The notes beneath the pieces were generated by a model. The model was not told where the DNA came from and did no database searches. It saw only the letters and a program-made list of their open reading frames with translations. A program made the translations under genes and the position numbers. Of a DNA stretch of 64,000 bases, positions 1 to 64,000 are shown in pieces (the first letter of the stretch is position 1; each line of letters starts with the position of its first letter). The DNA comes from an uncultured bacterium (GTDB lineage: Bacteria > Desulfobacterota > BSN033 > UBA1163): the NCBI GenBank assembly GCA_938002255.1, contig CALLAL010000010.1, positions 2,117 through 66,116 of the forward strand, given 5' to 3'.

Positions 1-954
1 TGGTAAATCTCTCATTAATCCAATGGCTTGACTGATGGGTAAGACCCCATTTTCTAAGTCCCCATTTTCGACAGCCACTCGAAGTCCTCTCAACCCAAGT
101 GCCTGGCGGGCAAGATCCTGGACCCCCCGTTGTTTGAGCCCTCCCAGGAACAATTTATATAACGGAGCATCCACCATCTTCTTAATACGAAGAGCGCTTA
201 AAAATGCCTTAAAGAGAGAGGGTCTCTCCTGCGCCATTTTTATGGCTGCCGGATTTTTAAGCCATCTCCCAGGCAATCCATCGATCTTTTCCGAGCAGAG
301 GGTGTCTTCCATGCCTGCCTTCAAAGAGATCTCTTTCGCTTTTTCATGCATCTCGCATTCCTGAGTCAGCATAAACCGGGTTCCCATGGAGATTCCATCT
401 GCTCCCAAAACCAGAGCTGCAGCCAATCCCCTTCCATCGCAGAAACCACCAGCCGCGATAATGGGCAGTTTCGTGTGTCGAGAGATCGCATTGATCAACA
501 CCATTGTCCCCACTTCGGCTCCATGGGCCGCTGCCTCATGACCTGTGACCACTAAGGCATCGGCTCCATCTGCTTCTGCCCGGCGCGCATGTTTTTCAAT
601 AGCCACTGTTGCCAGAACTTTTCCCCCATATTGATGAGCCCTTTGGATGATCCAATCGCCTTTTCCCAGTGCAAAGTTGATAATCGGGACCTTCTCTTGA
701 AGAGCGATTTCTATGTTTTCTCTTGCATTGGGCATGACCAGGGTAGCGTTGATGCCAAACGGCTTATTCGTTAGAGATTTTACTTGTTGAATCACCTCTC
801 TCATTTGATCCGGTCCATAGGCGACCGAATTTAACATTCCTATGCCACCTGCGTTGGAGACTGCGGCGACGAGTTTGGGTAAACTGATAAATGCCATGGC
901 TGCAAGCATAATCGGATGCTCGATTCCCAGGAGTTCTGTCATTTTCGTCTTCAT
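1..954 (-). CDS. Nitronate monooxygenase / FabK-like enoyl-ACP reductase family (NMO, FMN TIM barrel); 3' end runs off the window
   Basis: Absent from the ORF track because the frame is open to the window edge. My reverse-strand translation from ATG 954 gives MKTKMTELLGIEHPIMLAAMAFISLPKLVAAVSNAGGIGML...IIAAGGFCDGRGLAAALVLGADGISMGTRF, the NMO family pattern. GGAGGG SD sits 4 nt upstream. Confidence 0.75.
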   Translation of the reverse strand, partial: MKTKMTELLGIEHPIMLAAMAFISLPKLVAAVSNAGGIGMLNSVAYGPDQMREVIQQVKSLTNKPFGINATLVMPNARENIEIALQEKVPIINFALGKGDWIIQRAHQYGGKVLATVAIEKHARRAEADGADALVVTGHEAAAHGAEVGTMVLINAISRHTKLPIIAAGGFCDGRGLAAALVLGADGISMGTRFMLTQECEMHEKAKEISLKAGMEDTLCSEKIDGLPGRWLKNPAAIKMAQERPSLFKAFLSALRIKKMVDAPLYKLFLGGLKQRGVQDLARQALGLRGLRVAVENGDLENGVLPISQAIGLMRDLP

Positions 955-1208
955 GGAGCCCTCCTTTTGGCCGGAAATGGAAGAGATCAGTCTGGCCGTG
1001 CAGATTATCCCAGATTTAAAATGGTTTTGCAATTTTAATTAAAGTATGGCGCAAATCATAACGAATAACACGAATCAAACCAAAGGGTTCTATTGAAAGT
1101 CATCCGGTTTATGCTTCTCTTCTGATATAAAAAATCCTTGTAGTTTAATGTCGAATATGCTAACAATCATTAACAACAGAAAAAAGTCACCAATGGGGAG
1201 GTGAACCG

Positions 1209-2282
1209 ATGGGGCTTTACAAAGTCGTCTTTTTAGGTCTTAAGGTAGCCGGGCCGGACGAAGAGACACGATTACTCGAAGGACTTCAGAAAAAATTTAA
1301 ACTTACTCCTGAAAGAGCAGAGAGCTTGCTGCAGAGAGTGCCCATCGTCGTGAAGAAAGGAATCTCCCGCGAAGAGATGGAGAGGTATGTCAGGGTGTTC
1401 GAAGAGATCGGGGGACGGGTGAGGGTTGAGGAAGAGCCTGAAATGGAGTTTGCAGAAGTTTCTCCTCCCTTTGAACCACCTCCCAGACCAAAAGTGGAAT
1501 CGAAACCCCATATGGGGTCTACCGTCACCTGTCCACAATGCGGTTTTCAGCAGCCAGAGACTGATGAGTGTGTTAAATGCGGGATTGTTATCTCGAAGTT
1601 TAAACAATATCAGGAGATCGCTCGGTCCATTGAAGGCCAGGTTCGGGAAATTGTCACCGAAGAAAAAGTTTCTCCCTGGGAGAGTGGAGAGGGTTTTTTC
1701 TGGGCCTATCTGAGGACAACAAGGGAAGCTCTCTTTTCTCCAACTCAATTCTTTAAAAAGGTCTCAGCGGGAAATGGCTACTGGTCCCCTCTTATCTATG
1801 GAGTCATCTCCGGGCTTATTGGGGTTGGCGTCTCCATGCTCTATCAGTGGTTTCTTTTTGCCGGCTTCCTTCCAGCCCAGATCCATGCCTTGATTCCATA
1901 CAATCTCATCCTCTTCTTTACCCTGATCGGGATTCCCTTCATGATCGCCTTATCCATGTTTGTCGGGAGCGGGATCACCCACCTCTGTCTTATGATTGTG
2001 GGGGGGAATAAGCATGGATTTCAGGCCACTTTTCGGGCCATTGCGTATTCTTTCTGCGCTCATCTCTTTGATATGATCCCCTTTATCGGAAGCTTTATCG
2101 GGTCTGTTTATATGATTGTCCTCATCATCATTGGGGTGAGAGAGGGGCATGGAATCACCACTGGAAAAGCAGCGCTGGCGGTTCTCCTCCCAGTTTTGAT
2201 TGGTTTAATATTCGTCTTTTTGGCTCTTCTCATTCCATTCTTCTTAGGATCGATGAGACTCTTAGGAGGAGTGGGCGCATGA
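1209..2282 (+). CDS. Membrane protein: soluble N-domain, CxxC...CxxC zinc ribbon, and a Yip1-like 5-TM C-terminal domain
   Basis: ORF track 357 aa. Contains CPQCGF...CVKCG followed by a hydrophobic multi-TM C-terminus resembling Yip1 domain proteins. GGGGAGG SD upstream. Confidence 0.5.
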   Translation: MGLYKVVFLGLKVAGPDEETRLLEGLQKKFKLTPERAESLLQRVPIVVKKGISREEMERYVRVFEEIGGRVRVEEEPEMEFAEVSPPFEPPPRPKVESKPHMGSTVTCPQCGFQQPETDECVKCGIVISKFKQYQEIARSIEGQVREIVTEEKVSPWESGEGFFWAYLRTTREALFSPTQFFKKVSAGNGYWSPLIYGVISGLIGVGVSMLYQWFLFAGFLPAQIHALIPYNLILFFTLIGIPFMIALSMFVGSGITHLCLMIVGGNKHGFQATFRAIAYSFCAHLFDMIPFIGSFIGSVYMIVLIIIGVREGHGITTGKAALAVLLPVLIGLIFVFLALLIPFFLGSMRLLGGVGA

Positions 2283-2315
2283 CCTCTTAACAGAACAGGT
2301 TGCATCTATTTTGAT

Positions 2316-2338
2316 GGGGCATAACAAGCCCCTTTTTT
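2316..2338 (+). terminator. Intrinsic terminator after the Yip1-like gene
   Basis: GGGGC-ATAACAA-GCCCC followed by TTTTTT. Confidence 0.6.
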
Positions 2339-2395
2339 GTTTTATAATTTTTTTCAGTCAGGGACAGGGCACAGGAAGGAGCAAAAAACTCAGTT

Positions 2396-4537
2396 ATGAG
2401 CAGAAAAGAGAAGAAGAAAAAAATAAAGGAAAGAGCCTTTACCACAGAGGCGATTCTAAGACTGATGGAGGAAGAAGACCGCCCTCTGCTTTTGAGAGAG
2501 ATCCTTCATCCCCTTGGTATTTCTAAAGAGCAGAGGCGGCTTCTCAGAGAACACCTGAGGGATTTAGCAGAAGAGGGAAGGGTGGTCAAAATCCGGGGAA
2601 ACCGCTATGGCCTTCCTACAAAGATGAATTTGGTGGTGGGCAAGGTCCGATGCCATCCTGATGGATATGGGTTTGTCATCCCCGAAAAGGAGGGGGAAGA
2701 AGATGTTTTCATCAACCCAAGAAATTTAAAAGAGGCTATGCATGGAGACCGGGTCGTAGCCAGGGTTGAATCCGTCAGAAGGAGAGGGAGAGAAGGAAAG
2801 ATCATCCGGATTCTGGAAAGAGGATTAAAAAAAGTAGTTGGGAAGTTCATGAAGGCAACCCACTATTCTTATCTCATTCCAGAAGACGAACGACTACTCC
2901 AGGAGGTAATCATTCCTGAAGGGCAGACGAAGCGTGCGAAGCCCAATCAGATTGTTGTGGCCGAGATCACTCAATATCCCACGGAAAGAACAAGGCCTGA
3001 GGGACGGGTAACGCATATCCTTGGCTATCCAGATGACCCTGAGATCATTCCTCAAATTATCATTCATAAATATGACCTTCCTCATCGATTTTCCTCTGGA
3101 GCTCTCAGGGAAGCAAAAAACCTTCCTGCTTCCCCCAGATTAGAGGATGAACATGGGCGTGTTGATTTACGGGACATTCCTACGTTCACGATTGATGGGG
3201 AGAGTGCGCGAGATTTCGATGATGCGGTCTCCATTGTGGAAGAGGTCGATGGGAGCCTCACCCTCTATGTTTCCATTTCAGATGTCAGTCACTATGTGAA
3301 AGAAGGAACCTTACTGGATGAGGAAGCTTATCTGAGAGGGACGAGCGTCTATTTTCCAGACCGTGCTATTCCGATGTTTCCTCCAGAACTCTCCAATGAG
3401 ATCTGCTGTCTCCTTCCCCGAGTAGACCGCCTGACCTTAACCGTTGAGTTGAAGTTTAATTCAAAGGGTGAGCCCCAAGGAAGTCGTTTTTATCAAAGTA
3501 TCATTAGAAGCCATGGGAGGTTGACCTACACGATCGTCAGGAGGATGTTGGTGGATCAAGAAGAAACCCTCAAGGAGGAGTATAAGTCTGTTGTCCCTTC
3601 TTTGGAAAAGATGGCTTTTCTTTCTCAGCGCCTCCGTCAGAGAAGGATGGAAAGGGGGGCCCTCGATTTTGATCTCCCGGAGCCGGAGGTCATCCTTAAT
3701 CTCCAGGGTGAGGCAAAGGAGATTATACGCTCTGAGAGAAATCTGGCTCATCAGATCATTGAAGAGTTTATGATCGCAGCCAATGAGGCCGTTGCCCAAT
3801 GGATGCAAGGAAAGGGAGTTCCTTCTCTTTATCGGATACATGAACCGCCTTCCGAGGAGGCGACCGAAGCGTTTCGGAATTTTATCTCCCATCTGGGGTA
3901 TAGAATCGAAAAGAGAGCTGACCGCTCCCCAAGAGAATTTCAACGAGTCCTTGAAGAGGCCAAGGGAAGGCCAGAGGAAGGGGTCATCAATCATGTCCTT
4001 CTCCGATCGATGAAATGGGCCAAATATTCCTCTCGAAATATCGGACATTTCGGCCTTGCCTCCCATGCCTACACCCACTTCACCTCTCCCATCCGGAGGT
4101 ATCCGGATTTGATCGTCCATCGGCTTCTGAAGAAGACCTTGTTGGAAGAGAAGATTGAAACTCCGGATGAAGAGTTGGCAAAGAAAGCAGATTATCTTTC
4201 CCAGAGGGAACGGGTGGCGATGGAGGCGGAGAGGGAGATTTTAGACCGGTATCGGGTTCGATTTATGAAAGATAAGATCGGTGAGGAATTCGAAGGCGTC
4301 ATCAGCAACGTCACGGCGTTTGGATTTTTTGTTGAACTGAAGGAAATCTTTGTGGAAGGGCTGGTCAGGGTAACCGGTCTCCACGATGATTATTACCATT
4401 ACCATGAGGATAAATACTGTCTTGTCGGTGAAAGGACGCGTAAGCGTTTCAGGGTTGGAGATCCGGTCAGGGTAAAGGTGGAGCGGGTGGACGTGGAACG
4501 AAGGCACATCGACTTTGGATTGGTATCAAAAAGATAG
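2396..4537 (+). CDS. rnr: Ribonuclease R (RNB exoribonuclease with C-terminal S1 domain)
   Basis: 713 aa. Lys-rich N-terminus, cold-shock/OB region, RNB core (TIDGESARDFDDAVS, HFGLASHAYTHFTSPIRRYPDLIVHR) and S1-like C-terminus. Confidence 0.9.
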   Translation: MSRKEKKKKIKERAFTTEAILRLMEEEDRPLLLREILHPLGISKEQRRLLREHLRDLAEEGRVVKIRGNRYGLPTKMNLVVGKVRCHPDGYGFVIPEKEGEEDVFINPRNLKEAMHGDRVVARVESVRRRGREGKIIRILERGLKKVVGKFMKATHYSYLIPEDERLLQEVIIPEGQTKRAKPNQIVVAEITQYPTERTRPEGRVTHILGYPDDPEIIPQIIIHKYDLPHRFSSGALREAKNLPASPRLEDEHGRVDLRDIPTFTIDGESARDFDDAVSIVEEVDGSLTLYVSISDVSHYVKEGTLLDEEAYLRGTSVYFPDRAIPMFPPELSNEICCLLPRVDRLTLTVELKFNSKGEPQGSRFYQSIIRSHGRLTYTIVRRMLVDQEETLKEEYKSVVPSLEKMAFLSQRLRQRRMERGALDFDLPEPEVILNLQGEAKEIIRSERNLAHQIIEEFMIAANEAVAQWMQGKGVPSLYRIHEPPSEEATEAFRNFISHLGYRIEKRADRSPREFQRVLEEAKGRPEEGVINHVLLRSMKWAKYSSRNIGHFGLASHAYTHFTSPIRRYPDLIVHRLLKKTLLEEKIETPDEELAKKADYLSQRERVAMEAEREILDRYRVRFMKDKIGEEFEGVISNVTAFGFFVELKEIFVEGLVRVTGLHDDYYHYHEDKYCLVGERTRKRFRVGDPVRVKVERVDVERRHIDFGLVSKR

Positions 4538-4609
4538 ACATTGTCTCAGAGCTCCGGACCGGCATTCCGCAAGGGAAAAGTTTCTAAATGCTAAAGTGTG
4601 ATGAATTGT

Positions 4610-5665
4610 TTATCTTTCCCCTGAGACCATCTTTGCAATACGACGATCGATTCTGGACATGGCCAATTGGTCGAGGTCGTTGATGGCAACCCATCGTGTT
4701 GTCCTTCTGCTGCCGAAATACTGGCAATAAAAGACATGGAGAGTAAGTTTGAAGTGGGAGTAGGTCTGCTGGAAGGTGCCCAAAGGCACCTTCCCTTTAA
4801 CCCTTAACCCAAGCTCGCTTTTAACTTTTAGTTTCAAGTATTCTATTAAATCCTTTTTCCCCTCTACCGGCCAGTTCGGGAATTCCCATAATCCTCCTAA
4901 GAATCCCTTTACTGGTCTCTGATTGAGAAGGACGTGTCCATCTTTTAGGATCACAGCGGCGACCGCTTCAATGTGGGGAATTCGTTTTTTCGGGTTTTTA
5001 AAAGGGAAATGTTCCGGTTTTCTTATCCGGTATGCCTTGCAAAGTTTATTCAAAGGGCACCGAAGACATAAAGGGTTTTTAGGGGTGCATATTGTGGCGC
5101 CGAGGTCCATGAGAGCCTGGTTGAATGAACCGGCATAACCCTCTGGAATCAAGGAGGCTGAATATTTCCACAGAAGGTTTTCCGTTTTTTTCGCAACCCC
5201 TGTCATGGCAAAGAGTCTTGAAAGAACCCTCTTTACATTTCCATCGAGAATGGGCACTTCCTGGTTGAAAGCAATAGAAAGGATTGCACCTGCCGTGTAT
5301 CTACCGACTCCGGGGAGACTGAGAAGGTCTTTTAGATTGTGAGGAATTTTTCCGTCAAAATGGTTCAAAATAGTCTTAGCGGCTCGATGCAGGTTTCTTG
5401 CCCTCGAATAGTAACCGAGTCCTTCCCAAACTTTTAAGACCTTTGATAAATCGGCTCTGGCCAGAGATCGGATTGTGGGAAAGGTCTTTAGAAATTTCTG
5501 ATAATAGGGAATGACCGTTGCTACCTGAGTCTGTTGAAGCATTATCTCTGAGACCCAGATCGCATAGGGATCTCTGGTTTTTCTCCAGGGAAGGTCTCTT
5601 TTTGTTTTTTCAAACCATTGAAGTAATTTGGATTGGATTTTCTTTTTCAAATCAAACTGCAGCAC
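4610..5665 (-). CDS. mutY: A/G-specific adenine DNA glycosylase
   Basis: 351 aa. HhH-GPD region (LPGVGRYTAGAI), 4Fe-4S loop CTPKNPLCLRCPLNKLC and a NUDIX-like C-terminal domain. Confidence 0.9.
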   Translation of the reverse strand: MLQFDLKKKIQSKLLQWFEKTKRDLPWRKTRDPYAIWVSEIMLQQTQVATVIPYYQKFLKTFPTIRSLARADLSKVLKVWEGLGYYSRARNLHRAAKTILNHFDGKIPHNLKDLLSLPGVGRYTAGAILSIAFNQEVPILDGNVKRVLSRLFAMTGVAKKTENLLWKYSASLIPEGYAGSFNQALMDLGATICTPKNPLCLRCPLNKLCKAYRIRKPEHFPFKNPKKRIPHIEAVAAVILKDGHVLLNQRPVKGFLGGLWEFPNWPVEGKKDLIEYLKLKVKSELGLRVKGKVPLGTFQQTYSHFKLTLHVFYCQYFGSRRTTRWVAINDLDQLAMSRIDRRIAKMVSGER

Positions 5666-6615
5666 ATCTCGATAAATTTAGTTTCGAAGCCGATTTCTTT
5701 GGCGTATTCGATCGTACGTTGAAGAGGATAGGCGATCGTATTCAGCCCGGAATCGATGGCACCTTTTTCCATCCCTGCTTTTGAGGGATGAGCCGGCCGG
5801 ATGCAACCCATCCGGATGGGAGTTATCGGGTTAAGGATCCGTGCGATGGCTGAGATTTTAGAAGTTTCATCCGGCGTTGGCGTTCTGAAGGAATTTCTTC
5901 CAACCAAAGGTTTAAGAACCACCAGTACGATTGTTTCCACACCGACCCGGGTGACGATTTCGAGGGCTTTCCACTCTCCCCGGATTTCTCCAAAGTGATG
6001 GCCGATGATGATGTGGGGAGCAAGCCTGTGGCCCATCTCTTTCAGCATCCAGAGCGTCTCCTCATAATCCTTTACTTTTTTGTCTAAGTGATAAACCTCT
6101 CGAATGGTATCCTCATCGCCGATAACATCGATCAGGATTTGATCCACTCCTGCCTCTTTTAGTCCTTTGGCCACTTCCCGTTGGATCAAACCGGTATGGA
6201 CGATCATTTTAAAAGGGGGGTTCTTCTTTTTGATCTCTTTGATTGATGGGATAAACTGCTCCAACGGCACTTCGCCCTCCCGGTTTGCTCCCCCGCTGAT
6301 CAGGATTCCAAGGGCGCCCCTTGATCGGAGGTGCTCAATCGTATGGAAAAAGGTCTCAGGATCATTTGCTGGTATCATTGAATTGAGAAGTTTTCCTTTA
6401 CAGTGTTCACAATGGAGGGCGCAGCGGGTTCCTGTGATGCTGACGGCAGCAAAACGGTCTTTTTGGAAGCAATGGGTGGTGTCCCGATAGACGACCGTAC
6501 CGGGGATGGAGAAGGCGAGTTCGTTGCCGAAGTGAAGTTTGCGGAGGCGGAAGGCTTCCGTTTGGAGTTCGGTTAAAGGGAGTTGTATGAACTGATGAAT
6601 GGTTGACTCCATCAA
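5647..6615 (-). CDS. Radical SAM protein, LipS1/LipS2-type lipoyl synthase candidate
   Basis: 322 aa with Cx3Cx2C (CALHCEHC). Last gene of the sLpl-LipT-LipS-LipS cluster. Confidence 0.6.
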   Translation of the reverse strand: MMESTIHQFIQLPLTELQTEAFRLRKLHFGNELAFSIPGTVVYRDTTHCFQKDRFAAVSITGTRCALHCEHCKGKLLNSMIPANDPETFFHTIEHLRSRGALGILISGGANREGEVPLEQFIPSIKEIKKKNPPFKMIVHTGLIQREVAKGLKEAGVDQILIDVIGDEDTIREVYHLDKKVKDYEETLWMLKEMGHRLAPHIIIGHHFGEIRGEWKALEIVTRVGVETIVLVVLKPLVGRNSFRTPTPDETSKISAIARILNPITPIRMGCIRPAHPSKAGMEKGAIDSGLNTIAYPLQRTIEYAKEIGFETKFIEMCCSLI

Positions 6616-6672
6616 TGATCTTCCAATTTAGAATTTGACATTCATTGGGCCTCCGGGTTTTGCCATTTGGAC

Positions 6673-7692
6673 TTACAGCAATTGCCTCCTGATTTCTTCG
6701 ATATCCTCTTTCTCCGGCATAAATGGAAAGTTCCGTATGGGGCCAGAAGGCCTTTCATTGCCGTAAGGACGGTTGCAAGCGACTTTCCCGTTCCTTCCCG
6801 GGCATCCGGAAGTCATAAAAGGCTCACCCATTCGGATCAGAGTTTCGACATCCATACCGAAATCGACCAATTTCCCCCTCTCATCAAATCTCATCTGATC
6901 GATGGAGCTGAGCCCCTCATTAATGATCCAGCGTGCGAGTTGAATTCTCCGGTACTGGTCAAGGGGAGGGGAGGGATGGTCTTGCATGGGACTTCCCTTT
7001 TCAGGAAAGAAGGAGAAAAGATGGGTATAGGCGCCCATGTCCTGGCCTCTTTGGATGGCTTGAACCATCTCTTTCTCTGTCTCACCGAGACCCACGATGA
7101 GATGGATTCCGACATAGAATTTCCCGAACGCTTCCACCCCCATCCGGACCACCTCCCAGTAATGATTCCAGCGATGAGGACCGTTAACGCCTCTTCCTCT
7201 CAGGCGATCGAAAAGCTCGGGTGTTGCGGCATCAATAGCAATGCCAATTCGATCCGCTCCCGACTCTTTCATCCTCCGGAGGGGTTCGATGCCATGAATG
7301 AGTGTCGGTGTGATGAGAATGCTGATGAGAAGATCGGTCCTCTCTTTAAATTGTTTGGTCACATCAATCGTATCCTCGAGGGCTCTGGGATGAGTGATCA
7401 TGGAGATGCAGACCCGATGAATCTGATCTTTACCTTTCGCCCTCTCAATAATCTCATCGAGGGGATAGAGAGGCCAGTCCACACGGATGAAGGTCTTTCC
7501 CTTAGGCCCTTCCTGCCTTGATCTTGAGAGACCACAGAATTGACATCTTCCAAGGCAACCTTCTTCATAGTGAAGAAGAAGGTTGAGCCCTGTCAGCTTA
7601 GCGTTTCGATGAAAAGACCCCTGCTTGAAACCGAGGGTCAATGAAGCTGCCAGACTGGTCTGGATGTATTCAGGACTTGTTTGATGGGTCAT
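6673..7692 (-). CDS. Radical SAM protein, LipS1/LipS2-type lipoyl synthase candidate
   Basis: 339 aa with Cx3Cx2C (CLGRCQFC). 4-nt overlap with the upstream FAD protein gene. Confidence 0.6.
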   Translation of the reverse strand: MTHQTSPEYIQTSLAASLTLGFKQGSFHRNAKLTGLNLLLHYEEGCLGRCQFCGLSRSRQEGPKGKTFIRVDWPLYPLDEIIERAKGKDQIHRVCISMITHPRALEDTIDVTKQFKERTDLLISILITPTLIHGIEPLRRMKESGADRIGIAIDAATPELFDRLRGRGVNGPHRWNHYWEVVRMGVEAFGKFYVGIHLIVGLGETEKEMVQAIQRGQDMGAYTHLFSFFPEKGSPMQDHPSPPLDQYRRIQLARWIINEGLSSIDQMRFDERGKLVDFGMDVETLIRMGEPFMTSGCPGRNGKVACNRPYGNERPSGPIRNFPFMPEKEDIEEIRRQLL

Positions 7693-8786
7693 TTTCTATC
7701 CTTTCTTCTCTCCTCGTAATATTCTTTAAACCCTACCCATGTTTTTCGGATGAATTGATTAAACTCGACCTCTTTTTTATTCCAGTTCTCCTCAAGAAAA
7801 TTCCTTTTTAATGAACCGTATTGAAGCGAATCTCCGAAAGCATCATGGCATTGAGTTTCATAATTTTTTAGATAGTTCAGATCTTTTCGAAGGATGGCTT
7901 CGCCTGCCATTTTACCTGCAATCTGACCGCTTACGATCGCATTCAGAATCCCAGCGCCTGTGATGGGATGGGCATGGCCTGCGGCATCTCCTGCGAGGAG
8001 AATATTCCCGAAGACAATTTGCTTGCGGGGTTCGCAAGGAATGGATCCACCTGTCTTTGAAAGGATCTCAATCCTCGGTAAAGTCCCAGCGTTCTTTAGA
8101 TCGTTAAGAAAACGGTCGAGCAGTTCCTGAAGTCCGGAGGTTTTCGAGAGAGTAATTCCAATCCCCACATTGGCTCTGTTTCCTTTGGGGAAGAACCAGG
8201 CATAGCCTCCCTCGTAATCCCGATGGAAATAGATATCGGTATGAGATTGAGGTTCAAAGAGGACGATTTCATATTGAAGGGCTACCAAATGTTTCAATGG
8301 GGGCTGTTTTATCCAGCTTGCAACAGTGGAGTGAACTCCATCTGCACCGATGATGACTTTGGCTCCAATCTTTTTTTCTTCTTTCGTACCCTCTTGGATC
8401 AAAACTCCTCCTTCAGTCATTTTAACCCCTTTGATGCCTATAGAAAACTCCGCTCCTGCCAGGACGGCAGCGATTACAAGATCTTTATCGAAAAGGGATC
8501 GGTCCAACATATATCCGGGACTTTTTATCTTCAGGGAGGTTTGATCCGGAAGATGAATGACCATGGAATCAATGGATTGGACGATCGAACTGGACCGGAG
8601 GGAAACATATCGAAAGATCCATTTCGAAACCAGTTCTGCACACTGGACAGGCATTCCGATCCTTTGCCTTCGTTCGATTAGAAGAACCTTCACTCCTTTT
8701 CGAGCTGCTTCCTGAGCTGCACTCGAACCGGCAGGACCTGCTCCCACAACGATCAGATCGTAAGAGGATCTCAGAGTCTCAACCAT
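7689..8786 (-). CDS. Geranylgeranyl-reductase-family FAD oxidoreductase (LipT-like)
   Basis: Rossmann motif YDLIVVGAGPAGSSAAQEAARKG. I place the start at ATG 8786 (MVETLRSS...), which overlaps the upstream stop as ATGGTTGA. The track's longer ORF to 9038 would overlap the ligase gene by 260 nt. Confidence 0.7.
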   Translation of the reverse strand: MVETLRSSYDLIVVGAGPAGSSAAQEAARKGVKVLLIERRQRIGMPVQCAELVSKWIFRYVSLRSSSIVQSIDSMVIHLPDQTSLKIKSPGYMLDRSLFDKDLVIAAVLAGAEFSIGIKGVKMTEGGVLIQEGTKEEKKIGAKVIIGADGVHSTVASWIKQPPLKHLVALQYEIVLFEPQSHTDIYFHRDYEGGYAWFFPKGNRANVGIGITLSKTSGLQELLDRFLNDLKNAGTLPRIEILSKTGGSIPCEPRKQIVFGNILLAGDAAGHAHPITGAGILNAIVSGQIAGKMAGEAILRKDLNYLKNYETQCHDAFGDSLQYGSLKRNFLEENWNKKEVEFNQFIRKTWVGFKEYYEERRKDRK

Positions 8787-10335
8787 GGGAGAACTCCAAA
8801 ACCCTCCTGAGAAGGGGAAGGTTGAGGTGGGTCTGGTTTTCGAAAGTTCCCAGGTGTGCTTCTTTCTCACGGTTAAGGTCGTAACAGGTGCTCTGCTCCA
8901 CGTCCACCAGGATCCCCGGAAGCCCGATTCTTTCAAAATCGAGCCTGTGTTTTCCATAAAAAGGTTCACAACAGGATCCAATAAATCCACTCGCCCCTGA
9001 TCGTTTGATCTGATGAAGGGTAGCTTCGAGATCTTCATAGCTCTGGATGGTTAAGGCATCCATCCCAAACGATCTTGCCATCTCCATCGCGTCTCCGATG
9101 GAACAGCGGCCACACGCCTCGCACCCCCTCTGGTAACGATAAACGCAGTCCACCTCCTTAGCGCAATAGGGAAGGAGGAGTACTTCCGGTTTTTTTACTT
9201 CTTTAAAAGGTTTCAAAACAGGAAAGAGCCGGTGCGTTTCGATTTCCCTAAAACCGAGCGGGAGAAGGTCCGCTTTTTGAAGAGCCTCTTGAATAGCAAG
9301 GATCAGATGTTTTTCCTGGATGCCAGGGATGTTGGGTTTTGTCTCAGAGAAGAAGTCATGGATGGTACGTTCGATATTGGTGGGTGTGGCTTTTGAGTTC
9401 TTGAGAAAACTTTCAAGATCAAAGATCGCTCTTTTGGGGTAGGCAAAGAAGTCCCCTGTGATGAAAATCTGGTTGATCACCTGTGTCTTCGAATCGAGGG
9501 CGAGAGAGATCCGTATTAATCCCCCGGGTGCTTTGAGGATAGAGGAGAGGGTCTTTCTCCTCGCAGGAGCCTCTCTAACCTTAAATATATATTCGGGTGA
9601 GGAGAAATAAGAAAGTTTTTCTTTTAGCCGGCTTTCTTCTTCTGGAGTGATCGGTTCGGTCACGAATCGAACTCCGAAGCTGTCTTGAAATCCTTTGACC
9701 AGAGCCTCTTTAATGCTTTTTAATGAGGGTGTTCGACCCAACTCCCATTTCAGGCAGGTGACTCGTTCTTTAACAGAATCAATCTCTTTATCCTGTAGTT
9801 TTTCGGTCGGGATCCTGAGGGCTCGTAGCATCTCGTCCACATCAAAATCGACGAGAACTGTTCCCTGGAACAGAATGGCGCCCGATAACTCGGTTCCTCC
9901 TGTTCCTGAAATCTTTCTCCCCCCCACTTCCACGTCATTCCTGGGACGGAAATGGGCTTTCAGGCCAAGCCGCCTTAACCCGTTTGCCGATGCCTCGCCC
10001 ATCTTCCGGTAAAGGTCTTCAATTTTTGATGGAATTCGGGGATCTTTCTTCGAGATATAGATCTCCCATCCCAGTTCTGATTGTCCCCAGTAGAGGGCTC
10101 CACCTCCGGTAAGCCTTCGGTTAATCTCGATGCCCTTTTGCTGGCAGTAATCAAGTCGAATTTCCTCTTCTACGGATTGATGATGACCGACCAGGACCGA
10201 GGGTTTAGAGAATTGAAGAAAGCGAAGCGTTTGGGGAATGTCCCCCTGGGCTTTTAATTCGAGAAGCACCTCATCGAGTGCCATATTCTCGGCCGCTGTG
10301 CGCGCATTGGTATCTAAAAGCCTCCAGGTTTCCAT
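8779..10335 (-). CDS. Lipoate-protein ligase (LplA/sLpl(AB)-like) fused to a C-terminal Cys-rich DUF116-like domain
   Basis: 518 aa. BPL_LplA_LipB catalytic domain with GGRKISGTGG lysine motif and an LplA C-domain. An extra ~170 aa follows: LLLPYCAKEVDCVYRYQRGCEACGRCSIGD...GSCCEPF...STCYD. Confidence 0.75.
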   Translation of the reverse strand: METWRLLDTNARTAAENMALDEVLLELKAQGDIPQTLRFLQFSKPSVLVGHHQSVEEEIRLDYCQQKGIEINRRLTGGGALYWGQSELGWEIYISKKDPRIPSKIEDLYRKMGEASANGLRRLGLKAHFRPRNDVEVGGRKISGTGGTELSGAILFQGTVLVDFDVDEMLRALRIPTEKLQDKEIDSVKERVTCLKWELGRTPSLKSIKEALVKGFQDSFGVRFVTEPITPEEESRLKEKLSYFSSPEYIFKVREAPARRKTLSSILKAPGGLIRISLALDSKTQVINQIFITGDFFAYPKRAIFDLESFLKNSKATPTNIERTIHDFFSETKPNIPGIQEKHLILAIQEALQKADLLPLGFREIETHRLFPVLKPFKEVKKPEVLLLPYCAKEVDCVYRYQRGCEACGRCSIGDAMEMARSFGMDALTIQSYEDLEATLHQIKRSGASGFIGSCCEPFYGKHRLDFERIGLPGILVDVEQSTCYDLNREKEAHLGTFENQTHLNLPLLRRVLEFSHG

Positions 10336-10453
10336 AAAAAAATTTATAAACTATTTTAGGGTGGTCTTCAATGGAGGGAACAGCCTGGCCCGGTCAGATT
10401 TTTTTTCAGAAAAAAAACAAAGAGACACTTTTTATGACAGCCGCCCGGAAGTG

Positions 10454-11077
10454 TTAGGGAGTTCCTTTAGAAAGCGGATCGGGTTCTCGTCCAAACCAGA
10501 TGGAGGCATAACCTTTATAGATTCCTATTCCGATTGCCTTCCATGGATAAGACTTCCAGGTGCCCCGGTTTAGAATCACATCCCGGTGGAGCCTGCTCTT
10601 TTTCCAGGTATTGAAGGCATAATTTGCCGTCATGATGAAGTCCCGATATCTTACATCGGAGTCTCCACAAAAAATTTCAAAACCCATCCCGGGATAGGGG
10701 GTTTTAAGGCGTTTGGGCGCTTCCCACATGCAGGTTAAGGTCCGATCATCGTTCGCATCATAAGAGCAGTTGCTCCAGCCATGTATCCAGTGAAGTCCAC
10801 TGCGAGCGTATAAATGGTGATTTTCAGCCAGGTCACGGATATGGCGATTTGCGACGAGATTGAGACAGGGGGATAGAGAAATGGCAGGGAGGCCGTGGTC
10901 GCTTCGATATTCAGTGAGTAGTTGATAGAGTTTTTTCTCTTCCGCCTCTAAGCCGTCTCCCTCACAGGTTTTTTGGCTCAGGATCTTAGACCCGTGACAT
11001 TCCCCGCCATACGCCATGGTCACCGGTAGCACCAGAAGAGTGAAAAGGAAGCAACATATTTTTAATAAAGAATTCAT
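10454..11077 (-). CDS. Secreted CAP/SCP (PR-1-like) domain protein
   Basis: 207 aa. N-terminal signal peptide, then W..S..H...IL and IGIGIY...IWFG patterns typical of bacterial CAP domains. Confidence 0.55.
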   Translation of the reverse strand: MNSLLKICCFLFTLLVLPVTMAYGGECHGSKILSQKTCEGDGLEAEEKKLYQLLTEYRSDHGLPAISLSPCLNLVANRHIRDLAENHHLYARSGLHWIHGWSNCSYDANDDRTLTCMWEAPKRLKTPYPGMGFEIFCGDSDVRYRDFIMTANYAFNTWKKSRLHRDVILNRGTWKSYPWKAIGIGIYKGYASIWFGREPDPLSKGTP

Positions 11078-11224
11078 CTTTTACCCTTTAGGTTTGAGTA
11101 TAAACCATTCTTCTCTTTAAAGAAAGAGAGAAGCATTCCCCCTTCTTTTCAGGGTTCCCCTTGCGGAAAAGAGACAGAAAATTGTAGACTAAATTTATTT
11201 TAAGAGAACTAAAGGAGACTAACA

Positions 11225-11860
11225 TTGATCAGAATTTTCATCGCCCGGCATGGGGAGACAACCTGGAATGCGGAAGGAAGGATTCAGGGGTGGAGCGATC
11301 CGGAACTGAGTCCCCTGGGACATTCTCAGAGTCTGGCCTTACTGGACCATCTCAAAGATCGACCCATCAAAGCCATTTACAGCAGCCCCCTGAAAAGATC
11401 TTATCTAACCGCTCAACCTATTGCGGACTATCTTGGCACTCCCATACGGAGACAGCCCGAACTCAAAGAGATCGGTTTTGGAATCCTTGAGGGGAAACCC
11501 CTTTTTCAATTTGATGAGGGTTTAAAACAGGAATGGAACCGGTTCAGGGATGATCGTTTCTCTTATCGGATTCCTGGAGCAGAGAATTATGCAGATGTCG
11601 CTCATCGATTAAAACCTTTTGTGGAGAGAGTGCTCACCGAGCACGAAGGCGAGGAGATCCTGATTGTTGGCCATCGGGTCGTCAATCGTCTACTGATTGG
11701 TATGTTCATGGGGCTTCCCCCTGAAAAGACCCTGAAGATCGAACAAACCAATGATTGTCTTTATCTGATCGAACGAAATGAGAAGATCAGAGTCTTTCAT
11801 TATCTGGATGGAGAGGTGAAAGAGGGGCTTCTTCTTGTCGCCAAAGAGGTCAGTTTGTAG
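11225..11860 (+). CDS. Histidine phosphatase family protein (phosphoglycerate-mutase-like)
   Basis: RHGETTWN catalytic motif near the N-terminus. TTG start with AGGAG SD 7 nt upstream. Confidence 0.8.
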   Translation: MIRIFIARHGETTWNAEGRIQGWSDPELSPLGHSQSLALLDHLKDRPIKAIYSSPLKRSYLTAQPIADYLGTPIRRQPELKEIGFGILEGKPLFQFDEGLKQEWNRFRDDRFSYRIPGAENYADVAHRLKPFVERVLTEHEGEEILIVGHRVVNRLLIGMFMGLPPEKTLKIEQTNDCLYLIERNEKIRVFHYLDGEVKEGLLLVAKEVSL

Positions 11861-11884
11861 AAAAAGAAAAACAGAGAGTGAAAG

Positions 11885-12523
11885 GTGATGGACGGCAGAC
11901 AGGGGCAAAAGATTCGATGTGTCATCTATGATTGCGACGGAGTCCTTTTCGACTCTTTTGAGGCAAACACCCGATTGTATAATGACCTGTGTGTGAGCGT
12001 GGGAAGAGAACCCCTGAGGACAGAAGAGATGGAGTATGTCCACTCTCATACCGTTTACGAAGCCATTCACTTTATTTTCGGTTATGGGGACGATCTGGAG
12101 AAAAAGGCACTGGAAGCCCTTAAGCAGATCGATCTGAGAAATTACATCGGCTACCTTAAGATGGAGCCTCACCTTTTTGAGGCATTACATCGGTTGAAAG
12201 AAAGAGGAATTTTCCGGGCCATCAATACCAACCGAACCACTTCGATGCCATATATCATGGAGCGGTTCAGCCTTTGGTCGGTTTTTGAGATGGTGGTGAC
12301 AGCCCTTGATGTCAAACATCCGAAACCCCACCCGGAATCCATTGAGAAAATCCTCCTGAACTTCAATCTGGGCAAAGGGGAAGTGGTTTTTATCGGAGAT
12401 TCTGACGTTGACCGGCAGACTGCCCGTTCCTCAGGCATTCTTTTCATCGCCTATAAAAATGGAGCCCTCGAAGCCGACTTCCATCTCGAAGATCACCTTG
12501 ACCTATTTTATTTCCTCACTTAA
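11885..12523 (+). CDS. HAD-superfamily hydrolase (phosphoglycolate-phosphatase-like)
   Basis: DCDGVLFDS motif I and GDSDVD motif IV. Confidence 0.75.
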   Translation: MMDGRQGQKIRCVIYDCDGVLFDSFEANTRLYNDLCVSVGREPLRTEEMEYVHSHTVYEAIHFIFGYGDDLEKKALEALKQIDLRNYIGYLKMEPHLFEALHRLKERGIFRAINTNRTTSMPYIMERFSLWSVFEMVVTALDVKHPKPHPESIEKILLNFNLGKGEVVFIGDSDVDRQTARSSGILFIAYKNGALEADFHLEDHLDLFYFLT

Positions 12524-12590
12524 ATTCCCTGTTTGCCAAGTTCATCAGAAAGTTGCATGGATCAGCCTTTTTTGATATAAAGGGCTTACC

Positions 12591-13832
12591 ATGCCTGTTC
12601 GAAAGGAAGATTTTTCTTTCCCCAAAAAACTTGAGACCGAAGCTGAAGAATGGCTCAAGGAGGGGATCATTGATTCCAATCAAAAGAGCTGGATTCTCGA
12701 ACGATACCGACTGCTTCAAAAGGTGGAAGAGAGGGCAGGTCCCGGAAGGTTGATCACTACCCTTTCCGTTCTCGGCTCACTTCTCGTCGGCATCGGCATC
12801 ATCCTCTTTATCGCCTCAAATTGGTCAGCCATTTCTAAATTGGGGAAACTGTTGATCATATTCATTTCATTGGCCGGGAGTTATGGATTGGGATTCTATT
12901 GCCGGTATGAAAAGGGGCATTATCCCAAAGTCGGTGCCTCCCTGATCCTTCTCGGGTCGCTCATCTTCGGAGCAGGGATTTTTTTGATCGCTCAGATTTA
13001 TCACCTCAAGGCCCATCAACCCAACGGGCTTCTCCTCTGGGGAGCAGGGGTTCTTCCTTTAGCCTATTATTTGGGGTTTAAAAGTTTGATGACTCTATGC
13101 CTGGTTGATCTCTTGGTCTGGCTCGGGATGGAGGCCTCCTATCGGATGTCCTACGTTGAACTGGTACCGCCGGATATTTTTGCCCTCATCCTTTTATTCT
13201 GGACAGCCGGCCTTACCCTGTGGGCCATAGGTCTCTGGCACCGGGAATGGGCATCGCTGAAGATGATTTCCACCCCTTTTATTTTAATGGGAGCATTCCT
13301 TACTTTCTTCATCGGATTCCTTTCGACCTTCTTCAGGCCGGGCCTTTCAGAATACGTGATTCAACTGCATGCAAACTCAACCCTTTTGATCTCCTTCTAT
13401 CCGGTACTGATCATCCTGTTTCTGATCGCAGTGATCTTTCGGCTTCTTCCGGACCGAAAGGAGAGAGGATGGATCTATGAAACCATTGGCCTCATGATCC
13501 TTCTCGCCATTGTCCTCATCCTTTCTCTCTATCTCCAGTGGGCTCTTTTCAGTTTTAAAGGAAGTCTCAGGTTGATCTTTAACCTCCTTTTTCTTCTTCA
13601 GATCATTGGTCTCATTTTCCTCGGTTTCATCCGGAGATATTCTGTTTATGTCAATATCGGGCTTCTCTTCTTTTCTCTCGATGTGTTTGCAAGATATTTT
13701 GATTTGTTCTGGGAACTTCTCCCCCGGTCTCTCTTTTTCATTTTCGGAGGGCTTCTCCTTCTCTTCGGAGGCATCTATCTTGAAAGAAAGCGAAGGAAGA
13801 TTCTTGCTTCCTTCCACTTAAAAGAGGTTTGA
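12591..13832 (+). CDS. Polytopic membrane protein, DUF2157-like
   Basis: 413 aa. Short soluble N-terminus followed by about 10 TM segments, immediately before a GDYXXLXY protein, which is a recurrent pairing. Confidence 0.5.
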   Translation: MPVRKEDFSFPKKLETEAEEWLKEGIIDSNQKSWILERYRLLQKVEERAGPGRLITTLSVLGSLLVGIGIILFIASNWSAISKLGKLLIIFISLAGSYGLGFYCRYEKGHYPKVGASLILLGSLIFGAGIFLIAQIYHLKAHQPNGLLLWGAGVLPLAYYLGFKSLMTLCLVDLLVWLGMEASYRMSYVELVPPDIFALILLFWTAGLTLWAIGLWHREWASLKMISTPFILMGAFLTFFIGFLSTFFRPGLSEYVIQLHANSTLLISFYPVLIILFLIAVIFRLLPDRKERGWIYETIGLMILLAIVLILSLYLQWALFSFKGSLRLIFNLLFLLQIIGLIFLGFIRRYSVYVNIGLLFFSLDVFARYFDLFWELLPRSLFFIFGGLLLLFGGIYLERKRRKILASFHLKEV

Positions 13833-13835
13833 AGA

Positions 13836-14567
13836 ATGAGAAAGAAGTTCATCCTCCTGATCCTGTTGCAGGTGGTTCTTCTGGCAGGGATGATTGTCTA
13901 CCGGCACTATTGGGTCATCACCGGAAAGAAACTCCTGTTAAGGATAGAACCTGTGGATCCAAGGGATATTTTCAGGGGAGATTATGTGCGACTCCGGTAT
14001 GAAATCTCAAGTCTCAACCTGGGAGAGATGGGGATTGAGGAGTCATTCCAACCGAGGGAGAGGGTCTACGTCCATCTCGAACAAAACCCGGATGGAACCT
14101 ACAGGGCCACCTCCGTGAGCAGGGAGCCTCCTTCAGGGAAGATATTTATTCAGGGAAGGGCGAGGTACACGACGACATTAACGAAGTGGGAAGTCACACT
14201 CATAGATGATGAGGGGCAGACTCATTTTTTGAAACCATCGTGGTTTGGGAGTGTGAAAAAGGGAGATCGAGTAACCTTCTGCCTGGATAACCAGGGCGGG
14301 GTGGTCGAGAGTTTTAAAGAAAGCGATTCTTATAAACCTACCTGCAAAGGACCTTCCCTCCAGGGGCTCATTGAAGAGATTCAAACCTTTAAATCGAAGG
14401 TTTTGGAGGTGGAATACGGCATCGAGAGTTTTTTCGTTGAAGAAGGAAAAGGGAAGAGAATCGAATCTTCAAGGGATACGAAAAAAGTGGTTCTGGAAAT
14501 TGCCCTTCGCAAAGACGGGAGGGGGACGATTGCTGCTTTATTGATGGAAGGGAAAAGGTTTGAATAG
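13836..14567 (+). CDS. GDYXXLXY domain-containing membrane-anchored protein
   Basis: 243 aa. N-terminal TM and the literal motif GDYVRLRY. Confidence 0.65.
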   Translation: MRKKFILLILLQVVLLAGMIVYRHYWVITGKKLLLRIEPVDPRDIFRGDYVRLRYEISSLNLGEMGIEESFQPRERVYVHLEQNPDGTYRATSVSREPPSGKIFIQGRARYTTTLTKWEVTLIDDEGQTHFLKPSWFGSVKKGDRVTFCLDNQGGVVESFKESDSYKPTCKGPSLQGLIEEIQTFKSKVLEVEYGIESFFVEEGKGKRIESSRDTKKVVLEIALRKDGRGTIAALLMEGKRFE

Positions 14568-14575
14568 CATAGCGT

Positions 14576-15592
14576 TCAAGGAATGAAGGCAACCCTTGCT
14601 TTCAGGTTTGGCGAGAGAAGAGTTTTTCCTGCCTGATCGACGATAAAACATTCTACATCCTCGAGCTTTTGACACAGAGTGTTCCCCTTTTCAGGGCCAA
14701 GGACAAAGACGGCAGTGGCCAGTGCGTCAGCCATCATCGAACTCTGAGCAAGGATTGTCACACTCTGGCATCCGTTCGCCGGAAAACCTGTTTTAGGGTT
14801 GAGGATGTGATGATAGCGTTTCCCCTGATGAATAAAGAATTTTTCATAATCCCCTGAAGTGGCAACGGCCGAGTCGGACACAGAGATCTTGGCCATGATC
14901 TTTTCGTTTGATCTCGGGTGCTGAATCCCGATAGACCAGGGTTTATGATTGTTCGTCCCTCCAGTCCTTAAATCCCCGCCAGCGTTAACAATAAGGTTTT
15001 TAAAACTTAGAGACATTAACATCTCGAACGCCCGGTCCACCGCATAGCCTTTTGCAATTCCGCCAAGATCGATGGCCATCCCCTTCCTTTTCAAAAGGAC
15101 TTTTCCTTCCGAGTGGACCAATAAATCTCTGAAATTGACCAATGGTAGAAGGCGTCTCACTTCTTCAGAAGAAGGAGGGATTCCTTTCTCTCTCGCCTTT
15201 CTCCAAAGATCCACAAGAGGGGCGATCGTCATATCAAAGGCTCCGTCTGATAGTGTAGATATTTTTTGAGCTCTTTTGATCACTTCCAGTGTTTCTGGAG
15301 AAACCTTAACCCATTGCTGTCCCGCAGAACGATTAACACGGAAGACATCACTCCTTTCAATCCATGGGCTCATCAACTGCTCAATCCATTTGATCTCCTG
15401 AAAAGCCTGGAGAGAGGCTTTTCTTGCTGGTTCTTCATCATCGCTCAGGAGGGTTATTTCGATGAAAGTCCCCATGGCGACCTGATGATATTTGTATACG
15501 TTCGTGGACAAGGAAGGGGAAGAGAAGGTGGGTAGAAAGATGATACAAAAAATGACACAAATGGAGATAGGGTAAACACCTTTCTTCTTCAT
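14576..15592 (-). CDS. apbE: FAD:protein FMN transferase
   Basis: 338 aa. Signal/lipoprotein-like N-terminus, AMGTFIEITL and other ApbE family motifs. 4 nt downstream of a gene encoding an FMN_bind acceptor motif. Confidence 0.85.
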   Translation of the reverse strand: MKKKGVYPISICVIFCIIFLPTFSSPSLSTNVYKYHQVAMGTFIEITLLSDDEEPARKASLQAFQEIKWIEQLMSPWIERSDVFRVNRSAGQQWVKVSPETLEVIKRAQKISTLSDGAFDMTIAPLVDLWRKAREKGIPPSSEEVRRLLPLVNFRDLLVHSEGKVLLKRKGMAIDLGGIAKGYAVDRAFEMLMSLSFKNLIVNAGGDLRTGGTNNHKPWSIGIQHPRSNEKIMAKISVSDSAVATSGDYEKFFIHQGKRYHHILNPKTGFPANGCQSVTILAQSSMMADALATAVFVLGPEKGNTLCQKLEDVECFIVDQAGKTLLSPNLKARVAFIP

Positions 15593-15596
15593 GACC

Positions 15597-16697
15597 TCAC
15601 TTCATATATCCTTCTTTCTTCAGTCTTTCAAAAATCTCTTTGGCTCTATCGAGGCTATCAAAGATTAAAACCGCTGTGATGGTGGCTCCTGAAACCGAAT
15701 CGACGTTAGCGTCGAAGGAGAAGGGTTTCAGGAGGGACCGCCCCACGGTGCGGCTCTTTAATTTCTTGATCTCTTCCTCTGTCCAATGGAGGTTGTCGAT
15801 TTTGGTGAGCTGAATAGGGACGATATCGATCACCTTCCCCGTGGAATCAAAGGTGTAAATGAAAAAGGTATCATGGCAGATGTCGCAGACGGCCCGCCTG
15901 CCTACCAATTTTGAGAAGAGGTTTTCCTGCCGGCCTCCCAGATCGACTTTCCCGACAAAGATCGTGTCTCCATCCTTAAGAACAACCTTATCCATTTGAA
16001 GGACCTTGCCTCCTGAAGCTTCCATCCCCTTTCTGGCTCTCGCCCGCAATTCCTCTTCGGTCATAGGGGGAGTGAGATCATCACCCTCGTAGATCGTCCC
16101 TTTCTTAGGTTTAAGAAGGGCGAGGTTGTACTGAAGCACTGCTCTTGTTTCAGAAAAAATCTTCTCCTTTGATTCGATTAGACCAAGATGGGTGCTGACG
16201 ACCACGCCATTTCCCTGAGAATCTTTTCTCACCCAGATGGTGAAAGGGGTTCGAGGGCTTCCAACAGCCATGTGAGCTTCGAATTTTGGATCACTCAAGA
16301 TGGGGTAGGGGATTTGATACTCTTCTTTGAAAGCTTTTACTTCATCGGGATTATTGCCAGCGGCGATTCCGATCATCTTCACCTTGTCCTTTAAGGTCGG
16401 GTTCTGCTTGATGGATGAGTATAATTCAACGAAAATAGGGGCCTGCTTCTGACAATTAAAGCAGTAGGTGTTGAGCAGTTCGACGAGGATCAACTCACCC
16501 TTGATCTCACGGAAAGAGAATTTAGTCTTTGGGAGGACTCCGAGGTAAGTCTGTTCCCCTTTACTCAAAGGCTGAGTGAAGGTAAGATTGGGGAAAGGGA
16601 TCGCAAACCCCATTGTTTGAGCTTCGCTCCCTGCCCATGGATAAAGGAAAAAGAAGAATGAATGAAGAATCCAAATGACCGAAAAGACCTGCTTCAT
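15597..16697 (-). CDS. Exported thioredoxin-fold (TlpA/redoxin-like, CFNC) protein fused to a C-terminal FMN_bind domain carrying the flavinylation motif
   Basis: Start moved to ATG 16697 (MKQVFSVIW..., AGGAGG SD). CFNC active site, C-terminal DSVSGATITA (ApbE target motif) and an internal CDICH. Confidence 0.7.
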   Translation of the reverse strand: MKQVFSVIWILHSFFFFLYPWAGSEAQTMGFAIPFPNLTFTQPLSKGEQTYLGVLPKTKFSFREIKGELILVELLNTYCFNCQKQAPIFVELYSSIKQNPTLKDKVKMIGIAAGNNPDEVKAFKEEYQIPYPILSDPKFEAHMAVGSPRTPFTIWVRKDSQGNGVVVSTHLGLIESKEKIFSETRAVLQYNLALLKPKKGTIYEGDDLTPPMTEEELRARARKGMEASGGKVLQMDKVVLKDGDTIFVGKVDLGGRQENLFSKLVGRRAVCDICHDTFFIYTFDSTGKVIDIVPIQLTKIDNLHWTEEEIKKLKSRTVGRSLLKPFSFDANVDSVSGATITAVLIFDSLDRAKEIFERLKKEGYMK

Positions 16698-16899
16698 CAG
16701 CGTCCCCCTCCTTTCTCTGAATCTGCGAGATTCTAATAATACCATTACTCTAAAAGGGAGTGGAATGCAAAAAAACTTTCTTTAAAAACAGGATCCTCTG
16801 TTTTTCAGGAAAGTATCATGGGCAAAATGGCAATGGCAAGAGGGAGGTTGTATAATAAGGCAAATTGATTAAGAAAGAACAATCGGTTGAGGAGAGGTG

Positions 16900-17646
16900 A
16901 TGACCCACAAAATCAGAGAGTCCACCTTAAAAGTCATCCTGCTCCACCACACTCCCCATCCGGAGGAAGTGGTGGCTCTGGCCGCAAAGCTCTGTTATAG
17001 TCCTGCGGACCTCAGGTCATTAAAAAAGAGGATCAAAACCAAAGACCAGAAGGGGTTTGTTAAAAAACTGATGGAGATGGGCCATGTCAGCCCGATCGAA
17101 CATGCTTCCTTCACGTTCGCCATCGAAGGGATCTCAAGAGCCTGCAGCCATCAACTGGTCAGACACCGGCTTGCCTCCTACTCCCAGCAATCGCAGAGAT
17201 ATATCAGTGAAGAAAAAGGATTTGAGTATATCATCCCTCCCGTGATTAAGGCGGATAAAGTGTTGAAGAAATATTTTGAAGGTTTCATGGTCCAAGCCCA
17301 GAGGGCATACGATGAGATCGTCAAAAGGCTTCATGAGAAAGGGATTCAGGGAGAATTGGCTAACCAGGATGCACGATTTGTTCTTCCCAATGCGGTAGAT
17401 ACAAAGATCATGGTGACCATGAATGCCCGAGAGTTACTTCACTTTTTTAGAATGCGTTGCTGCTACCGTTCTCAATGGGAGATCCGACAGGTGGCTGAGG
17501 AAATGCTCAGGCGGTGCCAGAGCGTGGCCCCGACGATCTTTGAAAGAGGGGGCCCTCCCTGTCTTTCGGGGCCCTGTCCTGAAGGGGCGTATAGTTGTGG
17601 CAGGAGGAAAGAGGTGAGAGCGCGATACCTGAAAAAGGAGGAATGA
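16900..17646 (+). CDS. thyX: Flavin-dependent thymidylate synthase
   Basis: ThyX signature RHRLASYSQQSQRY. Confidence 0.9.
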   Translation: MTHKIRESTLKVILLHHTPHPEEVVALAAKLCYSPADLRSLKKRIKTKDQKGFVKKLMEMGHVSPIEHASFTFAIEGISRACSHQLVRHRLASYSQQSQRYISEEKGFEYIIPPVIKADKVLKKYFEGFMVQAQRAYDEIVKRLHEKGIQGELANQDARFVLPNAVDTKIMVTMNARELLHFFRMRCCYRSQWEIRQVAEEMLRRCQSVAPTIFERGGPPCLSGPCPEGAYSCGRRKEVRARYLKKEE

Positions 17647-17649
17647 CCT

Positions 17650-18291
17650 ATGGAACAATGGCAGAAGTGGTTTCAGGAAAAACAGGTTGAAAGGACGATC
17701 GATGCCTTAAAGAAAAATAACTTTGGGGCTCTCTTTGTACCGGATTCTAAATCCGCCTGCGAAGAGGTGATGAAGCAGATACCGGACGGAGCAACCGTTG
17801 CAGTGGGAGGCTCTGTCACGTTGGGACAGATTGAATTACTTGAGGCTCTTGGAAATCGAAAGATTCGATTTCTCTGGCCCATGCGTCAGGGTAAGACAAC
17901 TGAAGAAGTCATGGATCTGATAAGGCAATCCTTCTCAGCAGATGTCTTTATTTCAAGCACGAATGCAATTACCGAGGATGGAAAACTCTTTAATGTTGAT
18001 GCCTCAGGCAATCGGGTCGGAGCCATGTTGATCGGACCCCAAAAAACGATCATCGTCTGTGGGGTGAACAAGATTGTAAAGGATATTGAGGCAGCGGAGA
18101 AGAGGCTGAAGGAATGGACAGCCCCTCAAAATGCCAAACGGCTTGGCAGAAAGACGCCCTGCGCAGAGACAGGTGTGTGCGCTGATTGTAAATCTCCGGA
18201 ACGAATTTGCAATATCTATGTAACGTTAGCCAAGAAACCGACGCGTATCGATATGAACGTGATTCTTGTGGGAGAGACCTTGGGGATTTAA
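17650..18291 (+). CDS. LUD-domain (lactate utilization / YkgG-like) protein
   Basis: 213 aa with SSTNAITEDGKLFNVDASGNRV, typical of the LUD/DUF162 family. Confidence 0.65.
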   Translation: MEQWQKWFQEKQVERTIDALKKNNFGALFVPDSKSACEEVMKQIPDGATVAVGGSVTLGQIELLEALGNRKIRFLWPMRQGKTTEEVMDLIRQSFSADVFISSTNAITEDGKLFNVDASGNRVGAMLIGPQKTIIVCGVNKIVKDIEAAEKRLKEWTAPQNAKRLGRKTPCAETGVCADCKSPERICNIYVTLAKKPTRIDMNVILVGETLGI

Positions 18292-18298
18292 TCAAGAA

Positions 18299-18316
18299 GG
18301 GCAAAAAGCTTTGCCC
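18299..18316. terminator. Hairpin between convergent genes (possible bidirectional terminator)
   Basis: GGGCAAA-AAGC-TTTGCCC, with no clear U-tract. Confidence 0.35.
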
Positions 18317-18364
18317 ATCCCGCTTGGTGTTTCATCAATAAATGTTTTCCTGATACCCTGAGCC

Positions 18365-20446
18365 TTAGGCCCCTGGCCCTTTGCTGAGGAGGATTCGAGC
18401 ATCCACGCCAACCGCTCCCTTCTCAAGTGCCATTACTGGATTGATATCCATTCCTTCAATTTCTGGAAAATCGATCATTATTTGAGATAACCGGAGCAGC
18501 ATTTCAATGAGGGCCTCAAGGTCTGAGGGTTTTTCCCCCCTCACTCCTTTAAGGATTGCAGAGCCCTTTAGTTCAGAAATCATCTCCGATGCCTCAGACC
18601 GATTGATGGGAGCCACCCGGAGGGAAGTCTCTTTGAGGACCTCCACATAGATCCCACCCAATCCAAAGAGGAGAACAGGACCAAATGATGGATCTCGTTT
18701 TGCTCCCAGAATGACTTCTTTTCCACCGGAGATCATTTTTTGCACGAGGACACCTTTCAGTTTTCCTGAGCTTAACTCTTTAAGCCTATCGTAGGCCTCT
18801 TCTGCCTTCTTTAAGGAATCAATGTGGAGAACCACTCCCCCCACATCCGATTTGTGAGAAATTTCTGGAGAGATGACTTTCATGGCCGCCGGGATTCCTG
18901 CGTTCTCTAAGGCCTTCTTTAATGCTTCTTTTCGATCAACGATCTGATAATCAGCCACCGAAATACCATAAGTCTGAAGTATCTCCATCGATTCATGAAG
19001 AAGGGGATCTCTTCTCTCTTCGATCGCCTTTTGGATGACCCTGGCTGCATGATCTCGTTCAACGGGAAAGAGAGGAGGTTCTTCCTTCAACGTTGTCAGC
19101 CTCCGGTAATAATCCCTTGAAATGGCCAGCGCTGTTAAGGCATCTTCTGGCTCAGTGAAGATAGGATAATCAAGGGCTCTCTTAATATAGGCGAGTTCCT
19201 CCTCGTCGGTATTGTATTGCAGGGCGACCGGTTTTTCGTAGCGAAAGGCAAGCTCTTTAACAGCCTGGATAAATTTTCTCGAGGGCTCTTTCTCCTCAGC
19301 CGTTGCTCCATGCTGAAAGAGAACACTATGAACCACCTGGAACCTCAGAGCCTGCTCAAGAATTGTCGTATAGATGTCGAAATTGAAGAGATCTCCAAGA
19401 TCGAGCGGATTGGTAGGCTGGATGACCTTTGCCCGGAAAAGGCTGTGGAACTGCTCCTGGAGTTTCGGGTCAGGCGGCAGAAGGCGAAACCCATGTCGTT
19501 CTGCCGAGTCTGCGGCTACGACGCCAATCCCTCCGGAACGAGAAATGATCACAAGGTTTCTCCCTTTACAGGGGGGAAGAGAGAGAATTTTGACCGCATT
19601 GACAAAGGAACGGAAGTCCTTGGTGCGAATGATGTCTGTTTGTTTCAAAGCCGCCTCAACGACCCGATCATCATTGGCCAAAGCAGCGGTATGAAGTTTG
19701 GCAATCTGGCGGCTTCCTTCTCCGGTGTTGGCTTTATGGATGATAATGGGTTTGGAGGTGGAGCGAGCGATTTCCATTAATTCTCTACCGCGTTCGAGGC
19801 TCTCGAGATAGAGGCCAATAATCTCGGTCTGGGGATCGGCAATCAGATATTTCAGGTAGTCGATTTCATTGAGGTCTAATTTATTTCCCATGCTCACCAT
19901 CTTGGAAATGCCTACATTAGCGCTAATCATATGATTGGCATAGGAGAGAAGTACTCCCCCACTCTGAGCTAAAATGGAAAGTTTTCCCTTGCTTACGGGT
20001 CCCCTCTTCAATTTGACAAAAGGCACCACAAACCCATTTTCGATGTTGGCGATTCCAATCCCGTTGGGCCCTACGATTCGGATTTTCCATTTCCGGGCGA
20101 TTTGAAGGATGGTTTGCTCCAATTTACCTCCTTCCTCTGAATATTCTCTGAATCCTCCAGTTTCAATAATGACCCAGCGGATTCCTCTCCGGCCACAGGC
20201 CTCGACCAGATCGGGAACCGTTTGAGCAGGGGTGAGGATGACGGCCACTTCAACATAATCGGGAAGTTGATCTATGGAGGTGAGGATTTTTCGTCCGAAG
20301 AGAATACCCTCTTTTCTGCCCACCAGGAAAATCTCCCCATTGAATTTAAATTCGAAGAGATTTTCAACGATGTTTCGCGCCAGGTTGTCAGGTCTTTCCG
20401 AAACCCCAATCACAGCCACCGATTTAGGATAGAAGAGCTTCTCCAT
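18365..20446 (-). CDS. ADP-forming acetyl-CoA synthetase / NDP-forming acyl-CoA synthetase (fused alpha-beta)
   Basis: About 693 aa from ATG 20446 (MEKLFYPKSVAVIGVS, GGGGAGG SD). CoA-binding, succinyl-CoA-synthetase-like flavodoxin and ATP-grasp regions. Confidence 0.8.
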   Translation of the reverse strand: MEKLFYPKSVAVIGVSERPDNLARNIVENLFEFKFNGEIFLVGRKEGILFGRKILTSIDQLPDYVEVAVILTPAQTVPDLVEACGRRGIRWVIIETGGFREYSEEGGKLEQTILQIARKWKIRIVGPNGIGIANIENGFVVPFVKLKRGPVSKGKLSILAQSGGVLLSYANHMISANVGISKMVSMGNKLDLNEIDYLKYLIADPQTEIIGLYLESLERGRELMEIARSTSKPIIIHKANTGEGSRQIAKLHTAALANDDRVVEAALKQTDIIRTKDFRSFVNAVKILSLPPCKGRNLVIISRSGGIGVVAADSAERHGFRLLPPDPKLQEQFHSLFRAKVIQPTNPLDLGDLFNFDIYTTILEQALRFQVVHSVLFQHGATAEEKEPSRKFIQAVKELAFRYEKPVALQYNTDEEELAYIKRALDYPIFTEPEDALTALAISRDYYRRLTTLKEEPPLFPVERDHAARVIQKAIEERRDPLLHESMEILQTYGISVADYQIVDRKEALKKALENAGIPAAMKVISPEISHKSDVGGVVLHIDSLKKAEEAYDRLKELSSGKLKGVLVQKMISGGKEVILGAKRDPSFGPVLLFGLGGIYVEVLKETSLRVAPINRSEASEMISELKGSAILKGVRGEKPSDLEALIEMLLRLSQIMIDFPEIEGMDINPVMALEKGAVGVDARILLSKGPGA

Positions 20447-20762
20447 GTGTTCCTTGCCTCCCCTGAATTCCAATCTGACGAAATTTATCTCCTATATAAC
20501 CTCTTTTTCCCATCGAGTCCAAACTCCTTCGTAAGAGATCAAAAGAGGTTTCTATGTTCAAATCGTCAAACATTAATCCATTGAACTTTCTTAAGGTAGT
20601 GAGTTCAAAAGGAATGGTCTTTGTAGGAATGGCCAGAGCCGCTTCTGCTTCTTCAGGAGTAAAATTTTCAAAAAGGATTTCAACCGATTCCTCCTTTTGA
20701 GGACCCCCCATTCCTAAGGCGGAAAGGTGTCGGGCGAGCGTTTTGTAAATCTCCTTTCCCAT
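20424..20762 (-). CDS. Small hypothetical protein with a winged-helix-like fold
   Basis: 112 aa. MGKEIYKTLARHLSALG...FTPEEAEAALAIP resembles N-terminal wHTH modules of some Fe-S proteins. Its 3' end overlaps the acyl-CoA synthetase start. Confidence 0.35.
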   Translation of the reverse strand: MGKEIYKTLARHLSALGMGGPQKEESVEILFENFTPEEAEAALAIPTKTIPFELTTLRKFNGLMFDDLNIETSFDLLRRSLDSMGKRGYIGDKFRQIGIQGRQGTHGEALLS

Positions 20763-20835
20763 AGGACCTCCAATATTGATTTGTATCTTGGGTTGTTAGA
20801 ATTGCGGATAAGTTGACGAAAAATCTTTCATAAGA

Positions 20836-20870
20836 AACAAAAAGAGCAGGCCAACGCTCTTACCTGCTCT
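20836..20870 (-). terminator. Intrinsic terminator of the small-membrane-protein operon
   Basis: Minus strand AGAGCAGG-12 nt loop-CCTGCTCT followed by TTTTTGTT. Confidence 0.6.
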
Positions 20871-20933
20871 CTCATATTAATGGGAGGATAGATGAATTGT
20901 CAATTGATCGTTTTCGGGGACCTGGTAAACACT

Positions 20934-21146
20934 TTAACTCAATCTTTTTAAGTGCTTGATCAAGATGATGAGCATAATGGGAATGAGTGTTCCCACCACT
21001 ACCACCGCTCCTCCGACAATATAGATACTGGGACCAATTTCTTCGACCGTCCTGACGACTTGCATGATGGCAATGGATACCATCGAAGCCAAAATGCACA
21101 TCAGGATGATGAGCCCTACCACATTTGAAGCACTGATCTTAAACAT
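20934..21146 (-). CDS. Small 2-TM membrane protein, unknown function
   Basis: About 70 aa from ATG 21146 (GGGGGA SD), strongly hydrophobic. Confidence 0.4.
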   Translation of the reverse strand: MFKISASNVVGLIILMCILASMVSIAIMQVVRTVEEIGPSIYIVGGAVVVVGTLIPIMLIILIKHLKRLS

Positions 21147-21243
21147 TGCCAGTCCCCCTTTCATATCATCGCTAAGATGATTACCCGGCTTAATGTTCTT
21201 TGGCTTCTTCCAAGGAAAGGCAGGGCTGTTTCTCTTGTCGTCT

Positions 21244-21525
21244 TTATCTCTTTACAACGACAGGCTCAGCCACAGGAACCATTGCCTCTTCTGGAGCCAC
21301 CTTCTCCTTCTTAAGAGCGGTCGAGATTGTCGTTCCAATGAAGCTGAAGAATAGAATGGCAGCCGGAATCAGCTGAAGAAGAACGATGATTGCTCCGATG
21401 GCTGCAAAGACCCAAAGGGCAGCTCCTGCCTCTTTGAGCTCAACCGTCCGAGCAAATGCCGGAGTTGCAATCATGGTTGCCACTGCTCCTATCAATCCTG
21501 CTTTTAAGGTCTCGATCTTTTTCAT
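21244..21525 (-). CDS. Small membrane/secreted protein, unknown function
   Basis: About 93 aa from ATG 21525 (AAGGAGGAA SD). Signal-like N-terminus ...TPAFA followed by one TM. Confidence 0.45.
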   Translation of the reverse strand: MKKIETLKAGLIGAVATMIATPAFARTVELKEAGAALWVFAAIGAIIVLLQLIPAAILFFSFIGTTISTALKKEKVAPEEAMVPVAEPVVVKR

Positions 21526-21929
21526 CTCTCTTTCCTCCTTTTTATTTTTTATTAACTTCACCCTATTAATAGCATTAAGAATGCCAACGTTAACATTTTT
21601 TATAAAATTATCATAATATTTTGAATTTATTAATGTTTTTTAAAATTTAATCTAATTTTCAGTAGGGCGCTCGATAAAATATGTATTATTTTTATATACG
21701 CTTAGATAGGGTATAAATCAATTAATTCAATATAATTGATTGATATTTAAATAAAATTAACGAATAAAAAAATTATACTTTTTTATTATTTCAATATTCT
21801 TATTCTAAGTGGTATCTATGGATTCCCCTTATTTTTTTATCCTGAATGGACGAGGGAGGGTTTATTTTTTCTTCTGCATGAAAAGGAGTTAAACCTGAAA
21901 TGTAGTAATCATATATTTTCTTAAAAAGG

Positions 21930-21959
21930 TTGACGTGATGTAAAAATTATATTTATAAT
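21930..21959 (+). promoter_or_regulatory. Sigma70-type promoter of nifU-nifS
   Basis: TTGACG, 18 nt spacer, TATAAT. GAGGGGG SD precedes ATG 21983. Confidence 0.55.
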
Positions 21960-21982
21960 TTAAAAAATATGAGGGGGATTTT

Positions 21983-22825
21983 ATGTGGGATTATACAGAT
22001 AAAGTAAAGGATCATTTCCTTAATCCAAGAAATGTTGGGGAGATTGAAAACCCGGACGGCGTGGGAGAAGTTGGCTCCCTTGCCTGTGGAGATGCATTGA
22101 GACTCAGCTTTAAACTGGACGAAAATAAAAGGATTAAGGAGGTCAAATTTAAGACATTCGGATGTGCAAGTGCTATTGCTTCTTCATCAGCCCTGACAGA
22201 GATGATTAAAGGGATGACTCTTGAAGAGGCGGAAAAGGTGACCAACCAGGATATTGCAAATTATTTAGGGGGGCTCCCGGAAGAGAAGATGCATTGTTCG
22301 GTCATGGGAAGAGAAGCCCTTGAAGCCGCCATTGCCAATTATCGGGGGCAGAAGGTTGTTAAAGAAGATTTCGAAATTGTCTGTAAATGTTTCGGAGTGA
22401 CGGATAGAGAGATTATCAAAGCGGTCCGAGAGAACGACCTAAAGACAGTTGAACAGGTTACTTATTATACAAAGGCTGGAGGAGGGTGTGCTAAATGCCA
22501 TCCTAAAATCGAGGCCATCCTCGAAAAGGTGAGAAAAGAGATGGAACAAGAAGGGATTCTCCAGAGACCAGAAAGGAAAAAGCTTACCAACATTCAAAAG
22601 ATTAAGTTGATCGAAGAAACCCTGGGCAGAGAAATTGTTCCTGCATTAAAAGCGGATGGCGGAGATCTGGAGTTGATCGATGTCGAGGGAAGTAAAGTCT
22701 ATGTTGCCCTGAGAGGGAAGTGTTCTTTTTGCCCCAGTTCCGAATTCACCTTAAAACAGTATGTGGAATCAAAATTGAAGGAATTTGTCAGCGATGATAT
22801 CGTCGTGGAGGAGGTTAAACCGTGA
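21983..22825 (+). CDS. nifU: NifU-type Fe-S cluster scaffold (IscU-like N-domain, central 2Fe-2S domain, Nfu C-domain)
   Basis: 280 aa. GSLACGDALRL...FGCASAIASSS...MHCSVMG, central CKC..C..C cysteines and C-terminal GKCSFC. Confidence 0.9.
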   Translation: MWDYTDKVKDHFLNPRNVGEIENPDGVGEVGSLACGDALRLSFKLDENKRIKEVKFKTFGCASAIASSSALTEMIKGMTLEEAEKVTNQDIANYLGGLPEEKMHCSVMGREALEAAIANYRGQKVVKEDFEIVCKCFGVTDREIIKAVRENDLKTVEQVTYYTKAGGGCAKCHPKIEAILEKVRKEMEQEGILQRPERKKLTNIQKIKLIEETLGREIVPALKADGGDLELIDVEGSKVYVALRGKCSFCPSSEFTLKQYVESKLKEFVSDDIVVEEVKP

Positions 22826-24000
22826 GGACTGTTTATGTAGATAATAATGCGACAACCCGAGTTGCTCCTGAAGTGGTTGAGGTGATGTTACCTTATTTTT
22901 CTGACCTGTACGGGAATCCCTCCAGTATGCATTTCTTTGGGGGGCAGGTTCAAAAGAAGGTGAACGAGGCGAGGGAACAGGTGGCTGATTTTTTGGGAGC
23001 AGACCCTTCAGAGATTGTTTTTACGAGTTGTGGCACTGAAAGTGATAACGCAGCCATTTTTGGAACCCTTGACTCCTATCCCGAAAAGCGCCATTTTGTT
23101 ACTTCAAGGGTCGAGCATCCTGCCGTCTTGAATGTGACTTCCTATTTGAATCGAAAAGGGTATCGGACGACAGAGATTCGTGTGGATCGAGAAGGACGAC
23201 TGGATCTGGATGAGTTAAAGGAATCGATATCAGATGATACGGCTCTGGTTTCCATTATGTATGCCAATAACGAGACGGGAGTGATCTTTCCCATAGAAGA
23301 GATCGGTCAGATTCTAAAAGCAAGGGGAATTCCTTTTCACACCGATGGCGTTCAGGCTGCTGGTAAGATTCCTTTAAATATGAAGAAATCGACGATCGAT
23401 ATGCTCTCTATTTCAGGTCATAAACTCCATGCACCTAAAGGAATTGGAGTGCTCTATATCCGGAAAGGAACAAAATTTTCTCCCTTTATCATTGGAGGCC
23501 ATCAGGAAAAAGGACGCAGAGGAGGGACAGAAAATGTTCCCTACATCATCGGCCTCGGAAAAGCCTGTGAACTGGCAAAGAAGCATCTCGGCGATGAGAA
23601 TACGAGAGTTAAAGCCCTAAGAGATTACCTTGAAACGAAGATCCTGGAGAAAATCCCGAATACTCTGGTCAATGGAGACCGGAACAACCGACTTCCCAAT
23701 ACGTTGAGCGTCAGTTTTGAATATGTAGAAGGAGAATCCATTCTCCTATTGCTCTCCGATCTGGGGATCTGTGCGTCTTCAGGGTCTGCCTGTACCTCAG
23801 GCTCCCTTGAGCCTTCCCACGTCCTCAGAGCCATGGGCGTTCCTTTTACCGCAGCCCACGGCTCCATCCGTTTCAGCCTTTCCATTTACAACACCAAAGA
23901 AGAGATGGACTACATCATCGAGCATCTTCCGCCGATCATCCAGAGGTTGCGGGACATCTCGCCCTTCTGGAAAGACTACCTTAAATCCCAGGGGAAATAA
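22822..24000 (+). CDS. nifS: Cysteine desulfurase, NifS type
   Basis: 392 aa. PLP lysine SGHKLHAPKG and active-site SSGSACTSG. Overlaps the nifU stop by 4 nt. Confidence 0.9.
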   Translation: MRTVYVDNNATTRVAPEVVEVMLPYFSDLYGNPSSMHFFGGQVQKKVNEAREQVADFLGADPSEIVFTSCGTESDNAAIFGTLDSYPEKRHFVTSRVEHPAVLNVTSYLNRKGYRTTEIRVDREGRLDLDELKESISDDTALVSIMYANNETGVIFPIEEIGQILKARGIPFHTDGVQAAGKIPLNMKKSTIDMLSISGHKLHAPKGIGVLYIRKGTKFSPFIIGGHQEKGRRGGTENVPYIIGLGKACELAKKHLGDENTRVKALRDYLETKILEKIPNTLVNGDRNNRLPNTLSVSFEYVEGESILLLLSDLGICASSGSACTSGSLEPSHVLRAMGVPFTAAHGSIRFSLSIYNTKEEMDYIIEHLPPIIQRLRDISPFWKDYLKSQGK

Positions 24001-24024
24001 GAACCATTAGGTTGAGAGAATCGA

Positions 24025-25035
24025 ATGGAGATTCAAGGACTAAAGGCATTGGTGACAGGGGCGTCGGGTTTTATTGGGAGTCGTCTCGCAGAACGGCTGG
24101 CAACAGAAGAAGGGGTGCGCGTTCGTGCTATGGTTCGAACTCTAAAGAAGGCGGAACGTCTAAAAAAACTTCCGCTGGAGATTGTGCATGCAGATCTGCT
24201 CGATTTGGATTCGTTGCATAAAGCTGTCCAGGGATGTGATCTCGTTTTCCATTGTGCGGCCATGGTTCGAGAGACTGGAGATCGGGAGGTCTTTTATCGA
24301 ACCAATGTGGAGGGCACGAAGAACATTCTAAAGGCTTCCATCGAAGCGGGTATTAAGAAGTTTATCCATTTCAGCAGTGTAGCTGTTTATGGAATGAACC
24401 CACCGGACCGGGTTAACGAAACAACACCTTACCAGCCCTGTGGGAATCTCTATTGTGACACAAAGATCGAAGCCGAGAAAGTTGTCTGGGCTACCCATCA
24501 TGAGAAGGGAATTCCTGTGGTCATTATTCAGCCTGCCAATGTCTACGGGCCGCACTCGAATCCCTGGACTGTCCGTCCCATCAAACAGATCCAATCAGGC
24601 CAAATGATCCTCATCAACGGAGGGAGAGGCCTCTGTAACTATGTCTATATTGATAACCTCATCAATGCCACACTTGCAGCAACGAAAAACGAAGCTTCTG
24701 TAGGCCAGGCCTATTTGATCAGCGATGGGAACCCTGTGCCATGGAAGGAATTTTTCGGATACTATGCCCGAATGGCTGGAAAGCCTGATCTCCGATCCGT
24801 TCCCGAAGGGATTGCGAAAGTGATTGCACTGGCAATGGAGATGAGCTCGAAATTTACTGCAAAGCCACCCAAAATTTCACGCGAGGCCGTAAGATATCTT
24901 ACGCGCCAATCGCACTTCAGCATCGAAAAGGCGAAGCGTGAGTTAGGGTATCAACCCCGTTTTTCTCTCGAAGAGGGTATGAAGCTGACCGAGCAGTGGT
25001 TAAGGAAGGCGGGCTATCTTCCTGAATTGAAATAA
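24025..25035 (+). CDS. NAD-dependent epimerase/dehydratase (extended SDR)
   Basis: GASGFIGSRL Rossmann motif and YCDTK catalytic motif. Confidence 0.75.
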   Translation: MEIQGLKALVTGASGFIGSRLAERLATEEGVRVRAMVRTLKKAERLKKLPLEIVHADLLDLDSLHKAVQGCDLVFHCAAMVRETGDREVFYRTNVEGTKNILKASIEAGIKKFIHFSSVAVYGMNPPDRVNETTPYQPCGNLYCDTKIEAEKVVWATHHEKGIPVVIIQPANVYGPHSNPWTVRPIKQIQSGQMILINGGRGLCNYVYIDNLINATLAATKNEASVGQAYLISDGNPVPWKEFFGYYARMAGKPDLRSVPEGIAKVIALAMEMSSKFTAKPPKISREAVRYLTRQSHFSIEKAKRELGYQPRFSLEEGMKLTEQWLRKAGYLPELK

Positions 25036-25069
25036 GGAACAAATCAACTCTTAAACTTAAAACACCACT

Positions 25070-25140
25070 CTAAATAAACCTAACACCCAAAGTCTAAAGA
25101 ATGATTTTCAGTTTTTAATTTGGGTTGTGAGTTTGTTTAG
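25070..25140 (+). terminator. Long imperfect hairpin in the convergent intergenic region (3' structure of the SDR gene)
   Basis: CUAAAUAAACCUAACACCCAAA pairs with UUUGGGUUGUGAGUUUGUUUAG at 19 of 22 positions, but only when G-U wobbles on the + strand are allowed. Confidence 0.4.
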
Positions 25141-25207
25141 GAATAAGACGTTTGTATTTAGAGTTTATCTTTTTTACAAAATTCTCCACCCTTCCATCTC
25201 CTATAAA

Positions 25208-28200
25208 TTAATGAATATCTTCATGGTAGCTCTGGAGGGAACGGACAGCACCTTTTCCCTGGCGGTAGGCGGCAATGCCTTTAGCAGCAGCAATAGCCGC
25301 GGCTAAGGTGGTGATGTAAGGAATTTTATATTTGATGGCTGTCTTACGGATGTAGGAATCATCCTCTTTGCTCAATCTACCGCTGGGCGTGTTGATGACA
25401 AGATGAATCTCTCCATTCTTAATGCCATCGACAATATTGGGCCGACCTTCATGCATCTTCAGAATGGGTTCAGATTCGATTCCATGATCGAAAAGAAATC
25501 GGTGGGTACCATTGGTTGCTTTTATCTTAAACCCGAGCCTCACAAATTCCTGTGCCACTTCAAGAACAGCGGGTCGATCGCTTTTTGAAACGGTGATGAG
25601 AACCGTTCCTTCAGTGGGCAAAAGTTGCTGAGCGGCCTCCTCCGCTTTAAAATAGGCAAGGCCAAAGGTGTCTGCCATTCCTAAAACTTCTCCAGTAGAA
25701 CGCATCTCAGGTCCAAGCACTGGATCGACTTCAGGAAACATATTGAACGGAAAGACAGACTCTTTGACGCCGAAGTGCCTGACGAATTTGGGTCTCAGGT
25801 TGAGAGAACTCAATCTTTTACCAAGCATTACCTTCGTGGCCAGCCGTGCCATTGGAATGTTGCAAACCTTTGAGACAAGAGGGACAGTACGGGATGCACG
25901 GGGATTGGCTTCCAGGACAAAAACCCGGTCATGGGCAATGGCATACTGGATATTCATCAAACCAATGACGTTAAGTTCGATGGCGATCCGCCGGGTGTAT
26001 TCTGTAATAGTCTCCTGATGTTTAGCTGGAATGCTGATGGGAGGAATCACACAGGCGGAATCTCCGGAGTGAACTCCCGCGAGCTCAATATGTTCCATGA
26101 TAGCAGGCACAAAGGCATCGGTGCCGTCAGAGATGGCATCGGCCTCTGTCTCGATGGCATTTTCCAGGAATTTATCAATGAGGATAGGTCGCTCAGGTGT
26201 TACCCCTACTGCTGCAGCCACGTACTGTTTGAGCATCTCCTCATCATGGACGACCTCCATCCCCCGTCCTCCAAGAACATAGGAGGGCCTGACCATGAGG
26301 GGATATCCAATCTTTTCCGCCACTCGTAACGCCTCCTCAAGATTGCTGGCCATGCCGGATTCAGGCATAGGAATGGCTAATTTTGCCATCATCTGGCGGA
26401 AACGATCCCGATCCTCGGCAAGATCAATTGTTTCCGGTGAGGTCCCGATAATCTTAACTCCTGCTTCTGCCAATTCTTTTGCAATATTGAGTGGGGTCTG
26501 CCCGCCAAACTGGACGATGACACCCAGAGGTTTCTCCTTTTCATAAATGCTTAAGACGTCCTCTACCGTTAAAGGTTCAAAATAAAGTTTATCGGATGTG
26601 TCATAATCTGTTGAAACCGTCTCGGGATTGCAATTCACCATAATGGTCTCATATCCCTCATCGCGAAGGGCAAAAGCGGCGTGAACACAGCAGTAATCGA
26701 ATTCGATTCCCTGTCCGATCCGATTTGGACCTCCCCCCAAAATCATGACCTTTGGCCTATTGCTGACGTTTACCTGATCAGGTGCATTGTAAGTGGAGTA
26801 GTAGTATGCGGCGTTTTCTACTCCACTGACCGGCACAGGCTCCCACCCCTGGACCACCCCTAAAGAGATTCTTCGATTTCTGATCTCTTTTTCTGGAAGG
26901 CCGAGGAGATTGGCAAGATATCTGTCTGCAAAACCATCTTTCTTTGCCTGTACCAATAACGCATCAGGCAGGGGTTTTCCCCTATGCTTCAGGATCTTCT
27001 CTTCCAGTTCGACCAGTTCCTTCATCTGTTCAATGAACCAAGGTTTGATATAGGTCTTTTTATAAAGGTCTTCCACGGTTGCCCCTTTGCGGAGGGCCTC
27101 ATACATGATAAACTGTCGTTCGCTCGAAGGTTCGGTCAGAAGATCCATCAATTCATCAATACTTTTTTGATTAAAATCCTTGGCAAAGCCAAGTCCATAG
27201 CGTCCGATTTCAAGCGATCGGATAGATTTCTGAAGGGCCTCTTTATATGTCTTCCCGATGCTCATCACCTCACCCACGGCGCGCATCTGGGTGCCGAGTT
27301 TGTCCTGGGCATTTTTAAATTTTTCAAAAGCCCAGCGGGCAAACTTCACCACCACATAATCTCCGGATGGCGTATATTTATCCAAGGTTCCCTCTCTCCA
27401 GTAAGGGATTTCATCCAAGGTCATACCCGCAGCCAGTTTCGCCGAAACAAGGGCGATAGGAAAACCCGTCGCTTTAGAGGCAAGGGCCGAGGAGCGTGAG
27501 GTTCTAGGGTTGATTTCGATAACGACCACTCGATCGGTTTCGGGATCATGAGCAAACTGGATGTTCGTGCCTCCAATGACCTGAATGGCTTCGACAATGT
27601 CATAGGAATATTTTTGAAGTCTTTTTTGAAGGTCAGGAGAGATGGTCAGCATTGGAGCAGTACAGAAGGAATCACCGGTGTGAATCCCCATAGCATCCAC
27701 ATTTTCAATAAAACAGACGGTGATCATCTGGTTTTTAGAGTCTCGGACAACCTCAAGTTCCAATTCCTCCCATCCCAAGACGGACTCTTCTACCAAAATC
27801 TGACCGACAAGGCTCGCCGAGATCCCACGGCTGGCCACCGCACGCAACTCCTCTATGTTGTAAACTAATCCTCCTCCTGTACCTCCAAGGGTATAGGCAG
27901 GCCGAATGACCACCGGATACCCGAGTTCCGCAGCGATCTCCTCAGCTTCTTCCACGGTCAGAGCAATTTTACTTCGGGGCATTTCGATCCCCAGCCGTTT
28001 CATCGTCTCCTTAAAAGCTAGCCGGTCCTCTCCTCTCTCTATGGCATCGATATCCACCCCGATAATCTTTACGCCATATTGTTCAAGGACGCCTGTCCGG
28101 GCCAATTCAGAGGAAAGATTGAGCCCTGTCTGGCCTCCAAGATTGGGCAAAAGAGCGTCTGGTCGTTCTTTTTCGATAATGTCTTTCATTCTCTGAAGGT

Positions 28201-28408
28201 TGAGTGGCTCGATATAAGTCGCATCTGCCATTCCCGGATCAGTCATAATGGTTGCTGGGTTTGAATTGACGAGCACAATCTTGTAACCCAGTTCACGCAG
28301 AGCTTTACAGGCCTGAGTGCCGGAATAGTCAAATTCACAAGCCTGACCGATGACGATTGGACCTGAACCAATAATCATGACTTTATGGATGTCATTTCGT
28401 CGTGGCAT
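25208..28408 (-). CDS. carB: Carbamoyl-phosphate synthase large subunit
   Basis: 1066 aa, two ATP-grasp halves plus an MGS-like C-terminal domain. Very strong family-wide similarity. Confidence 0.95.
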   Translation of the reverse strand: MPRRNDIHKVMIIGSGPIVIGQACEFDYSGTQACKALRELGYKIVLVNSNPATIMTDPGMADATYIEPLNLQRMKDIIEKERPDALLPNLGGQTGLNLSSELARTGVLEQYGVKIIGVDIDAIERGEDRLAFKETMKRLGIEMPRSKIALTVEEAEEIAAELGYPVVIRPAYTLGGTGGGLVYNIEELRAVASRGISASLVGQILVEESVLGWEELELEVVRDSKNQMITVCFIENVDAMGIHTGDSFCTAPMLTISPDLQKRLQKYSYDIVEAIQVIGGTNIQFAHDPETDRVVVIEINPRTSRSSALASKATGFPIALVSAKLAAGMTLDEIPYWREGTLDKYTPSGDYVVVKFARWAFEKFKNAQDKLGTQMRAVGEVMSIGKTYKEALQKSIRSLEIGRYGLGFAKDFNQKSIDELMDLLTEPSSERQFIMYEALRKGATVEDLYKKTYIKPWFIEQMKELVELEEKILKHRGKPLPDALLVQAKKDGFADRYLANLLGLPEKEIRNRRISLGVVQGWEPVPVSGVENAAYYYSTYNAPDQVNVSNRPKVMILGGGPNRIGQGIEFDYCCVHAAFALRDEGYETIMVNCNPETVSTDYDTSDKLYFEPLTVEDVLSIYEKEKPLGVIVQFGGQTPLNIAKELAEAGVKIIGTSPETIDLAEDRDRFRQMMAKLAIPMPESGMASNLEEALRVAEKIGYPLMVRPSYVLGGRGMEVVHDEEMLKQYVAAAVGVTPERPILIDKFLENAIETEADAISDGTDAFVPAIMEHIELAGVHSGDSACVIPPISIPAKHQETITEYTRRIAIELNVIGLMNIQYAIAHDRVFVLEANPRASRTVPLVSKVCNIPMARLATKVMLGKRLSSLNLRPKFVRHFGVKESVFPFNMFPEVDPVLGPEMRSTGEVLGMADTFGLAYFKAEEAAQQLLPTEGTVLITVSKSDRPAVLEVAQEFVRLGFKIKATNGTHRFLFDHGIESEPILKMHEGRPNIVDGIKNGEIHLVINTPSGRLSKEDDSYIRKTAIKYKIPYITTLAAAIAAAKGIAAYRQGKGAVRSLQSYHEDIH

Positions 28409-28496
28409 ATCGATTCTCCTTTGGAACTGTGTTACATGGTGGATTATTGAATCTTAATTTAAATCGAAGGAAGTATAGTTTGACTTAAAAAGGGTG

Positions 28497-29174
28497 TCAA
28501 GATAAAAAGATTCGACTCAACAGAAGAATAAAGAAACCGATCAAGCTACCTAAGACCACGATCCAATCCACCCTTTTGAACCGTGGTTCATGGCGAAGAG
28601 TTCTGCCTGATGTTCCGAAGCCCCGTGCTTCCATTGCCTCTGCCAATTCGTCCGCAAATTTAAAAGATTGGATCAGCAGAGGGCCAGCAAAGGCGGGAAA
28701 GTATAAAAGACTTCGGATGCCTCCGTCGATGGGAATTCCTCTTGAACGCTGGGCATCGCGGATGTTTCGGGCATGACGGATGAGGGTCGGGATGAACTGC
28801 ATTGAACCACTTAGCACGAAGGTAAAAGGATAAGGACATCCCATTTTGAGTAACGCATTTGAAAGAATTTCAGGCGGAGTGGTCTGAAAAAAGAGGAAGA
28901 AAACCGTTCCGAGGTTGACCAGCCGAAAGCCTGACACCATTCCTGTCCGGAGATCAAAAGCCAGCCAGGCAATGAGGAAGAAACAGAGGACAGCGACACT
29001 CAACCCTTTCAGGTAATTGAACCAAAGTCGGTAAAGGCGAAGGCAAAAGACATAGAGGATCAATATCCCCAGAGAGATCATCTGGAAGGTTACCAGGCTA
29101 AAAGCCATCAATAAGACCATGGCCACCCCTACCAAGACCAGCTTGGAACGAGGATCGAGAATCGACGGTTTCAA
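28497..29174 (-). CDS. ecfT: ECF transporter transmembrane (T) component
   Basis: 225 aa polytopic protein with the EcfT/CbiQ-type ARG...R coupling region (AEAMEARGFG). 4-nt overlap with the upstream ATPase gene. Confidence 0.75.
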   Translation of the reverse strand: MKPSILDPRSKLVLVGVAMVLLMAFSLVTFQMISLGILILYVFCLRLYRLWFNYLKGLSVAVLCFFLIAWLAFDLRTGMVSGFRLVNLGTVFFLFFQTTPPEILSNALLKMGCPYPFTFVLSGSMQFIPTLIRHARNIRDAQRSRGIPIDGGIRSLLYFPAFAGPLLIQSFKFADELAEAMEARGFGTSGRTLRHEPRFKRVDWIVVLGSLIGFFILLLSRIFLS

Positions 29175-30814
29175 TTTTTCTTCTCCTTTAAACGCGTTAT
29201 AGCCTGGATCAATTGAAATCGCTGAGTGGGCTGAAGTCCTGCCTTTTCCATGATCCTCGATTGGGCCATCACTTCATCAGGAGAACCCTCCCCGATGATC
29301 TTCCCATCTGCAAGGAGAATCCAGCGGCTGGCGTGTTCCGCAGCAAATTCGAGATCATGGGTTACGAAGAGAATCGTCTGCCCTTTTGCACGGAGTTGAC
29401 CGAAAATGGAGGTGAGTTGATACCTGGAAGGTTCATCCTGGCCGGCTGTGGGTTCATCGAAAACAACCAGATCAGGCTTGACCGATAAAGCGGTGGCAAA
29501 GGAAACTCTCTTCTTTTGGCCTTCACTCAAAGCAAATGGAGAGCGATCGAGAAGAGGAAGGAGGCCAAAGCGGTTAAAAAGTTCGTCACACCATGAACCA
29601 TCGTAAGATTTAAACGCTTTTGGTCCTGTCAAGACCTCTTGCCGGACTGTGGGCTGAAAAATCTGGTCATTTGGGTTCTGCCAGACGAGGCTGACTTTTC
29701 GGGAGAGTTCTGAGACAGGTCTTTTCCTGGTATCGATTCCAAAGATTCTGACGAGACCCCGCTCCGGTTTTAACAACCCATTGAGGTGTTTGATCAGAGT
29801 TGTCTTACCTGCTCCATTTCGACCAAGCAGGGCAACACATTCTCCCTTCCTAATGAAAAGATCAATCCCTTGGAGTATGGGACTCCCGTTGTTTCTGGAC
29901 CAGAGACCCTCTATCTCGACCACAGGTTCGTTTGAAGCCGTAGAGAGTTTAGACGGAATGACCGGGGGGTGGACCAGATGATCATAGAAGTGATCTAATA
30001 GGTTTTGGTGGGTCAGGTTCTGGATTGCTTCATCTATATTGAAGATCGGTTTTTTAATCCCAAATTCTCTGAAAATTTTTAATAGAGGCGGAGGGTTAAG
30101 GCCATAAGGAGAGAGGTCGTCAGCGAGTACCTGATTCGGAGTGCCATCTGCAACACCTCTTCCCTGATGAAGAATAATCATCCGATCCATATCCTGGATG
30201 ATCTCATGAAGCCTGTGTTCTATAACGAGGATGGTGATTCCTTCAGATTTCATCGATCGAAGAATTCTCCTGAGCATCTCCGTTGCTTCGGGATCAAGAT
30301 GGGTGAAGGGCTCGTCCAGAAGAAGGAGTTTGGGGCGAAGGGTGAGAATCGCTCCAAGGGCAACTCGCTGCTTTTCACCTCCGGAAAGGGTGTAAGGGGA
30401 ACGGTTCATCAGAGCATCGAGTTCGGCCAACTTGCTTGCCCAGGCTAATCTTTGTTCAATTTCAGAAGAACTTATCCCGAGACTCTCCAGACCATAAACC
30501 AGTTCTGCCTCGACCGTCTGATTGAAAAGCTGGGCATCGGGATTCTGGAAGACCAATCCGGCATGGCGAAAGAGTTCATGGACAGGGAATTGAACCGTAT
30601 CGAGCCCATCTACAAAGACCTTCCCGCTCAACCTTCCATGATGAAAATGGGGGATCAGTCCGATGCAGGCCCGGCAGAAAGTCGATTTTCCACTTCCACT
30701 GGCACCCGCAACAAGGAGGCTCTCTCCGGAATGAACGTTGAGATCAAGTCCATCGAGGGCAGGACGATTGAGACCGGGATAATAGTAAGAGACTCCCTCA
30801 AAGCGGAGGATCAT
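29171..30814 (-). CDS. ECF transporter ATPase, fused A-A' (two ABC domains)
   Basis: 547 aa. Walker A GASGSGKST and GRNGAGKTT, signatures LSGGEKQRV and LSEGQKKRV. Confidence 0.85.
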   Translation of the reverse strand: MILRFEGVSYYYPGLNRPALDGLDLNVHSGESLLVAGASGSGKSTFCRACIGLIPHFHHGRLSGKVFVDGLDTVQFPVHELFRHAGLVFQNPDAQLFNQTVEAELVYGLESLGISSSEIEQRLAWASKLAELDALMNRSPYTLSGGEKQRVALGAILTLRPKLLLLDEPFTHLDPEATEMLRRILRSMKSEGITILVIEHRLHEIIQDMDRMIILHQGRGVADGTPNQVLADDLSPYGLNPPPLLKIFREFGIKKPIFNIDEAIQNLTHQNLLDHFYDHLVHPPVIPSKLSTASNEPVVEIEGLWSRNNGSPILQGIDLFIRKGECVALLGRNGAGKTTLIKHLNGLLKPERGLVRIFGIDTRKRPVSELSRKVSLVWQNPNDQIFQPTVRQEVLTGPKAFKSYDGSWCDELFNRFGLLPLLDRSPFALSEGQKKRVSFATALSVKPDLVVFDEPTAGQDEPSRYQLTSIFGQLRAKGQTILFVTHDLEFAAEHASRWILLADGKIIGEGSPDEVMAQSRIMEKAGLQPTQRFQLIQAITRLKEKKN

Positions 30815-30821
30815 TCGAATT

Positions 30822-31322
30822 TCAACCTTTCTCCGGTTTTAATCTGGCCAGACCAGCCCTTTCAAGAAGTTTGAGACCGAAGAGTCCAAGGATCGCTCCG
30901 AGGATGGTGCTTCCCGAGAAGGCAATGATCAGGGCACCAAGGGCCATGGACTTTCCCATCAAAACAGGGGCAACAACCAGAGCACTTACGATGGCTCCGA
31001 GCAGTCCCGTGCCTATGATTTCTCCAAGGGCACCAACATAGATGTTCCGAGAGTAACGATAGGCCATGCCTGCGAGAAAGGCACCGATCATCCCCCCGGG
31101 AAAGGCAAGGAGAGTTCCGGTTCCGAGAGCATTTCGGAGAATCCCGATGATGAGGGCAATACCCGTTGCCCACCACGGTCCGAGAAGGATGGCGCCCAAG
31201 ACGTTGACAACATGCTGGGCTGGATTGATTTTGGCGATGCCGATCGGAATACTGGTAAAAGGGGAGATGGCCACGCCGACCGCAACGAGGATAACAGCTC
31301 TTGCAATCGTTTTTGTCTCCAT
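30822..31322 (-). CDS. thiW: ECF S-component ThiW (thiazole precursor)
   Basis: About 166 aa from ATG 31322 (GGGAGG SD). Gly-rich 5-6 TM protein matching ThiW, located in a TPP-riboswitch operon with thiM. Confidence 0.75.
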   Translation of the reverse strand: METKTIARAVILVAVGVAISPFTSIPIGIAKINPAQHVVNVLGAILLGPWWATGIALIIGILRNALGTGTLLAFPGGMIGAFLAGMAYRYSRNIYVGALGEIIGTGLLGAIVSALVVAPVLMGKSMALGALIIAFSGSTILGAILGLFGLKLLERAGLARLKPEKG

Positions 31323-31336
31323 ATCTTTCCTCCCTT

Positions 31337-32143
31337 TCAAGACCTTATCTTCATGCCATCACACAACTGCTGAGTGGTTAATGAATAAAGGGCGTCGAAA
31401 AAGGCTGGCCGAAATGTGCCTGGCCCTTTGGCTAAACGCCCTGCCTGTTCACCCGCGAGGCCAAAGAAGGCCACAGCGCTTATGGTTGCCACCACAGGAT
31501 CCTCTTCCACGGCATGGAAGGCACCGATCACTGCTGTTAGCATACACCCCATCCCTGTCACTTGACCCATCATAGGATGGCCATTTTCCACCACCGTTTT
31601 TTTCTCTGAAGAGATAATCAGGTCCTCGGGGCCACTGGCGACCACGACCGCCCCTGTTTTTTGAGAGAGATCTCTACACGCTTGTTCCAGATCATTTGGC
31701 GCTGAAACGCAATCCACCCCAGCCAAGAAACTCTTCTGGCCAGCGAGAGCTCCAATCTCCGAGCGATTTCCTCTGATGACAGCGATCTTGAGGTTGGATA
31801 AAATTTTCTTTAACGATTCGGTCCGAAATGGAGAGGCTCCTGCGCCTACGGGGTCAAGGATTACAGGATGTCCCTCTCTGTTCGCTCGTCGACCGGCTAA
31901 GAGTATGACTTCAAAACGGGATGGAGTAGGAGTTCCAAAGTTGAGAACGAGGGCATGAGTCTTTGACGTTATGTCCTCTATCTCTTCTTGTGCAATCGCC
32001 AGGATGGGACGAGCCCCAATCGCATATAGGGAATTGGCAACATCATTAGCCGTGACCCAATTGGTAATGGCGTGAACGACAGGCTTCTTATCCCGGACTT
32101 TCTGAAGGGTGTGTGACAGGTGTTCGTTTCCAAGAACCATCAT
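31337..32143 (-). CDS. thiM: Hydroxyethylthiazole kinase
   Basis: ThiM family similarity. Start set at ATG 32143 (GGGAG SD), because the track's start at 32188 lies inside the riboswitch terminator. Confidence 0.85.
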   Translation of the reverse strand: MMVLGNEHLSHTLQKVRDKKPVVHAITNWVTANDVANSLYAIGARPILAIAQEEIEDITSKTHALVLNFGTPTPSRFEVILLAGRRANREGHPVILDPVGAGASPFRTESLKKILSNLKIAVIRGNRSEIGALAGQKSFLAGVDCVSAPNDLEQACRDLSQKTGAVVVASGPEDLIISSEKKTVVENGHPMMGQVTGMGCMLTAVIGAFHAVEEDPVVATISAVAFFGLAGEQAGRLAKGPGTFRPAFFDALYSLTTQQLCDGMKIRS

Positions 32144-32161
32144 CGTTTCTCCCTTCGAAAC

Positions 32162-32186
32162 AAAAAAACCGACCCGAAGGGTCGGC
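32162..32186 (-). terminator. Riboswitch expression-platform terminator
   Basis: Minus strand GCCGACCC-UUCG-GGGUCGG followed by UUUUUUU, between the aptamer and the thiM SD. Confidence 0.8.
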
Positions 32187-32204
32187 ATTCGATGGTCATG
32201 TTTC

Positions 32205-32301
32205 TGTCGATCCCTCCGCTGGTATTATCCAGGTCAGGTTCAGCGGGTCGGTGACTGTCCGGTCACCCTCTCAGCCAGGCACATCCCAACTCCCCGCGAC
32301 A
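32205..32301 (-). promoter_or_regulatory. TPP (THI-box) riboswitch aptamer
   Basis: Minus strand UGUCGCGGGGAGUUGGGAUGUGCCUGGCUGAGAGGGUGACCGGACAGUCACCGACCCGCUGAACCUGACCUGGAUAAUACCAGCGGAGGGAUCGACA. Contains CUGAGA and ACCUGA...GGAUAAUACCAGCG, with P1 UGUCG/CGACA. Confidence 0.9.
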
Positions 32302-32439
32302 TTCTTTAGTTTTATTATAAATTTTTTTTACATGAAGTCAAGGAGACTCGGATCGCGTTGAATCTCCTTCACCTTAAAAATTGATTTGAAATATTGGATT
32401 CTTTTATAAGATAATGGAGCCGAAAGGAATAAGGGAAAG

Positions 32440-34959
32440 ATGAGAAAAGCCTTCGTTGCGATCCATGGACATTTCTACCAGCCTCCAAGGGAAAATCCCT
32501 GGTTGAATGCGATTGAACAGGAGGAGAGTGCCTCTCCTTTTCATGACTGGAATGAACGCATTGCTTTCGAATGTTATCGGCCCAATGCCTACGCCAGGAT
32601 TATGGATGAGCAGGGGAAGATTCTTGACCTCTTCAACAATTACGCCTTTCTCAATTTCAATTTTGGGCCGACCCTCCTTTCCTGGATTGAAAAGGAGAAC
32701 CCTCTGGTCTATCAGAAGATTCTTGAGGCTGATCGGGACAGCCTGAGACGATTAGGGCATGGGAATGCAATTGCTCAGGTGTACGATCATCTCATCATGC
32801 CTTTGGCGAATGAGCGAGATCAGGAAACAGAGGTTCGCTGGGGACTTGCCGATTTTAAGAAACATTTTCACCGGTCCCCTGAAGCCATGTGGCTTCCTGA
32901 GACGGCTGTCAACTATGCCACTCTTCAAATACTCGTGAACCATGGTCTTCAGTATCTGATCCTGAGCCCATACCAAGCCGCAAGGGTGAGGCCTTTGGGT
33001 AGCAAAAAGTGGACTGATGTCTCCAATGGAAGGATTGACACCACACAACCTTATCGCTGCTTTTTAAAAGATTCATCAGGAAAGAAACGAATGGATGCCT
33101 TTATCAATCTTTTCTTTTATGACGGGGCGCTTTCTAAAGAAATTGCCTTTGGAGATCTACTAAGGGATGGCGACCATTTCTGTGAGCGGTTTGCTCACGT
33201 TAGCCGGAAAGGGAAAAAGCCGCAACAACTGATCCATGTTTCTACGGACGGTGAGACTTACGGTCACCATAAAAAATTCGGAGAGATGGCACTGGCTTAT
33301 GCCTTTCGTCAAGGGTTCATCAAGCAAGGATTGGAATTGATCAATTACGGTGCCTTTCTAAAAAAATTTCCTCCGCTTGAAGAAGTGGAGATTGACGAAG
33401 GACCCCGAGGAGAGGGAACGGCCTGGAGCTGTAGCCACGGCGTAGGCAGATGGAAAGAAGACTGTGGTTGCAGCACCGGTGGACAACCTGGGTGGAACCA
33501 GAAATGGCGGGTCCCTTTAAGGGAGGCACTCAATCAGTTGAGGGACGACCTCTCCCTTCTCTTTGAGAATGAAGGAGAGAAGATTTTCCATGATCCCTGG
33601 GCGGCAAGAGATGGGTATATCAATGTGATCTTGAATCGGTCCTCTTACCATATGGATCAATTCTTTAAACGATACGGCAGGCCCGGATTGGATGCCGCTA
33701 AAAGGCTCAAGGGGTTCAACCTTCTCGAAATGCAACGTCACGCTCTCAGAATGTTTACAAGCTGTGGATGGTTTTTTGCTGATCTGGCAGGCCTTGAGAC
33801 TCTCCTCATCCTCCAGCATGCGGCGAGAGCGATTCAGTATGCAGAATCTTTTACTGATGAAGAGATCGAAAAGAGATTTCTTAACATCCTGGCGCAGGCC
33901 AGAAGTAATGATCCCGAAAAAGGCAATGGCCTGCAGATCTATCAAAAATTTGTGAAGACGAGGCAGGTCACTCTGGAGCAAATCGTCCATCACCATGTCT
34001 TACCTTCCCTTTTTCATGGGGAAGCGCTGAGAAGAAGGATTTTCTCCTTTCAAATGGAAACGAAGGAACAGGAGCGGTTAGAAAAAGAAGACCGGTGCCT
34101 GATTGTGGGACGTGTCAATGTCCTTTCTGACCTTCTCCCGGAATCCAAGACATTCCTTTTCGCATTATTGTCTTCGCCGGTGGTCCTTGCTCGCAATTGG
34201 ATCTCAGAAGAGAGAGAAGGGCTTAATTTTAACACATTAAAACAGAAGGGACAGGAAGGTTTAGCGTTGGGAGAGGAAGCCCTCGAAGCGTGTCTTACGT
34301 CCTTCCTCGGGAATCAGGTCTATACGATTCACAATCTTCTCAAAGAGAGTCGAGGAGAGATCTTTAGCCAGTTGATCGAAAAGGAAATCGGGGATCCCTC
34401 CGGAGTTTATGAAGAGATCTATCATAGGGCAAAACCGGTGATGGACCTACTGGTTCAAGAAGGAATGACGGTTCCCTTCGAGATTCGGGTAGCCGCTGAA
34501 ATGACGCTTAGCCATCAGTTGCTACAGGCGATCAAAGAACTGAAGAAAGATATTTCATCCATGATCGCTCGGGGTGCGATTGATCGTATTCTTGAGGAGT
34601 CCAGACGATATGGGTGTCAGCTGAGGAGGGAAGAACCCTTAAGGATATTGAATCAGATTTTGAAAGAAAAGATGGAGATCCTGAGAAAGATGAAATCTTC
34701 TGATCTTATGGTACAAGAGACCCTGATTCAGGAGATCCTCCTTCTCCTTGACCATTCCAAACGATGGGGAATGGCCCTTGAGTTGTTGGAGGCTCAGGAT
34801 ATGATGGACGAGATCTTGATCGAGTCGATTAAAACTCTGGAAGAAACCTTATGGAGCTTTGGGATTCAAAAGCCCATCCCCGCCAAACTTCTCACCCTTG
34901 CCGAGACATTGAATTTTAATATCGAGAGGATTGCCAAGGCCTCCAGCATTGAGAAATAA
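32440..34959 (+). CDS. Glycoside hydrolase family 57 protein with a long C-terminal extension (DUF3536-like)
   Basis: 839 aa with the N-terminus AIHGHFYQPPRENPW typical of GH57. Confidence 0.75.
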   Translation: MRKAFVAIHGHFYQPPRENPWLNAIEQEESASPFHDWNERIAFECYRPNAYARIMDEQGKILDLFNNYAFLNFNFGPTLLSWIEKENPLVYQKILEADRDSLRRLGHGNAIAQVYDHLIMPLANERDQETEVRWGLADFKKHFHRSPEAMWLPETAVNYATLQILVNHGLQYLILSPYQAARVRPLGSKKWTDVSNGRIDTTQPYRCFLKDSSGKKRMDAFINLFFYDGALSKEIAFGDLLRDGDHFCERFAHVSRKGKKPQQLIHVSTDGETYGHHKKFGEMALAYAFRQGFIKQGLELINYGAFLKKFPPLEEVEIDEGPRGEGTAWSCSHGVGRWKEDCGCSTGGQPGWNQKWRVPLREALNQLRDDLSLLFENEGEKIFHDPWAARDGYINVILNRSSYHMDQFFKRYGRPGLDAAKRLKGFNLLEMQRHALRMFTSCGWFFADLAGLETLLILQHAARAIQYAESFTDEEIEKRFLNILAQARSNDPEKGNGLQIYQKFVKTRQVTLEQIVHHHVLPSLFHGEALRRRIFSFQMETKEQERLEKEDRCLIVGRVNVLSDLLPESKTFLFALLSSPVVLARNWISEEREGLNFNTLKQKGQEGLALGEEALEACLTSFLGNQVYTIHNLLKESRGEIFSQLIEKEIGDPSGVYEEIYHRAKPVMDLLVQEGMTVPFEIRVAAEMTLSHQLLQAIKELKKDISSMIARGAIDRILEESRRYGCQLRREEPLRILNQILKEKMEILRKMKSSDLMVQETLIQEILLLLDHSKRWGMALELLEAQDMMDEILIESIKTLEETLWSFGIQKPIPAKLLTLAETLNFNIERIAKASSIEK

Positions 34960-34994
34960 CTCCCTTCCGATTCCTTTCGTTCTTGATCTCTCCC

Positions 34995-35699
34995 TTATTT
35001 TTCAGAGGGGAAGGTCATCTGTCCTCCAACGTATCCTAAAAGAGTCACAACAGGCGTTGGGAGCAGAATCAGCACAAGGTAGAAAAGGTGTGAGAATTCC
35101 ATCTCACCGATCCAAAAGAGGATGAGGATGACCTCAATGGCCAGAAGGAGAACTGATAGCAGAATCTTCCACTTGATGAAAAGGGTGAGTTTTAACCTGT
35201 AATTGATCCACCAAGTCAACAATCCGGTGGCAATGGCAAAGGGGGTGGAGATCGATCCGAGGACGAATAAGTGGGTGCTGGTTGTTTTCAACGAAGGATA
35301 TAAAAACAGAATATAGAGGAGATAGAAGAAGGACGATGCTATAAGAAAGGCAATGGGAAAGTGGACGACCATTGGATGGGGATGTCGCCTCGCCATTGGA
35401 CATTTCAGAAGAATTGTTTGCAGGCTGGAAGGGAGATGCTTCAACTCCTCTGGAATTCCTTTTTGCAACAATCCCACCTGAGGGTATCGTTCCAGGACCT
35501 CAGGGCCATGAGGGGCAGCGGTGATTTCTGCGCTTAGGTCCTTTCCAGGAAGATGCCGATTCATATGCATCCCTTTTGACCAGAGACGACTCTGAGTTAC
35601 ATCATACACCTTTCCCTCCAAGGCGATATAGACCGGTTTTCCATCTTTTCCATTAAACTGCTGGAGTTCTTCTGAGGTAAATTCTTTCATCCTTTTCAC
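34995..35699 (-). CDS. Cytochrome b5-like haem/steroid-binding domain fused to a 4-TM DUF2231-like membrane domain
   Basis: 234 aa. FNGKDGKPVYIALEGKVYDVT...H.PGKDL b5-like module, then HPMVVHFPIAFL plus TM helices. Last gene of the respiratory operon. Confidence 0.6.
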   Translation of the reverse strand: MKRMKEFTSEELQQFNGKDGKPVYIALEGKVYDVTQSRLWSKGMHMNRHLPGKDLSAEITAAPHGPEVLERYPQVGLLQKGIPEELKHLPSSLQTILLKCPMARRHPHPMVVHFPIAFLIASSFFYLLYILFLYPSLKTTSTHLFVLGSISTPFAIATGLLTWWINYRLKLTLFIKWKILLSVLLLAIEVILILFWIGEMEFSHLFYLVLILLPTPVVTLLGYVGGQMTFPSEK

Positions 35700-35708
35700 C
35701 CTACTTTT

Positions 35709-36113
35709 TCATTTTTTCTTGGTTGGAGTTTTGGAGGTTGCAAATTCTGCCACGTAATAGGTCAGCCCCCAGCGTTCCTGTTCAGAGAGTTGGTCCCATT
35801 TCACCATCGACGTGTTGGGAATGCCCTTTGAGATCACTTCAAATACTTTATTCAGATTTCCTTTTGCGTAAGTCCATTGACTCAAGGGAATATTAAAATC
35901 CCTCGGTGGAGGTTTAAGGGCAGCGCCCACCGGACCCTTTCCATCCCCTTTTGGCCCGTGACAGGTCGCACAGTATTGATCGTATAGTTTTTTGCCCACG
36001 TTTAAGAGTTCGGGGCTCTTTTTTGGTGGTTTGGGGGTCTGGGCATAGAGGCTATGGAAGGGAGAGAAAAGAAGAAGAAAAAAGCAAAGGGATAATTCTA
36101 AAAACCATTTCAT
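35709..36113 (-). CDS. Monohaem c-type cytochrome (ActE-like position)
   Basis: One CATCH motif and a distal Met region. Start at ATG 36113 with AGGAGG SD. Confidence 0.75.
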   Translation of the reverse strand: MKWFLELSLCFFLLLFSPFHSLYAQTPKPPKKSPELLNVGKKLYDQYCATCHGPKGDGKGPVGAALKPPPRDFNIPLSQWTYAKGNLNKVFEVISKGIPNTSMVKWDQLSEQERWGLTYYVAEFATSKTPTKKK

Positions 36114-36142
36114 ATAGGCCTCCTGGTATAATTGAGATCGAG

Positions 36143-37414
36143 TCAATTCTCTTGAGCCTCTTTTTCAAGTTCCCAGATCGAGAGGACAGGGAAAAATTTA
36201 GAAAAAAGAATAAAGGCCAGGGTGAACCCGGCACAGAGACCTGCCATCATAGACCATTCCACCCATGAGGGCATATAGGCTCCTCTGGGATAATGGAGAC
36301 GCGGGTGAGCCAGGGATGGGATGATAATAAGAAACCGTTCCAGCCACATCCCGATCACCACAGAGATGGAGGCAGGAAGCAGGAATTTTGGCGATCGTTT
36401 AAAGACCAGCAGAGAGAAAGGAATGACAAAACAGAGGAGAACCATGATCCAGAACAAAAGGGCATACCTCCCCGTAAGTTTACTCCATAAAACATCGAGC
36501 TCGTGGCTTCCTCCGGCATAAGCCACGGTGAGATGTTCTGCAAAAGTGAAATAAGCCCAGAGAAGGGTAAAGACCAGAAGGAGCAGGCCCATGTTATTAA
36601 AATGGTAAGGAGTCAGATATTTCTCCAGATGATAAATCCGTCTAAGAGCAATGGTAACAATGATAATGGTGGCGATGCCTGAAAAGATGGCTCCCGTAAC
36701 GAAGTAGGGGGCAAAGATCGTGCTAAACCACATGGGTTGAGTTTGAAGGCCAAAGACCCAGGATACAACGGTATGAACGCTTACGGCGATGGGAATGACA
36801 GCGACACACAAGAAGCCGATCGTTTTGCTGATCGTCCTCCATTGGTCTTTGGTTCCGGTCCACCCGAGGGAAAGAGGTTTGTAAAGCCATTTTCTTCCTG
36901 GAAATCGGTCCCTAAGAAGACCAATATCGGGAATCATAAGGACATAGAGGAAGATCACGCTAACTGTAAAATAAGTCATAATACAGGTGAAGTCCCAGAT
37001 GAGCGGCGATTTAAACTGGGCATGGAGGGGGACCCAGTAGAACCGGCTGGAGCGTCCCAAATCAAAAAGTATATTGGTTGGGCCCGCTGCAAGGGCAAAA
37101 ACCGTGACTGCCTCCGCAGCCCTTCCAAACGGAGTTCCCCAACGGGCGTGAGTGATTCTTAAAACGGCTGAAACCAGGGCACCCGCATGGCTGATGCCGA
37201 TGAAGAAGACAAAGTTGACAAGATAAAGGGTCCAGGACATTGGATGACCCATTCCTGTCTCACCCAGTCCCCATTGATATTGCCACCCAAAGGCAAAGAA
37301 GGACCAGAGAAAGAGGATGGAGAGAGGAAACACGGTGACCCAGAAAGGCCAGCCCATGCGGGTCATAGGCTTCAAGACCTGATCATATTTGGTGGCAAGG
37401 ACCTCACTATCCAT
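36143..37414 (-). CDS. NrfD/PsrC-family quinone-interacting membrane subunit (ActC-like)
   Basis: 423 aa, about 10 TM, immediately after the Fe-S subunit gene with an 8-nt overlap. Confidence 0.75.
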   Translation of the reverse strand: MDSEVLATKYDQVLKPMTRMGWPFWVTVFPLSILFLWSFFAFGWQYQWGLGETGMGHPMSWTLYLVNFVFFIGISHAGALVSAVLRITHARWGTPFGRAAEAVTVFALAAGPTNILFDLGRSSRFYWVPLHAQFKSPLIWDFTCIMTYFTVSVIFLYVLMIPDIGLLRDRFPGRKWLYKPLSLGWTGTKDQWRTISKTIGFLCVAVIPIAVSVHTVVSWVFGLQTQPMWFSTIFAPYFVTGAIFSGIATIIIVTIALRRIYHLEKYLTPYHFNNMGLLLLVFTLLWAYFTFAEHLTVAYAGGSHELDVLWSKLTGRYALLFWIMVLLCFVIPFSLLVFKRSPKFLLPASISVVIGMWLERFLIIIPSLAHPRLHYPRGAYMPSWVEWSMMAGLCAGFTLAFILFSKFFPVLSIWELEKEAQEN

Positions 37415-38102
37415 CCTTCCACTCCCCCTCTTTTAAATAATAAACTTTTGGTTCCGTTCCCAGTTCTTCCAAGAGGCGAAAAGCCCGGCGACTTTTCGAA
37501 AGTCTAAAGACACGGCTATGAGGATCATTCAGATCACCAAAGGTGATGGCTTCTGTGGGACAGGTTTCTGCGCAGGCTGGAGTAATATCTCCGTCTCGAA
37601 TCTTCCGTTTCTCCTTCCGGGCGATCTCTTTTGCTTTCCGAATTCTCTGGATACAGAAATTACATTTTTCGGTTATCCCTTTTCTCCTTTTATAAACGTC
37701 CGGATTCAGTCCTCTTTTGTATTCGTTGGGCCACGACGGCGCATGCCAGTTGAAGTACCGAACTGTATAAGGGCAGTTGGAAACACACATACGGACACCA
37801 ATACATCGTGGATAGACCTGAGCCACTATGCCTTCAGGATTTTTATAGGTGGCTTCCACTGGACATACAGTGGTGCAGGGAGGGCGGTCACAATGCATGC
37901 AGGGAACAGGAATAAAATGCATCTTCACGTTAGGATAATGCCCCTTCACTTCGGCGATGAGATTCATCCAGAACTTTGCCCTGCCCAGCTTGGCCCATCT
38001 CTCACCCGCAAAGGGGATATTATTCTCCTGACGGCAGGCCACGATACAGGCCTGACAGCCCGTACATCTGTCCAGATCAATCACCATTCCCCAGCGGTTC
38101 AC
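37407..38102 (-). CDS. 4Fe-4S ferredoxin-type subunit (PsrB/DmsB/ActB2-like)
   Basis: 231 aa with four Cys clusters (CTGCQACIVAC, CMHCDRPPC, CIGVRMC..C, CNFC...C..C). Confidence 0.8.
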   Translation of the reverse strand: MNRWGMVIDLDRCTGCQACIVACRQENNIPFAGERWAKLGRAKFWMNLIAEVKGHYPNVKMHFIPVPCMHCDRPPCTTVCPVEATYKNPEGIVAQVYPRCIGVRMCVSNCPYTVRYFNWHAPSWPNEYKRGLNPDVYKRRKGITEKCNFCIQRIRKAKEIARKEKRKIRDGDITPACAETCPTEAITFGDLNDPHSRVFRLSKSRRAFRLLEELGTEPKVYYLKEGEWKDG

Positions 38103-40513
38103 GTTACCCCCTCTCGTGCCTTATAAACTTTTACTCTTGTGGAGAAGTATGAAAGAAATCCCCCCAGATAGTCATAGTCTCTGACCATAAGGTCGTTTGG
38201 ATTGATTCCCCTCCCTTCTGCCCAGCGACCATAAGCCCGATGGCCCTGTCCATAGGGAATTTGGATGCATCCGGGGTGAGTTCCAGCAAAAAGCCTGGCT
38301 TTTGCCTTTACCTTTCCAACCCTTGATTCAATCCAGATGAGATCACCGTCTTGGATTCCCATGGTTTGAGCAGTCTCCGGATTGATTTCCACCCATGAAT
38401 CCCAGTTCTCTTTTAGATGGGGGCCGAAGATTTCCTGAAGATAGGGTTGATTGGCTCCTCTCCCTTCTGCTGTGGTCATCAATTTGTAGTGAATGAGATG
38501 TAAGGGGTAATCTTTTTCATCTCCGATCAGACGCGGATTCTCATAATGGGGGAGAAATGCCTTATCTCCCTTAGCATCGATCTTCAATGCCTTCAGAATT
38601 GAGTTTATGTCCTTTGAATCTTTCTTAGACAGCTCGCTTAATCCTCGCTCCATCATTAAAGAGTAAAATTCAAACTTTCCCGAAGGGGTATTGAACTTCT
38701 TCCTCCACTCACCAAAAGGATAGGCCTTATCCCACCATCCCCCTGCTTCGACCAGGCCCTTCCAAAATTCTTCGAAATCCTCTGCATGGATTGAGCCTCG
38801 TTTAGACCGAAATACCCCTTTGATCACCTCTTTAAGGGCTTCTTCCATATCTTTCCAAGGAAAAGATTTCGCTATGCTTCCACCCAGACCCTTTGCGATC
38901 TGGATCAGGACATCCCCCGTGTTCCGGACGTCGTGAATAGGTCTGGGGAGAACAGGGGTTCTGAGGCCGAACACTGGAAATCCAGGCCCTGGCTCAGGAA
39001 GGTCGTCCTGCCATCGCTCGAAGTAGGTGCCATCAGGAAGGATGAGATCTGCAAACTTAGTCGTTTCGTCCATAAAAGGTGAAAAACTGACAATATAAGG
39101 TACCTGATTTAGGGCTTTACGGAATTTTTCTGATTCCGGGATGCTGAAAAGGGGATTGGTGTAATAGAGGAAAAGTGTATCAATAGGATAGGGCTCTCCT
39201 TTTTCAATCTTTTCCGGAAGGAGGAAAGGGATCTCTACGGCAAATGGGAAGGGGAGTCTGCCGGCTCCATCTATACGGGGTTGTGAGAGCCCTTTCTCTG
39301 CGATTGAATCCCTGAAAAGGGGAGGCCATTTTTGGAAAGAGGGCTTCCTCTGGCGCAGAAGTCCACCCCGGCGATCAATGGATCCCACTAAAGCATTGAG
39401 GCAGTCAATGGCCATCTGAGCGTAGGTCCCGTTGGTTTGCATTCCCACTCCCCGTCCTGAAATGGCAATGGAGGGTTGATGTGCAGAGAACTCTTGCGCA
39501 AGCTGGATGACTGTTTCTTCCGGAACACCGGTGATCTGGGCAACCTGTTTCGGAGCGTATTCTCTTAAGACAAGAGTTTTAAATCCCGTATGAGTCCTGC
39601 CCTTGGCATCCTTCCAGTCTTCAAAGCCGAAGGTATATTGTGAAACGAAATCCTGATCGTAAAGTTTTTCTTTAATCATCCAGTGAGCGATGCCGAGGGC
39701 AAGGGCTGCATCGGTTCCGGGTTGGATGGGAATCCATTGATCGGCTTTTGATGCGGTCACTGAGAATCGGGGTTCAATCTGGACCAGTTTTCCACGGAAT
39801 CCCGGCCTTCCTCTTCTCAAGGCACCATATCCCCGAAGGTTGAGCATGGCGGATCGTGAGGCTTCAAGAAGGCTTGCCCCGAAGGAGAGAACGTAGTTTG
39901 TCTCTTCCCAATGAATCGAAAGGAAATCCTTCTCACCCATCGTGAAGAAGTGTCCTTTTAGAATTCCTTCGGATCCTCGAAAGGGATTCCCAAAGTGATT
40001 CGGAGACCCATAGGTTTCCATAAACCTCTTCATCAGCTCAAGCATGTGTCCACGATATCTGCCACCCAGGACGAGAAGCTGATGAGGACGGCTTGCCACG
40101 CGAAGTCTTTTCAATCTCTCCGTAACAAGTGATATGGCTTCATCCCAGGAGATTTTATCCCAGTAGCCTTCTCCCCGGTTTCCTTTTCTCAGGAGGGGAT
40201 GTTGGATTCGGTCGGGGTCGTACAGGACCTGAAGCCCTGCCTGACCTTTTGGACAGAGCCTCCCTTGGTTGATTGGAAATGCTTTATTGCCTTCAAGTTT
40301 TACCGGCCAGCCATTGACCGAACGAATGTTCAAACCGCAGCCGCTCGGACATTGAAGGCAGATGCCCCTGGACCAGTATTCTTCATAGGGGATCCATTCC
40401 CCTTCTTTTGGAAGGGCATGGAGGAGTTTTTCAGGAAGGGCCATCCCAAACGTAGCGGCACCAAGCATTTTTAAAAGTTCTCTTCTGTTAATTTTCATTG
40501 CCCCTATGATCAT
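38099..40513 (-). CDS. Tat-exported molybdopterin-oxidoreductase-family subunit (ActB1-like / MopB)
   Basis: 804 aa. Twin-arginine signal NRRELLK and N-terminal Cx2Cx3C...C cluster motif (CLQCPSGC...C). Whether Mo-bisPGD is bound cannot be told from the sequence. Confidence 0.75.
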   Translation of the reverse strand: MIIGAMKINRRELLKMLGAATFGMALPEKLLHALPKEGEWIPYEEYWSRGICLQCPSGCGLNIRSVNGWPVKLEGNKAFPINQGRLCPKGQAGLQVLYDPDRIQHPLLRKGNRGEGYWDKISWDEAISLVTERLKRLRVASRPHQLLVLGGRYRGHMLELMKRFMETYGSPNHFGNPFRGSEGILKGHFFTMGEKDFLSIHWEETNYVLSFGASLLEASRSAMLNLRGYGALRRGRPGFRGKLVQIEPRFSVTASKADQWIPIQPGTDAALALGIAHWMIKEKLYDQDFVSQYTFGFEDWKDAKGRTHTGFKTLVLREYAPKQVAQITGVPEETVIQLAQEFSAHQPSIAISGRGVGMQTNGTYAQMAIDCLNALVGSIDRRGGLLRQRKPSFQKWPPLFRDSIAEKGLSQPRIDGAGRLPFPFAVEIPFLLPEKIEKGEPYPIDTLFLYYTNPLFSIPESEKFRKALNQVPYIVSFSPFMDETTKFADLILPDGTYFERWQDDLPEPGPGFPVFGLRTPVLPRPIHDVRNTGDVLIQIAKGLGGSIAKSFPWKDMEEALKEVIKGVFRSKRGSIHAEDFEEFWKGLVEAGGWWDKAYPFGEWRKKFNTPSGKFEFYSLMMERGLSELSKKDSKDINSILKALKIDAKGDKAFLPHYENPRLIGDEKDYPLHLIHYKLMTTAEGRGANQPYLQEIFGPHLKENWDSWVEINPETAQTMGIQDGDLIWIESRVGKVKAKARLFAGTHPGCIQIPYGQGHRAYGRWAEGRGINPNDLMVRDYDYLGGFLSYFSTRVKVYKAREGVT

Positions 40514-40597
40514 ACTGAGGAGATAGAGAGATTGGGAGGTCGGGAGAATTTTTCATCCCCTATTCCTACCCCTTCATCTCCTGATCCAATATTTGAA

Positions 40598-41149
40598 TTA
40601 ACTGGAGTGGCACGCATAACAATCAATACTTGCCCTTCTTTTTTGATGACAGTCCATACACCATGCCATATAATTTCTATCTACCATCTTGACCGGTCGC
40701 TCTTTGCTCCCGGTGAGGCCATGGCACACGGAACAGTCCACCCTACTTTGAATATGAACCCAATGAGGAAAAACCACAAATTTCGGAAGTTCGTACATCC
40801 GTTTCCAGGGGATTTCTTTTCCCTCTTGAACATATTTTACGACCTTGAGAGCTTCGGGTTTTTTGCTGAGAGCGTCAGTAGAATGGCAGGCACGACAGAG
40901 ATCGATGTTGGGAATTCCCGCGGACCGATGCCTTTCGACATAACGATGGCAGAAGGAACACGTCAGATTGGCGGTCTCTTTATGACGGATGTGATTAAAA
41001 AGGACGGGTTGGTCCACTGAAACCCAGGCCAGTAAAGGAAAGACAGAAAAGAAGGTTCCTTTGGTCTGAACAGGGAATCGATGGTATGCGACAAGGGCAC
41101 ATAAGAGGAGAATTATAACTGCTGCCAAGGCTCCAACCCTTTTTTTCAT
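40598..41149 (-). CDS. Membrane-anchored pentahaem c-type cytochrome (ActA-like)
   Basis: 183 aa. N-terminal TM and five CxxCH motifs (CSFCH, CRACH, CSVCH, CMDCH, CYACH). Confidence 0.8.
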   Translation of the reverse strand: MKKRVGALAAVIILLLCALVAYHRFPVQTKGTFFSVFPLLAWVSVDQPVLFNHIRHKETANLTCSFCHRYVERHRSAGIPNIDLCRACHSTDALSKKPEALKVVKYVQEGKEIPWKRMYELPKFVVFPHWVHIQSRVDCSVCHGLTGSKERPVKMVDRNYMAWCMDCHQKRRASIDCYACHSS

Positions 41150-41216
41150 GAAACAACCGATTCAACCCATCCCAACGATCCGATTTCGTTCCAAGGCATC
41201 TATATTCGATGAACCC

Positions 41217-42113
41217 TTACCCTGTCAAGAAAGACAGAGAGAAATGTTGAAAGAGCAAATCCAGATTCAAGATGATCATCACGGACAACCCATAAAGATT
41301 AACCGCTCGATAAGCGAAATGCAAAGAACGGGTGTGAGACTGGAAAAGTAAAAGATTTGAGGTTTTCAGGGTTAACAAAGAACTCAACAACAAGAGACCT
41401 CCCAAATTAAACCAGGAGCCCCTGGCTCCGAACAGAGGAATGAATAGACTGCACACGGTAGTCGCAATCATCCAAACCCATGAAATCTTTTTGACCTGGT
41501 TTCTTCCTCCGGAAGAAACCAGAGAAGGAAACCCCGCCTTCTGGTAATCCTTTTGGTATTCGATAAGTAACACCCATGAATGGGGGATCTGCCAGAGGAA
41601 AAAGAAAGAACAGAGGGCAACTATTTGAGGATCCATGCTGCCTCCTGCTCCGAACCAGCCAATGGCAGGGGGAAGGGCACCCACCAAAGCTCCTGGAAGG
41701 ATGGCAAAGAGTGTCTTTTTTTTAAGGGGCGTGTAGATCCCATTATAGATGAGAACAGCTAAAAGCCCTAATCCAAAGGCTTCTTGTGAGGCGAAGCCAT
41801 ACAGAACGCTAAATCCAGAAATGAGAAAAAACGAAGAAACGTGAAAAGCCACTTTTGGAGAAAGTCTTCCCGAGGGGACAGGGCGATTCTTTGTTCTTTC
41901 CATCAGCAAATCTTCTTTTCGTTCCTGGACCTGATTCAATGCAGACGCGCCCGAGGCAAGAAGGAAAATCCCTAAAAGTGTTGGACCTATGGGGTAAAAG
42001 ATTCCTTGATAAGCCAGCAGAAAACCGGTTCCTCCGGAGAAGGTGATCATGAGCGAAAGCTTCATCTTCGTCAATTCGAAGAGGAGTTGGAGGGAGTGTT
42101 TCAACCCTTTCAT
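41217..42113 (-). CDS. ctaB: Protohaem IX farnesyltransferase (haem O synthase)
   Basis: UbiA-family motif ASALNQVQERKEDLLMERTKNRPVPSG. 4-nt overlap with the coxB stop. Confidence 0.85.
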   Translation of the reverse strand: MKGLKHSLQLLFELTKMKLSLMITFSGGTGFLLAYQGIFYPIGPTLLGIFLLASGASALNQVQERKEDLLMERTKNRPVPSGRLSPKVAFHVSSFFLISGFSVLYGFASQEAFGLGLLAVLIYNGIYTPLKKKTLFAILPGALVGALPPAIGWFGAGGSMDPQIVALCSFFFLWQIPHSWVLLIEYQKDYQKAGFPSLVSSGGRNQVKKISWVWMIATTVCSLFIPLFGARGSWFNLGGLLLLSSLLTLKTSNLLLFQSHTRSLHFAYRAVNLYGLSVMIILNLDLLFQHFSLSFLTG

Positions 42114-43039
42114 TTCAATTCCTTCATGTATCGAACCAGTTCAGTAATGTCTTCTTCAGTGGAAACCCCTTTTTGGGAAGGCATGATCGGCGGAAATCCT
42201 TTTACCACGTCGGCATTTGGCTCCAGAAGAGATTTTCTGAGATAATCTTCATCGACCTTAAGTTGCCTTTCTTTCCCTTCGGTCATGACGACAATCGTCT
42301 TTCCAAAAAGCCCCTTTAAGGTGGGCCCGACCCTTGGGGTTCCATCAACACTGTGGCATGCCATACAGCCTTTTTCCTGAAATAACCGTTCCCCAAGTGG
42401 AACCCCTACAGGTTTCTTCATTTGCAGTTCTTTCCCTTTTTCCTCATACCACCGGTAAAACTCTTCTTCCGAAAGTACCCTGACTTTGGTCAGCATATAG
42501 GCATGTTGTTGACCGCAATATTCGGCACAAAGAACATCGTAGGTTCCTAAATCTCTTGCCCTGAACCACAAGGAGGTCGTCATGCCCGGGACAGCATCCT
42601 GTTTAACCCGAAACGCGGGGACATAAAAACTATGGATCACATCCTGTGAGGTGAGCTGAAGATGAATGGGTTTTTCTATAGGGATAGTCAGTTCCGTTTC
42701 TTTTAATCCATTTTCATATTCAAAGAGCCAGGACCATGTCCGGGCAGTGATCTTCACCTTCAGAGCTCCCTCAGGCACTTTTTTTAAAGCATGGAAACCT
42801 GTCCATCCGTAATAAAACATGGAGAGAACCAGGAGGGTTGGGATCACTGTCCAGAGGATTTCGAGCCAGAGGTTTCCATGAATATCTTCAGGATGGGGGT
42901 TTCTTCTCCGGTGGTAACGAAAGGTGAAATAGATCATGAGAAAGGTGATGAGCACCAGAATCGAGACAGAGATTACCGCAATATAGAGGAAAATATTCTG
43001 AACGATTTCGTCTGACAGTCCGGTCAACCCGCGAATCAT
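42110..43039 (-). CDS. coxB: Cytochrome c oxidase subunit II with fused C-terminal cytochrome c (caa3 type)
   Basis: CuA site CAEYCGQQHAYM and C-terminal CMACH. Confidence 0.9.
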   Translation of the reverse strand: MIRGLTGLSDEIVQNIFLYIAVISVSILVLITFLMIYFTFRYHRRRNPHPEDIHGNLWLEILWTVIPTLLVLSMFYYGWTGFHALKKVPEGALKVKITARTWSWLFEYENGLKETELTIPIEKPIHLQLTSQDVIHSFYVPAFRVKQDAVPGMTTSLWFRARDLGTYDVLCAEYCGQQHAYMLTKVRVLSEEEFYRWYEEKGKELQMKKPVGVPLGERLFQEKGCMACHSVDGTPRVGPTLKGLFGKTIVVMTEGKERQLKVDEDYLRKSLLEPNADVVKGFPPIMPSQKGVSTEEDITELVRYMKELK

Positions 43040-43051
43040 GCTTCACCCGAT

Positions 43052-43312
43052 CTATCGTAAGGCAATATCGAGAAAGGTTAATCCGATGAAGAAAACCAGG
43101 ATAGCGAAGATCCCCGGGATCATCCATCGAATCCATTTCATTTTCTTCTGATCTTTAAGATGCATGAAATAGTTGAGAATCAAGCCCGATTTGATAAAGG
43201 CGATGAGCAGGGCAAGGGTTAATCCCCATCTTCCCCAGTTCCTCCCGGCTGTGGAGACAGAAAGGCCTGTCAACATCACCAGGCTTACCCATATATAAAT
43301 ATAAGTATTCAC
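43052..43312 (-). CDS. Cytochrome c oxidase subunit IV (small bacterial type)
   Basis: 86 aa, 3 TM, located between the subunit III and subunit II genes. Confidence 0.6.
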   Translation of the reverse strand: MNTYIYIWVSLVMLTGLSVSTAGRNWGRWGLTLALLIAFIKSGLILNYFMHLKDQKKMKWIRWMIPGIFAILVFFIGLTFLDIALR

Positions 43313-43328
43313 ACGATCCCTCCCAATC

Positions 43329-43943
43329 TCAGGTGATTAAATAGAAGAGAGGAAAGAGAAAGACCCAGATGATGTCCACCAAGTGCCAATAAAGGCCACT
43401 ATTTTCTAATGGGAGATAACGTTCGTGATGAACCTTTCCTTTTCGAATGAAATAAACCATTGCGGTAAGAAGACCGATCCCCACAAGCACATGAAGGGCA
43501 TGGAGACCGGTCATCGAATAATAGAGGCCATAAAATAGAACCTCTCCCCGTTCCCTTTCAAGAAGGCGGGTTGCGTTCGGGTAAACCCCATGCTCGAATT
43601 TTGAAGCCCATTCCCAATATTTGTTAAAAAGGAAAAGGAGACCCAACAAGATCGTGGAGAGGAGAAAGCATAGGGACCGAAGAGATTGTTTCTGTTTGAG
43701 GGCGTAGAGTGACAGAGCCATGGTGAGACTGCTGGTCAACAGGATCACGGTGTTTAACGCACCAATAGGTCGGTTCAGGGATTCTGCGGCCAGATGAAAG
43801 CTTTGAGAGTAGTTGAACCGGTAGATGGCATAGAGGAGGAATAGACCTCCGAAGAGAAGAATCTCCGAGAGGAGGAAGAGCCACATGCCCAGGGTGGAAC
43901 CAAGGTCGTCTCTATGAGTCTCCATCGATCGATCGTTTATCAT
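43329..43943 (-). CDS. coxC: Cytochrome c oxidase subunit III
   Basis: 204 aa with family pattern ...TGLHALHVLVG...WHLVD. Confidence 0.85.
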   Translation of the reverse strand: MINDRSMETHRDDLGSTLGMWLFLLSEILLFGGLFLLYAIYRFNYSQSFHLAAESLNRPIGALNTVILLTSSLTMALSLYALKQKQSLRSLCFLLSTILLGLLFLFNKYWEWASKFEHGVYPNATRLLERERGEVLFYGLYYSMTGLHALHVLVGIGLLTAMVYFIRKGKVHHERYLPLENSGLYWHLVDIIWVFLFPLFYLIT

Positions 43944-45523
43944 CGATATTCATAAGGTCCCTTACTCACCAAGGGGATTTCATCAAAGTTCTCTCTTGGC
44001 GGAGGCGAAGGGATTTGCCATTCGAGTGTAGCTCCACCCCAAGGGTTTGACTCTGCTTTCTCTCCTTTGAAGAGACAATGAACGAGGTTCCCAAACATCA
44101 GGATTAAGCCTCCGATCAAAATCCAAGATCCGATGGTGGAAAGGAACTGAAGCGAGTGGAATTGGGGGAGGTAATCGAAATACCTTCTCGGCATACCCTG
44201 CCAGCCCAGAAGGAGCATGGGAAAGTAGAGCGTATTAAACCCGACAAAAAGCAGCCCCCAGGCGATATATGGTATTTTTCGATGATACATCCTGCCAAAC
44301 ATCTTCGGAAACCAGTAGTGAAGGGCGCCGAAGATGGCGAATCCGGTTCCACCGAAAATGACATAGTGAAAGTGTCCCACTACCCAGTAGGTATCATGGA
44401 GGTGGACATCTGTTGCCAGAGCTCCCTGAAAGAGTCCGGTGAGCCCTCCGATGGCGAAGAGAAAGATGAATGTCAAGGCAAAGAGAAGGGGAGGGGCAAC
44501 TTCAATGGATCCTTTGTAAAGGGTTGAAACCCAATTAAAGACTTTGACTCCACTTGGAACAGCCACTAAAAAGGTTAGAAGCGAAAAGACCACAGAGGCA
44601 ACATCGCTCTGTCCGCTGACGAACATATGGTGCCCCCAGACAAAGGAGCCCACTATAGCAATGGCGAGACTTGAAAAGGCGATCGCTTTGTATCCGAATA
44701 TCGTTCGTCGGGCAAAGACAGGGAGAATCTCAGAAATGATTCCCATAGCGGGTAGGATCATAATATAGACAGCCGGGTGGGAATAGATCCAGAAGAGATG
44801 TTGGTAAAGGAGCGGATCACCTCCTTTGGCAGGGTCAAAGATCCCGACTCCTACTAATCGTTCCATGAGGGTTAAGAGAAGGGTAATCCCAACCACAGGG
44901 GTTACTAAGATCTGGATCCACGCTGTGGCATAAATCCCCCAGACGAAGAGAGGGAGACGAAACCAGGTCATTCCAGGGGCGCGAAGTTGGTGAGTCGTTG
45001 TCACCATGTTGATTCCGGTGAGAATGGATGAAAACCCGAGGACGAAAACGCCCAGGACTGCGAGAGGAACATTCACGGGGGTTCTAAGGCTATAGGGCAC
45101 ATAAAAGGTCCAGCCCGTATCGATGGGGCCACCTCCGGTGAATAGAGAAAGGATGGCTAATGCTGCTCCTCCCATGTAAATCCACCAGGAAAGGAGATTG
45201 AGTTTCGGAAACGCGACATCTCGGGCGCCGATCTGAATCGGGAGGAAAAAGTTACCAAAAATGGCTGGTATGCCGGGAATAACGAAGAGAAAGATCATGA
45301 TGACCCCATGGAGGGTAAAGAGGGCGTTGTAGGTCTGGGGTCGCATGATTGTAGGGCCTGGAGCGATCAATTCAAGGCGTATCAGAAATCCGAGGAGGAC
45401 ACCGATGGCATAGAAGGAGAGAATCGACAGGAGATAGAGGAGACCGATTCGTTTATGGTCCGTGGAAAAGATCCAGGCCCAAAATCCTCTAAATCTCCCA
45501 TTCTCTTCATAAAAACTGGGCAT
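43940..45523 (-). CDS. coxA: Cytochrome c oxidase subunit I, A2-type
   Basis: 527 aa. The helix VI sequence FWIYSHPAVYIMILP carries the Tyr-Ser motif in place of the A1-type GHPEVY glutamate. Confidence 0.9.
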   Translation of the reverse strand: MPSFYEENGRFRGFWAWIFSTDHKRIGLLYLLSILSFYAIGVLLGFLIRLELIAPGPTIMRPQTYNALFTLHGVIMIFLFVIPGIPAIFGNFFLPIQIGARDVAFPKLNLLSWWIYMGGAALAILSLFTGGGPIDTGWTFYVPYSLRTPVNVPLAVLGVFVLGFSSILTGINMVTTTHQLRAPGMTWFRLPLFVWGIYATAWIQILVTPVVGITLLLTLMERLVGVGIFDPAKGGDPLLYQHLFWIYSHPAVYIMILPAMGIISEILPVFARRTIFGYKAIAFSSLAIAIVGSFVWGHHMFVSGQSDVASVVFSLLTFLVAVPSGVKVFNWVSTLYKGSIEVAPPLLFALTFIFLFAIGGLTGLFQGALATDVHLHDTYWVVGHFHYVIFGGTGFAIFGALHYWFPKMFGRMYHRKIPYIAWGLLFVGFNTLYFPMLLLGWQGMPRRYFDYLPQFHSLQFLSTIGSWILIGGLILMFGNLVHCLFKGEKAESNPWGGATLEWQIPSPPPRENFDEIPLVSKGPYEYR

Positions 45524-46350
45524 CAGGGACCATCCTTTTTCAAGGTTCTCTTCTTCCCTCTCCAGACTAAAAAGAGAGCAAAAGAGAGAGCGAATGTCAA
45601 TGTGACAATTCCGGTTATCTTCAAGGTGTTGAAAACATATTTCCGACCTTTGGGATCGTAACTAAAACAGAATCTTAGAACCTTACTGATCGTCGGACCT
45701 GTTCTTCCTTCAGAAGCTTCCAGAAGAGCCATCTTCAAATCAAATGGAAGAATTTCGGTGCCATAGAGATAACGTGTAATCTTCCCATCGGAGGAAAGAA
45801 CGATGAGAGCCACAGGGTGAAGAAAATTTTTTCCCTTTCTTTTGAAAAAGAAACCCACGGAATCGGTCAAACGAAGAATGGACTCCTTATCTCCAGTCAA
45901 AAACCTCCAGGCTTTTTCTGGAAAAGGTTTTTCAATCATCTTGAGGTAAAACCTTTTTCTCTCCAGAGCGAGGGCTGGAGACTCTGTTTCGTCAAAACTG
46001 ACGGAAAGGATGATGTAATCTTCCCCTGGCTTCGCAGGCAGACGATTTAGTGTGTTTGCGAGATTGGATAATAAAAAGCCACAAACGTCTGGGCAGGAAT
46101 AAAATACAGGGGTGAGGATGGTTGGTTTATCGATAATGTCCCTGAGAGAGATAGACCTTCCTTGTTCATTAAAAAAAGGGATATCAAGGGGAACCTTCTG
46201 GCCCAGCTTTTCATCAATCCCTATGCCGGATTCCGTCCCTGGCTTTTCGTGATGGCCTTCCGTATGGGAAAAAAGATAGCCCTGATCAAAAATAATCAGG
46301 ACACCCAAGAGAATTCTGATAAAAAGAAACCACCGACCATGGCCAGGCAT
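45523..46350 (-). CDS. SCO1/SenC copper chaperone
   Basis: CPDVC motif in a thioredoxin fold. Start at ATG 46350 (GAGGTGGA SD). Its stop overlaps the coxA ATG (TGATG). Confidence 0.8.
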   Translation of the reverse strand: MPGHGRWFLFIRILLGVLIIFDQGYLFSHTEGHHEKPGTESGIGIDEKLGQKVPLDIPFFNEQGRSISLRDIIDKPTILTPVFYSCPDVCGFLLSNLANTLNRLPAKPGEDYIILSVSFDETESPALALERKRFYLKMIEKPFPEKAWRFLTGDKESILRLTDSVGFFFKRKGKNFLHPVALIVLSSDGKITRYLYGTEILPFDLKMALLEASEGRTGPTISKVLRFCFSYDPKGRKYVFNTLKITGIVTLTFALSFALFLVWRGKKRTLKKDGP

Positions 46351-46436
46351 ATGAGACAATCCACCTCAGCTTTTTCGTAAAATTAACCTGAACGATTCTG
46401 GTAATTGATGTAAGCAGAGGAGAAGGAATCCCTCTT

Positions 46437-46925
46437 TCAGGGACGGAATTTCGAGAAGACGTAATCCTTATCTTTCTGCCCTAGGTGACAATCGTAGCAG
46501 CTTTTTCCACCATCTTTCACAAAGGAATTTTTTGTGTCCTTCTCAAAGGCATCAAATCCCCAGCCCCCGGTCTCTTTAAACTTTTTTGAATCTTTCTGCA
46601 TTACTCCAATAAATTTTCTTGTCCCCTCTATATAGGCGCCCTGATCCATCGTTGCTTCTAAGAGATCGAAGACAATGACTGTTCCGTCCGGGAAAGGTCC
46701 GCCTTTTTTGTAGGTCTCCAGGCCTTTCTTGTTGACATAAATATGATGCAGACCACCAAAAGGATTATAAAGAGGGTGTTTCTGATCGAAGATCAGCATG
46801 GATTTGACATGAGGCCAATCCCTGTATCCGGTTGGGTAAGCCACTTTGGGTTTCTCTTGCGATGCCGCTATATTTCCAATCAACAACAAACAAACGATCC
46901 ATAAAAAAGCATGACCTTTTTTCAT
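46437..46925 (-). CDS. Cytochrome P460-family haem protein (secreted)
   Basis: Start at ATG 46925 (GGAGGTG SD). Signal peptide, GYRDWPHVKS and a single C-terminal CYDCH followed by DYVFS. Confidence 0.6.
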   Translation of the reverse strand: MKKGHAFLWIVCLLLIGNIAASQEKPKVAYPTGYRDWPHVKSMLIFDQKHPLYNPFGGLHHIYVNKKGLETYKKGGPFPDGTVIVFDLLEATMDQGAYIEGTRKFIGVMQKDSKKFKETGGWGFDAFEKDTKNSFVKDGGKSCYDCHLGQKDKDYVFSKFRP

Positions 46926-47025
46926 ACGCACCTCCGCATGTTTTGGGATGAATTTTTTGAGGAATGGATATAACTTAATGCTAACATAGACTTTCCTCTC
47001 CTGCAATGGTGATTGATCCTGCGAA

Positions 47026-47249
47026 GTAACCCGTCAGTGATGGGGTGTGTTCGGTTTAAAAGGGTTGGAACGTTCCCCCTCCAAAACCTTGAATAGCGGT
47101 TATAAAAGGTTACCCTCATCGGGGCCCTCAGGCCCTTTGCATCGGATTTTTTTAAATCAGATTGGGTCGTTTTAACGAACAGAGGTTTCGCTTCAAGGTT
47201 TTTCCGAAGCAACCTCCCAACCTTTTTTTTTCTTTAACTGATGGGTTAC
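47026..47249 (+). mobile_element. MITE-like non-autonomous element, copy 1 (224 bp)
   Basis: Alignable with 63033-63247 along its whole length apart from scattered substitutions and one 12-13 nt indel. TIRs are GTAACCCGTCAGTGA and TAACTGATGGGTTAC. Flanking repeats are CTGCGAA and CTACGAA. Confidence 0.75.
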
Positions 47250-47323
47250 CTACGAATCGGTGTGTTTCCAAAATTATAATTAAGTTATAATTATTAAAAT
47301 GTATCGAGGAGGTCAGGAGAAGA

Positions 47324-48184
47324 ATGGAGATTAGAACAATCGGAGTGATTGGGGCAGGGCAGATGGGCAGTGGTATAGCAGAGGTTACAATCCATTCGGG
47401 GTTTGAAACCCTGATGATGGATCTCAACCAGGAGACCATCGAGAAAGGCAAGGGGAGGATCCTCTCTGATTTAGAGAAGCGGGTTCAAAAGGGGAAGATG
47501 AGCGTTGAAGAGAAGGAGAAAGCCATCCAAAGGTTTTCGACTACCGTGGAACTTGGCGATTTCCGAGAATGTGATTTCGTGATTGAAGCAGCCACTGAGA
47601 ACCTGAACTTGAAACAGGAGATTTTCAAAAAGCTTGAAGGGGTGACCCGCCCTCAAACCATTCTCGCCAGTAACACCTCATCGATCTCGATCACAACAAT
47701 TGCCTCTGCCACACATGATCCTGATCGAGTCATTGGGATGCATTTTTTTAATCCTACGCCTGTGATGAAATTGATTGAAATCATCCGTGGTCTTCGGACC
47801 TCTGATGAGACGTTTCGACTCACAAAAGATTTAAGTTTAAGACTTGGAAAAACTCCGATCGAGGCGGCTGATTTTCCAGGCTTTGTTTCCAGTCGTTTAA
47901 TCTTTAGCTATATGAATGAAGCCATTTATGCCTTTTACGAAGGGATGGGCAAGGCTGAAGATATTGATACGATCATGAAGATGGGAGCCAACCACCCAAT
48001 GGGTCCATTAGAGCTCGCCGATTTTGTAGGACTCGATACCGTCCTCTCGGTGATGAAGATTCTTCAGGAGTCCTTTGGAGATAAGTACCGACCCTGTCCA
48101 CTTCTCCAGAAATATGTGGAGGCCGGCTATCTGGGGGTGAAAACCGGTAGAGGGTTTTATCTATATGAAGGAGGCAAAAAATGA
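47324..48184 (+). CDS. hbd: 3-hydroxybutyryl-CoA dehydrogenase
   Basis: 286 aa. IGVIGAGQMGSGIA Rossmann motif and the 3HCDH family C-domain. Confidence 0.85.
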   Translation: MEIRTIGVIGAGQMGSGIAEVTIHSGFETLMMDLNQETIEKGKGRILSDLEKRVQKGKMSVEEKEKAIQRFSTTVELGDFRECDFVIEAATENLNLKQEIFKKLEGVTRPQTILASNTSSISITTIASATHDPDRVIGMHFFNPTPVMKLIEIIRGLRTSDETFRLTKDLSLRLGKTPIEAADFPGFVSSRLIFSYMNEAIYAFYEGMGKAEDIDTIMKMGANHPMGPLELADFVGLDTVLSVMKILQESFGDKYRPCPLLQKYVEAGYLGVKTGRGFYLYEGGKK

Positions 48185-49329
48185 TCGGATTTGATCTAAC
48201 CGCAGAGCAGAAATGGCTTCAAGGAAAGGCAAGACAATTTGCCAAAGAGGTCATCCAACCCATTGCAGGTCAGCATGATCGAGATGGAACTTTTCCTCTC
48301 TCTGTAATGAAGCAAGCCCATCAGGAAGGATATCTCACCCCCCTTGTGCCTAAAGAATATGGAGGCCAAGGGTTAGGGGTCTTGGACACTTGCCTTATTG
48401 CAGAAGAGCTGGCCGCTGGCTGCATGGGAGTGTATGTCTCTATCTTCGTGAGTACACTAGCTCTCTATCCCATCATCAAATTCGGAACGAAAGAACAAAA
48501 GGAAAGATTTCTGAAACCATTTTGTTCAAAATTCAGTCTGGCCTCGTACTGCTTAAGTGAACTCACTGTCGGTTCAGATCCTGCGTCCATGAAAACAACA
48601 GCGATTCTGGAAGGAGACATTTATCTTCTTAACGGCACGAAAATGTGGATTACGAATGGAGGCTTTGCTGATCTCTATCTTGTCTTTGCAACCACCAATC
48701 CAAACAAAAAACATAAGGGAATAATCTGTCTCATCGTTCCTTCTCACCTGGAAGGGATTATCCATGGGGAACCCATCGAAAAGATGGGGCAGAGGGCATC
48801 CAATACGACCGCTGTAACGTTCCGTCAGGTCAACGTACCGAAAGAAAATCTGTTGGCTGGAGAGGGAGAAGGATTCAAAAAGGCAATGGCCGCACTGGAC
48901 ATCACCCGCCCGATGATTGCCATCGGTGCTGTGGGGGTGGCCAGAATGGCTATGGAATTAGCCACTCAATATGCAAAAAAACGAATTCAATTCGGAGTTC
49001 CAATCGCCCAGCACCAAGCGATACAATTTATGTTGGCAGACATGGCCATTGGTATTGAGGGGGCACGACTTCTGGCCTATAAAGCGGCTTGGCTCGCTGA
49101 TCGAGGGATGCGAAATTCAAAGGAAGCAGCAATGGCCAAAGCCTTCGCCTCTGACGTGGCCATGAAAGTTACCACCGATGCGGTTCAAATCTATGGGGGC
49201 ATGGGATATACAAAATGGCACCCTGTGGAAAAATTGATGAGAGATGCCAAAGTCATCCAAATTTACGAAGGAACGGTCCAAATTATGCGTATTATCATTG
49301 CAAGACGAATGCTTGAAGAATTGAATTAA
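48181..49329 (+). CDS. Acyl-CoA dehydrogenase (short-chain/butyryl-CoA type)
   Basis: 382 aa. ACAD family throughout, with C-terminal IYEGT.QI.R. 4-nt overlap with hbd. Confidence 0.85.
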   Translation: MIGFDLTAEQKWLQGKARQFAKEVIQPIAGQHDRDGTFPLSVMKQAHQEGYLTPLVPKEYGGQGLGVLDTCLIAEELAAGCMGVYVSIFVSTLALYPIIKFGTKEQKERFLKPFCSKFSLASYCLSELTVGSDPASMKTTAILEGDIYLLNGTKMWITNGGFADLYLVFATTNPNKKHKGIICLIVPSHLEGIIHGEPIEKMGQRASNTTAVTFRQVNVPKENLLAGEGEGFKKAMAALDITRPMIAIGAVGVARMAMELATQYAKKRIQFGVPIAQHQAIQFMLADMAIGIEGARLLAYKAAWLADRGMRNSKEAAMAKAFASDVAMKVTTDAVQIYGGMGYTKWHPVEKLMRDAKVIQIYEGTVQIMRIIIARRMLEELN

Positions 49330-49402
49330 AAAAAACAAACCATCCCCCCTTTTAGGGAAAATTTTATCTTTTTTCTCGCTTTCCTCATTCTTTCAGAGGC
49401 AA

Positions 49403-49537
49403 TTATCGCACCCACGGTGTAACACAGAAACCGCCACAACAGAGTCCATGCTCATAGGGTCCATACCAACAACAATCATACAGGGTTTTTTTCCGTTCCT
49501 TTTTCATTCCCTTGGAATGTCTTTGGTTTGATTTCAT
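49403..49537 (-). CDS. Unannotated 44-aa basic, Cys-rich small protein (candidate)
   Basis: Hand-translated as MKSNQRHSKGMKKERKKTLYDCCWYGPYEHGLCCGGFCVTPWVR. AGGAGGTG SD lies 7 nt upstream of ATG 49537, with a TAA stop at 49403-49405. Below the ORF-track length cut-off. Confidence 0.45.
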   Translation of the reverse strand: MKSNQRHSKGMKKERKKTLYDCCWYGPYEHGLCCGGFCVTPWVR

Positions 49538-49567
49538 CTGAAAACACCTCCTGTTAAAAATTTAATC

Positions 49568-50224
49568 ATGAAAGGGGAAATGACAAGGGGAAAGTGTTAT
49601 TGGGGTTCAAAATTTTTATTGCTTCTTGATCTCGAAATGTCTATTTTAATGGTAGAGGCAATTAAAGTGAATATCCATAAGTTGTCTCCAAAGGAAAAAA
49701 AAGGGTTGGTGGTTGTTATCACCGGGCACGGAAAAGGAAAAACGACGACAGCCTTAGGGTTGGCCGTGCGTGCCTGTGGTCACAACCTTAGAGTCTCCAT
49801 CATCCAATTCATGAAAGGGGATCTCTATTCCGGGGAGTGGGATGGGATAAAGAAAATGGGTTGTCAGATCGAATTAATCCCCACGGGTAAGGGATTCTGT
49901 GGAATTCAAGGAAATCCTTATCCATTTCGTGAGCATCGGGAGAATGCTCAGCAAGCGATCGCCCTCGCCCGGCAAAAGATGGTTTCGGGAGAGGTGGATC
50001 TTTTAATTCTTGATGAGATTCATAATGCTCTTCATCTTAAGTTGGTTGATCTGGAGCAGGTATTAGACCTCCTTAGGCAAAGACCACCGGAGATGCATCT
50101 GATCCTAACAGGAAGAGATGCCCCTCAGGAAGTGATTGAATGGGCAGATACGGTGAGCGAGATCAAAGAGATTAAGCATGCCTATCGAAAAGGAATCGAA
50201 CCCCAACCTGGCATCGATTATTGA
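49568..50224 (+). CDS. cobO: Cob(I)yrinic acid a,c-diamide / cob(I)alamin adenosyltransferase, CobO/BtuR type
   Basis: P-loop GHGKGKTTTALGLAVRA and DE..NAL motif. The true start is probably internal (GTG 49667 with GAGG SD, or ATG 49637), because the family normally begins just before the P-loop. Confidence 0.8.
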   Translation: MKGEMTRGKCYWGSKFLLLLDLEMSILMVEAIKVNIHKLSPKEKKGLVVVITGHGKGKTTTALGLAVRACGHNLRVSIIQFMKGDLYSGEWDGIKKMGCQIELIPTGKGFCGIQGNPYPFREHRENAQQAIALARQKMVSGEVDLLILDEIHNALHLKLVDLEQVLDLLRQRPPEMHLILTGRDAPQEVIEWADTVSEIKEIKHAYRKGIEPQPGIDY

Positions 50225-50247
50225 TAGGGGAGGGTTGTATTCAACCT

Positions 50248-52374
50248 ATGGGGATAATGACATTGCAACAGGTTAGCAAAAGGGATGGGACGTTCGTCCC
50301 CTTTGATCAGAAAAGGATTGAAGAGGCGATCTACAAAGCCGCTTTTGAGGTGCTTGGGATTGAGAAACAAGCACGAGCGATTGCTCATTCCGTGACCCAT
50401 CAGGTTGTTCAAAAGCTTCAGTCTACCGTCAAGGATCGAATCCCATCCGTTGAAACGATTCAAGATGTTGTCGAGGCCACCCTGATGGAGGAAGGATATT
50501 TCCAAATTGCTAAATCTTACATCCTTTACCGTGAAAAACATCATGAAATTCGCATGACCAAATCCGTGTTAGGTGTGATGGATGACCTGAAGTTGCCCAT
50601 TCATGCTATGGAGGTGCTTAAACGGAGATATCTTTTAAAAGATGATCAGAGAAATATCATCGAAACCCCAAAGGAGATGTTTCGAAGAGTCGCTTCTCAT
50701 GTAGCCCAGGGTGAGCTTTCTTTTGGAACGGAGAAAAACGCTCGGGAGGCAGAGGAGCATTTCTACCAGATGATGCGTCGCCTTGAATTCCTTCCAAACT
50801 CTCCCACGCTGATGAATGCAGGAACATCGTTTGGTCAACTCTCCGCCTGTTTCGTCATTCCCGTCGAGGATTCCATTGAAGGGATTTTCCAGGCATTGAG
50901 ACATATGGCGGTCATTCATCAAACAGGGGGAGGCACGGGGTTTAATTTCTCGCGACTTCGTCCCAGAGGAGATCTGGTCTCTTCGACCAAAGGAGAAGCT
51001 TCAGGGCCTGTTTCGTTTATGACCATCTTTGATATTGCTACGGGTGTGATTGTCCAGGGTGGAAGACGTCGGGGGGCCAATATGGGGGTTCTCCGATGTG
51101 ATCATCCGGACATCATGGACTTCATAAAGTCCAAACTACAGGGCGAACAATTCTCCAACTTTAACCTTTCTGTTGCTGCCACAGACCGTTTTATGGAGGC
51201 CGTGATTCAAAATCGCTCCTACGATCTGATCCATCCACGAACCGGGAGAAAAGGTCCTGCGATCAAGGCGCGGCCTATCTTTGATCTGATTGCTAATGCC
51301 GCCTGGTATACCGGAGATCCCGGATTGATCTTTATTGATGAGATTAACCGAAAGAATCCTACCCCGGAACTGGGAAAGATCGAAGCCGTTAACCCCTGCG
51401 GTGAACTTCCTCTGCTTCCCTATGAGAGCTGCAATCTGGCATCGATTAATCTGACCCAGATTGTTAAAGGAAAGGAAGTGGACTGGGGAAAATTACGGGA
51501 GGCCATTATCTGGGGAGTGAGATTCCTTGATGACGTGATCGAAGTTAATCGTTTTCCCCTTCCAGAAATTAAAGAGATGACTTTAGGGAATCGTAAAATT
51601 GGGCTCGGTCTGATGGGGTTTGCTGATCTTCTGATTCTTCTCGGCATCCCTTATGGATCTCAGGAATCAATCTCCTTTGCCAGGAACCTGATGCGGTTTT
51701 TCCATCAGCAATCCCTTCTGGCTTCCCAGGCTCTGGCCAATGAACGAGGTCCATTTCCAAATTATGAGAAGTCTATCTATGCCAAGAAAGGATTCCTTTT
51801 AAGAAATGCCACGGTCAATACAATCGCTCCCACCGGCACCATCAGCATCATCGCCGGCTGCTCAAGCGGAATCGAACCTCTCTTCGCCATTGGTTTCGTT
51901 CGAAATGTTTTATCAGGAACAAAATTATATGAACTTCACCCCTTGTTTGAAAGGGTAGCCCAAAAGAGAGGGTTTTACAGCAAATCACTGGAAACAGAAA
52001 TCTTGCAATCGGGTTCTATCCAGGGAATTCGGCATATTCCCGAGGAAATCAAGAAACTCTTTGTCACTGCCTTCGATCTTTCTCCCCAACAGCATGTAGC
52101 GATTCAGGCCGCCTTCCAACGCTATACAGACAATTCCGTATCAAAAACAATTAATTTACCCTCACGGTCAACCGTTGAGGAGATTCGAGAGATCTTTCTT
52201 CAAGCCTATCGAAAAAAGACCAAAGGGATTACGGTTTACCGTTATGACAGCAAAAAAGACCAGGTTCTTTCCTTTGGAGAGATGAGAGGCCAGGAAGGAA
52301 AAGGCAACGGAACCCTTCTAACTGTTGATTCAGAGTATTCAGGGGGTTGTCCGGTCGGGATCTGTTCTTTTTAA
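50248..52374 (+). CDS. nrdJ: Adenosylcobalamin-dependent (class II) ribonucleotide reductase with N-terminal ATP-cone
   Basis: About 708 aa. ATP-cone (KRDGTFVPFDQKRIEEAI), the NPCGE catalytic-Cys loop motif and a C-terminal Cys pair region. The start is uncertain: TTG 50221, ATG 50248 or ATG 50257. Confidence 0.85.
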   Translation: MGIMTLQQVSKRDGTFVPFDQKRIEEAIYKAAFEVLGIEKQARAIAHSVTHQVVQKLQSTVKDRIPSVETIQDVVEATLMEEGYFQIAKSYILYREKHHEIRMTKSVLGVMDDLKLPIHAMEVLKRRYLLKDDQRNIIETPKEMFRRVASHVAQGELSFGTEKNAREAEEHFYQMMRRLEFLPNSPTLMNAGTSFGQLSACFVIPVEDSIEGIFQALRHMAVIHQTGGGTGFNFSRLRPRGDLVSSTKGEASGPVSFMTIFDIATGVIVQGGRRRGANMGVLRCDHPDIMDFIKSKLQGEQFSNFNLSVAATDRFMEAVIQNRSYDLIHPRTGRKGPAIKARPIFDLIANAAWYTGDPGLIFIDEINRKNPTPELGKIEAVNPCGELPLLPYESCNLASINLTQIVKGKEVDWGKLREAIIWGVRFLDDVIEVNRFPLPEIKEMTLGNRKIGLGLMGFADLLILLGIPYGSQESISFARNLMRFFHQQSLLASQALANERGPFPNYEKSIYAKKGFLLRNATVNTIAPTGTISIIAGCSSGIEPLFAIGFVRNVLSGTKLYELHPLFERVAQKRGFYSKSLETEILQSGSIQGIRHIPEEIKKLFVTAFDLSPQQHVAIQAAFQRYTDNSVSKTINLPSRSTVEEIREIFLQAYRKKTKGITVYRYDSKKDQVLSFGEMRGQEGKGNGTLLTVDSEYSGGCPVGICSF

Positions 52375-52390
52375 GATAACCCCGAATCAA

Positions 52391-52420
52391 AAACCCTTCT
52401 AACACAGGTTAGAAGGGTTT
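52391..52420. terminator. Bidirectional terminator hairpin between nrdJ and hsp20
   Basis: Perfect 13-bp stem AAACCCTTCTAAC-ACAG-GTTAGAAGGGTTT. Confidence 0.7.
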
Positions 52421-52441
52421 GAAGTTCATCGCCTGCATTCG

Positions 52442-52741
52442 CTATTGAACGGGAATGCTGACTTTATGCTCCCAGTCTTTTAGGGGAGCGAAAATCCTGA
52501 GCAGGCCATTCTCGTATTTGGCTTCGGTCTTTTCAGGGTGTATTTCATGGGCCAGCATATAGCATCCAGAATATTCAGCCTCCTCTCCTCTGGAGGCTGA
52601 GACGCAGAAACTATCTTTTCTCATATCCAAGGAGATATCGTGTTTGTTCACTCCTGGAAGTTCCAATTCAATTTTTAGACGACCGTCTTTGTCGTCGTGA
52701 GAAAAGCAGGCGCATGGTGTATAGCGTGTCCGGTTGTTCAT
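52442..52741 (-). CDS. Hsp20/alpha-crystallin family small heat-shock protein (short form)
   Basis: 99 aa with an alpha-crystallin domain ending in ENGLLRIFAP. Confidence 0.75.
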   Translation of the reverse strand: MNNRTRYTPCACFSHDDKDGRLKIELELPGVNKHDISLDMRKDSFCVSASRGEEAEYSGCYMLAHEIHPEKTEAKYENGLLRIFAPLKDWEHKVSIPVQ

Positions 52742-52766
52742 ACAAACACCCCCTTTCTCTAATTAA

Positions 52767-52795
52767 AATATAAAACCAGTCGCTCGTGAATTCAA
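52767..52795 (-). promoter_or_regulatory. Sigma70-type promoter of hsp20
   Basis: Minus strand TTGAAT, 17 nt spacer, TATATT. Confidence 0.45.
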
Positions 52796-52852
52796 GATGA
52801 ATCCAGGGTTGTTTTGTGCTATAAAGAATTGTTAAGACAGCAGAGGCATCGG

Positions 52853-54106
52853 ATGGGAAAGACATTGGCTGAAAAGATTTTGGGGGCGCATGTGGGCAGG
52901 GAGGTTAAGCCTGGCGAGATCGTTGTTGTGAAGACAGATCTGGTTTATGCTCAGGATGGGACCGGTCCTCTGGCAGCGAGGAGAGTCCAGGAGATGGGGT
53001 TTGAAAAGGTGTTCAACCCATCCAAGACGATCTTCTTTCTGGACCATGCGGCTCCCAGCCCGAGATTTGAGTTGAGCAATGATCATAATTTTTTAAGGGG
53101 ATTTGCAGAGAAAACAGGATGTCGTATTTCGGAAGTGGGCAATGGGATTTCCCATCAGGTCGTTGCCGAAAATGATGTCAGGCCCGGCGATGTGGTCATT
53201 GGGGCGGATTCCCACACCTGTACCGGAGGGGCTCTGGGAGCATTTGCCACTGGAGTTGGTTCTACAGATGCAGCGGTTGCCATGGCTATCGGGAAGATCT
53301 GGTTAAGAGTGCCTGAAACATTACAGGTGGTTGTTACGGGAAAACTTCCGACGGGTGTCTTTGGAAAAGATATCATCCTCCACTTGATTGGTAAAATCGG
53401 GGCTTCAGGGGCAACCTACAAAGCTCTGGAATTTGTTGGAGACACGATCGAACATCTCGATATGGCAGGAAGGATGACCATTGCCAATATGGCTGTGGAG
53501 GCTGGAGCAAAAGTAGGACTTTTTCCCTCTGATGCAATCACCAGAAAATGGCTGAATCAGATGGGACGGCTTGGCGATTTTAAACCATTGGCCTCAGACT
53601 CCGATGCCCTCTATGAGAAAACGATTGAGATCAATGCTGAAACCCTCAACCCCACCATTGCCTGTCCTCATCAGGTGGACAACACAAGAACCATTGAGGA
53701 GATAGGAGAGGTAAGAGTGGATCAGGTCTATCTCGGTACCTCCTGCAATGGAAGACTGGAGGATCTCCAGATTGCAGCAAAGATATTAAAGGGGAAAAAG
53801 GTTCATCCCAGGACGCGAATGATAGTTACTCCGGGTTCCCGATCGGTCTATCTCGAAGCGCTCAAGGATGGAACCATGCAGGTGCTCATAGAAGCAGGAG
53901 CCATGGCTCTGCCGGCTGGCTGTGGTGCCTGCGTTGGTCTTCATGAAGGCGTTTTAGGAGATGGCGAAGTCTGTCTGGCCACTCAACCGAGAAATTTCCA
54001 AGGAAGGATGGGCAGTCCCAATTCGTTCATTTATTTAGGCTCTCCAGCCGTAGCCGCTGCCACAGCCATCGAAGGAAAGATCGCTGACCCGAGGAAGTAT
54101 CTCTGA
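52853..54106 (+). CDS. Aconitase-family dehydratase large subunit (3-isopropylmalate dehydratase / homoaconitase type, short archaeal-like form)
   Basis: About 417 aa from ATG 52853 (MGKTLAEKILG). Fe-S cysteines in GADSHTCT and CGAC contexts. Confidence 0.8.
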   Translation: MGKTLAEKILGAHVGREVKPGEIVVVKTDLVYAQDGTGPLAARRVQEMGFEKVFNPSKTIFFLDHAAPSPRFELSNDHNFLRGFAEKTGCRISEVGNGISHQVVAENDVRPGDVVIGADSHTCTGGALGAFATGVGSTDAAVAMAIGKIWLRVPETLQVVVTGKLPTGVFGKDIILHLIGKIGASGATYKALEFVGDTIEHLDMAGRMTIANMAVEAGAKVGLFPSDAITRKWLNQMGRLGDFKPLASDSDALYEKTIEINAETLNPTIACPHQVDNTRTIEEIGEVRVDQVYLGTSCNGRLEDLQIAAKILKGKKVHPRTRMIVTPGSRSVYLEALKDGTMQVLIEAGAMALPAGCGACVGLHEGVLGDGEVCLATQPRNFQGRMGSPNSFIYLGSPAVAAATAIEGKIADPRKYL

Positions 54107-54117
54107 GGGGAGGGTTC

Positions 54118-54615
54118 ATGAAAGGCAGGGTTTGGAAATTCGGGGATGCCATCAGCACCGATCACATCATTCCGGGCCGGTATTTTTATCTGCGCTCAAA
54201 TCTTCCTGAGCTCGCAAAGCATATCTTCGAATATGAGAGGCCTGGATTTTCAGAAAGAGTGACTCCGGGAGATGTCATCGTGGCCGGCCAAAACTTTGGT
54301 CAAGGGTCCAGTCGGGAACACGCAGCGATCGTGATCAAGATGAATGGAATTCAGGCCGTGATTGCCAAAAGTTTTGCAAGAATCTTTTACCGAAATTGCT
54401 TTAATAATGGTCTCCCTGCTGTGATCTGCGATACGGAACGTTTCCGGGAGGGCGATGAGATTGAACTCTTTCTGGATGAGGGAAAGATCATCCATTACCC
54501 ACGGAGTGAGACCATTTCATTCGTTTCTATTCCACCGGTGATGAAGCGAATCCTTGAGGATGGTGGGTTAGTAGAACATGTCAAGAAATATAAGGATCTT
54601 CGGCTCGACTTTTGA
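54118..54615 (+). CDS. Aconitase-family dehydratase small subunit (LeuD/HacB type)
   Basis: 165 aa. Swivel-domain GQNFGQGSSREHA and substrate loop GRYFYLRS. Confidence 0.8.
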   Translation: MKGRVWKFGDAISTDHIIPGRYFYLRSNLPELAKHIFEYERPGFSERVTPGDVIVAGQNFGQGSSREHAAIVIKMNGIQAVIAKSFARIFYRNCFNNGLPAVICDTERFREGDEIELFLDEGKIIHYPRSETISFVSIPPVMKRILEDGGLVEHVKKYKDLRLDF

Positions 54616-54640
54616 GGACAGAAGAGAAAAGGGGGAAAAC

Positions 54641-55042
54641 ATGGAGTGGCTAAAGGCATTCGGGAGTTTGCTCGGTAGGGTTCTCCTCGTTCTTATCTTT
54701 CTCAATTCGGGGATCAGTAAGATTGGGAATTTTGAAGGAACAACACAGTACATGGCAAAATTCGGGATGCCTTACACCAGTTTTTTCCTCTTTGGAGCCA
54801 TCGTTTTTGAACTGGTTGGAAGCGTGAGCATCATCTTAGGCTATTTTACAAGGTTTGGAGCGCTTCTCATCCTCCTTTTCCTCATTCCAACAACACTCAT
54901 CTTCCATACGAATTTTAGCGATCGAATCCAGATGATCATGTTTATGAAGAACGTGAGCATGTTCGGGGGATGTCTTCTTCTTTTTGCATCAGGTCCAGGG
55001 AGGTTGAGTTTGGACTATTTTCTCCGGAAAATACGGGGTTAA
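54641..55042 (+). CDS. DoxX-family membrane protein
   Basis: About 133 aa from ATG 54641 (AAGGGGGA SD). 4 TM and the DoxX pattern RVLLVLIFLNSGISK. Confidence 0.7.
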   Translation: MEWLKAFGSLLGRVLLVLIFLNSGISKIGNFEGTTQYMAKFGMPYTSFFLFGAIVFELVGSVSIILGYFTRFGALLILLFLIPTTLIFHTNFSDRIQMIMFMKNVSMFGGCLLLFASGPGRLSLDYFLRKIRG

Positions 55043-55043
55043 C

Positions 55044-56069
55044 ATGGGATTGAGTGGGTGGGGAATCTGGTGGAAAGCTTTCCGATATCACTATGCCTCA
55101 GCCAGTTTTATGCCAGGTATTCTGGGTGGCCTGATCGCCTGGGTCCATGAAAATCAATTTTATCCAGGCTACTTCCTCTTGGTCCTGCTGGGACTCCTTC
55201 TGAACCATCTGGCTCTTAATATGACAGATGACTATTACGACTTCCGACATCTGGTGGATGTCCTGGACTCCCATGGGAATCCTTATTCGGGTGGAAGCGG
55301 TACTCTCTCAAAGGGGTTGATCAGACCCGATCAGATGAAGAAGGTTTTTTCAATTTTCTACATCGTTGCGATTGGAATTGGAATTCTCCTGGGGATGTTG
55401 AGAGGTTCCTTTGTCCTCTTTTTGTTAGCCTTTGGCTTTTTCTGTGCTTTTTTTTATGCCGCTCCTCCTGTCCGGTTTGGCTACAGGGGGCTTGGCGAAA
55501 TTGCCCAGCTTCTCTGTTTTGGTCCTGGAATCGGTCTCGGAGCTTATTATGTCCAGGCACAGAAACTTTCCTGGGAAGCGTTCTGGGGGACCCTCTCCTT
55601 TGGGATCATGCTCTTCTCGATGATTACCATCAATGAAATTCCAGATTACCTTGAGGACCGGAAAGCCGGAAAACTGAATCTGGTTGCCCGATTCGGAAGG
55701 GAGGCAGGAATAAAACTTTTTATTTTGAGCCTTTTCGCAGCTTATGGAGTCATCCTGGGGGGAATCCTTATCGGGAAAATTCCAACTATTGGACTCATTT
55801 CCATGTCAACCCTTCCCATTGCCTTTAAGACCGTCTCCATCTTAAGATCCTGCTATCAGGACCCTACTAAGATGGCGCCTGCCAATCTCGGAATGATTTG
55901 TGTTCATAACTTTACCGCCATCCTCTTGATCCTCGCTTACACCATCAGCGGGTTCAGGCAGGAGGCCCTTGTGGCCTCTCTGCTTCCTCTCTTGACCTTA
56001 ATTTTCCTTTATGCTCCTGTTACCGTGTTGATTGGGAAAGCTGTTATCCGATCCACCCAAAAGGGGTGA
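55044..56069 (+). CDS. UbiA-superfamily aromatic prenyltransferase (MenA-like)
   Basis: 341 aa polytopic protein with the Asp-rich motif NHLALNMTDDYYDFRH. Confidence 0.7.
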   Translation: MGLSGWGIWWKAFRYHYASASFMPGILGGLIAWVHENQFYPGYFLLVLLGLLLNHLALNMTDDYYDFRHLVDVLDSHGNPYSGGSGTLSKGLIRPDQMKKVFSIFYIVAIGIGILLGMLRGSFVLFLLAFGFFCAFFYAAPPVRFGYRGLGEIAQLLCFGPGIGLGAYYVQAQKLSWEAFWGTLSFGIMLFSMITINEIPDYLEDRKAGKLNLVARFGREAGIKLFILSLFAAYGVILGGILIGKIPTIGLISMSTLPIAFKTVSILRSCYQDPTKMAPANLGMICVHNFTAILLILAYTISGFRQEALVASLLPLLTLIFLYAPVTVLIGKAVIRSTQKG

Positions 56070-56134
56070 GCGATGATATTGAAGCGTGAGTCAGGGCTCT
56101 GGACCTGATCATTTTAACGAAAGGAGAAGATTTA

Positions 56135-56407
56135 ATGACGAAAGAAGAATTTTATCTCTTAGCATTTACCGGAGCGGAGTGTCCTCATTGCCATCACATG
56201 GAGCCTCTCTTAGAGAGGCTGGAGGATGAAGAAGGCGTGAAGGTGGCAAGGCTTGAGGTCTGGCATAATGAAGCTAACGCCCGATTAATGAGAGAGTATG
56301 ACAGGGGTTTTTGTGGCGGGGTTCCGTTCTTCTACAATAAGAAGACCGGAAAATGGATCTGCGGATCAGCAGATTATGAAAAACTGAAGAAGTGGGCTAC
56401 CGAATAA
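56135..56407 (+). CDS. Small thioredoxin/glutaredoxin-like protein (CPHC)
   Basis: 90 aa with a CPHC active site near the N-terminus and GGVPFF. Confidence 0.65.
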   Translation: MTKEEFYLLAFTGAECPHCHHMEPLLERLEDEEGVKVARLEVWHNEANARLMREYDRGFCGGVPFFYNKKTGKWICGSADYEKLKKWATE

Positions 56408-56412
56408 AAAAC

Positions 56413-56440
56413 CGCTAAGCGCTTAGCGCTATGCGCATAG
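56413..56440. promoter_or_regulatory. Two abutting perfect palindromes upstream of the 2-oxoacid dehydrogenase operon
   Basis: CGCTAAGCGCTTAGCG (56413-56428) is followed immediately by CTATGCGCATAG (56429-56440). Confidence 0.35.
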
Positions 56441-56454
56441 CTATGGAGAAATCT

Positions 56455-57531
56455 ATGGGTATGTTCGAGGATGATCACCCTCTAAAGGGAGAGATGTTTC
56501 AAATTCTTAAACCGGATGGGACGCTTCAATCGGGAATGAAACCACCGTTGAGCGACCAGGAGACGTTCCACCTCTACCAGAAGATGGTTTTCATCCGCCT
56601 GGCCGATCAGAGGGCGTTGATGCTTCAACGACAGGGGCGGATGGGAACCTATGCACCTATCTGGGGTCAAGAAGCCTGTCAGGTCGGGAGTGCTGTCCTT
56701 CTTCAAAGAGAAGATTGGATCTTTCCCGCCTTCAGAGAACTTGGAGCCACTCTGATGATGGGGATTCCCCTCAAGACGATCTATCTCTACTGGATGGGTT
56801 ATGAGGAAGGAAGTCGGGCCCCACAAGGGATTAATGTGTTACCGGTTTCCATACCTGTTGGAACCCATCCTCTTCACGCGGTGGGCACAGCATGGGCGGC
56901 AAAAATCAGAGGAGATCAGATTGTGACGGTTGCCTATTTTGGTGATGGGGCGACCTCCAAAGGTGATTTTCATGAGGCCATGAACTTCGCAGGAGTCTTT
57001 AGAACGCCGACAATCTTCTTCTGCCAGAACAACCAGTTTGCCATTTCCGTTCCAAGAAAGATTCAGACCGCCTCCAAGACGATTGCTCAGAAGGCAATTG
57101 CCTATGGGATGGATGGAATTCAGGTGGACGGAAATGATCTGTTCGCTGTTTATGCTGTGACCAAAGAAGCGATTCACAAAGCCCGTTCTGGAGGAGGAGC
57201 CACACTCATCGAGGGAGTCACCTATCGGTTTGGTCCTCACACCACAGCGGATGATCCAACAAAATACCGCAAGGAAGAAGAGATCGAATTCTGGAAACCC
57301 CTTGACCCCCTGATCAGGCTTGAGCTTTACCTTCAGGGGAGAGGTCTCTGGAGCGAGGAAATTAAAAAACGAATCACAGACGAAGCCCAGAAAGAAATCG
57401 ATCAAGCCGTCAATGAGGCTGAAGCGCTTCCGATCCCTGAGGCAGAAGAGATATTTAAGTATGTCTTTTCGGAGATGACGCCTCCATTGAAAGAACAGAT
57501 GGAATATTTAAAAGGGACCCTGTCATCCTAA
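56455..57531 (+). CDS. pdhA: 2-oxoacid (pyruvate/branched-chain/acetoin type) dehydrogenase E1 alpha subunit
   Basis: ThDP motif GDGATSKGDF...NN and YRFGPHTTADDPTKYR. Start chosen at ATG 56455 (GGAG SD); the track's start at 56431 lies inside the palindrome. Confidence 0.85.
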   Translation: MGMFEDDHPLKGEMFQILKPDGTLQSGMKPPLSDQETFHLYQKMVFIRLADQRALMLQRQGRMGTYAPIWGQEACQVGSAVLLQREDWIFPAFRELGATLMMGIPLKTIYLYWMGYEEGSRAPQGINVLPVSIPVGTHPLHAVGTAWAAKIRGDQIVTVAYFGDGATSKGDFHEAMNFAGVFRTPTIFFCQNNQFAISVPRKIQTASKTIAQKAIAYGMDGIQVDGNDLFAVYAVTKEAIHKARSGGGATLIEGVTYRFGPHTTADDPTKYRKEEEIEFWKPLDPLIRLELYLQGRGLWSEEIKKRITDEAQKEIDQAVNEAEALPIPEAEEIFKYVFSEMTPPLKEQMEYLKGTLSS

Positions 57532-57550
57532 AATTTATACGGGAGCCTAT

Positions 57551-58528
57551 ATGCCCAAACTCAACATGGTTGAAGCGATTAATCTTGCCCTTCGGGAAGA
57601 GATGGAGAAAGATGATCGTATTATTATTTTAGGTGAAGATGTGGGGCGAGAAGGCGGGGTCTTCCGTGTAACCGATGGGCTTCAGGCGAAGTTCGGTGAG
57701 CAACGGGTGGTCGATACCCCTCTTGCAGAAACAGGAATCGTCGGGACAGCTATGGGGATGGCTCTCTATGGACTGAGGCCAGTGGCAGAGATTCAATTTG
57801 ATGGCTTTCTCTACCCCTGTCTTGATCAGATTACCAATCACATCGGAAGGATTCGGAATCGGTCAAGAGGCCGTTTTACCTGTCCTCTGGTCATCCGGGT
57901 TCCCTATGGAGGTGGCATTCATGCTCCTGAGCATCATTCGGAAAGCCCGGAGGCAATCCTGGCCCACACACCGGGAATTAAAGTGGTGATTCCCTCCACT
58001 CCTTTTGAAGCAAAAGGATTACTCGTCTCTTCCATCCGTGATCCTGATCCTGTGATCTTTCTTGAACCCAAACGGATCTATCGGGCGATTCGAGAAGATG
58101 TCCCGGAAGGAGATTATACCATCCCTCTGGGAAAAGCCCGACTGGTTCAAGAAGGTAAGGATGTAACAGCCATTGCTTGGGGAGCGATGGTGAGAGAGGT
58201 TTTAAATGCGGCGGAGGAGTTAAAAAGGGATAAGATTGATCTGGAGGTTATAGATCTCAGGACCATCTCCCCTATGGATGTGGATGCTATCACCACATCA
58301 GTCAAAAAAACTGGAAAGGCGGTCATCGTCCATGAGGCCCCCAGGACCTGTGGTTTAGGGGCAGAGATTATTGCCTTGATCAATGAAAAGGCTTTTCTTT
58401 CCCTTCAAGCTCCCATCGAACGAGTGACCGGGTTTGATGTCCCTGTTCCTTTATTGAAGTCTGAACATTACTATCTTCCCAATCCTAAAAGAATAGTGGT
58501 GGCTGTGAAGAAGGTGATGAGTTTCTGA
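57551..58528 (+). CDS. pdhB: 2-oxoacid dehydrogenase E1 beta subunit
   Basis: 325 aa of the transketolase-like pyrimidine-binding family (VVDTPLAETGIVG). Confidence 0.9.
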   Translation: MPKLNMVEAINLALREEMEKDDRIIILGEDVGREGGVFRVTDGLQAKFGEQRVVDTPLAETGIVGTAMGMALYGLRPVAEIQFDGFLYPCLDQITNHIGRIRNRSRGRFTCPLVIRVPYGGGIHAPEHHSESPEAILAHTPGIKVVIPSTPFEAKGLLVSSIRDPDPVIFLEPKRIYRAIREDVPEGDYTIPLGKARLVQEGKDVTAIAWGAMVREVLNAAEELKRDKIDLEVIDLRTISPMDVDAITTSVKKTGKAVIVHEAPRTCGLGAEIIALINEKAFLSLQAPIERVTGFDVPVPLLKSEHYYLPNPKRIVVAVKKVMSF

Positions 58529-58571
58529 CCAGTTGAATGTATATCTTTGGCATTGTTTTTTAGGAGGTTTT

Positions 58572-59828
58572 ATGGCTTTTGAATTCAGGTTTCCAGACAT
58601 CGGTGAGGGTTTGACCGAAGGCGAGATTGTGCGTTGGCTGGTGCAGGAAGGGGATGAAGTGAGAGAGGGTCAGCCCCTAGTGGAAGTCGAAACCGACAAA
58701 GCTCTTGCGGAAATCCCTTGTCCTAAAACAGGGGTTATCCTGAAAATTTTGGCAAAAGAAAAAGAAATCGTAAAAGTCGGACAGGTCATTGTCATTATCG
58801 GGGAACAGGGAGAATTTTTTGCCGCACCTCCTGAGAAACCTAAATCCGTTGGAGTCGTAGGAGAGCTGGAAGAAGCTCCTGAAGAAATTCCTGCAGCTGA
58901 CATGAAGACTGAACCTGTTAAACCTGCCTTTGTCAGCGAACATGTTCTAGCAACCCCTGCAGTTCGAGGATTGGCGAAGGAATTGGGAGTCGATATCCAC
59001 CAGATCAGAGGATCCGGCCCGGAGGGGAGGGTCCTTGAAAAAGATGTTCGAGAGTTTGCCAACAATCAAAAAAAACCTCCAGAACCAGAGAAGAAAATCA
59101 CCAAAGTGAAGAAGTATGATCTTTATGGATACGTCGATCGAATTCCATTAAGAGGCGTGAGACGATCCATTGCCAAGGCAATGGTGAAATCCAAATACAC
59201 AGCTCCTCATGTCACAACCATCGATGAGGCAGATGTCACAGCGTTGTGGAAGATCAGAGAAAAGGAAAAAAAGGTAGCTGAAAAGAAAGGGATAAAATTG
59301 ACGATCCTTCCCTTTATTATCAAGGCGGTCATCGCTGGCTTGATAGAGCATCCCTATCTCAATGCCACCTTAGACGATGAAAATGAAGAGATCATTTTAA
59401 AAAAATATTTCAATATCGGAGTGGCAACAGATACACCTGAGGGACTCATGGTTCCCGTGGTGAAGAACGCAAAAGATAAATCCATCCTTCAGATTGCAGA
59501 GGAATTGACGCAATTGGTTGAAAAAGCGAGAAACCGAACGATTGATCTCGCTGACCTTAAAGGTGGGACCTTTACCCTCACCAATTTCGGTGCTTTGGGG
59601 GGGATCTATGGTACCCCCATCATCAACCATCCTGAAGTTGCCATTCTTGGGGTAGGAAAAATAAAAGAGATGCCGGTGGTCAGAAATGGGAGGATGGTCG
59701 TTCGAAAGATTCTCCCCCTGTCCCTTTCTTTTGATCACCGGGTGGTTGATGGAGCAGAAGGAGCGCGATTTTTGAACACCGTCATTGCCCGACTCGAAGA
59801 TCCGGACCTGATCCTTCTGGAGACCTGA
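58572..59828 (+). CDS. Dihydrolipoamide acyltransferase E2 (one lipoyl domain)
   Basis: Start at ATG 58572 (AGGAGG SD). Lipoyl-lysine motif VETDKA, an E3-binding domain and the catalytic motif SFDHRVVDGA. Confidence 0.9.
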   Translation: MAFEFRFPDIGEGLTEGEIVRWLVQEGDEVREGQPLVEVETDKALAEIPCPKTGVILKILAKEKEIVKVGQVIVIIGEQGEFFAAPPEKPKSVGVVGELEEAPEEIPAADMKTEPVKPAFVSEHVLATPAVRGLAKELGVDIHQIRGSGPEGRVLEKDVREFANNQKKPPEPEKKITKVKKYDLYGYVDRIPLRGVRRSIAKAMVKSKYTAPHVTTIDEADVTALWKIREKEKKVAEKKGIKLTILPFIIKAVIAGLIEHPYLNATLDDENEEIILKKYFNIGVATDTPEGLMVPVVKNAKDKSILQIAEELTQLVEKARNRTIDLADLKGGTFTLTNFGALGGIYGTPIINHPEVAILGVGKIKEMPVVRNGRMVVRKILPLSLSFDHRVVDGAEGARFLNTVIARLEDPDLILLET

Positions 59829-59868
59829 AAAGGAGACCGAAGAAATTTCTTGGTGGCGTGTAGGGGCG

Positions 59869-60732
59869 TTATTGGAGGACTTTGAAGTTGAGACTGGCTA
59901 ACACCTGATCGCCGTCTCTGGCTTCGGCTTTCCAGTTTCCAGTGTGTTGCGGTCGGAAGGTTAAATAACTGAAGACGGACCAGACAGGAGGTTTGACCTC
60001 CATTTCGATTCGATGGTATTCTTTCCCTTCAAATAGCCATACATGAGCAATTCTTTTTATTTCGGAAGTCTTAAACCTTGTAAAGAAATAACCTCTTTGA
60101 TGATTGGAGTGAAAGGTTGAAACATTCCCGGTGAGAACCTGACGGTCGTTCTCTTTATCAATTTCTGTTCCAAGACCTGCTTCAAGGATTTCAAAAGCCG
60201 AGGCTGACTGAATTTCCTCTTCAACCATAACTTGATGGAGTGGCATAGATTCAGAATCTTCGATGGGCAGCGGCTCTTCTTCACGCTGAATTGCCGTGGC
60301 AGGTGCTACGGAGAAGAAAGGTGAAGAAGCTAATTCTACCTTAGGAGGGGTGGAAAGAAGATAGGTTGCCAAAAAGATGATGGAGAGTACGAGGACTGCT
60401 ACAAAGATAGATGCCAGCAGAAACCGTTTCCTTTTAGGAAGAGTAGGGAGAGGGGTGTCATCAACTGGCAGGGTTTGGGGCTCGGGCGGAAGAAGGCTTT
60501 TCAAATAATCTTCGTAGAGAGAAAGGATGTTTTTTTCATCAAGGGATAGGTATCGGGAATAACTTTTTAAATAACCTTTTACATAGAGGGAATGAGGGAG
60601 AAGATCATACCTTTCCTCTTCGATGGCTTTTAGATAATGTTCTTTTATTTTGGTAAAGGCGCAGATTTTTTCAAGGGGGATGCTTCGACTCTCTCTTTCC
60701 CTTCTTAAAATTTTTCCAGGTGATTCAAGCAT
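59869..60732 (-). CDS. RodZ-like HTH membrane protein with a DUF2914-like C-terminal domain
   Basis: 287 aa. N-terminal HTH (GKILRRERESRSIPLEKICAFTKIKEHYLKAIE), one TM and a beta-rich C-terminal domain. Confidence 0.5.
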   Translation of the reverse strand: MLESPGKILRRERESRSIPLEKICAFTKIKEHYLKAIEEERYDLLPHSLYVKGYLKSYSRYLSLDEKNILSLYEDYLKSLLPPEPQTLPVDDTPLPTLPKRKRFLLASIFVAVLVLSIIFLATYLLSTPPKVELASSPFFSVAPATAIQREEEPLPIEDSESMPLHQVMVEEEIQSASAFEILEAGLGTEIDKENDRQVLTGNVSTFHSNHQRGYFFTRFKTSEIKRIAHVWLFEGKEYHRIEMEVKPPVWSVFSYLTFRPQHTGNWKAEARDGDQVLASLNFKVLQ

Positions 60733-61156
60733 AAACTTTTTTTAAAATTTGGTTTATTAAAATAATTTAAATCCAATTTTTAATACAGCAATTTTTGTGC
60801 CACATCAAAAAATATGTAATCCTTTGAAATCTTTAGCTTCTCTTTATTTAAAACGGGTAACCCATGTTCAAATCCGCCCAAATATTGACCAAAAAATGAC
60901 AATTTGTCAAATGAGATTAAATTGGTATTCGAGTAAAACAAGAAGTATTTTCTGATATATTCTCCCCCACTCCTGATGTTGAAGAAAGAACTCTGTTCAC
61001 AAGGGGTCAATGTGCGAGTGCCCGAAAGGTACCTGCCTACACGCCGCAGTGCATTACGGCACTGAGGTGGGGTAACTTCAAAAAAAAAGATCGAGAGGGC
61101 TTCGGTTTCCTTGCCATGACCCTTTCTAAATCGGGATCTTGAATTTTCAGACCCCC

Positions 61157-61186
61157 TTGACAAAGAGGGCCCGAAGCGTTTAATAT
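61157..61186 (+). promoter_or_regulatory. Sigma70-type promoter of the hgc operon
   Basis: TTGACA, 18 nt spacer, TAATAT. It is followed by the inverted repeat TTCTGATA-N18-TATCAGAA (61194-61227). Confidence 0.5.
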
Positions 61187-61250
61187 GTTATTATTCTGAT
61201 ATTTCTGACAAATCAATTTTATCAGAAAAAACCTTTTTCGGAGGAGCGGA

Positions 61251-61517
61251 ATGGCCAAAAGGAATCCGAAGCCCGCTGGGGGGAGGGTAGAGAAGGAAGA
61301 AAGGCCTTGCTGTAAGGTTGAGTCCATCGTCAGCATAGACGAACGGGGGCAAATGGTCCTCCCGAAAGAGCTGCGAGAGCGGGCCAGAATTAAACCTGGA
61401 GATAAACTGGCCCTGATCAGCTGGGATAAAGGGGGAGAAATCTGCTGTTTCTATTTAATCAAGGCGGAGTCTCTCGGAGAACGGGTGAGAGATTTCCTTG
61501 GGCCCATGACGGTATGA
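61251..61517 (+). CDS. Small SpoVT/AbrB-domain DNA-binding protein with two vicinal Cys pairs (hgcAB-associated)
   Basis: 88 aa. SIDERGQMVLPKELRERARIKPGDKL is a swapped-hairpin AbrB/MazE motif. CC at residues 20-21 and 65-66. GGAGGAG SD. Confidence 0.7.
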   Translation: MAKRNPKPAGGRVEKEERPCCKVESIVSIDERGQMVLPKELRERARIKPGDKLALISWDKGGEICCFYLIKAESLGERVRDFLGPMTV

Positions 61518-61619
61518 GCAAGGGAGGGAACGATGGATCTATGTTCATGCACTCCTTTCGTATCTGAAAAAGATGGAACTTATTCTTCCAACTGCTGAGT
61601 TCCATCTCCAAAAGCTCAG

Positions 61620-62681
61620 TTGAGCTTTCCTGACTTAAAACAGCCGTTTGTCATCGGTTCGATCCAAACGCCTGTAGGGATTGTTCCTCAGGTTTCCTCC
61701 TTTTTAACGCGGAAAGACCGTGTGGGGAGTTTCAAAGCTCGTTTGGGGATTAACCGTATGCATTATCTGGTTGAACCAGGGCTTTATGCCCTTGGTACTC
61801 CAAACGAAAAGTCTCCGGTTATGGTGACGGCTAATTATAAAATGAGTTTTGACCATCTTCGTCAAGCCCTGACGGGACATAATGTTTGGATTCTGGTTCT
61901 TGATACAAAAGGAATCAATGTCTGGTGCTCAGCAGGCAAGGGAACGTTTGGTACCGAAGAACTGACCAGGCGTATCCAATCAAGTGGTCTGGCTATGGTT
62001 GTTACACACCGTGAAATCATTCTCCCCCAATTGTCTGCCCCTGGTGTGGCGGCTCACGAAGTCAAAAAAATATCGGGGTTCAAAGTGATTTATGGACCGA
62101 TTCGGGCAAAAGACCTTCCGATCTTTCTTGATGCAGGATTCAAAGCAACCTCAGAGATGAGGGTGAAGACGTTTCCCCTCAGGGAAAGGATCGTCCTGAT
62201 TCCCATAGAACTTTGGCCTGCCCTTAAAGGAGGATTCATTTTTTCCTTCATCCTCTTTCTTATCGCTTTTATGTGGAGATGGGGGGAGGGCTGGACCCTC
62301 GCTTTGAATCACGCTCTCACGCCTGTTATGGCGATCTTGATTGCCATTTTTTCAGGAGCCGTTTTAACCCCTATCTTACTTCCCTGGCTGCCAGGTCGAG
62401 CTTTTTCAAGTAAAGGTGCTTGGGTTGGAATCTTTTCCTCTGTCCTCTTCCATTTTTTTCGATTAGCGTTGAGGGTTAAAATAACAGGACATCTTGAATC
62501 CATTGCGTGGTTCCTTTTGATCCCTGCGGTTTCTGCCTTCTTAGCCATGAATTTTACAGGAGCTTCAACCTTTACCTCCCTTTCTGGTGTCAAAAAAGAG
62601 ATGCGATGGGCTCTCCCGTTTCAGATTGGGGCTGGTACCATCGGGGTTATTCTCTGGCTTGGGTCTCAGTTCTTTTTGTAA
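61620..62681 (+). CDS. hgcA: Mercury methylation corrinoid protein HgcA (the reading frame may really begin at ATG 61533 with an in-frame UGA at 61596)
   Basis: PGLYALGTPNEKSPVMVTANYKMSFDHLRQAL...WILVLDTKGINVWCSAGKGTFGTEEL cap-helix region (61917-61940) plus a C-terminal domain of about 5 TM. The track's start is a TTG without an SD. Confidence 0.85.
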   Translation: MSFPDLKQPFVIGSIQTPVGIVPQVSSFLTRKDRVGSFKARLGINRMHYLVEPGLYALGTPNEKSPVMVTANYKMSFDHLRQALTGHNVWILVLDTKGINVWCSAGKGTFGTEELTRRIQSSGLAMVVTHREIILPQLSAPGVAAHEVKKISGFKVIYGPIRAKDLPIFLDAGFKATSEMRVKTFPLRERIVLIPIELWPALKGGFIFSFILFLIAFMWRWGEGWTLALNHALTPVMAILIAIFSGAVLTPILLPWLPGRAFSSKGAWVGIFSSVLFHFFRLALRVKITGHLESIAWFLLIPAVSAFLAMNFTGASTFTSLSGVKKEMRWALPFQIGAGTIGVILWLGSQFFL

Positions 62682-62693
62682 GGAGTTCGATTG

Positions 62694-63026
62694 ATGAATA
62701 CCCTGATCTATCTGAAAGATGTGGTGACCTTAAAGTTAGATGAGAAAAAATGTGTGGCCTGTGGGATGTGTTTACAGGTGTGTCCTCATAGGGTTTTCGA
62801 TTTAAACAATAGCTCTGTTAAGATCGTAAACCGGGATGCCTGCATGGAGTGCGGAGCCTGTTCCAGAAACTGTCCGACAGAGGCCTTAAGCGTTCAATCT
62901 GGGGTAGGTTGTGCGGCAGCAATGATCGATGTCTTGCTTGGGAGATCAAATTCACCCTGCTGTGGCCCAAAAGATTCTGAAAACAATTTAGCCGGATGTA
63001 CGAGTAAACCAGGAGGTTGCTGTTGA
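62694..63026 (+). CDS. hgcB: Mercury methylation ferredoxin HgcB (2x[4Fe-4S])
   Basis: CVACGMCLQVCP and CMECGACSRNCP motifs, an internal PCC and a C-terminal GGCC. AGGAG SD 8 nt before ATG 62694. Confidence 0.85.
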   Translation: MNTLIYLKDVVTLKLDEKKCVACGMCLQVCPHRVFDLNNSSVKIVNRDACMECGACSRNCPTEALSVQSGVGCAAAMIDVLLGRSNSPCCGPKDSENNLAGCTSKPGGCC

Positions 63027-63032
63027 TAAAAA

Positions 63033-63247
63033 GTAACCCCTCAGTTACGGGGTGTTTTCGGTTTAATAAAAGGGTTGGAACGTTCCCCCTCCAAAACCTT
63101 CAATAGCGGTTATCAAAGGTTACCCTCATCGGGGCTCTCATGTCCTTTGAATCGAATTTTTTTGAATCAGATTTGGTCGTTTTGACGAACAGAGTTTTTC
63201 CGAAAGAACCTCCCAACCCTTTTTTATTTCTTTAACTGAGGGGTTAC
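63033..63247 (+). mobile_element. MITE-like non-autonomous element, copy 2 (215 bp)
   Basis: Perfect 15-bp TIR GTAACCCCTCAGTTA / TAACTGAGGGGTTAC. Perfect 8-bp direct repeat GATAAAAA on both flanks (63025-63032 and 63248-63255). Confidence 0.8.
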
Positions 63248-63266
63248 GATAAAAATTAATTTTCCC

Positions 63267-63312
63267 TTGACATTTTCTTTTTTTATGGTATAAAAGGTCT
63301 ACATATGTAGAC
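63267..63312 (+). promoter_or_regulatory. lexA promoter with a candidate LexA operator
   Basis: TTGACA (63267-63272), 16 nt spacer, TGgTATAAA (extended -10), then the perfect 16-bp palindrome GTCTACATATGTAGAC (63297-63312). Confidence 0.5.
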
Positions 63313-63336
63313 TTAAATTGAATTATTTAACCAAAA

Positions 63337-63948
63337 ATGAAAAAAGAATTAACCCAAAGGCAAAAAGAACTATTGAATTTTTTAGAGGATTTTGTAAAGG
63401 ATAAGGGTTTTCCGCCAACCTTAAGAGAGATTGCCTCTCATTTTGGCCTGAAGGGGCCGAGGGGACCTCAAAAAACCCTCAATATTCTTGAACGTAAGGG
63501 ATTTATTAGAAAAACCCCTGGAGGATCGAGGGCCATTGAGATAAAGGATCTGAAATCGAAGAAGACCCTGTCGATCCCTTTGCTTGGAAGAGTAAGGGCA
63601 GGGGAGCCCATCCTTGCCATCGAAAATATAGAAGGATATTTCGAGCTGGACAAAAACCTTATCTCCTCACGAGATGTCTTTCTTTTAAGAGTTCAGGGGG
63701 ATAGCATGATCGAGGATCATATCCAGGACGGGGACTTTGCTCTGGTGAAACCTCAGGCAAATGCAGAAAATGGAGAGATTGTTGTGGCTTTGATTGAGGA
63801 TGAAGCAACCATCAAAAGAATCTTTGTGAATCAAGATCTCATCCGACTGGAACCTGCCCATCCCCACTTGGAACCTATTGTCGTGAAGAAGGGAGAAAAA
63901 GAGGTGTCCATTGTTGGAAAAGTGGTCGGAATTTTCAGGAAACTTTAA
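63337..63948 (+). CDS. lexA: LexA repressor
   Basis: 203 aa. N-terminal wHTH (FPPTLREIA), AG cleavage site (RVRAGEP), and S24 peptidase Ser (GDSM) and Lys (TIKR). Confidence 0.9.
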   Translation: MKKELTQRQKELLNFLEDFVKDKGFPPTLREIASHFGLKGPRGPQKTLNILERKGFIRKTPGGSRAIEIKDLKSKKTLSIPLLGRVRAGEPILAIENIEGYFELDKNLISSRDVFLLRVQGDSMIEDHIQDGDFALVKPQANAENGEIVVALIEDEATIKRIFVNQDLIRLEPAHPHLEPIVVKKGEKEVSIVGKVVGIFRKL

Positions 63949-63960
63949 AAAGAGTGGGTA

Positions 63961-64000
63961 TGGTTCATCGCATCATTCTTCACATTGATATGGATGCCTT
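63961..64000 (+). CDS. dinB: DNA polymerase IV (Y-family), 5' fragment running off the window
   Basis: ATG 63961 gives MVHRIILHIDMDA, the canonical DinB N-terminus (ILH.DMDAFF), 12 nt after the lexA stop. Confidence 0.6.

Follow-up and report, generated by a model that had tools for sequence, protein, structure and literature searches.

An hgcA gene with an in-frame UGA codon and a co-varying SECIS-type hairpin: a further probable case of Cys-Sec HgcA, in an uncultured Desulfobacterota bacterium

The DNA analysed here, referred to as the window, is a stretch of 64,000 nucleotides from an uncultured bacterium of the Desulfobacterota (GTDB lineage BSN033; UBA1163), taken from positions 2,117 to 66,116 of contig CALLAL010000010.1 in assembly GCA_938002255.1. 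It carries hgcC, hgcA and hgcB side by side on the forward strand. The first of these, hgcC (61251-61517), encodes an AbrB-type HgcAB-associated protein of 88 residues, which scores 120.4 bits against NF040962, "HgcAB-associated protein HgcC" (cutoff 70), and also matches the AbrB domain model TIGR01439. It contains two vicinal Cys-Cys pairs and ends on a genuine TGA stop. The end of a gene of the same type (…DFLGPM…) lies directly 5′ of hgcA in five of the related loci described below (L001, L002, L005, L008 and L009). On the other side, hgcB (62694-63026) starts 13 nt past the hgcA stop and encodes a 2x[4Fe-4S] ferredoxin with a C-terminal Cys-Cys, which scores 121.4 bits against NF040864, HgcB_ferredoxin (cutoff 99); its frame is closed by TGA followed by TAA. 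The vicinal Cys pairs that the initial annotation had seen in both neighbouring proteins are thus present. According to the literature, about 6% of HgcB proteins carry selenocysteine (Sec) at the ninth Cys. That position, in the motif GVGC here, is Cys in all 71 HgcB sequences from the window and the related loci, with no case of Sec among them.

Between these neighbours, positions 61533-62681 constitute a single gene for the corrinoid protein of the HgcAB pair. When the internal TGA codon described below is read through, the product scores 460.7 bits against the NCBIfam HgcA_corrinoid equivalog NF040863 (cutoff 275). The match covers residues 51-380 of the product and positions 1-324 of the 325 in the model, and therefore the N-terminal extension is not scored by the model. 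The cap-helix motif, located by script, is NVWCSAGK (residues 129-136), with Cys132 encoded at 61926-61928 and a Ser in place of the usual Ala after this Cys. It fits the HgcA cap-helix motif, N(V/I)WC(A)(A/G)GK, with its cobalt-ligand Cys. Cys132 is thus presumed to be the cobalt ligand of the corrinoid; it is the equivalent of Cys93 in HgcA of Pseudodesulfovibrio mercurii ND132, whose role is as quoted in PMC11588087. Hydropathy analysis places strongly hydrophobic C-terminal segments at residues 227-252, 254-289 and 321-343, as expected of a multi-helix transmembrane domain.

The upstream in-frame stop is the TGA that ends hgcC (61515-61517), and the earliest start codon past it is ATG 61533, 16 nt further on. 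This ATG is preceded at a distance of 4 nt by a strong Shine-Dalgarno sequence, GGGAGGG (61522-61528). From here the frame runs through a Cys-rich stretch of 21 codons, MDLCSCTPFVSEKDGTYSSNC (61533-61595), whose last codon is TGC for Cys21 (61593-61595), and directly reaches TGA at 61596-61598. Past this TGA the same frame is open for 360 more codons, through the HgcA core to TAA at 62679-62681, and no other TGA interrupts it. Read in this way, the full coding sequence (61533-62681) specifies 382 residues plus the TAA, with Sec at position 22 and a Cys21-Sec22 dipeptide. Past the TGA, a possible start codon (ATG, GTG or TTG) occurs just once before the conserved core, as TTG 61620, which is not preceded by a purine-rich Shine-Dalgarno sequence and overlaps the loop and 3′ arm of a hairpin. 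Mechanical ORF listing accordingly splits the locus into a 21-residue ORF and a 353-residue ORF that starts at TTG 61620, leaving the N-terminal extension 5′ of the called gene. These features of the locus, namely the ribosome-binding site and ATG, the Cys-rich N-terminus that runs into the TGA and on in frame into HgcA, and the lone TTG without a Shine-Dalgarno sequence, had been pointed out in the initial annotation and hold on translation and re-reading of the sequence, with the Shine-Dalgarno sequence now read as one base longer at its 5′ end.

The same annotation had argued that TGA serves as a real stop elsewhere in the window and that global recoding is unlikely. This is borne out. TGA is the ordinary stop of hgcC (61515) and of hgcB (63024, then TAA), and it also ends the genes for pyruvate dehydrogenase (PDH) E1-beta (58526) and E2 (59826) as well as ORFs ending at 7689, 8779 and 14576. 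Because TGA ends so many genes of the window as an ordinary stop, a genome-wide reassignment of UGA is excluded. A scan of the window for further frames interrupted by TGA returned gene ends and adjacent genes in the same frame, and no second selenoprotein gene.

Scanning GTDB with each species represented by one genome yielded 80 HgcA loci with 56-74% identity, mostly from metagenome-assembled genomes of Thermodesulfobacteriota. The comparison set comprised 80 usable sequences, the window and 79 loci, each translated in frame upstream of the match. An in-frame stop stands at the codon aligned with TGA 61596-61598 in 49 of the 80 sequences (about 60%; the window and 48 relatives), 7-9 codons before the position that aligns with the first residue of the TTG-started ORF. 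This stop is TGA in every one of the 49 and never TAA or TAG. An open, ATG-initiated extension precedes it in 48/49 loci, with a length of 11-89 codons, mostly 18-35, and the first in-frame ATG is preceded by a Shine-Dalgarno-like motif in 34 of the 49 TGA-type loci. Cys stands directly before the TGA in 40 sequences and is absent in nine (for example PPT-U-G).

For the 31 loci without TGA, the count of Cys covered the 12 codons that precede the alignment anchor, the aligned site among them. A Cys-Cys pair occurs there in 17 loci, CxC in eight and a single Cys in one, and five loci have none. One of the five, L042, does have both TGA and hairpin, with its frame broken by 2 nt inserted directly behind the TGA; the other four (L044, L046, L048 and L050) are Cys-free forms in this 12-codon stretch. 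An alignment of orthologues had been suggested as a check on whether Cys or TGA occupies this codon, and it finds one or the other at or next to the site in the large majority (49 with TGA; CC or CxC in 25 of the remaining 31). Since the stops are TGA only and most other loci carry Cys, the alignment shows the standard signature of a Sec/Cys pair.

This distribution bears on two rival accounts of the UGA. One holds that it is a true stop, so that 61533-61598 would be a Cys-rich leader peptide or upstream ORF of 21 residues and translation of HgcA would start independently at TTG 61620. The ORF listing gives exactly these two frames, a GTG, TTG or ATG occurs at or near codon +7 past the UGA in 40 of the 49 TGA loci, and an HgcA of ND132 that is, to judge from its size, the short form appears to be active in lysates. 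A true stop is difficult to reconcile with the use of TGA in 49 of 49 cases to the exclusion of TAA and TAG, with CC or CxC in the corresponding short segment of other loci, and with the conservation of P-P-x-x-K-A-Q from the UGA up to the supposed start. Moreover, in nine of the 49 TGA loci not one ATG, GTG or TTG occurs from the UGA to the conserved QPFV motif; therefore, HgcA initiation downstream of the UGA cannot be general. In the window itself, TTG 61620 lacks a Shine-Dalgarno sequence and is sequestered in the hairpin. The frequent GUG or UUG at +7 can be understood as a by-product of the hairpin, because the loop consensus AG(G/U)U is followed by G. We consider a true stop at this codon highly unlikely.

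The other account ascribes the TGA to a fault in sequencing or assembly, or to a recent mutation that turned a Cys codon into a stop and the gene into a pseudogene. TGA is one substitution away from TGC or TGT, and one relative, L042, does carry the frame-breaking insertion at this very place. Against this, TGA recurs at the codon in 48 independent assemblies from different studies, accompanied by a hairpin that is missing from the Cys forms, and we give an error or pseudogene hardly any credence.

The hairpin just mentioned, AAAGCUC-AGUU-GAGCUUU, lies at 61611-61628. Its arms (61611-61617 and 61622-61628) pair over 7 bp without a mismatch and enclose the loop AGUU (61618-61621), in which G occupies the second position and is followed by U. 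The UGA with 34 nt downstream folds at -9.4 kcal/mol (z = -2.39), a value matched by 4 of 200 shuffles, and the fold of a 71-nt window is unremarkable (z = -0.96). Among the TGA triplets of the whole window, 1.6% are followed by a perfect hairpin of at least 7 bp that starts 8-20 nt downstream. On its own, therefore, the hairpin is only moderately unusual. The significance of TGA and hairpin together derives from the TGA in 49/49 sequences, the Cys in other loci and the covariation of the hairpin among the relatives.

Nearly all TGA forms share a hairpin with the consensus GGCUC-AGGU-GAGCC, in register and starting 15 nt past the UGA, and it is missing from nearly all Cys forms, the exceptions being L042 and a shifted partial remnant in L020. 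In the 45 nt past the site, the mean minimum free energy is -13.6 kcal/mol for TGA forms vs -8.9 kcal/mol for Cys forms (Mann-Whitney p = 5e-6), and the longest stem averages 6.1 bp vs 4.6 bp (p = 7e-7). Alignment of the 49 TGA sequences (A1) shows 98-100% base pairing for the five core pairs and no variation at the loop G, which is position 61619 of the window. At four of these core pairs both bases have changed together in a compensatory way: CG replaces UA in 7 sequences, UA replaces CG in 4, and AU replaces GC in 3 sequences at one pair and in 1 at another, this single sequence being the window itself. The covariation score of 0.229 exceeds the value for shuffled alignments (0.156 +/- 0.014) and was reached in 0 of 500 shuffles, and sliding the 3′ arm by 1-3 columns lowers pairing from the observed 84.5% to 21-56%. 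Several of these compensatory changes recode the peptide, from AQVS to ARQG or VQVN, which indicates selection on the RNA.

The bacterial SECIS (bSECIS) model of bSECISearch, in the summary given by PMC13188914 (Fig. 2), specifies a loop of 3-9 nt, a stem of 4-16 bp, a G in the first two loop positions, a distance of 16-37 nt from the UGA and a minimum free energy of at most -7.5 kcal/mol. The hairpin of the window, with a loop of 4 nt, a stem of 7 bp, G at loop position 2, 19 nt from UGA to loop and -9.4 kcal/mol, agrees with this model in every respect. A scan of the whole window at Rfam gathering thresholds returned a TPP riboswitch only, and a permissive scan of 61400-61800 returned chance matches to snoRNA and CRISPR models, with no match of SECIS type. 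To our knowledge, the hairpin has no obvious likeness to the fdhF element of E. coli. Taken together, the spacing, loop and covariation suggest that 61611-61628 is a bacterial SECIS and a putative binding site for SelB. The perfect hairpin with SECIS-like spacing and loop that had been described from the window alone thus finds support in the relatives, where the co-variation proposed as a check is seen in four core pairs and where it is conserved in the TGA forms.

Based on these comparisons, UGA 61596-61598 almost certainly encodes Sec, as judged from the sequences of the window and its relatives. We hold it very probable that 61533-62681 is one hgcA gene for a selenoprotein of 382 residues with a Cys21-Sec22 pair, made through SECIS-directed decoding of the UGA. 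The Cys-Sec reading put forward in the initial annotation is in this way supported by the TGA/Cys alignment and the co-varying hairpin. Translation would begin at ATG 61533 with its strong Shine-Dalgarno sequence, and the hairpin at 61611-61628, acting as a SECIS, would recruit SelB-GTP-Sec-tRNA(Sec) at the UGA, so that Sec is inserted instead of termination taking place.

We infer SelB-dependent decoding in the organism of the window. ARAGORN found no tRNA at all in the window and hence no tRNA-Sec, and an NCBIfam scan of its 20 ORFs of SelA, SelB or SelD size returned housekeeping genes only. Similarly, tblastn with the E. coli SelA, SelB and SelD proteins, combined with ARAGORN, found nothing, whether in the window or across the 0.96 Mb of related loci, and no sel genes were found in 10 kb of additional flank (exact LexA protein match; ERZ6863697 contigs and a Logan run). 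The absence of sel genes from such local neighbourhoods is expected, and it is informative for these neighbourhoods only. In the literature searched, we found no protein-level evidence of Sec for any HgcA.

The initial annotation was not aware of any described selenoprotein HgcA. In this it was wrong. Haft and Gwadz (bioRxiv 10.1101/2022.07.06.499078) described the majority of HgcA proteins as selenoproteins whose N-terminal extension carries a CU motif, and they reported that all 20 of their reference species encode the Sec machinery. The finding was also published by the same authors in J Bacteriol in 2023, as cited in PMC11588087; this PNAS 2024 paper on HgcAB mentions the selenoprotein HgcA finding, and a 2026 review (PMC13188914) places HgcA (NF040863, motif CU) among the prokaryotic selenoproteins. 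The hgcA of the window is a further example, an independent rediscovery of a published fact on a new sequence, and it is a rediscovery rather than a discovery because selenoprotein HgcA with a CU motif was published in 2022-2023.

The gene resembles the HgcA genes of Haft and Gwadz in its single in-frame UGA 5′ of the formerly predicted start, in a Cys-Sec pair within a short N-terminal extension for which homologues have Cys-Cys, in the adjacent hgcB and in its length of 382 residues, within the reported 363-400. It differs in the local motif. PCUGP is reported as invariant in the 20 reference proteins of the preprint, where it is not presented as a requirement of the family, whereas the window has NCUVP and its closest relatives have mostly xCUP(P/Q/S). 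PCUGP occurs in 0 of the 49 TGA loci, the nearest form being "PTUGP". This is a lineage-level difference and a minor one. The preprint gives no hairpin for hgcA, and the conserved, co-varying SECIS comes from the present comparison. Cultured methylators whose hgcA is of the TGA type include Pseudodesulfovibrio mercurii ND132 and Geobacter sulfurreducens. With HgcA of the Cys type (for example L020, L025, L027, L031 and L061; CC or CGC), the window shares the position of the thiol pair before QPFV and the operon partner; the Cys-type genes differ in having TGC or TGT for TGA and in lacking the GGCUC/GAGCC hairpin, apart from the shifted partial one in L020. A vicinal Cys-Sec motif also links the HgcA of the window to SaoL, SaoB and SaoC of the SAO locus and to a subgroup of the MerT family, for which Haft and Gwadz proposed that the CU motif binds soft heavy metals. 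These proteins have folds unrelated to HgcA and other genomic contexts, and genes of the SAO locus did not come to notice in the window.

The product of the window gene would have a short, flexible N-terminal tail bearing Cys21-Sec22, followed by the corrinoid-binding domain with Cys132 and, at the C-terminus, the membrane domain. Hg(II) is the most likely ligand of the Cys-Sec pair, by analogy with the C-terminal Cys-Cys of HgcB, and the pair may position Hg(II) at the methyl-corrinoid or hand it over. This proposed role is based on selenolate and thiol chemistry, on the parallel with HgcB and on the argument of Haft and Gwadz. As nine of the 49 TGA sequences have no Cys before the U, not every selenoprotein form could make a strict vicinal Cys-Sec chelate, and these Sec-without-Cys relatives suggest that a single selenolate, rather than a vicinal chelate, may be the functional group.

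The tail itself seems to be auxiliary. In lysates of E. coli, methylation was still supported by a recombinant ND132 HgcA with a mass of about 37 kDa (PMC11588087), a size that suggests the short form annotated originally for ND132. Together with the lack of any Cys from the aligned stretch in some of the related HgcA sequences, this apparent activity of the short form suggests an N-terminal tail that is auxiliary and not essential. The same observations raise the thought of a dual output, in which selenium-sufficient cells would make CU-HgcA, and under selenium scarcity termination at the UGA would be followed by re-initiation 21 nt on, giving a tail-less yet functional HgcA. Re-initiation could use a UUG or GUG that lies across the SECIS loop and 3′ arm in the window and in about 80% of the relatives, and the apparent activity of the tail-less ND132 protein and the natural existence of Cys-free forms (L044, L046, L048 and L050) are consistent with a dual output. 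However, no Shine-Dalgarno sequence precedes the start codon in the loop, nine of the 49 loci have no start codon there, and the SECIS consensus by itself explains why such a codon is found. A dual output is therefore unlikely in our estimation; if it were true, methylmercury production, or the affinity of the process for Hg, would be tied to selenium supply.

In summary, we have described an hgcA gene that very probably encodes a Cys-Sec selenoprotein and is still miscalled by mechanical ORF finding, which returns a 353-residue protein from TTG 61620 without the Cys-Sec tail. This probable metal-binding site is missed when mercury methylators are surveyed on the basis of such calls. To the published picture of selenoprotein HgcA, the present comparison adds that about 60% of 80 aligned HgcA sequences use TGA at the site, that a common, co-varying SECIS hairpin constrains the encoded peptide (AQVS), and that the local motif of this clade is xCUP and not PCUGP. 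A selenolate close to the methyl-corrinoid site would link selenium availability to methylmercury formation, an environmentally relevant connection that has already been proposed in the literature.

Variation around the selenocysteine (Sec) codon of hgcA was evident among the HgcA loci compared with the window. In nine relatives that carry an in-frame TGA at the aligned position, the residue before the Sec codon is Thr, Leu, Met or Arg and not Cys. Five of these (loci L034, L051, L054, L055 and L076) share the arrangement PPT-U-G/A, and the remaining four are L003, L015, L035 and L053. Some of the nine have a Cys four residues after the Sec codon, as in U-ATSC and U-GPAC, and their hairpins contain a compensatory GGUUC/GAACC stem. 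In locus L042, TGA and SECIS hairpin are both present (5970-5985), but comparison with its near-identical relative L056 revealed a 2-nt insertion (CC) directly 3' of the TGA, and the codon preceding the TGA is TCT in L042 and TGT in L056. Either L042 is misassembled at these positions or its N-terminal extension is decaying. The HgcA of L020, a locus from a Nitrospinota metagenome-assembled genome, is of the Cys-Cys form (…GACCPPEGEAQ…), and a shifted 6-bp hairpin remnant, GAGGCU…AGCCUU, is found at about 5975-6005. The retention of this remnant in a Cys-Cys form would fit a replacement of Sec by Cys in the fairly recent past.

Both genes flanking hgcA encode proteins with Cys-Cys motifs. The upstream gene (61251-61517, plus strand) matches NCBIfam NF040962, "HgcAB-associated protein HgcC", and its 88-aa AbrB-type product has two vicinal Cys-Cys pairs. 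The gene also lies directly 5' of hgcA in the related loci L001, L002, L005, L008 and L009. It is possible that HgcC is an Hg- or redox-sensing regulator. Downstream, hgcB (62694-63026, plus strand) has Cys, not Sec, at its ninth conserved Cys (GVGC), an additional internal Cys-Cys (SPCCGP) and a Cys-Cys C-terminus; two stop codons, TGA and TAA, then stand in tandem. Sec was not found at the ninth Cys in any of 71 HgcB proteins from the window and related loci, all of which are Cys forms.

Between hgcB and lexA lies one copy of a repeat element of roughly 215 nt (63033-63247), with a second copy in the same orientation at 47026-47249; most positions are common to both over about 215-230 nt. 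The ends of each copy form a 15-nt terminal inverted repeat, GTAACCCCTCAGTTA, and a second, nested inverted repeat is also present. The copy at 63033-63247 folds at -67.8 kcal/mol (z = -3.45) and had no match in Rfam. The element resembles a MITE or a REP-like repeat, or else a family of structured RNAs. Beyond it, a perfect 16-bp palindrome, GTCTACATATGTAGAC (63297-63312), sits 25 nt 5' of the lexA start (ATG 63337; LexA, TIGR00498) and may represent this lineage's LexA operator (SOS box).

Elsewhere in the window, a TPP riboswitch (RF00059, 69.6 bits) occupies 32193-32306 on the minus strand, upstream of minus-strand ORFs at 31337-32188 and beyond. Also on the minus strand is a gene for an aa3-type cytochrome c oxidase subunit I (43943-45523), with a TIGR02891 score of 669.2 bits, slightly below the 670.75 cutoff. 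A pyruvate dehydrogenase complex is encoded on the plus strand (56431-59828), and LipS1/LipS2 lipoyl synthases are encoded as well. These genes share a contig with hgcAB and hint at some oxygen-related metabolism in this presumed anaerobic Hg methylator.
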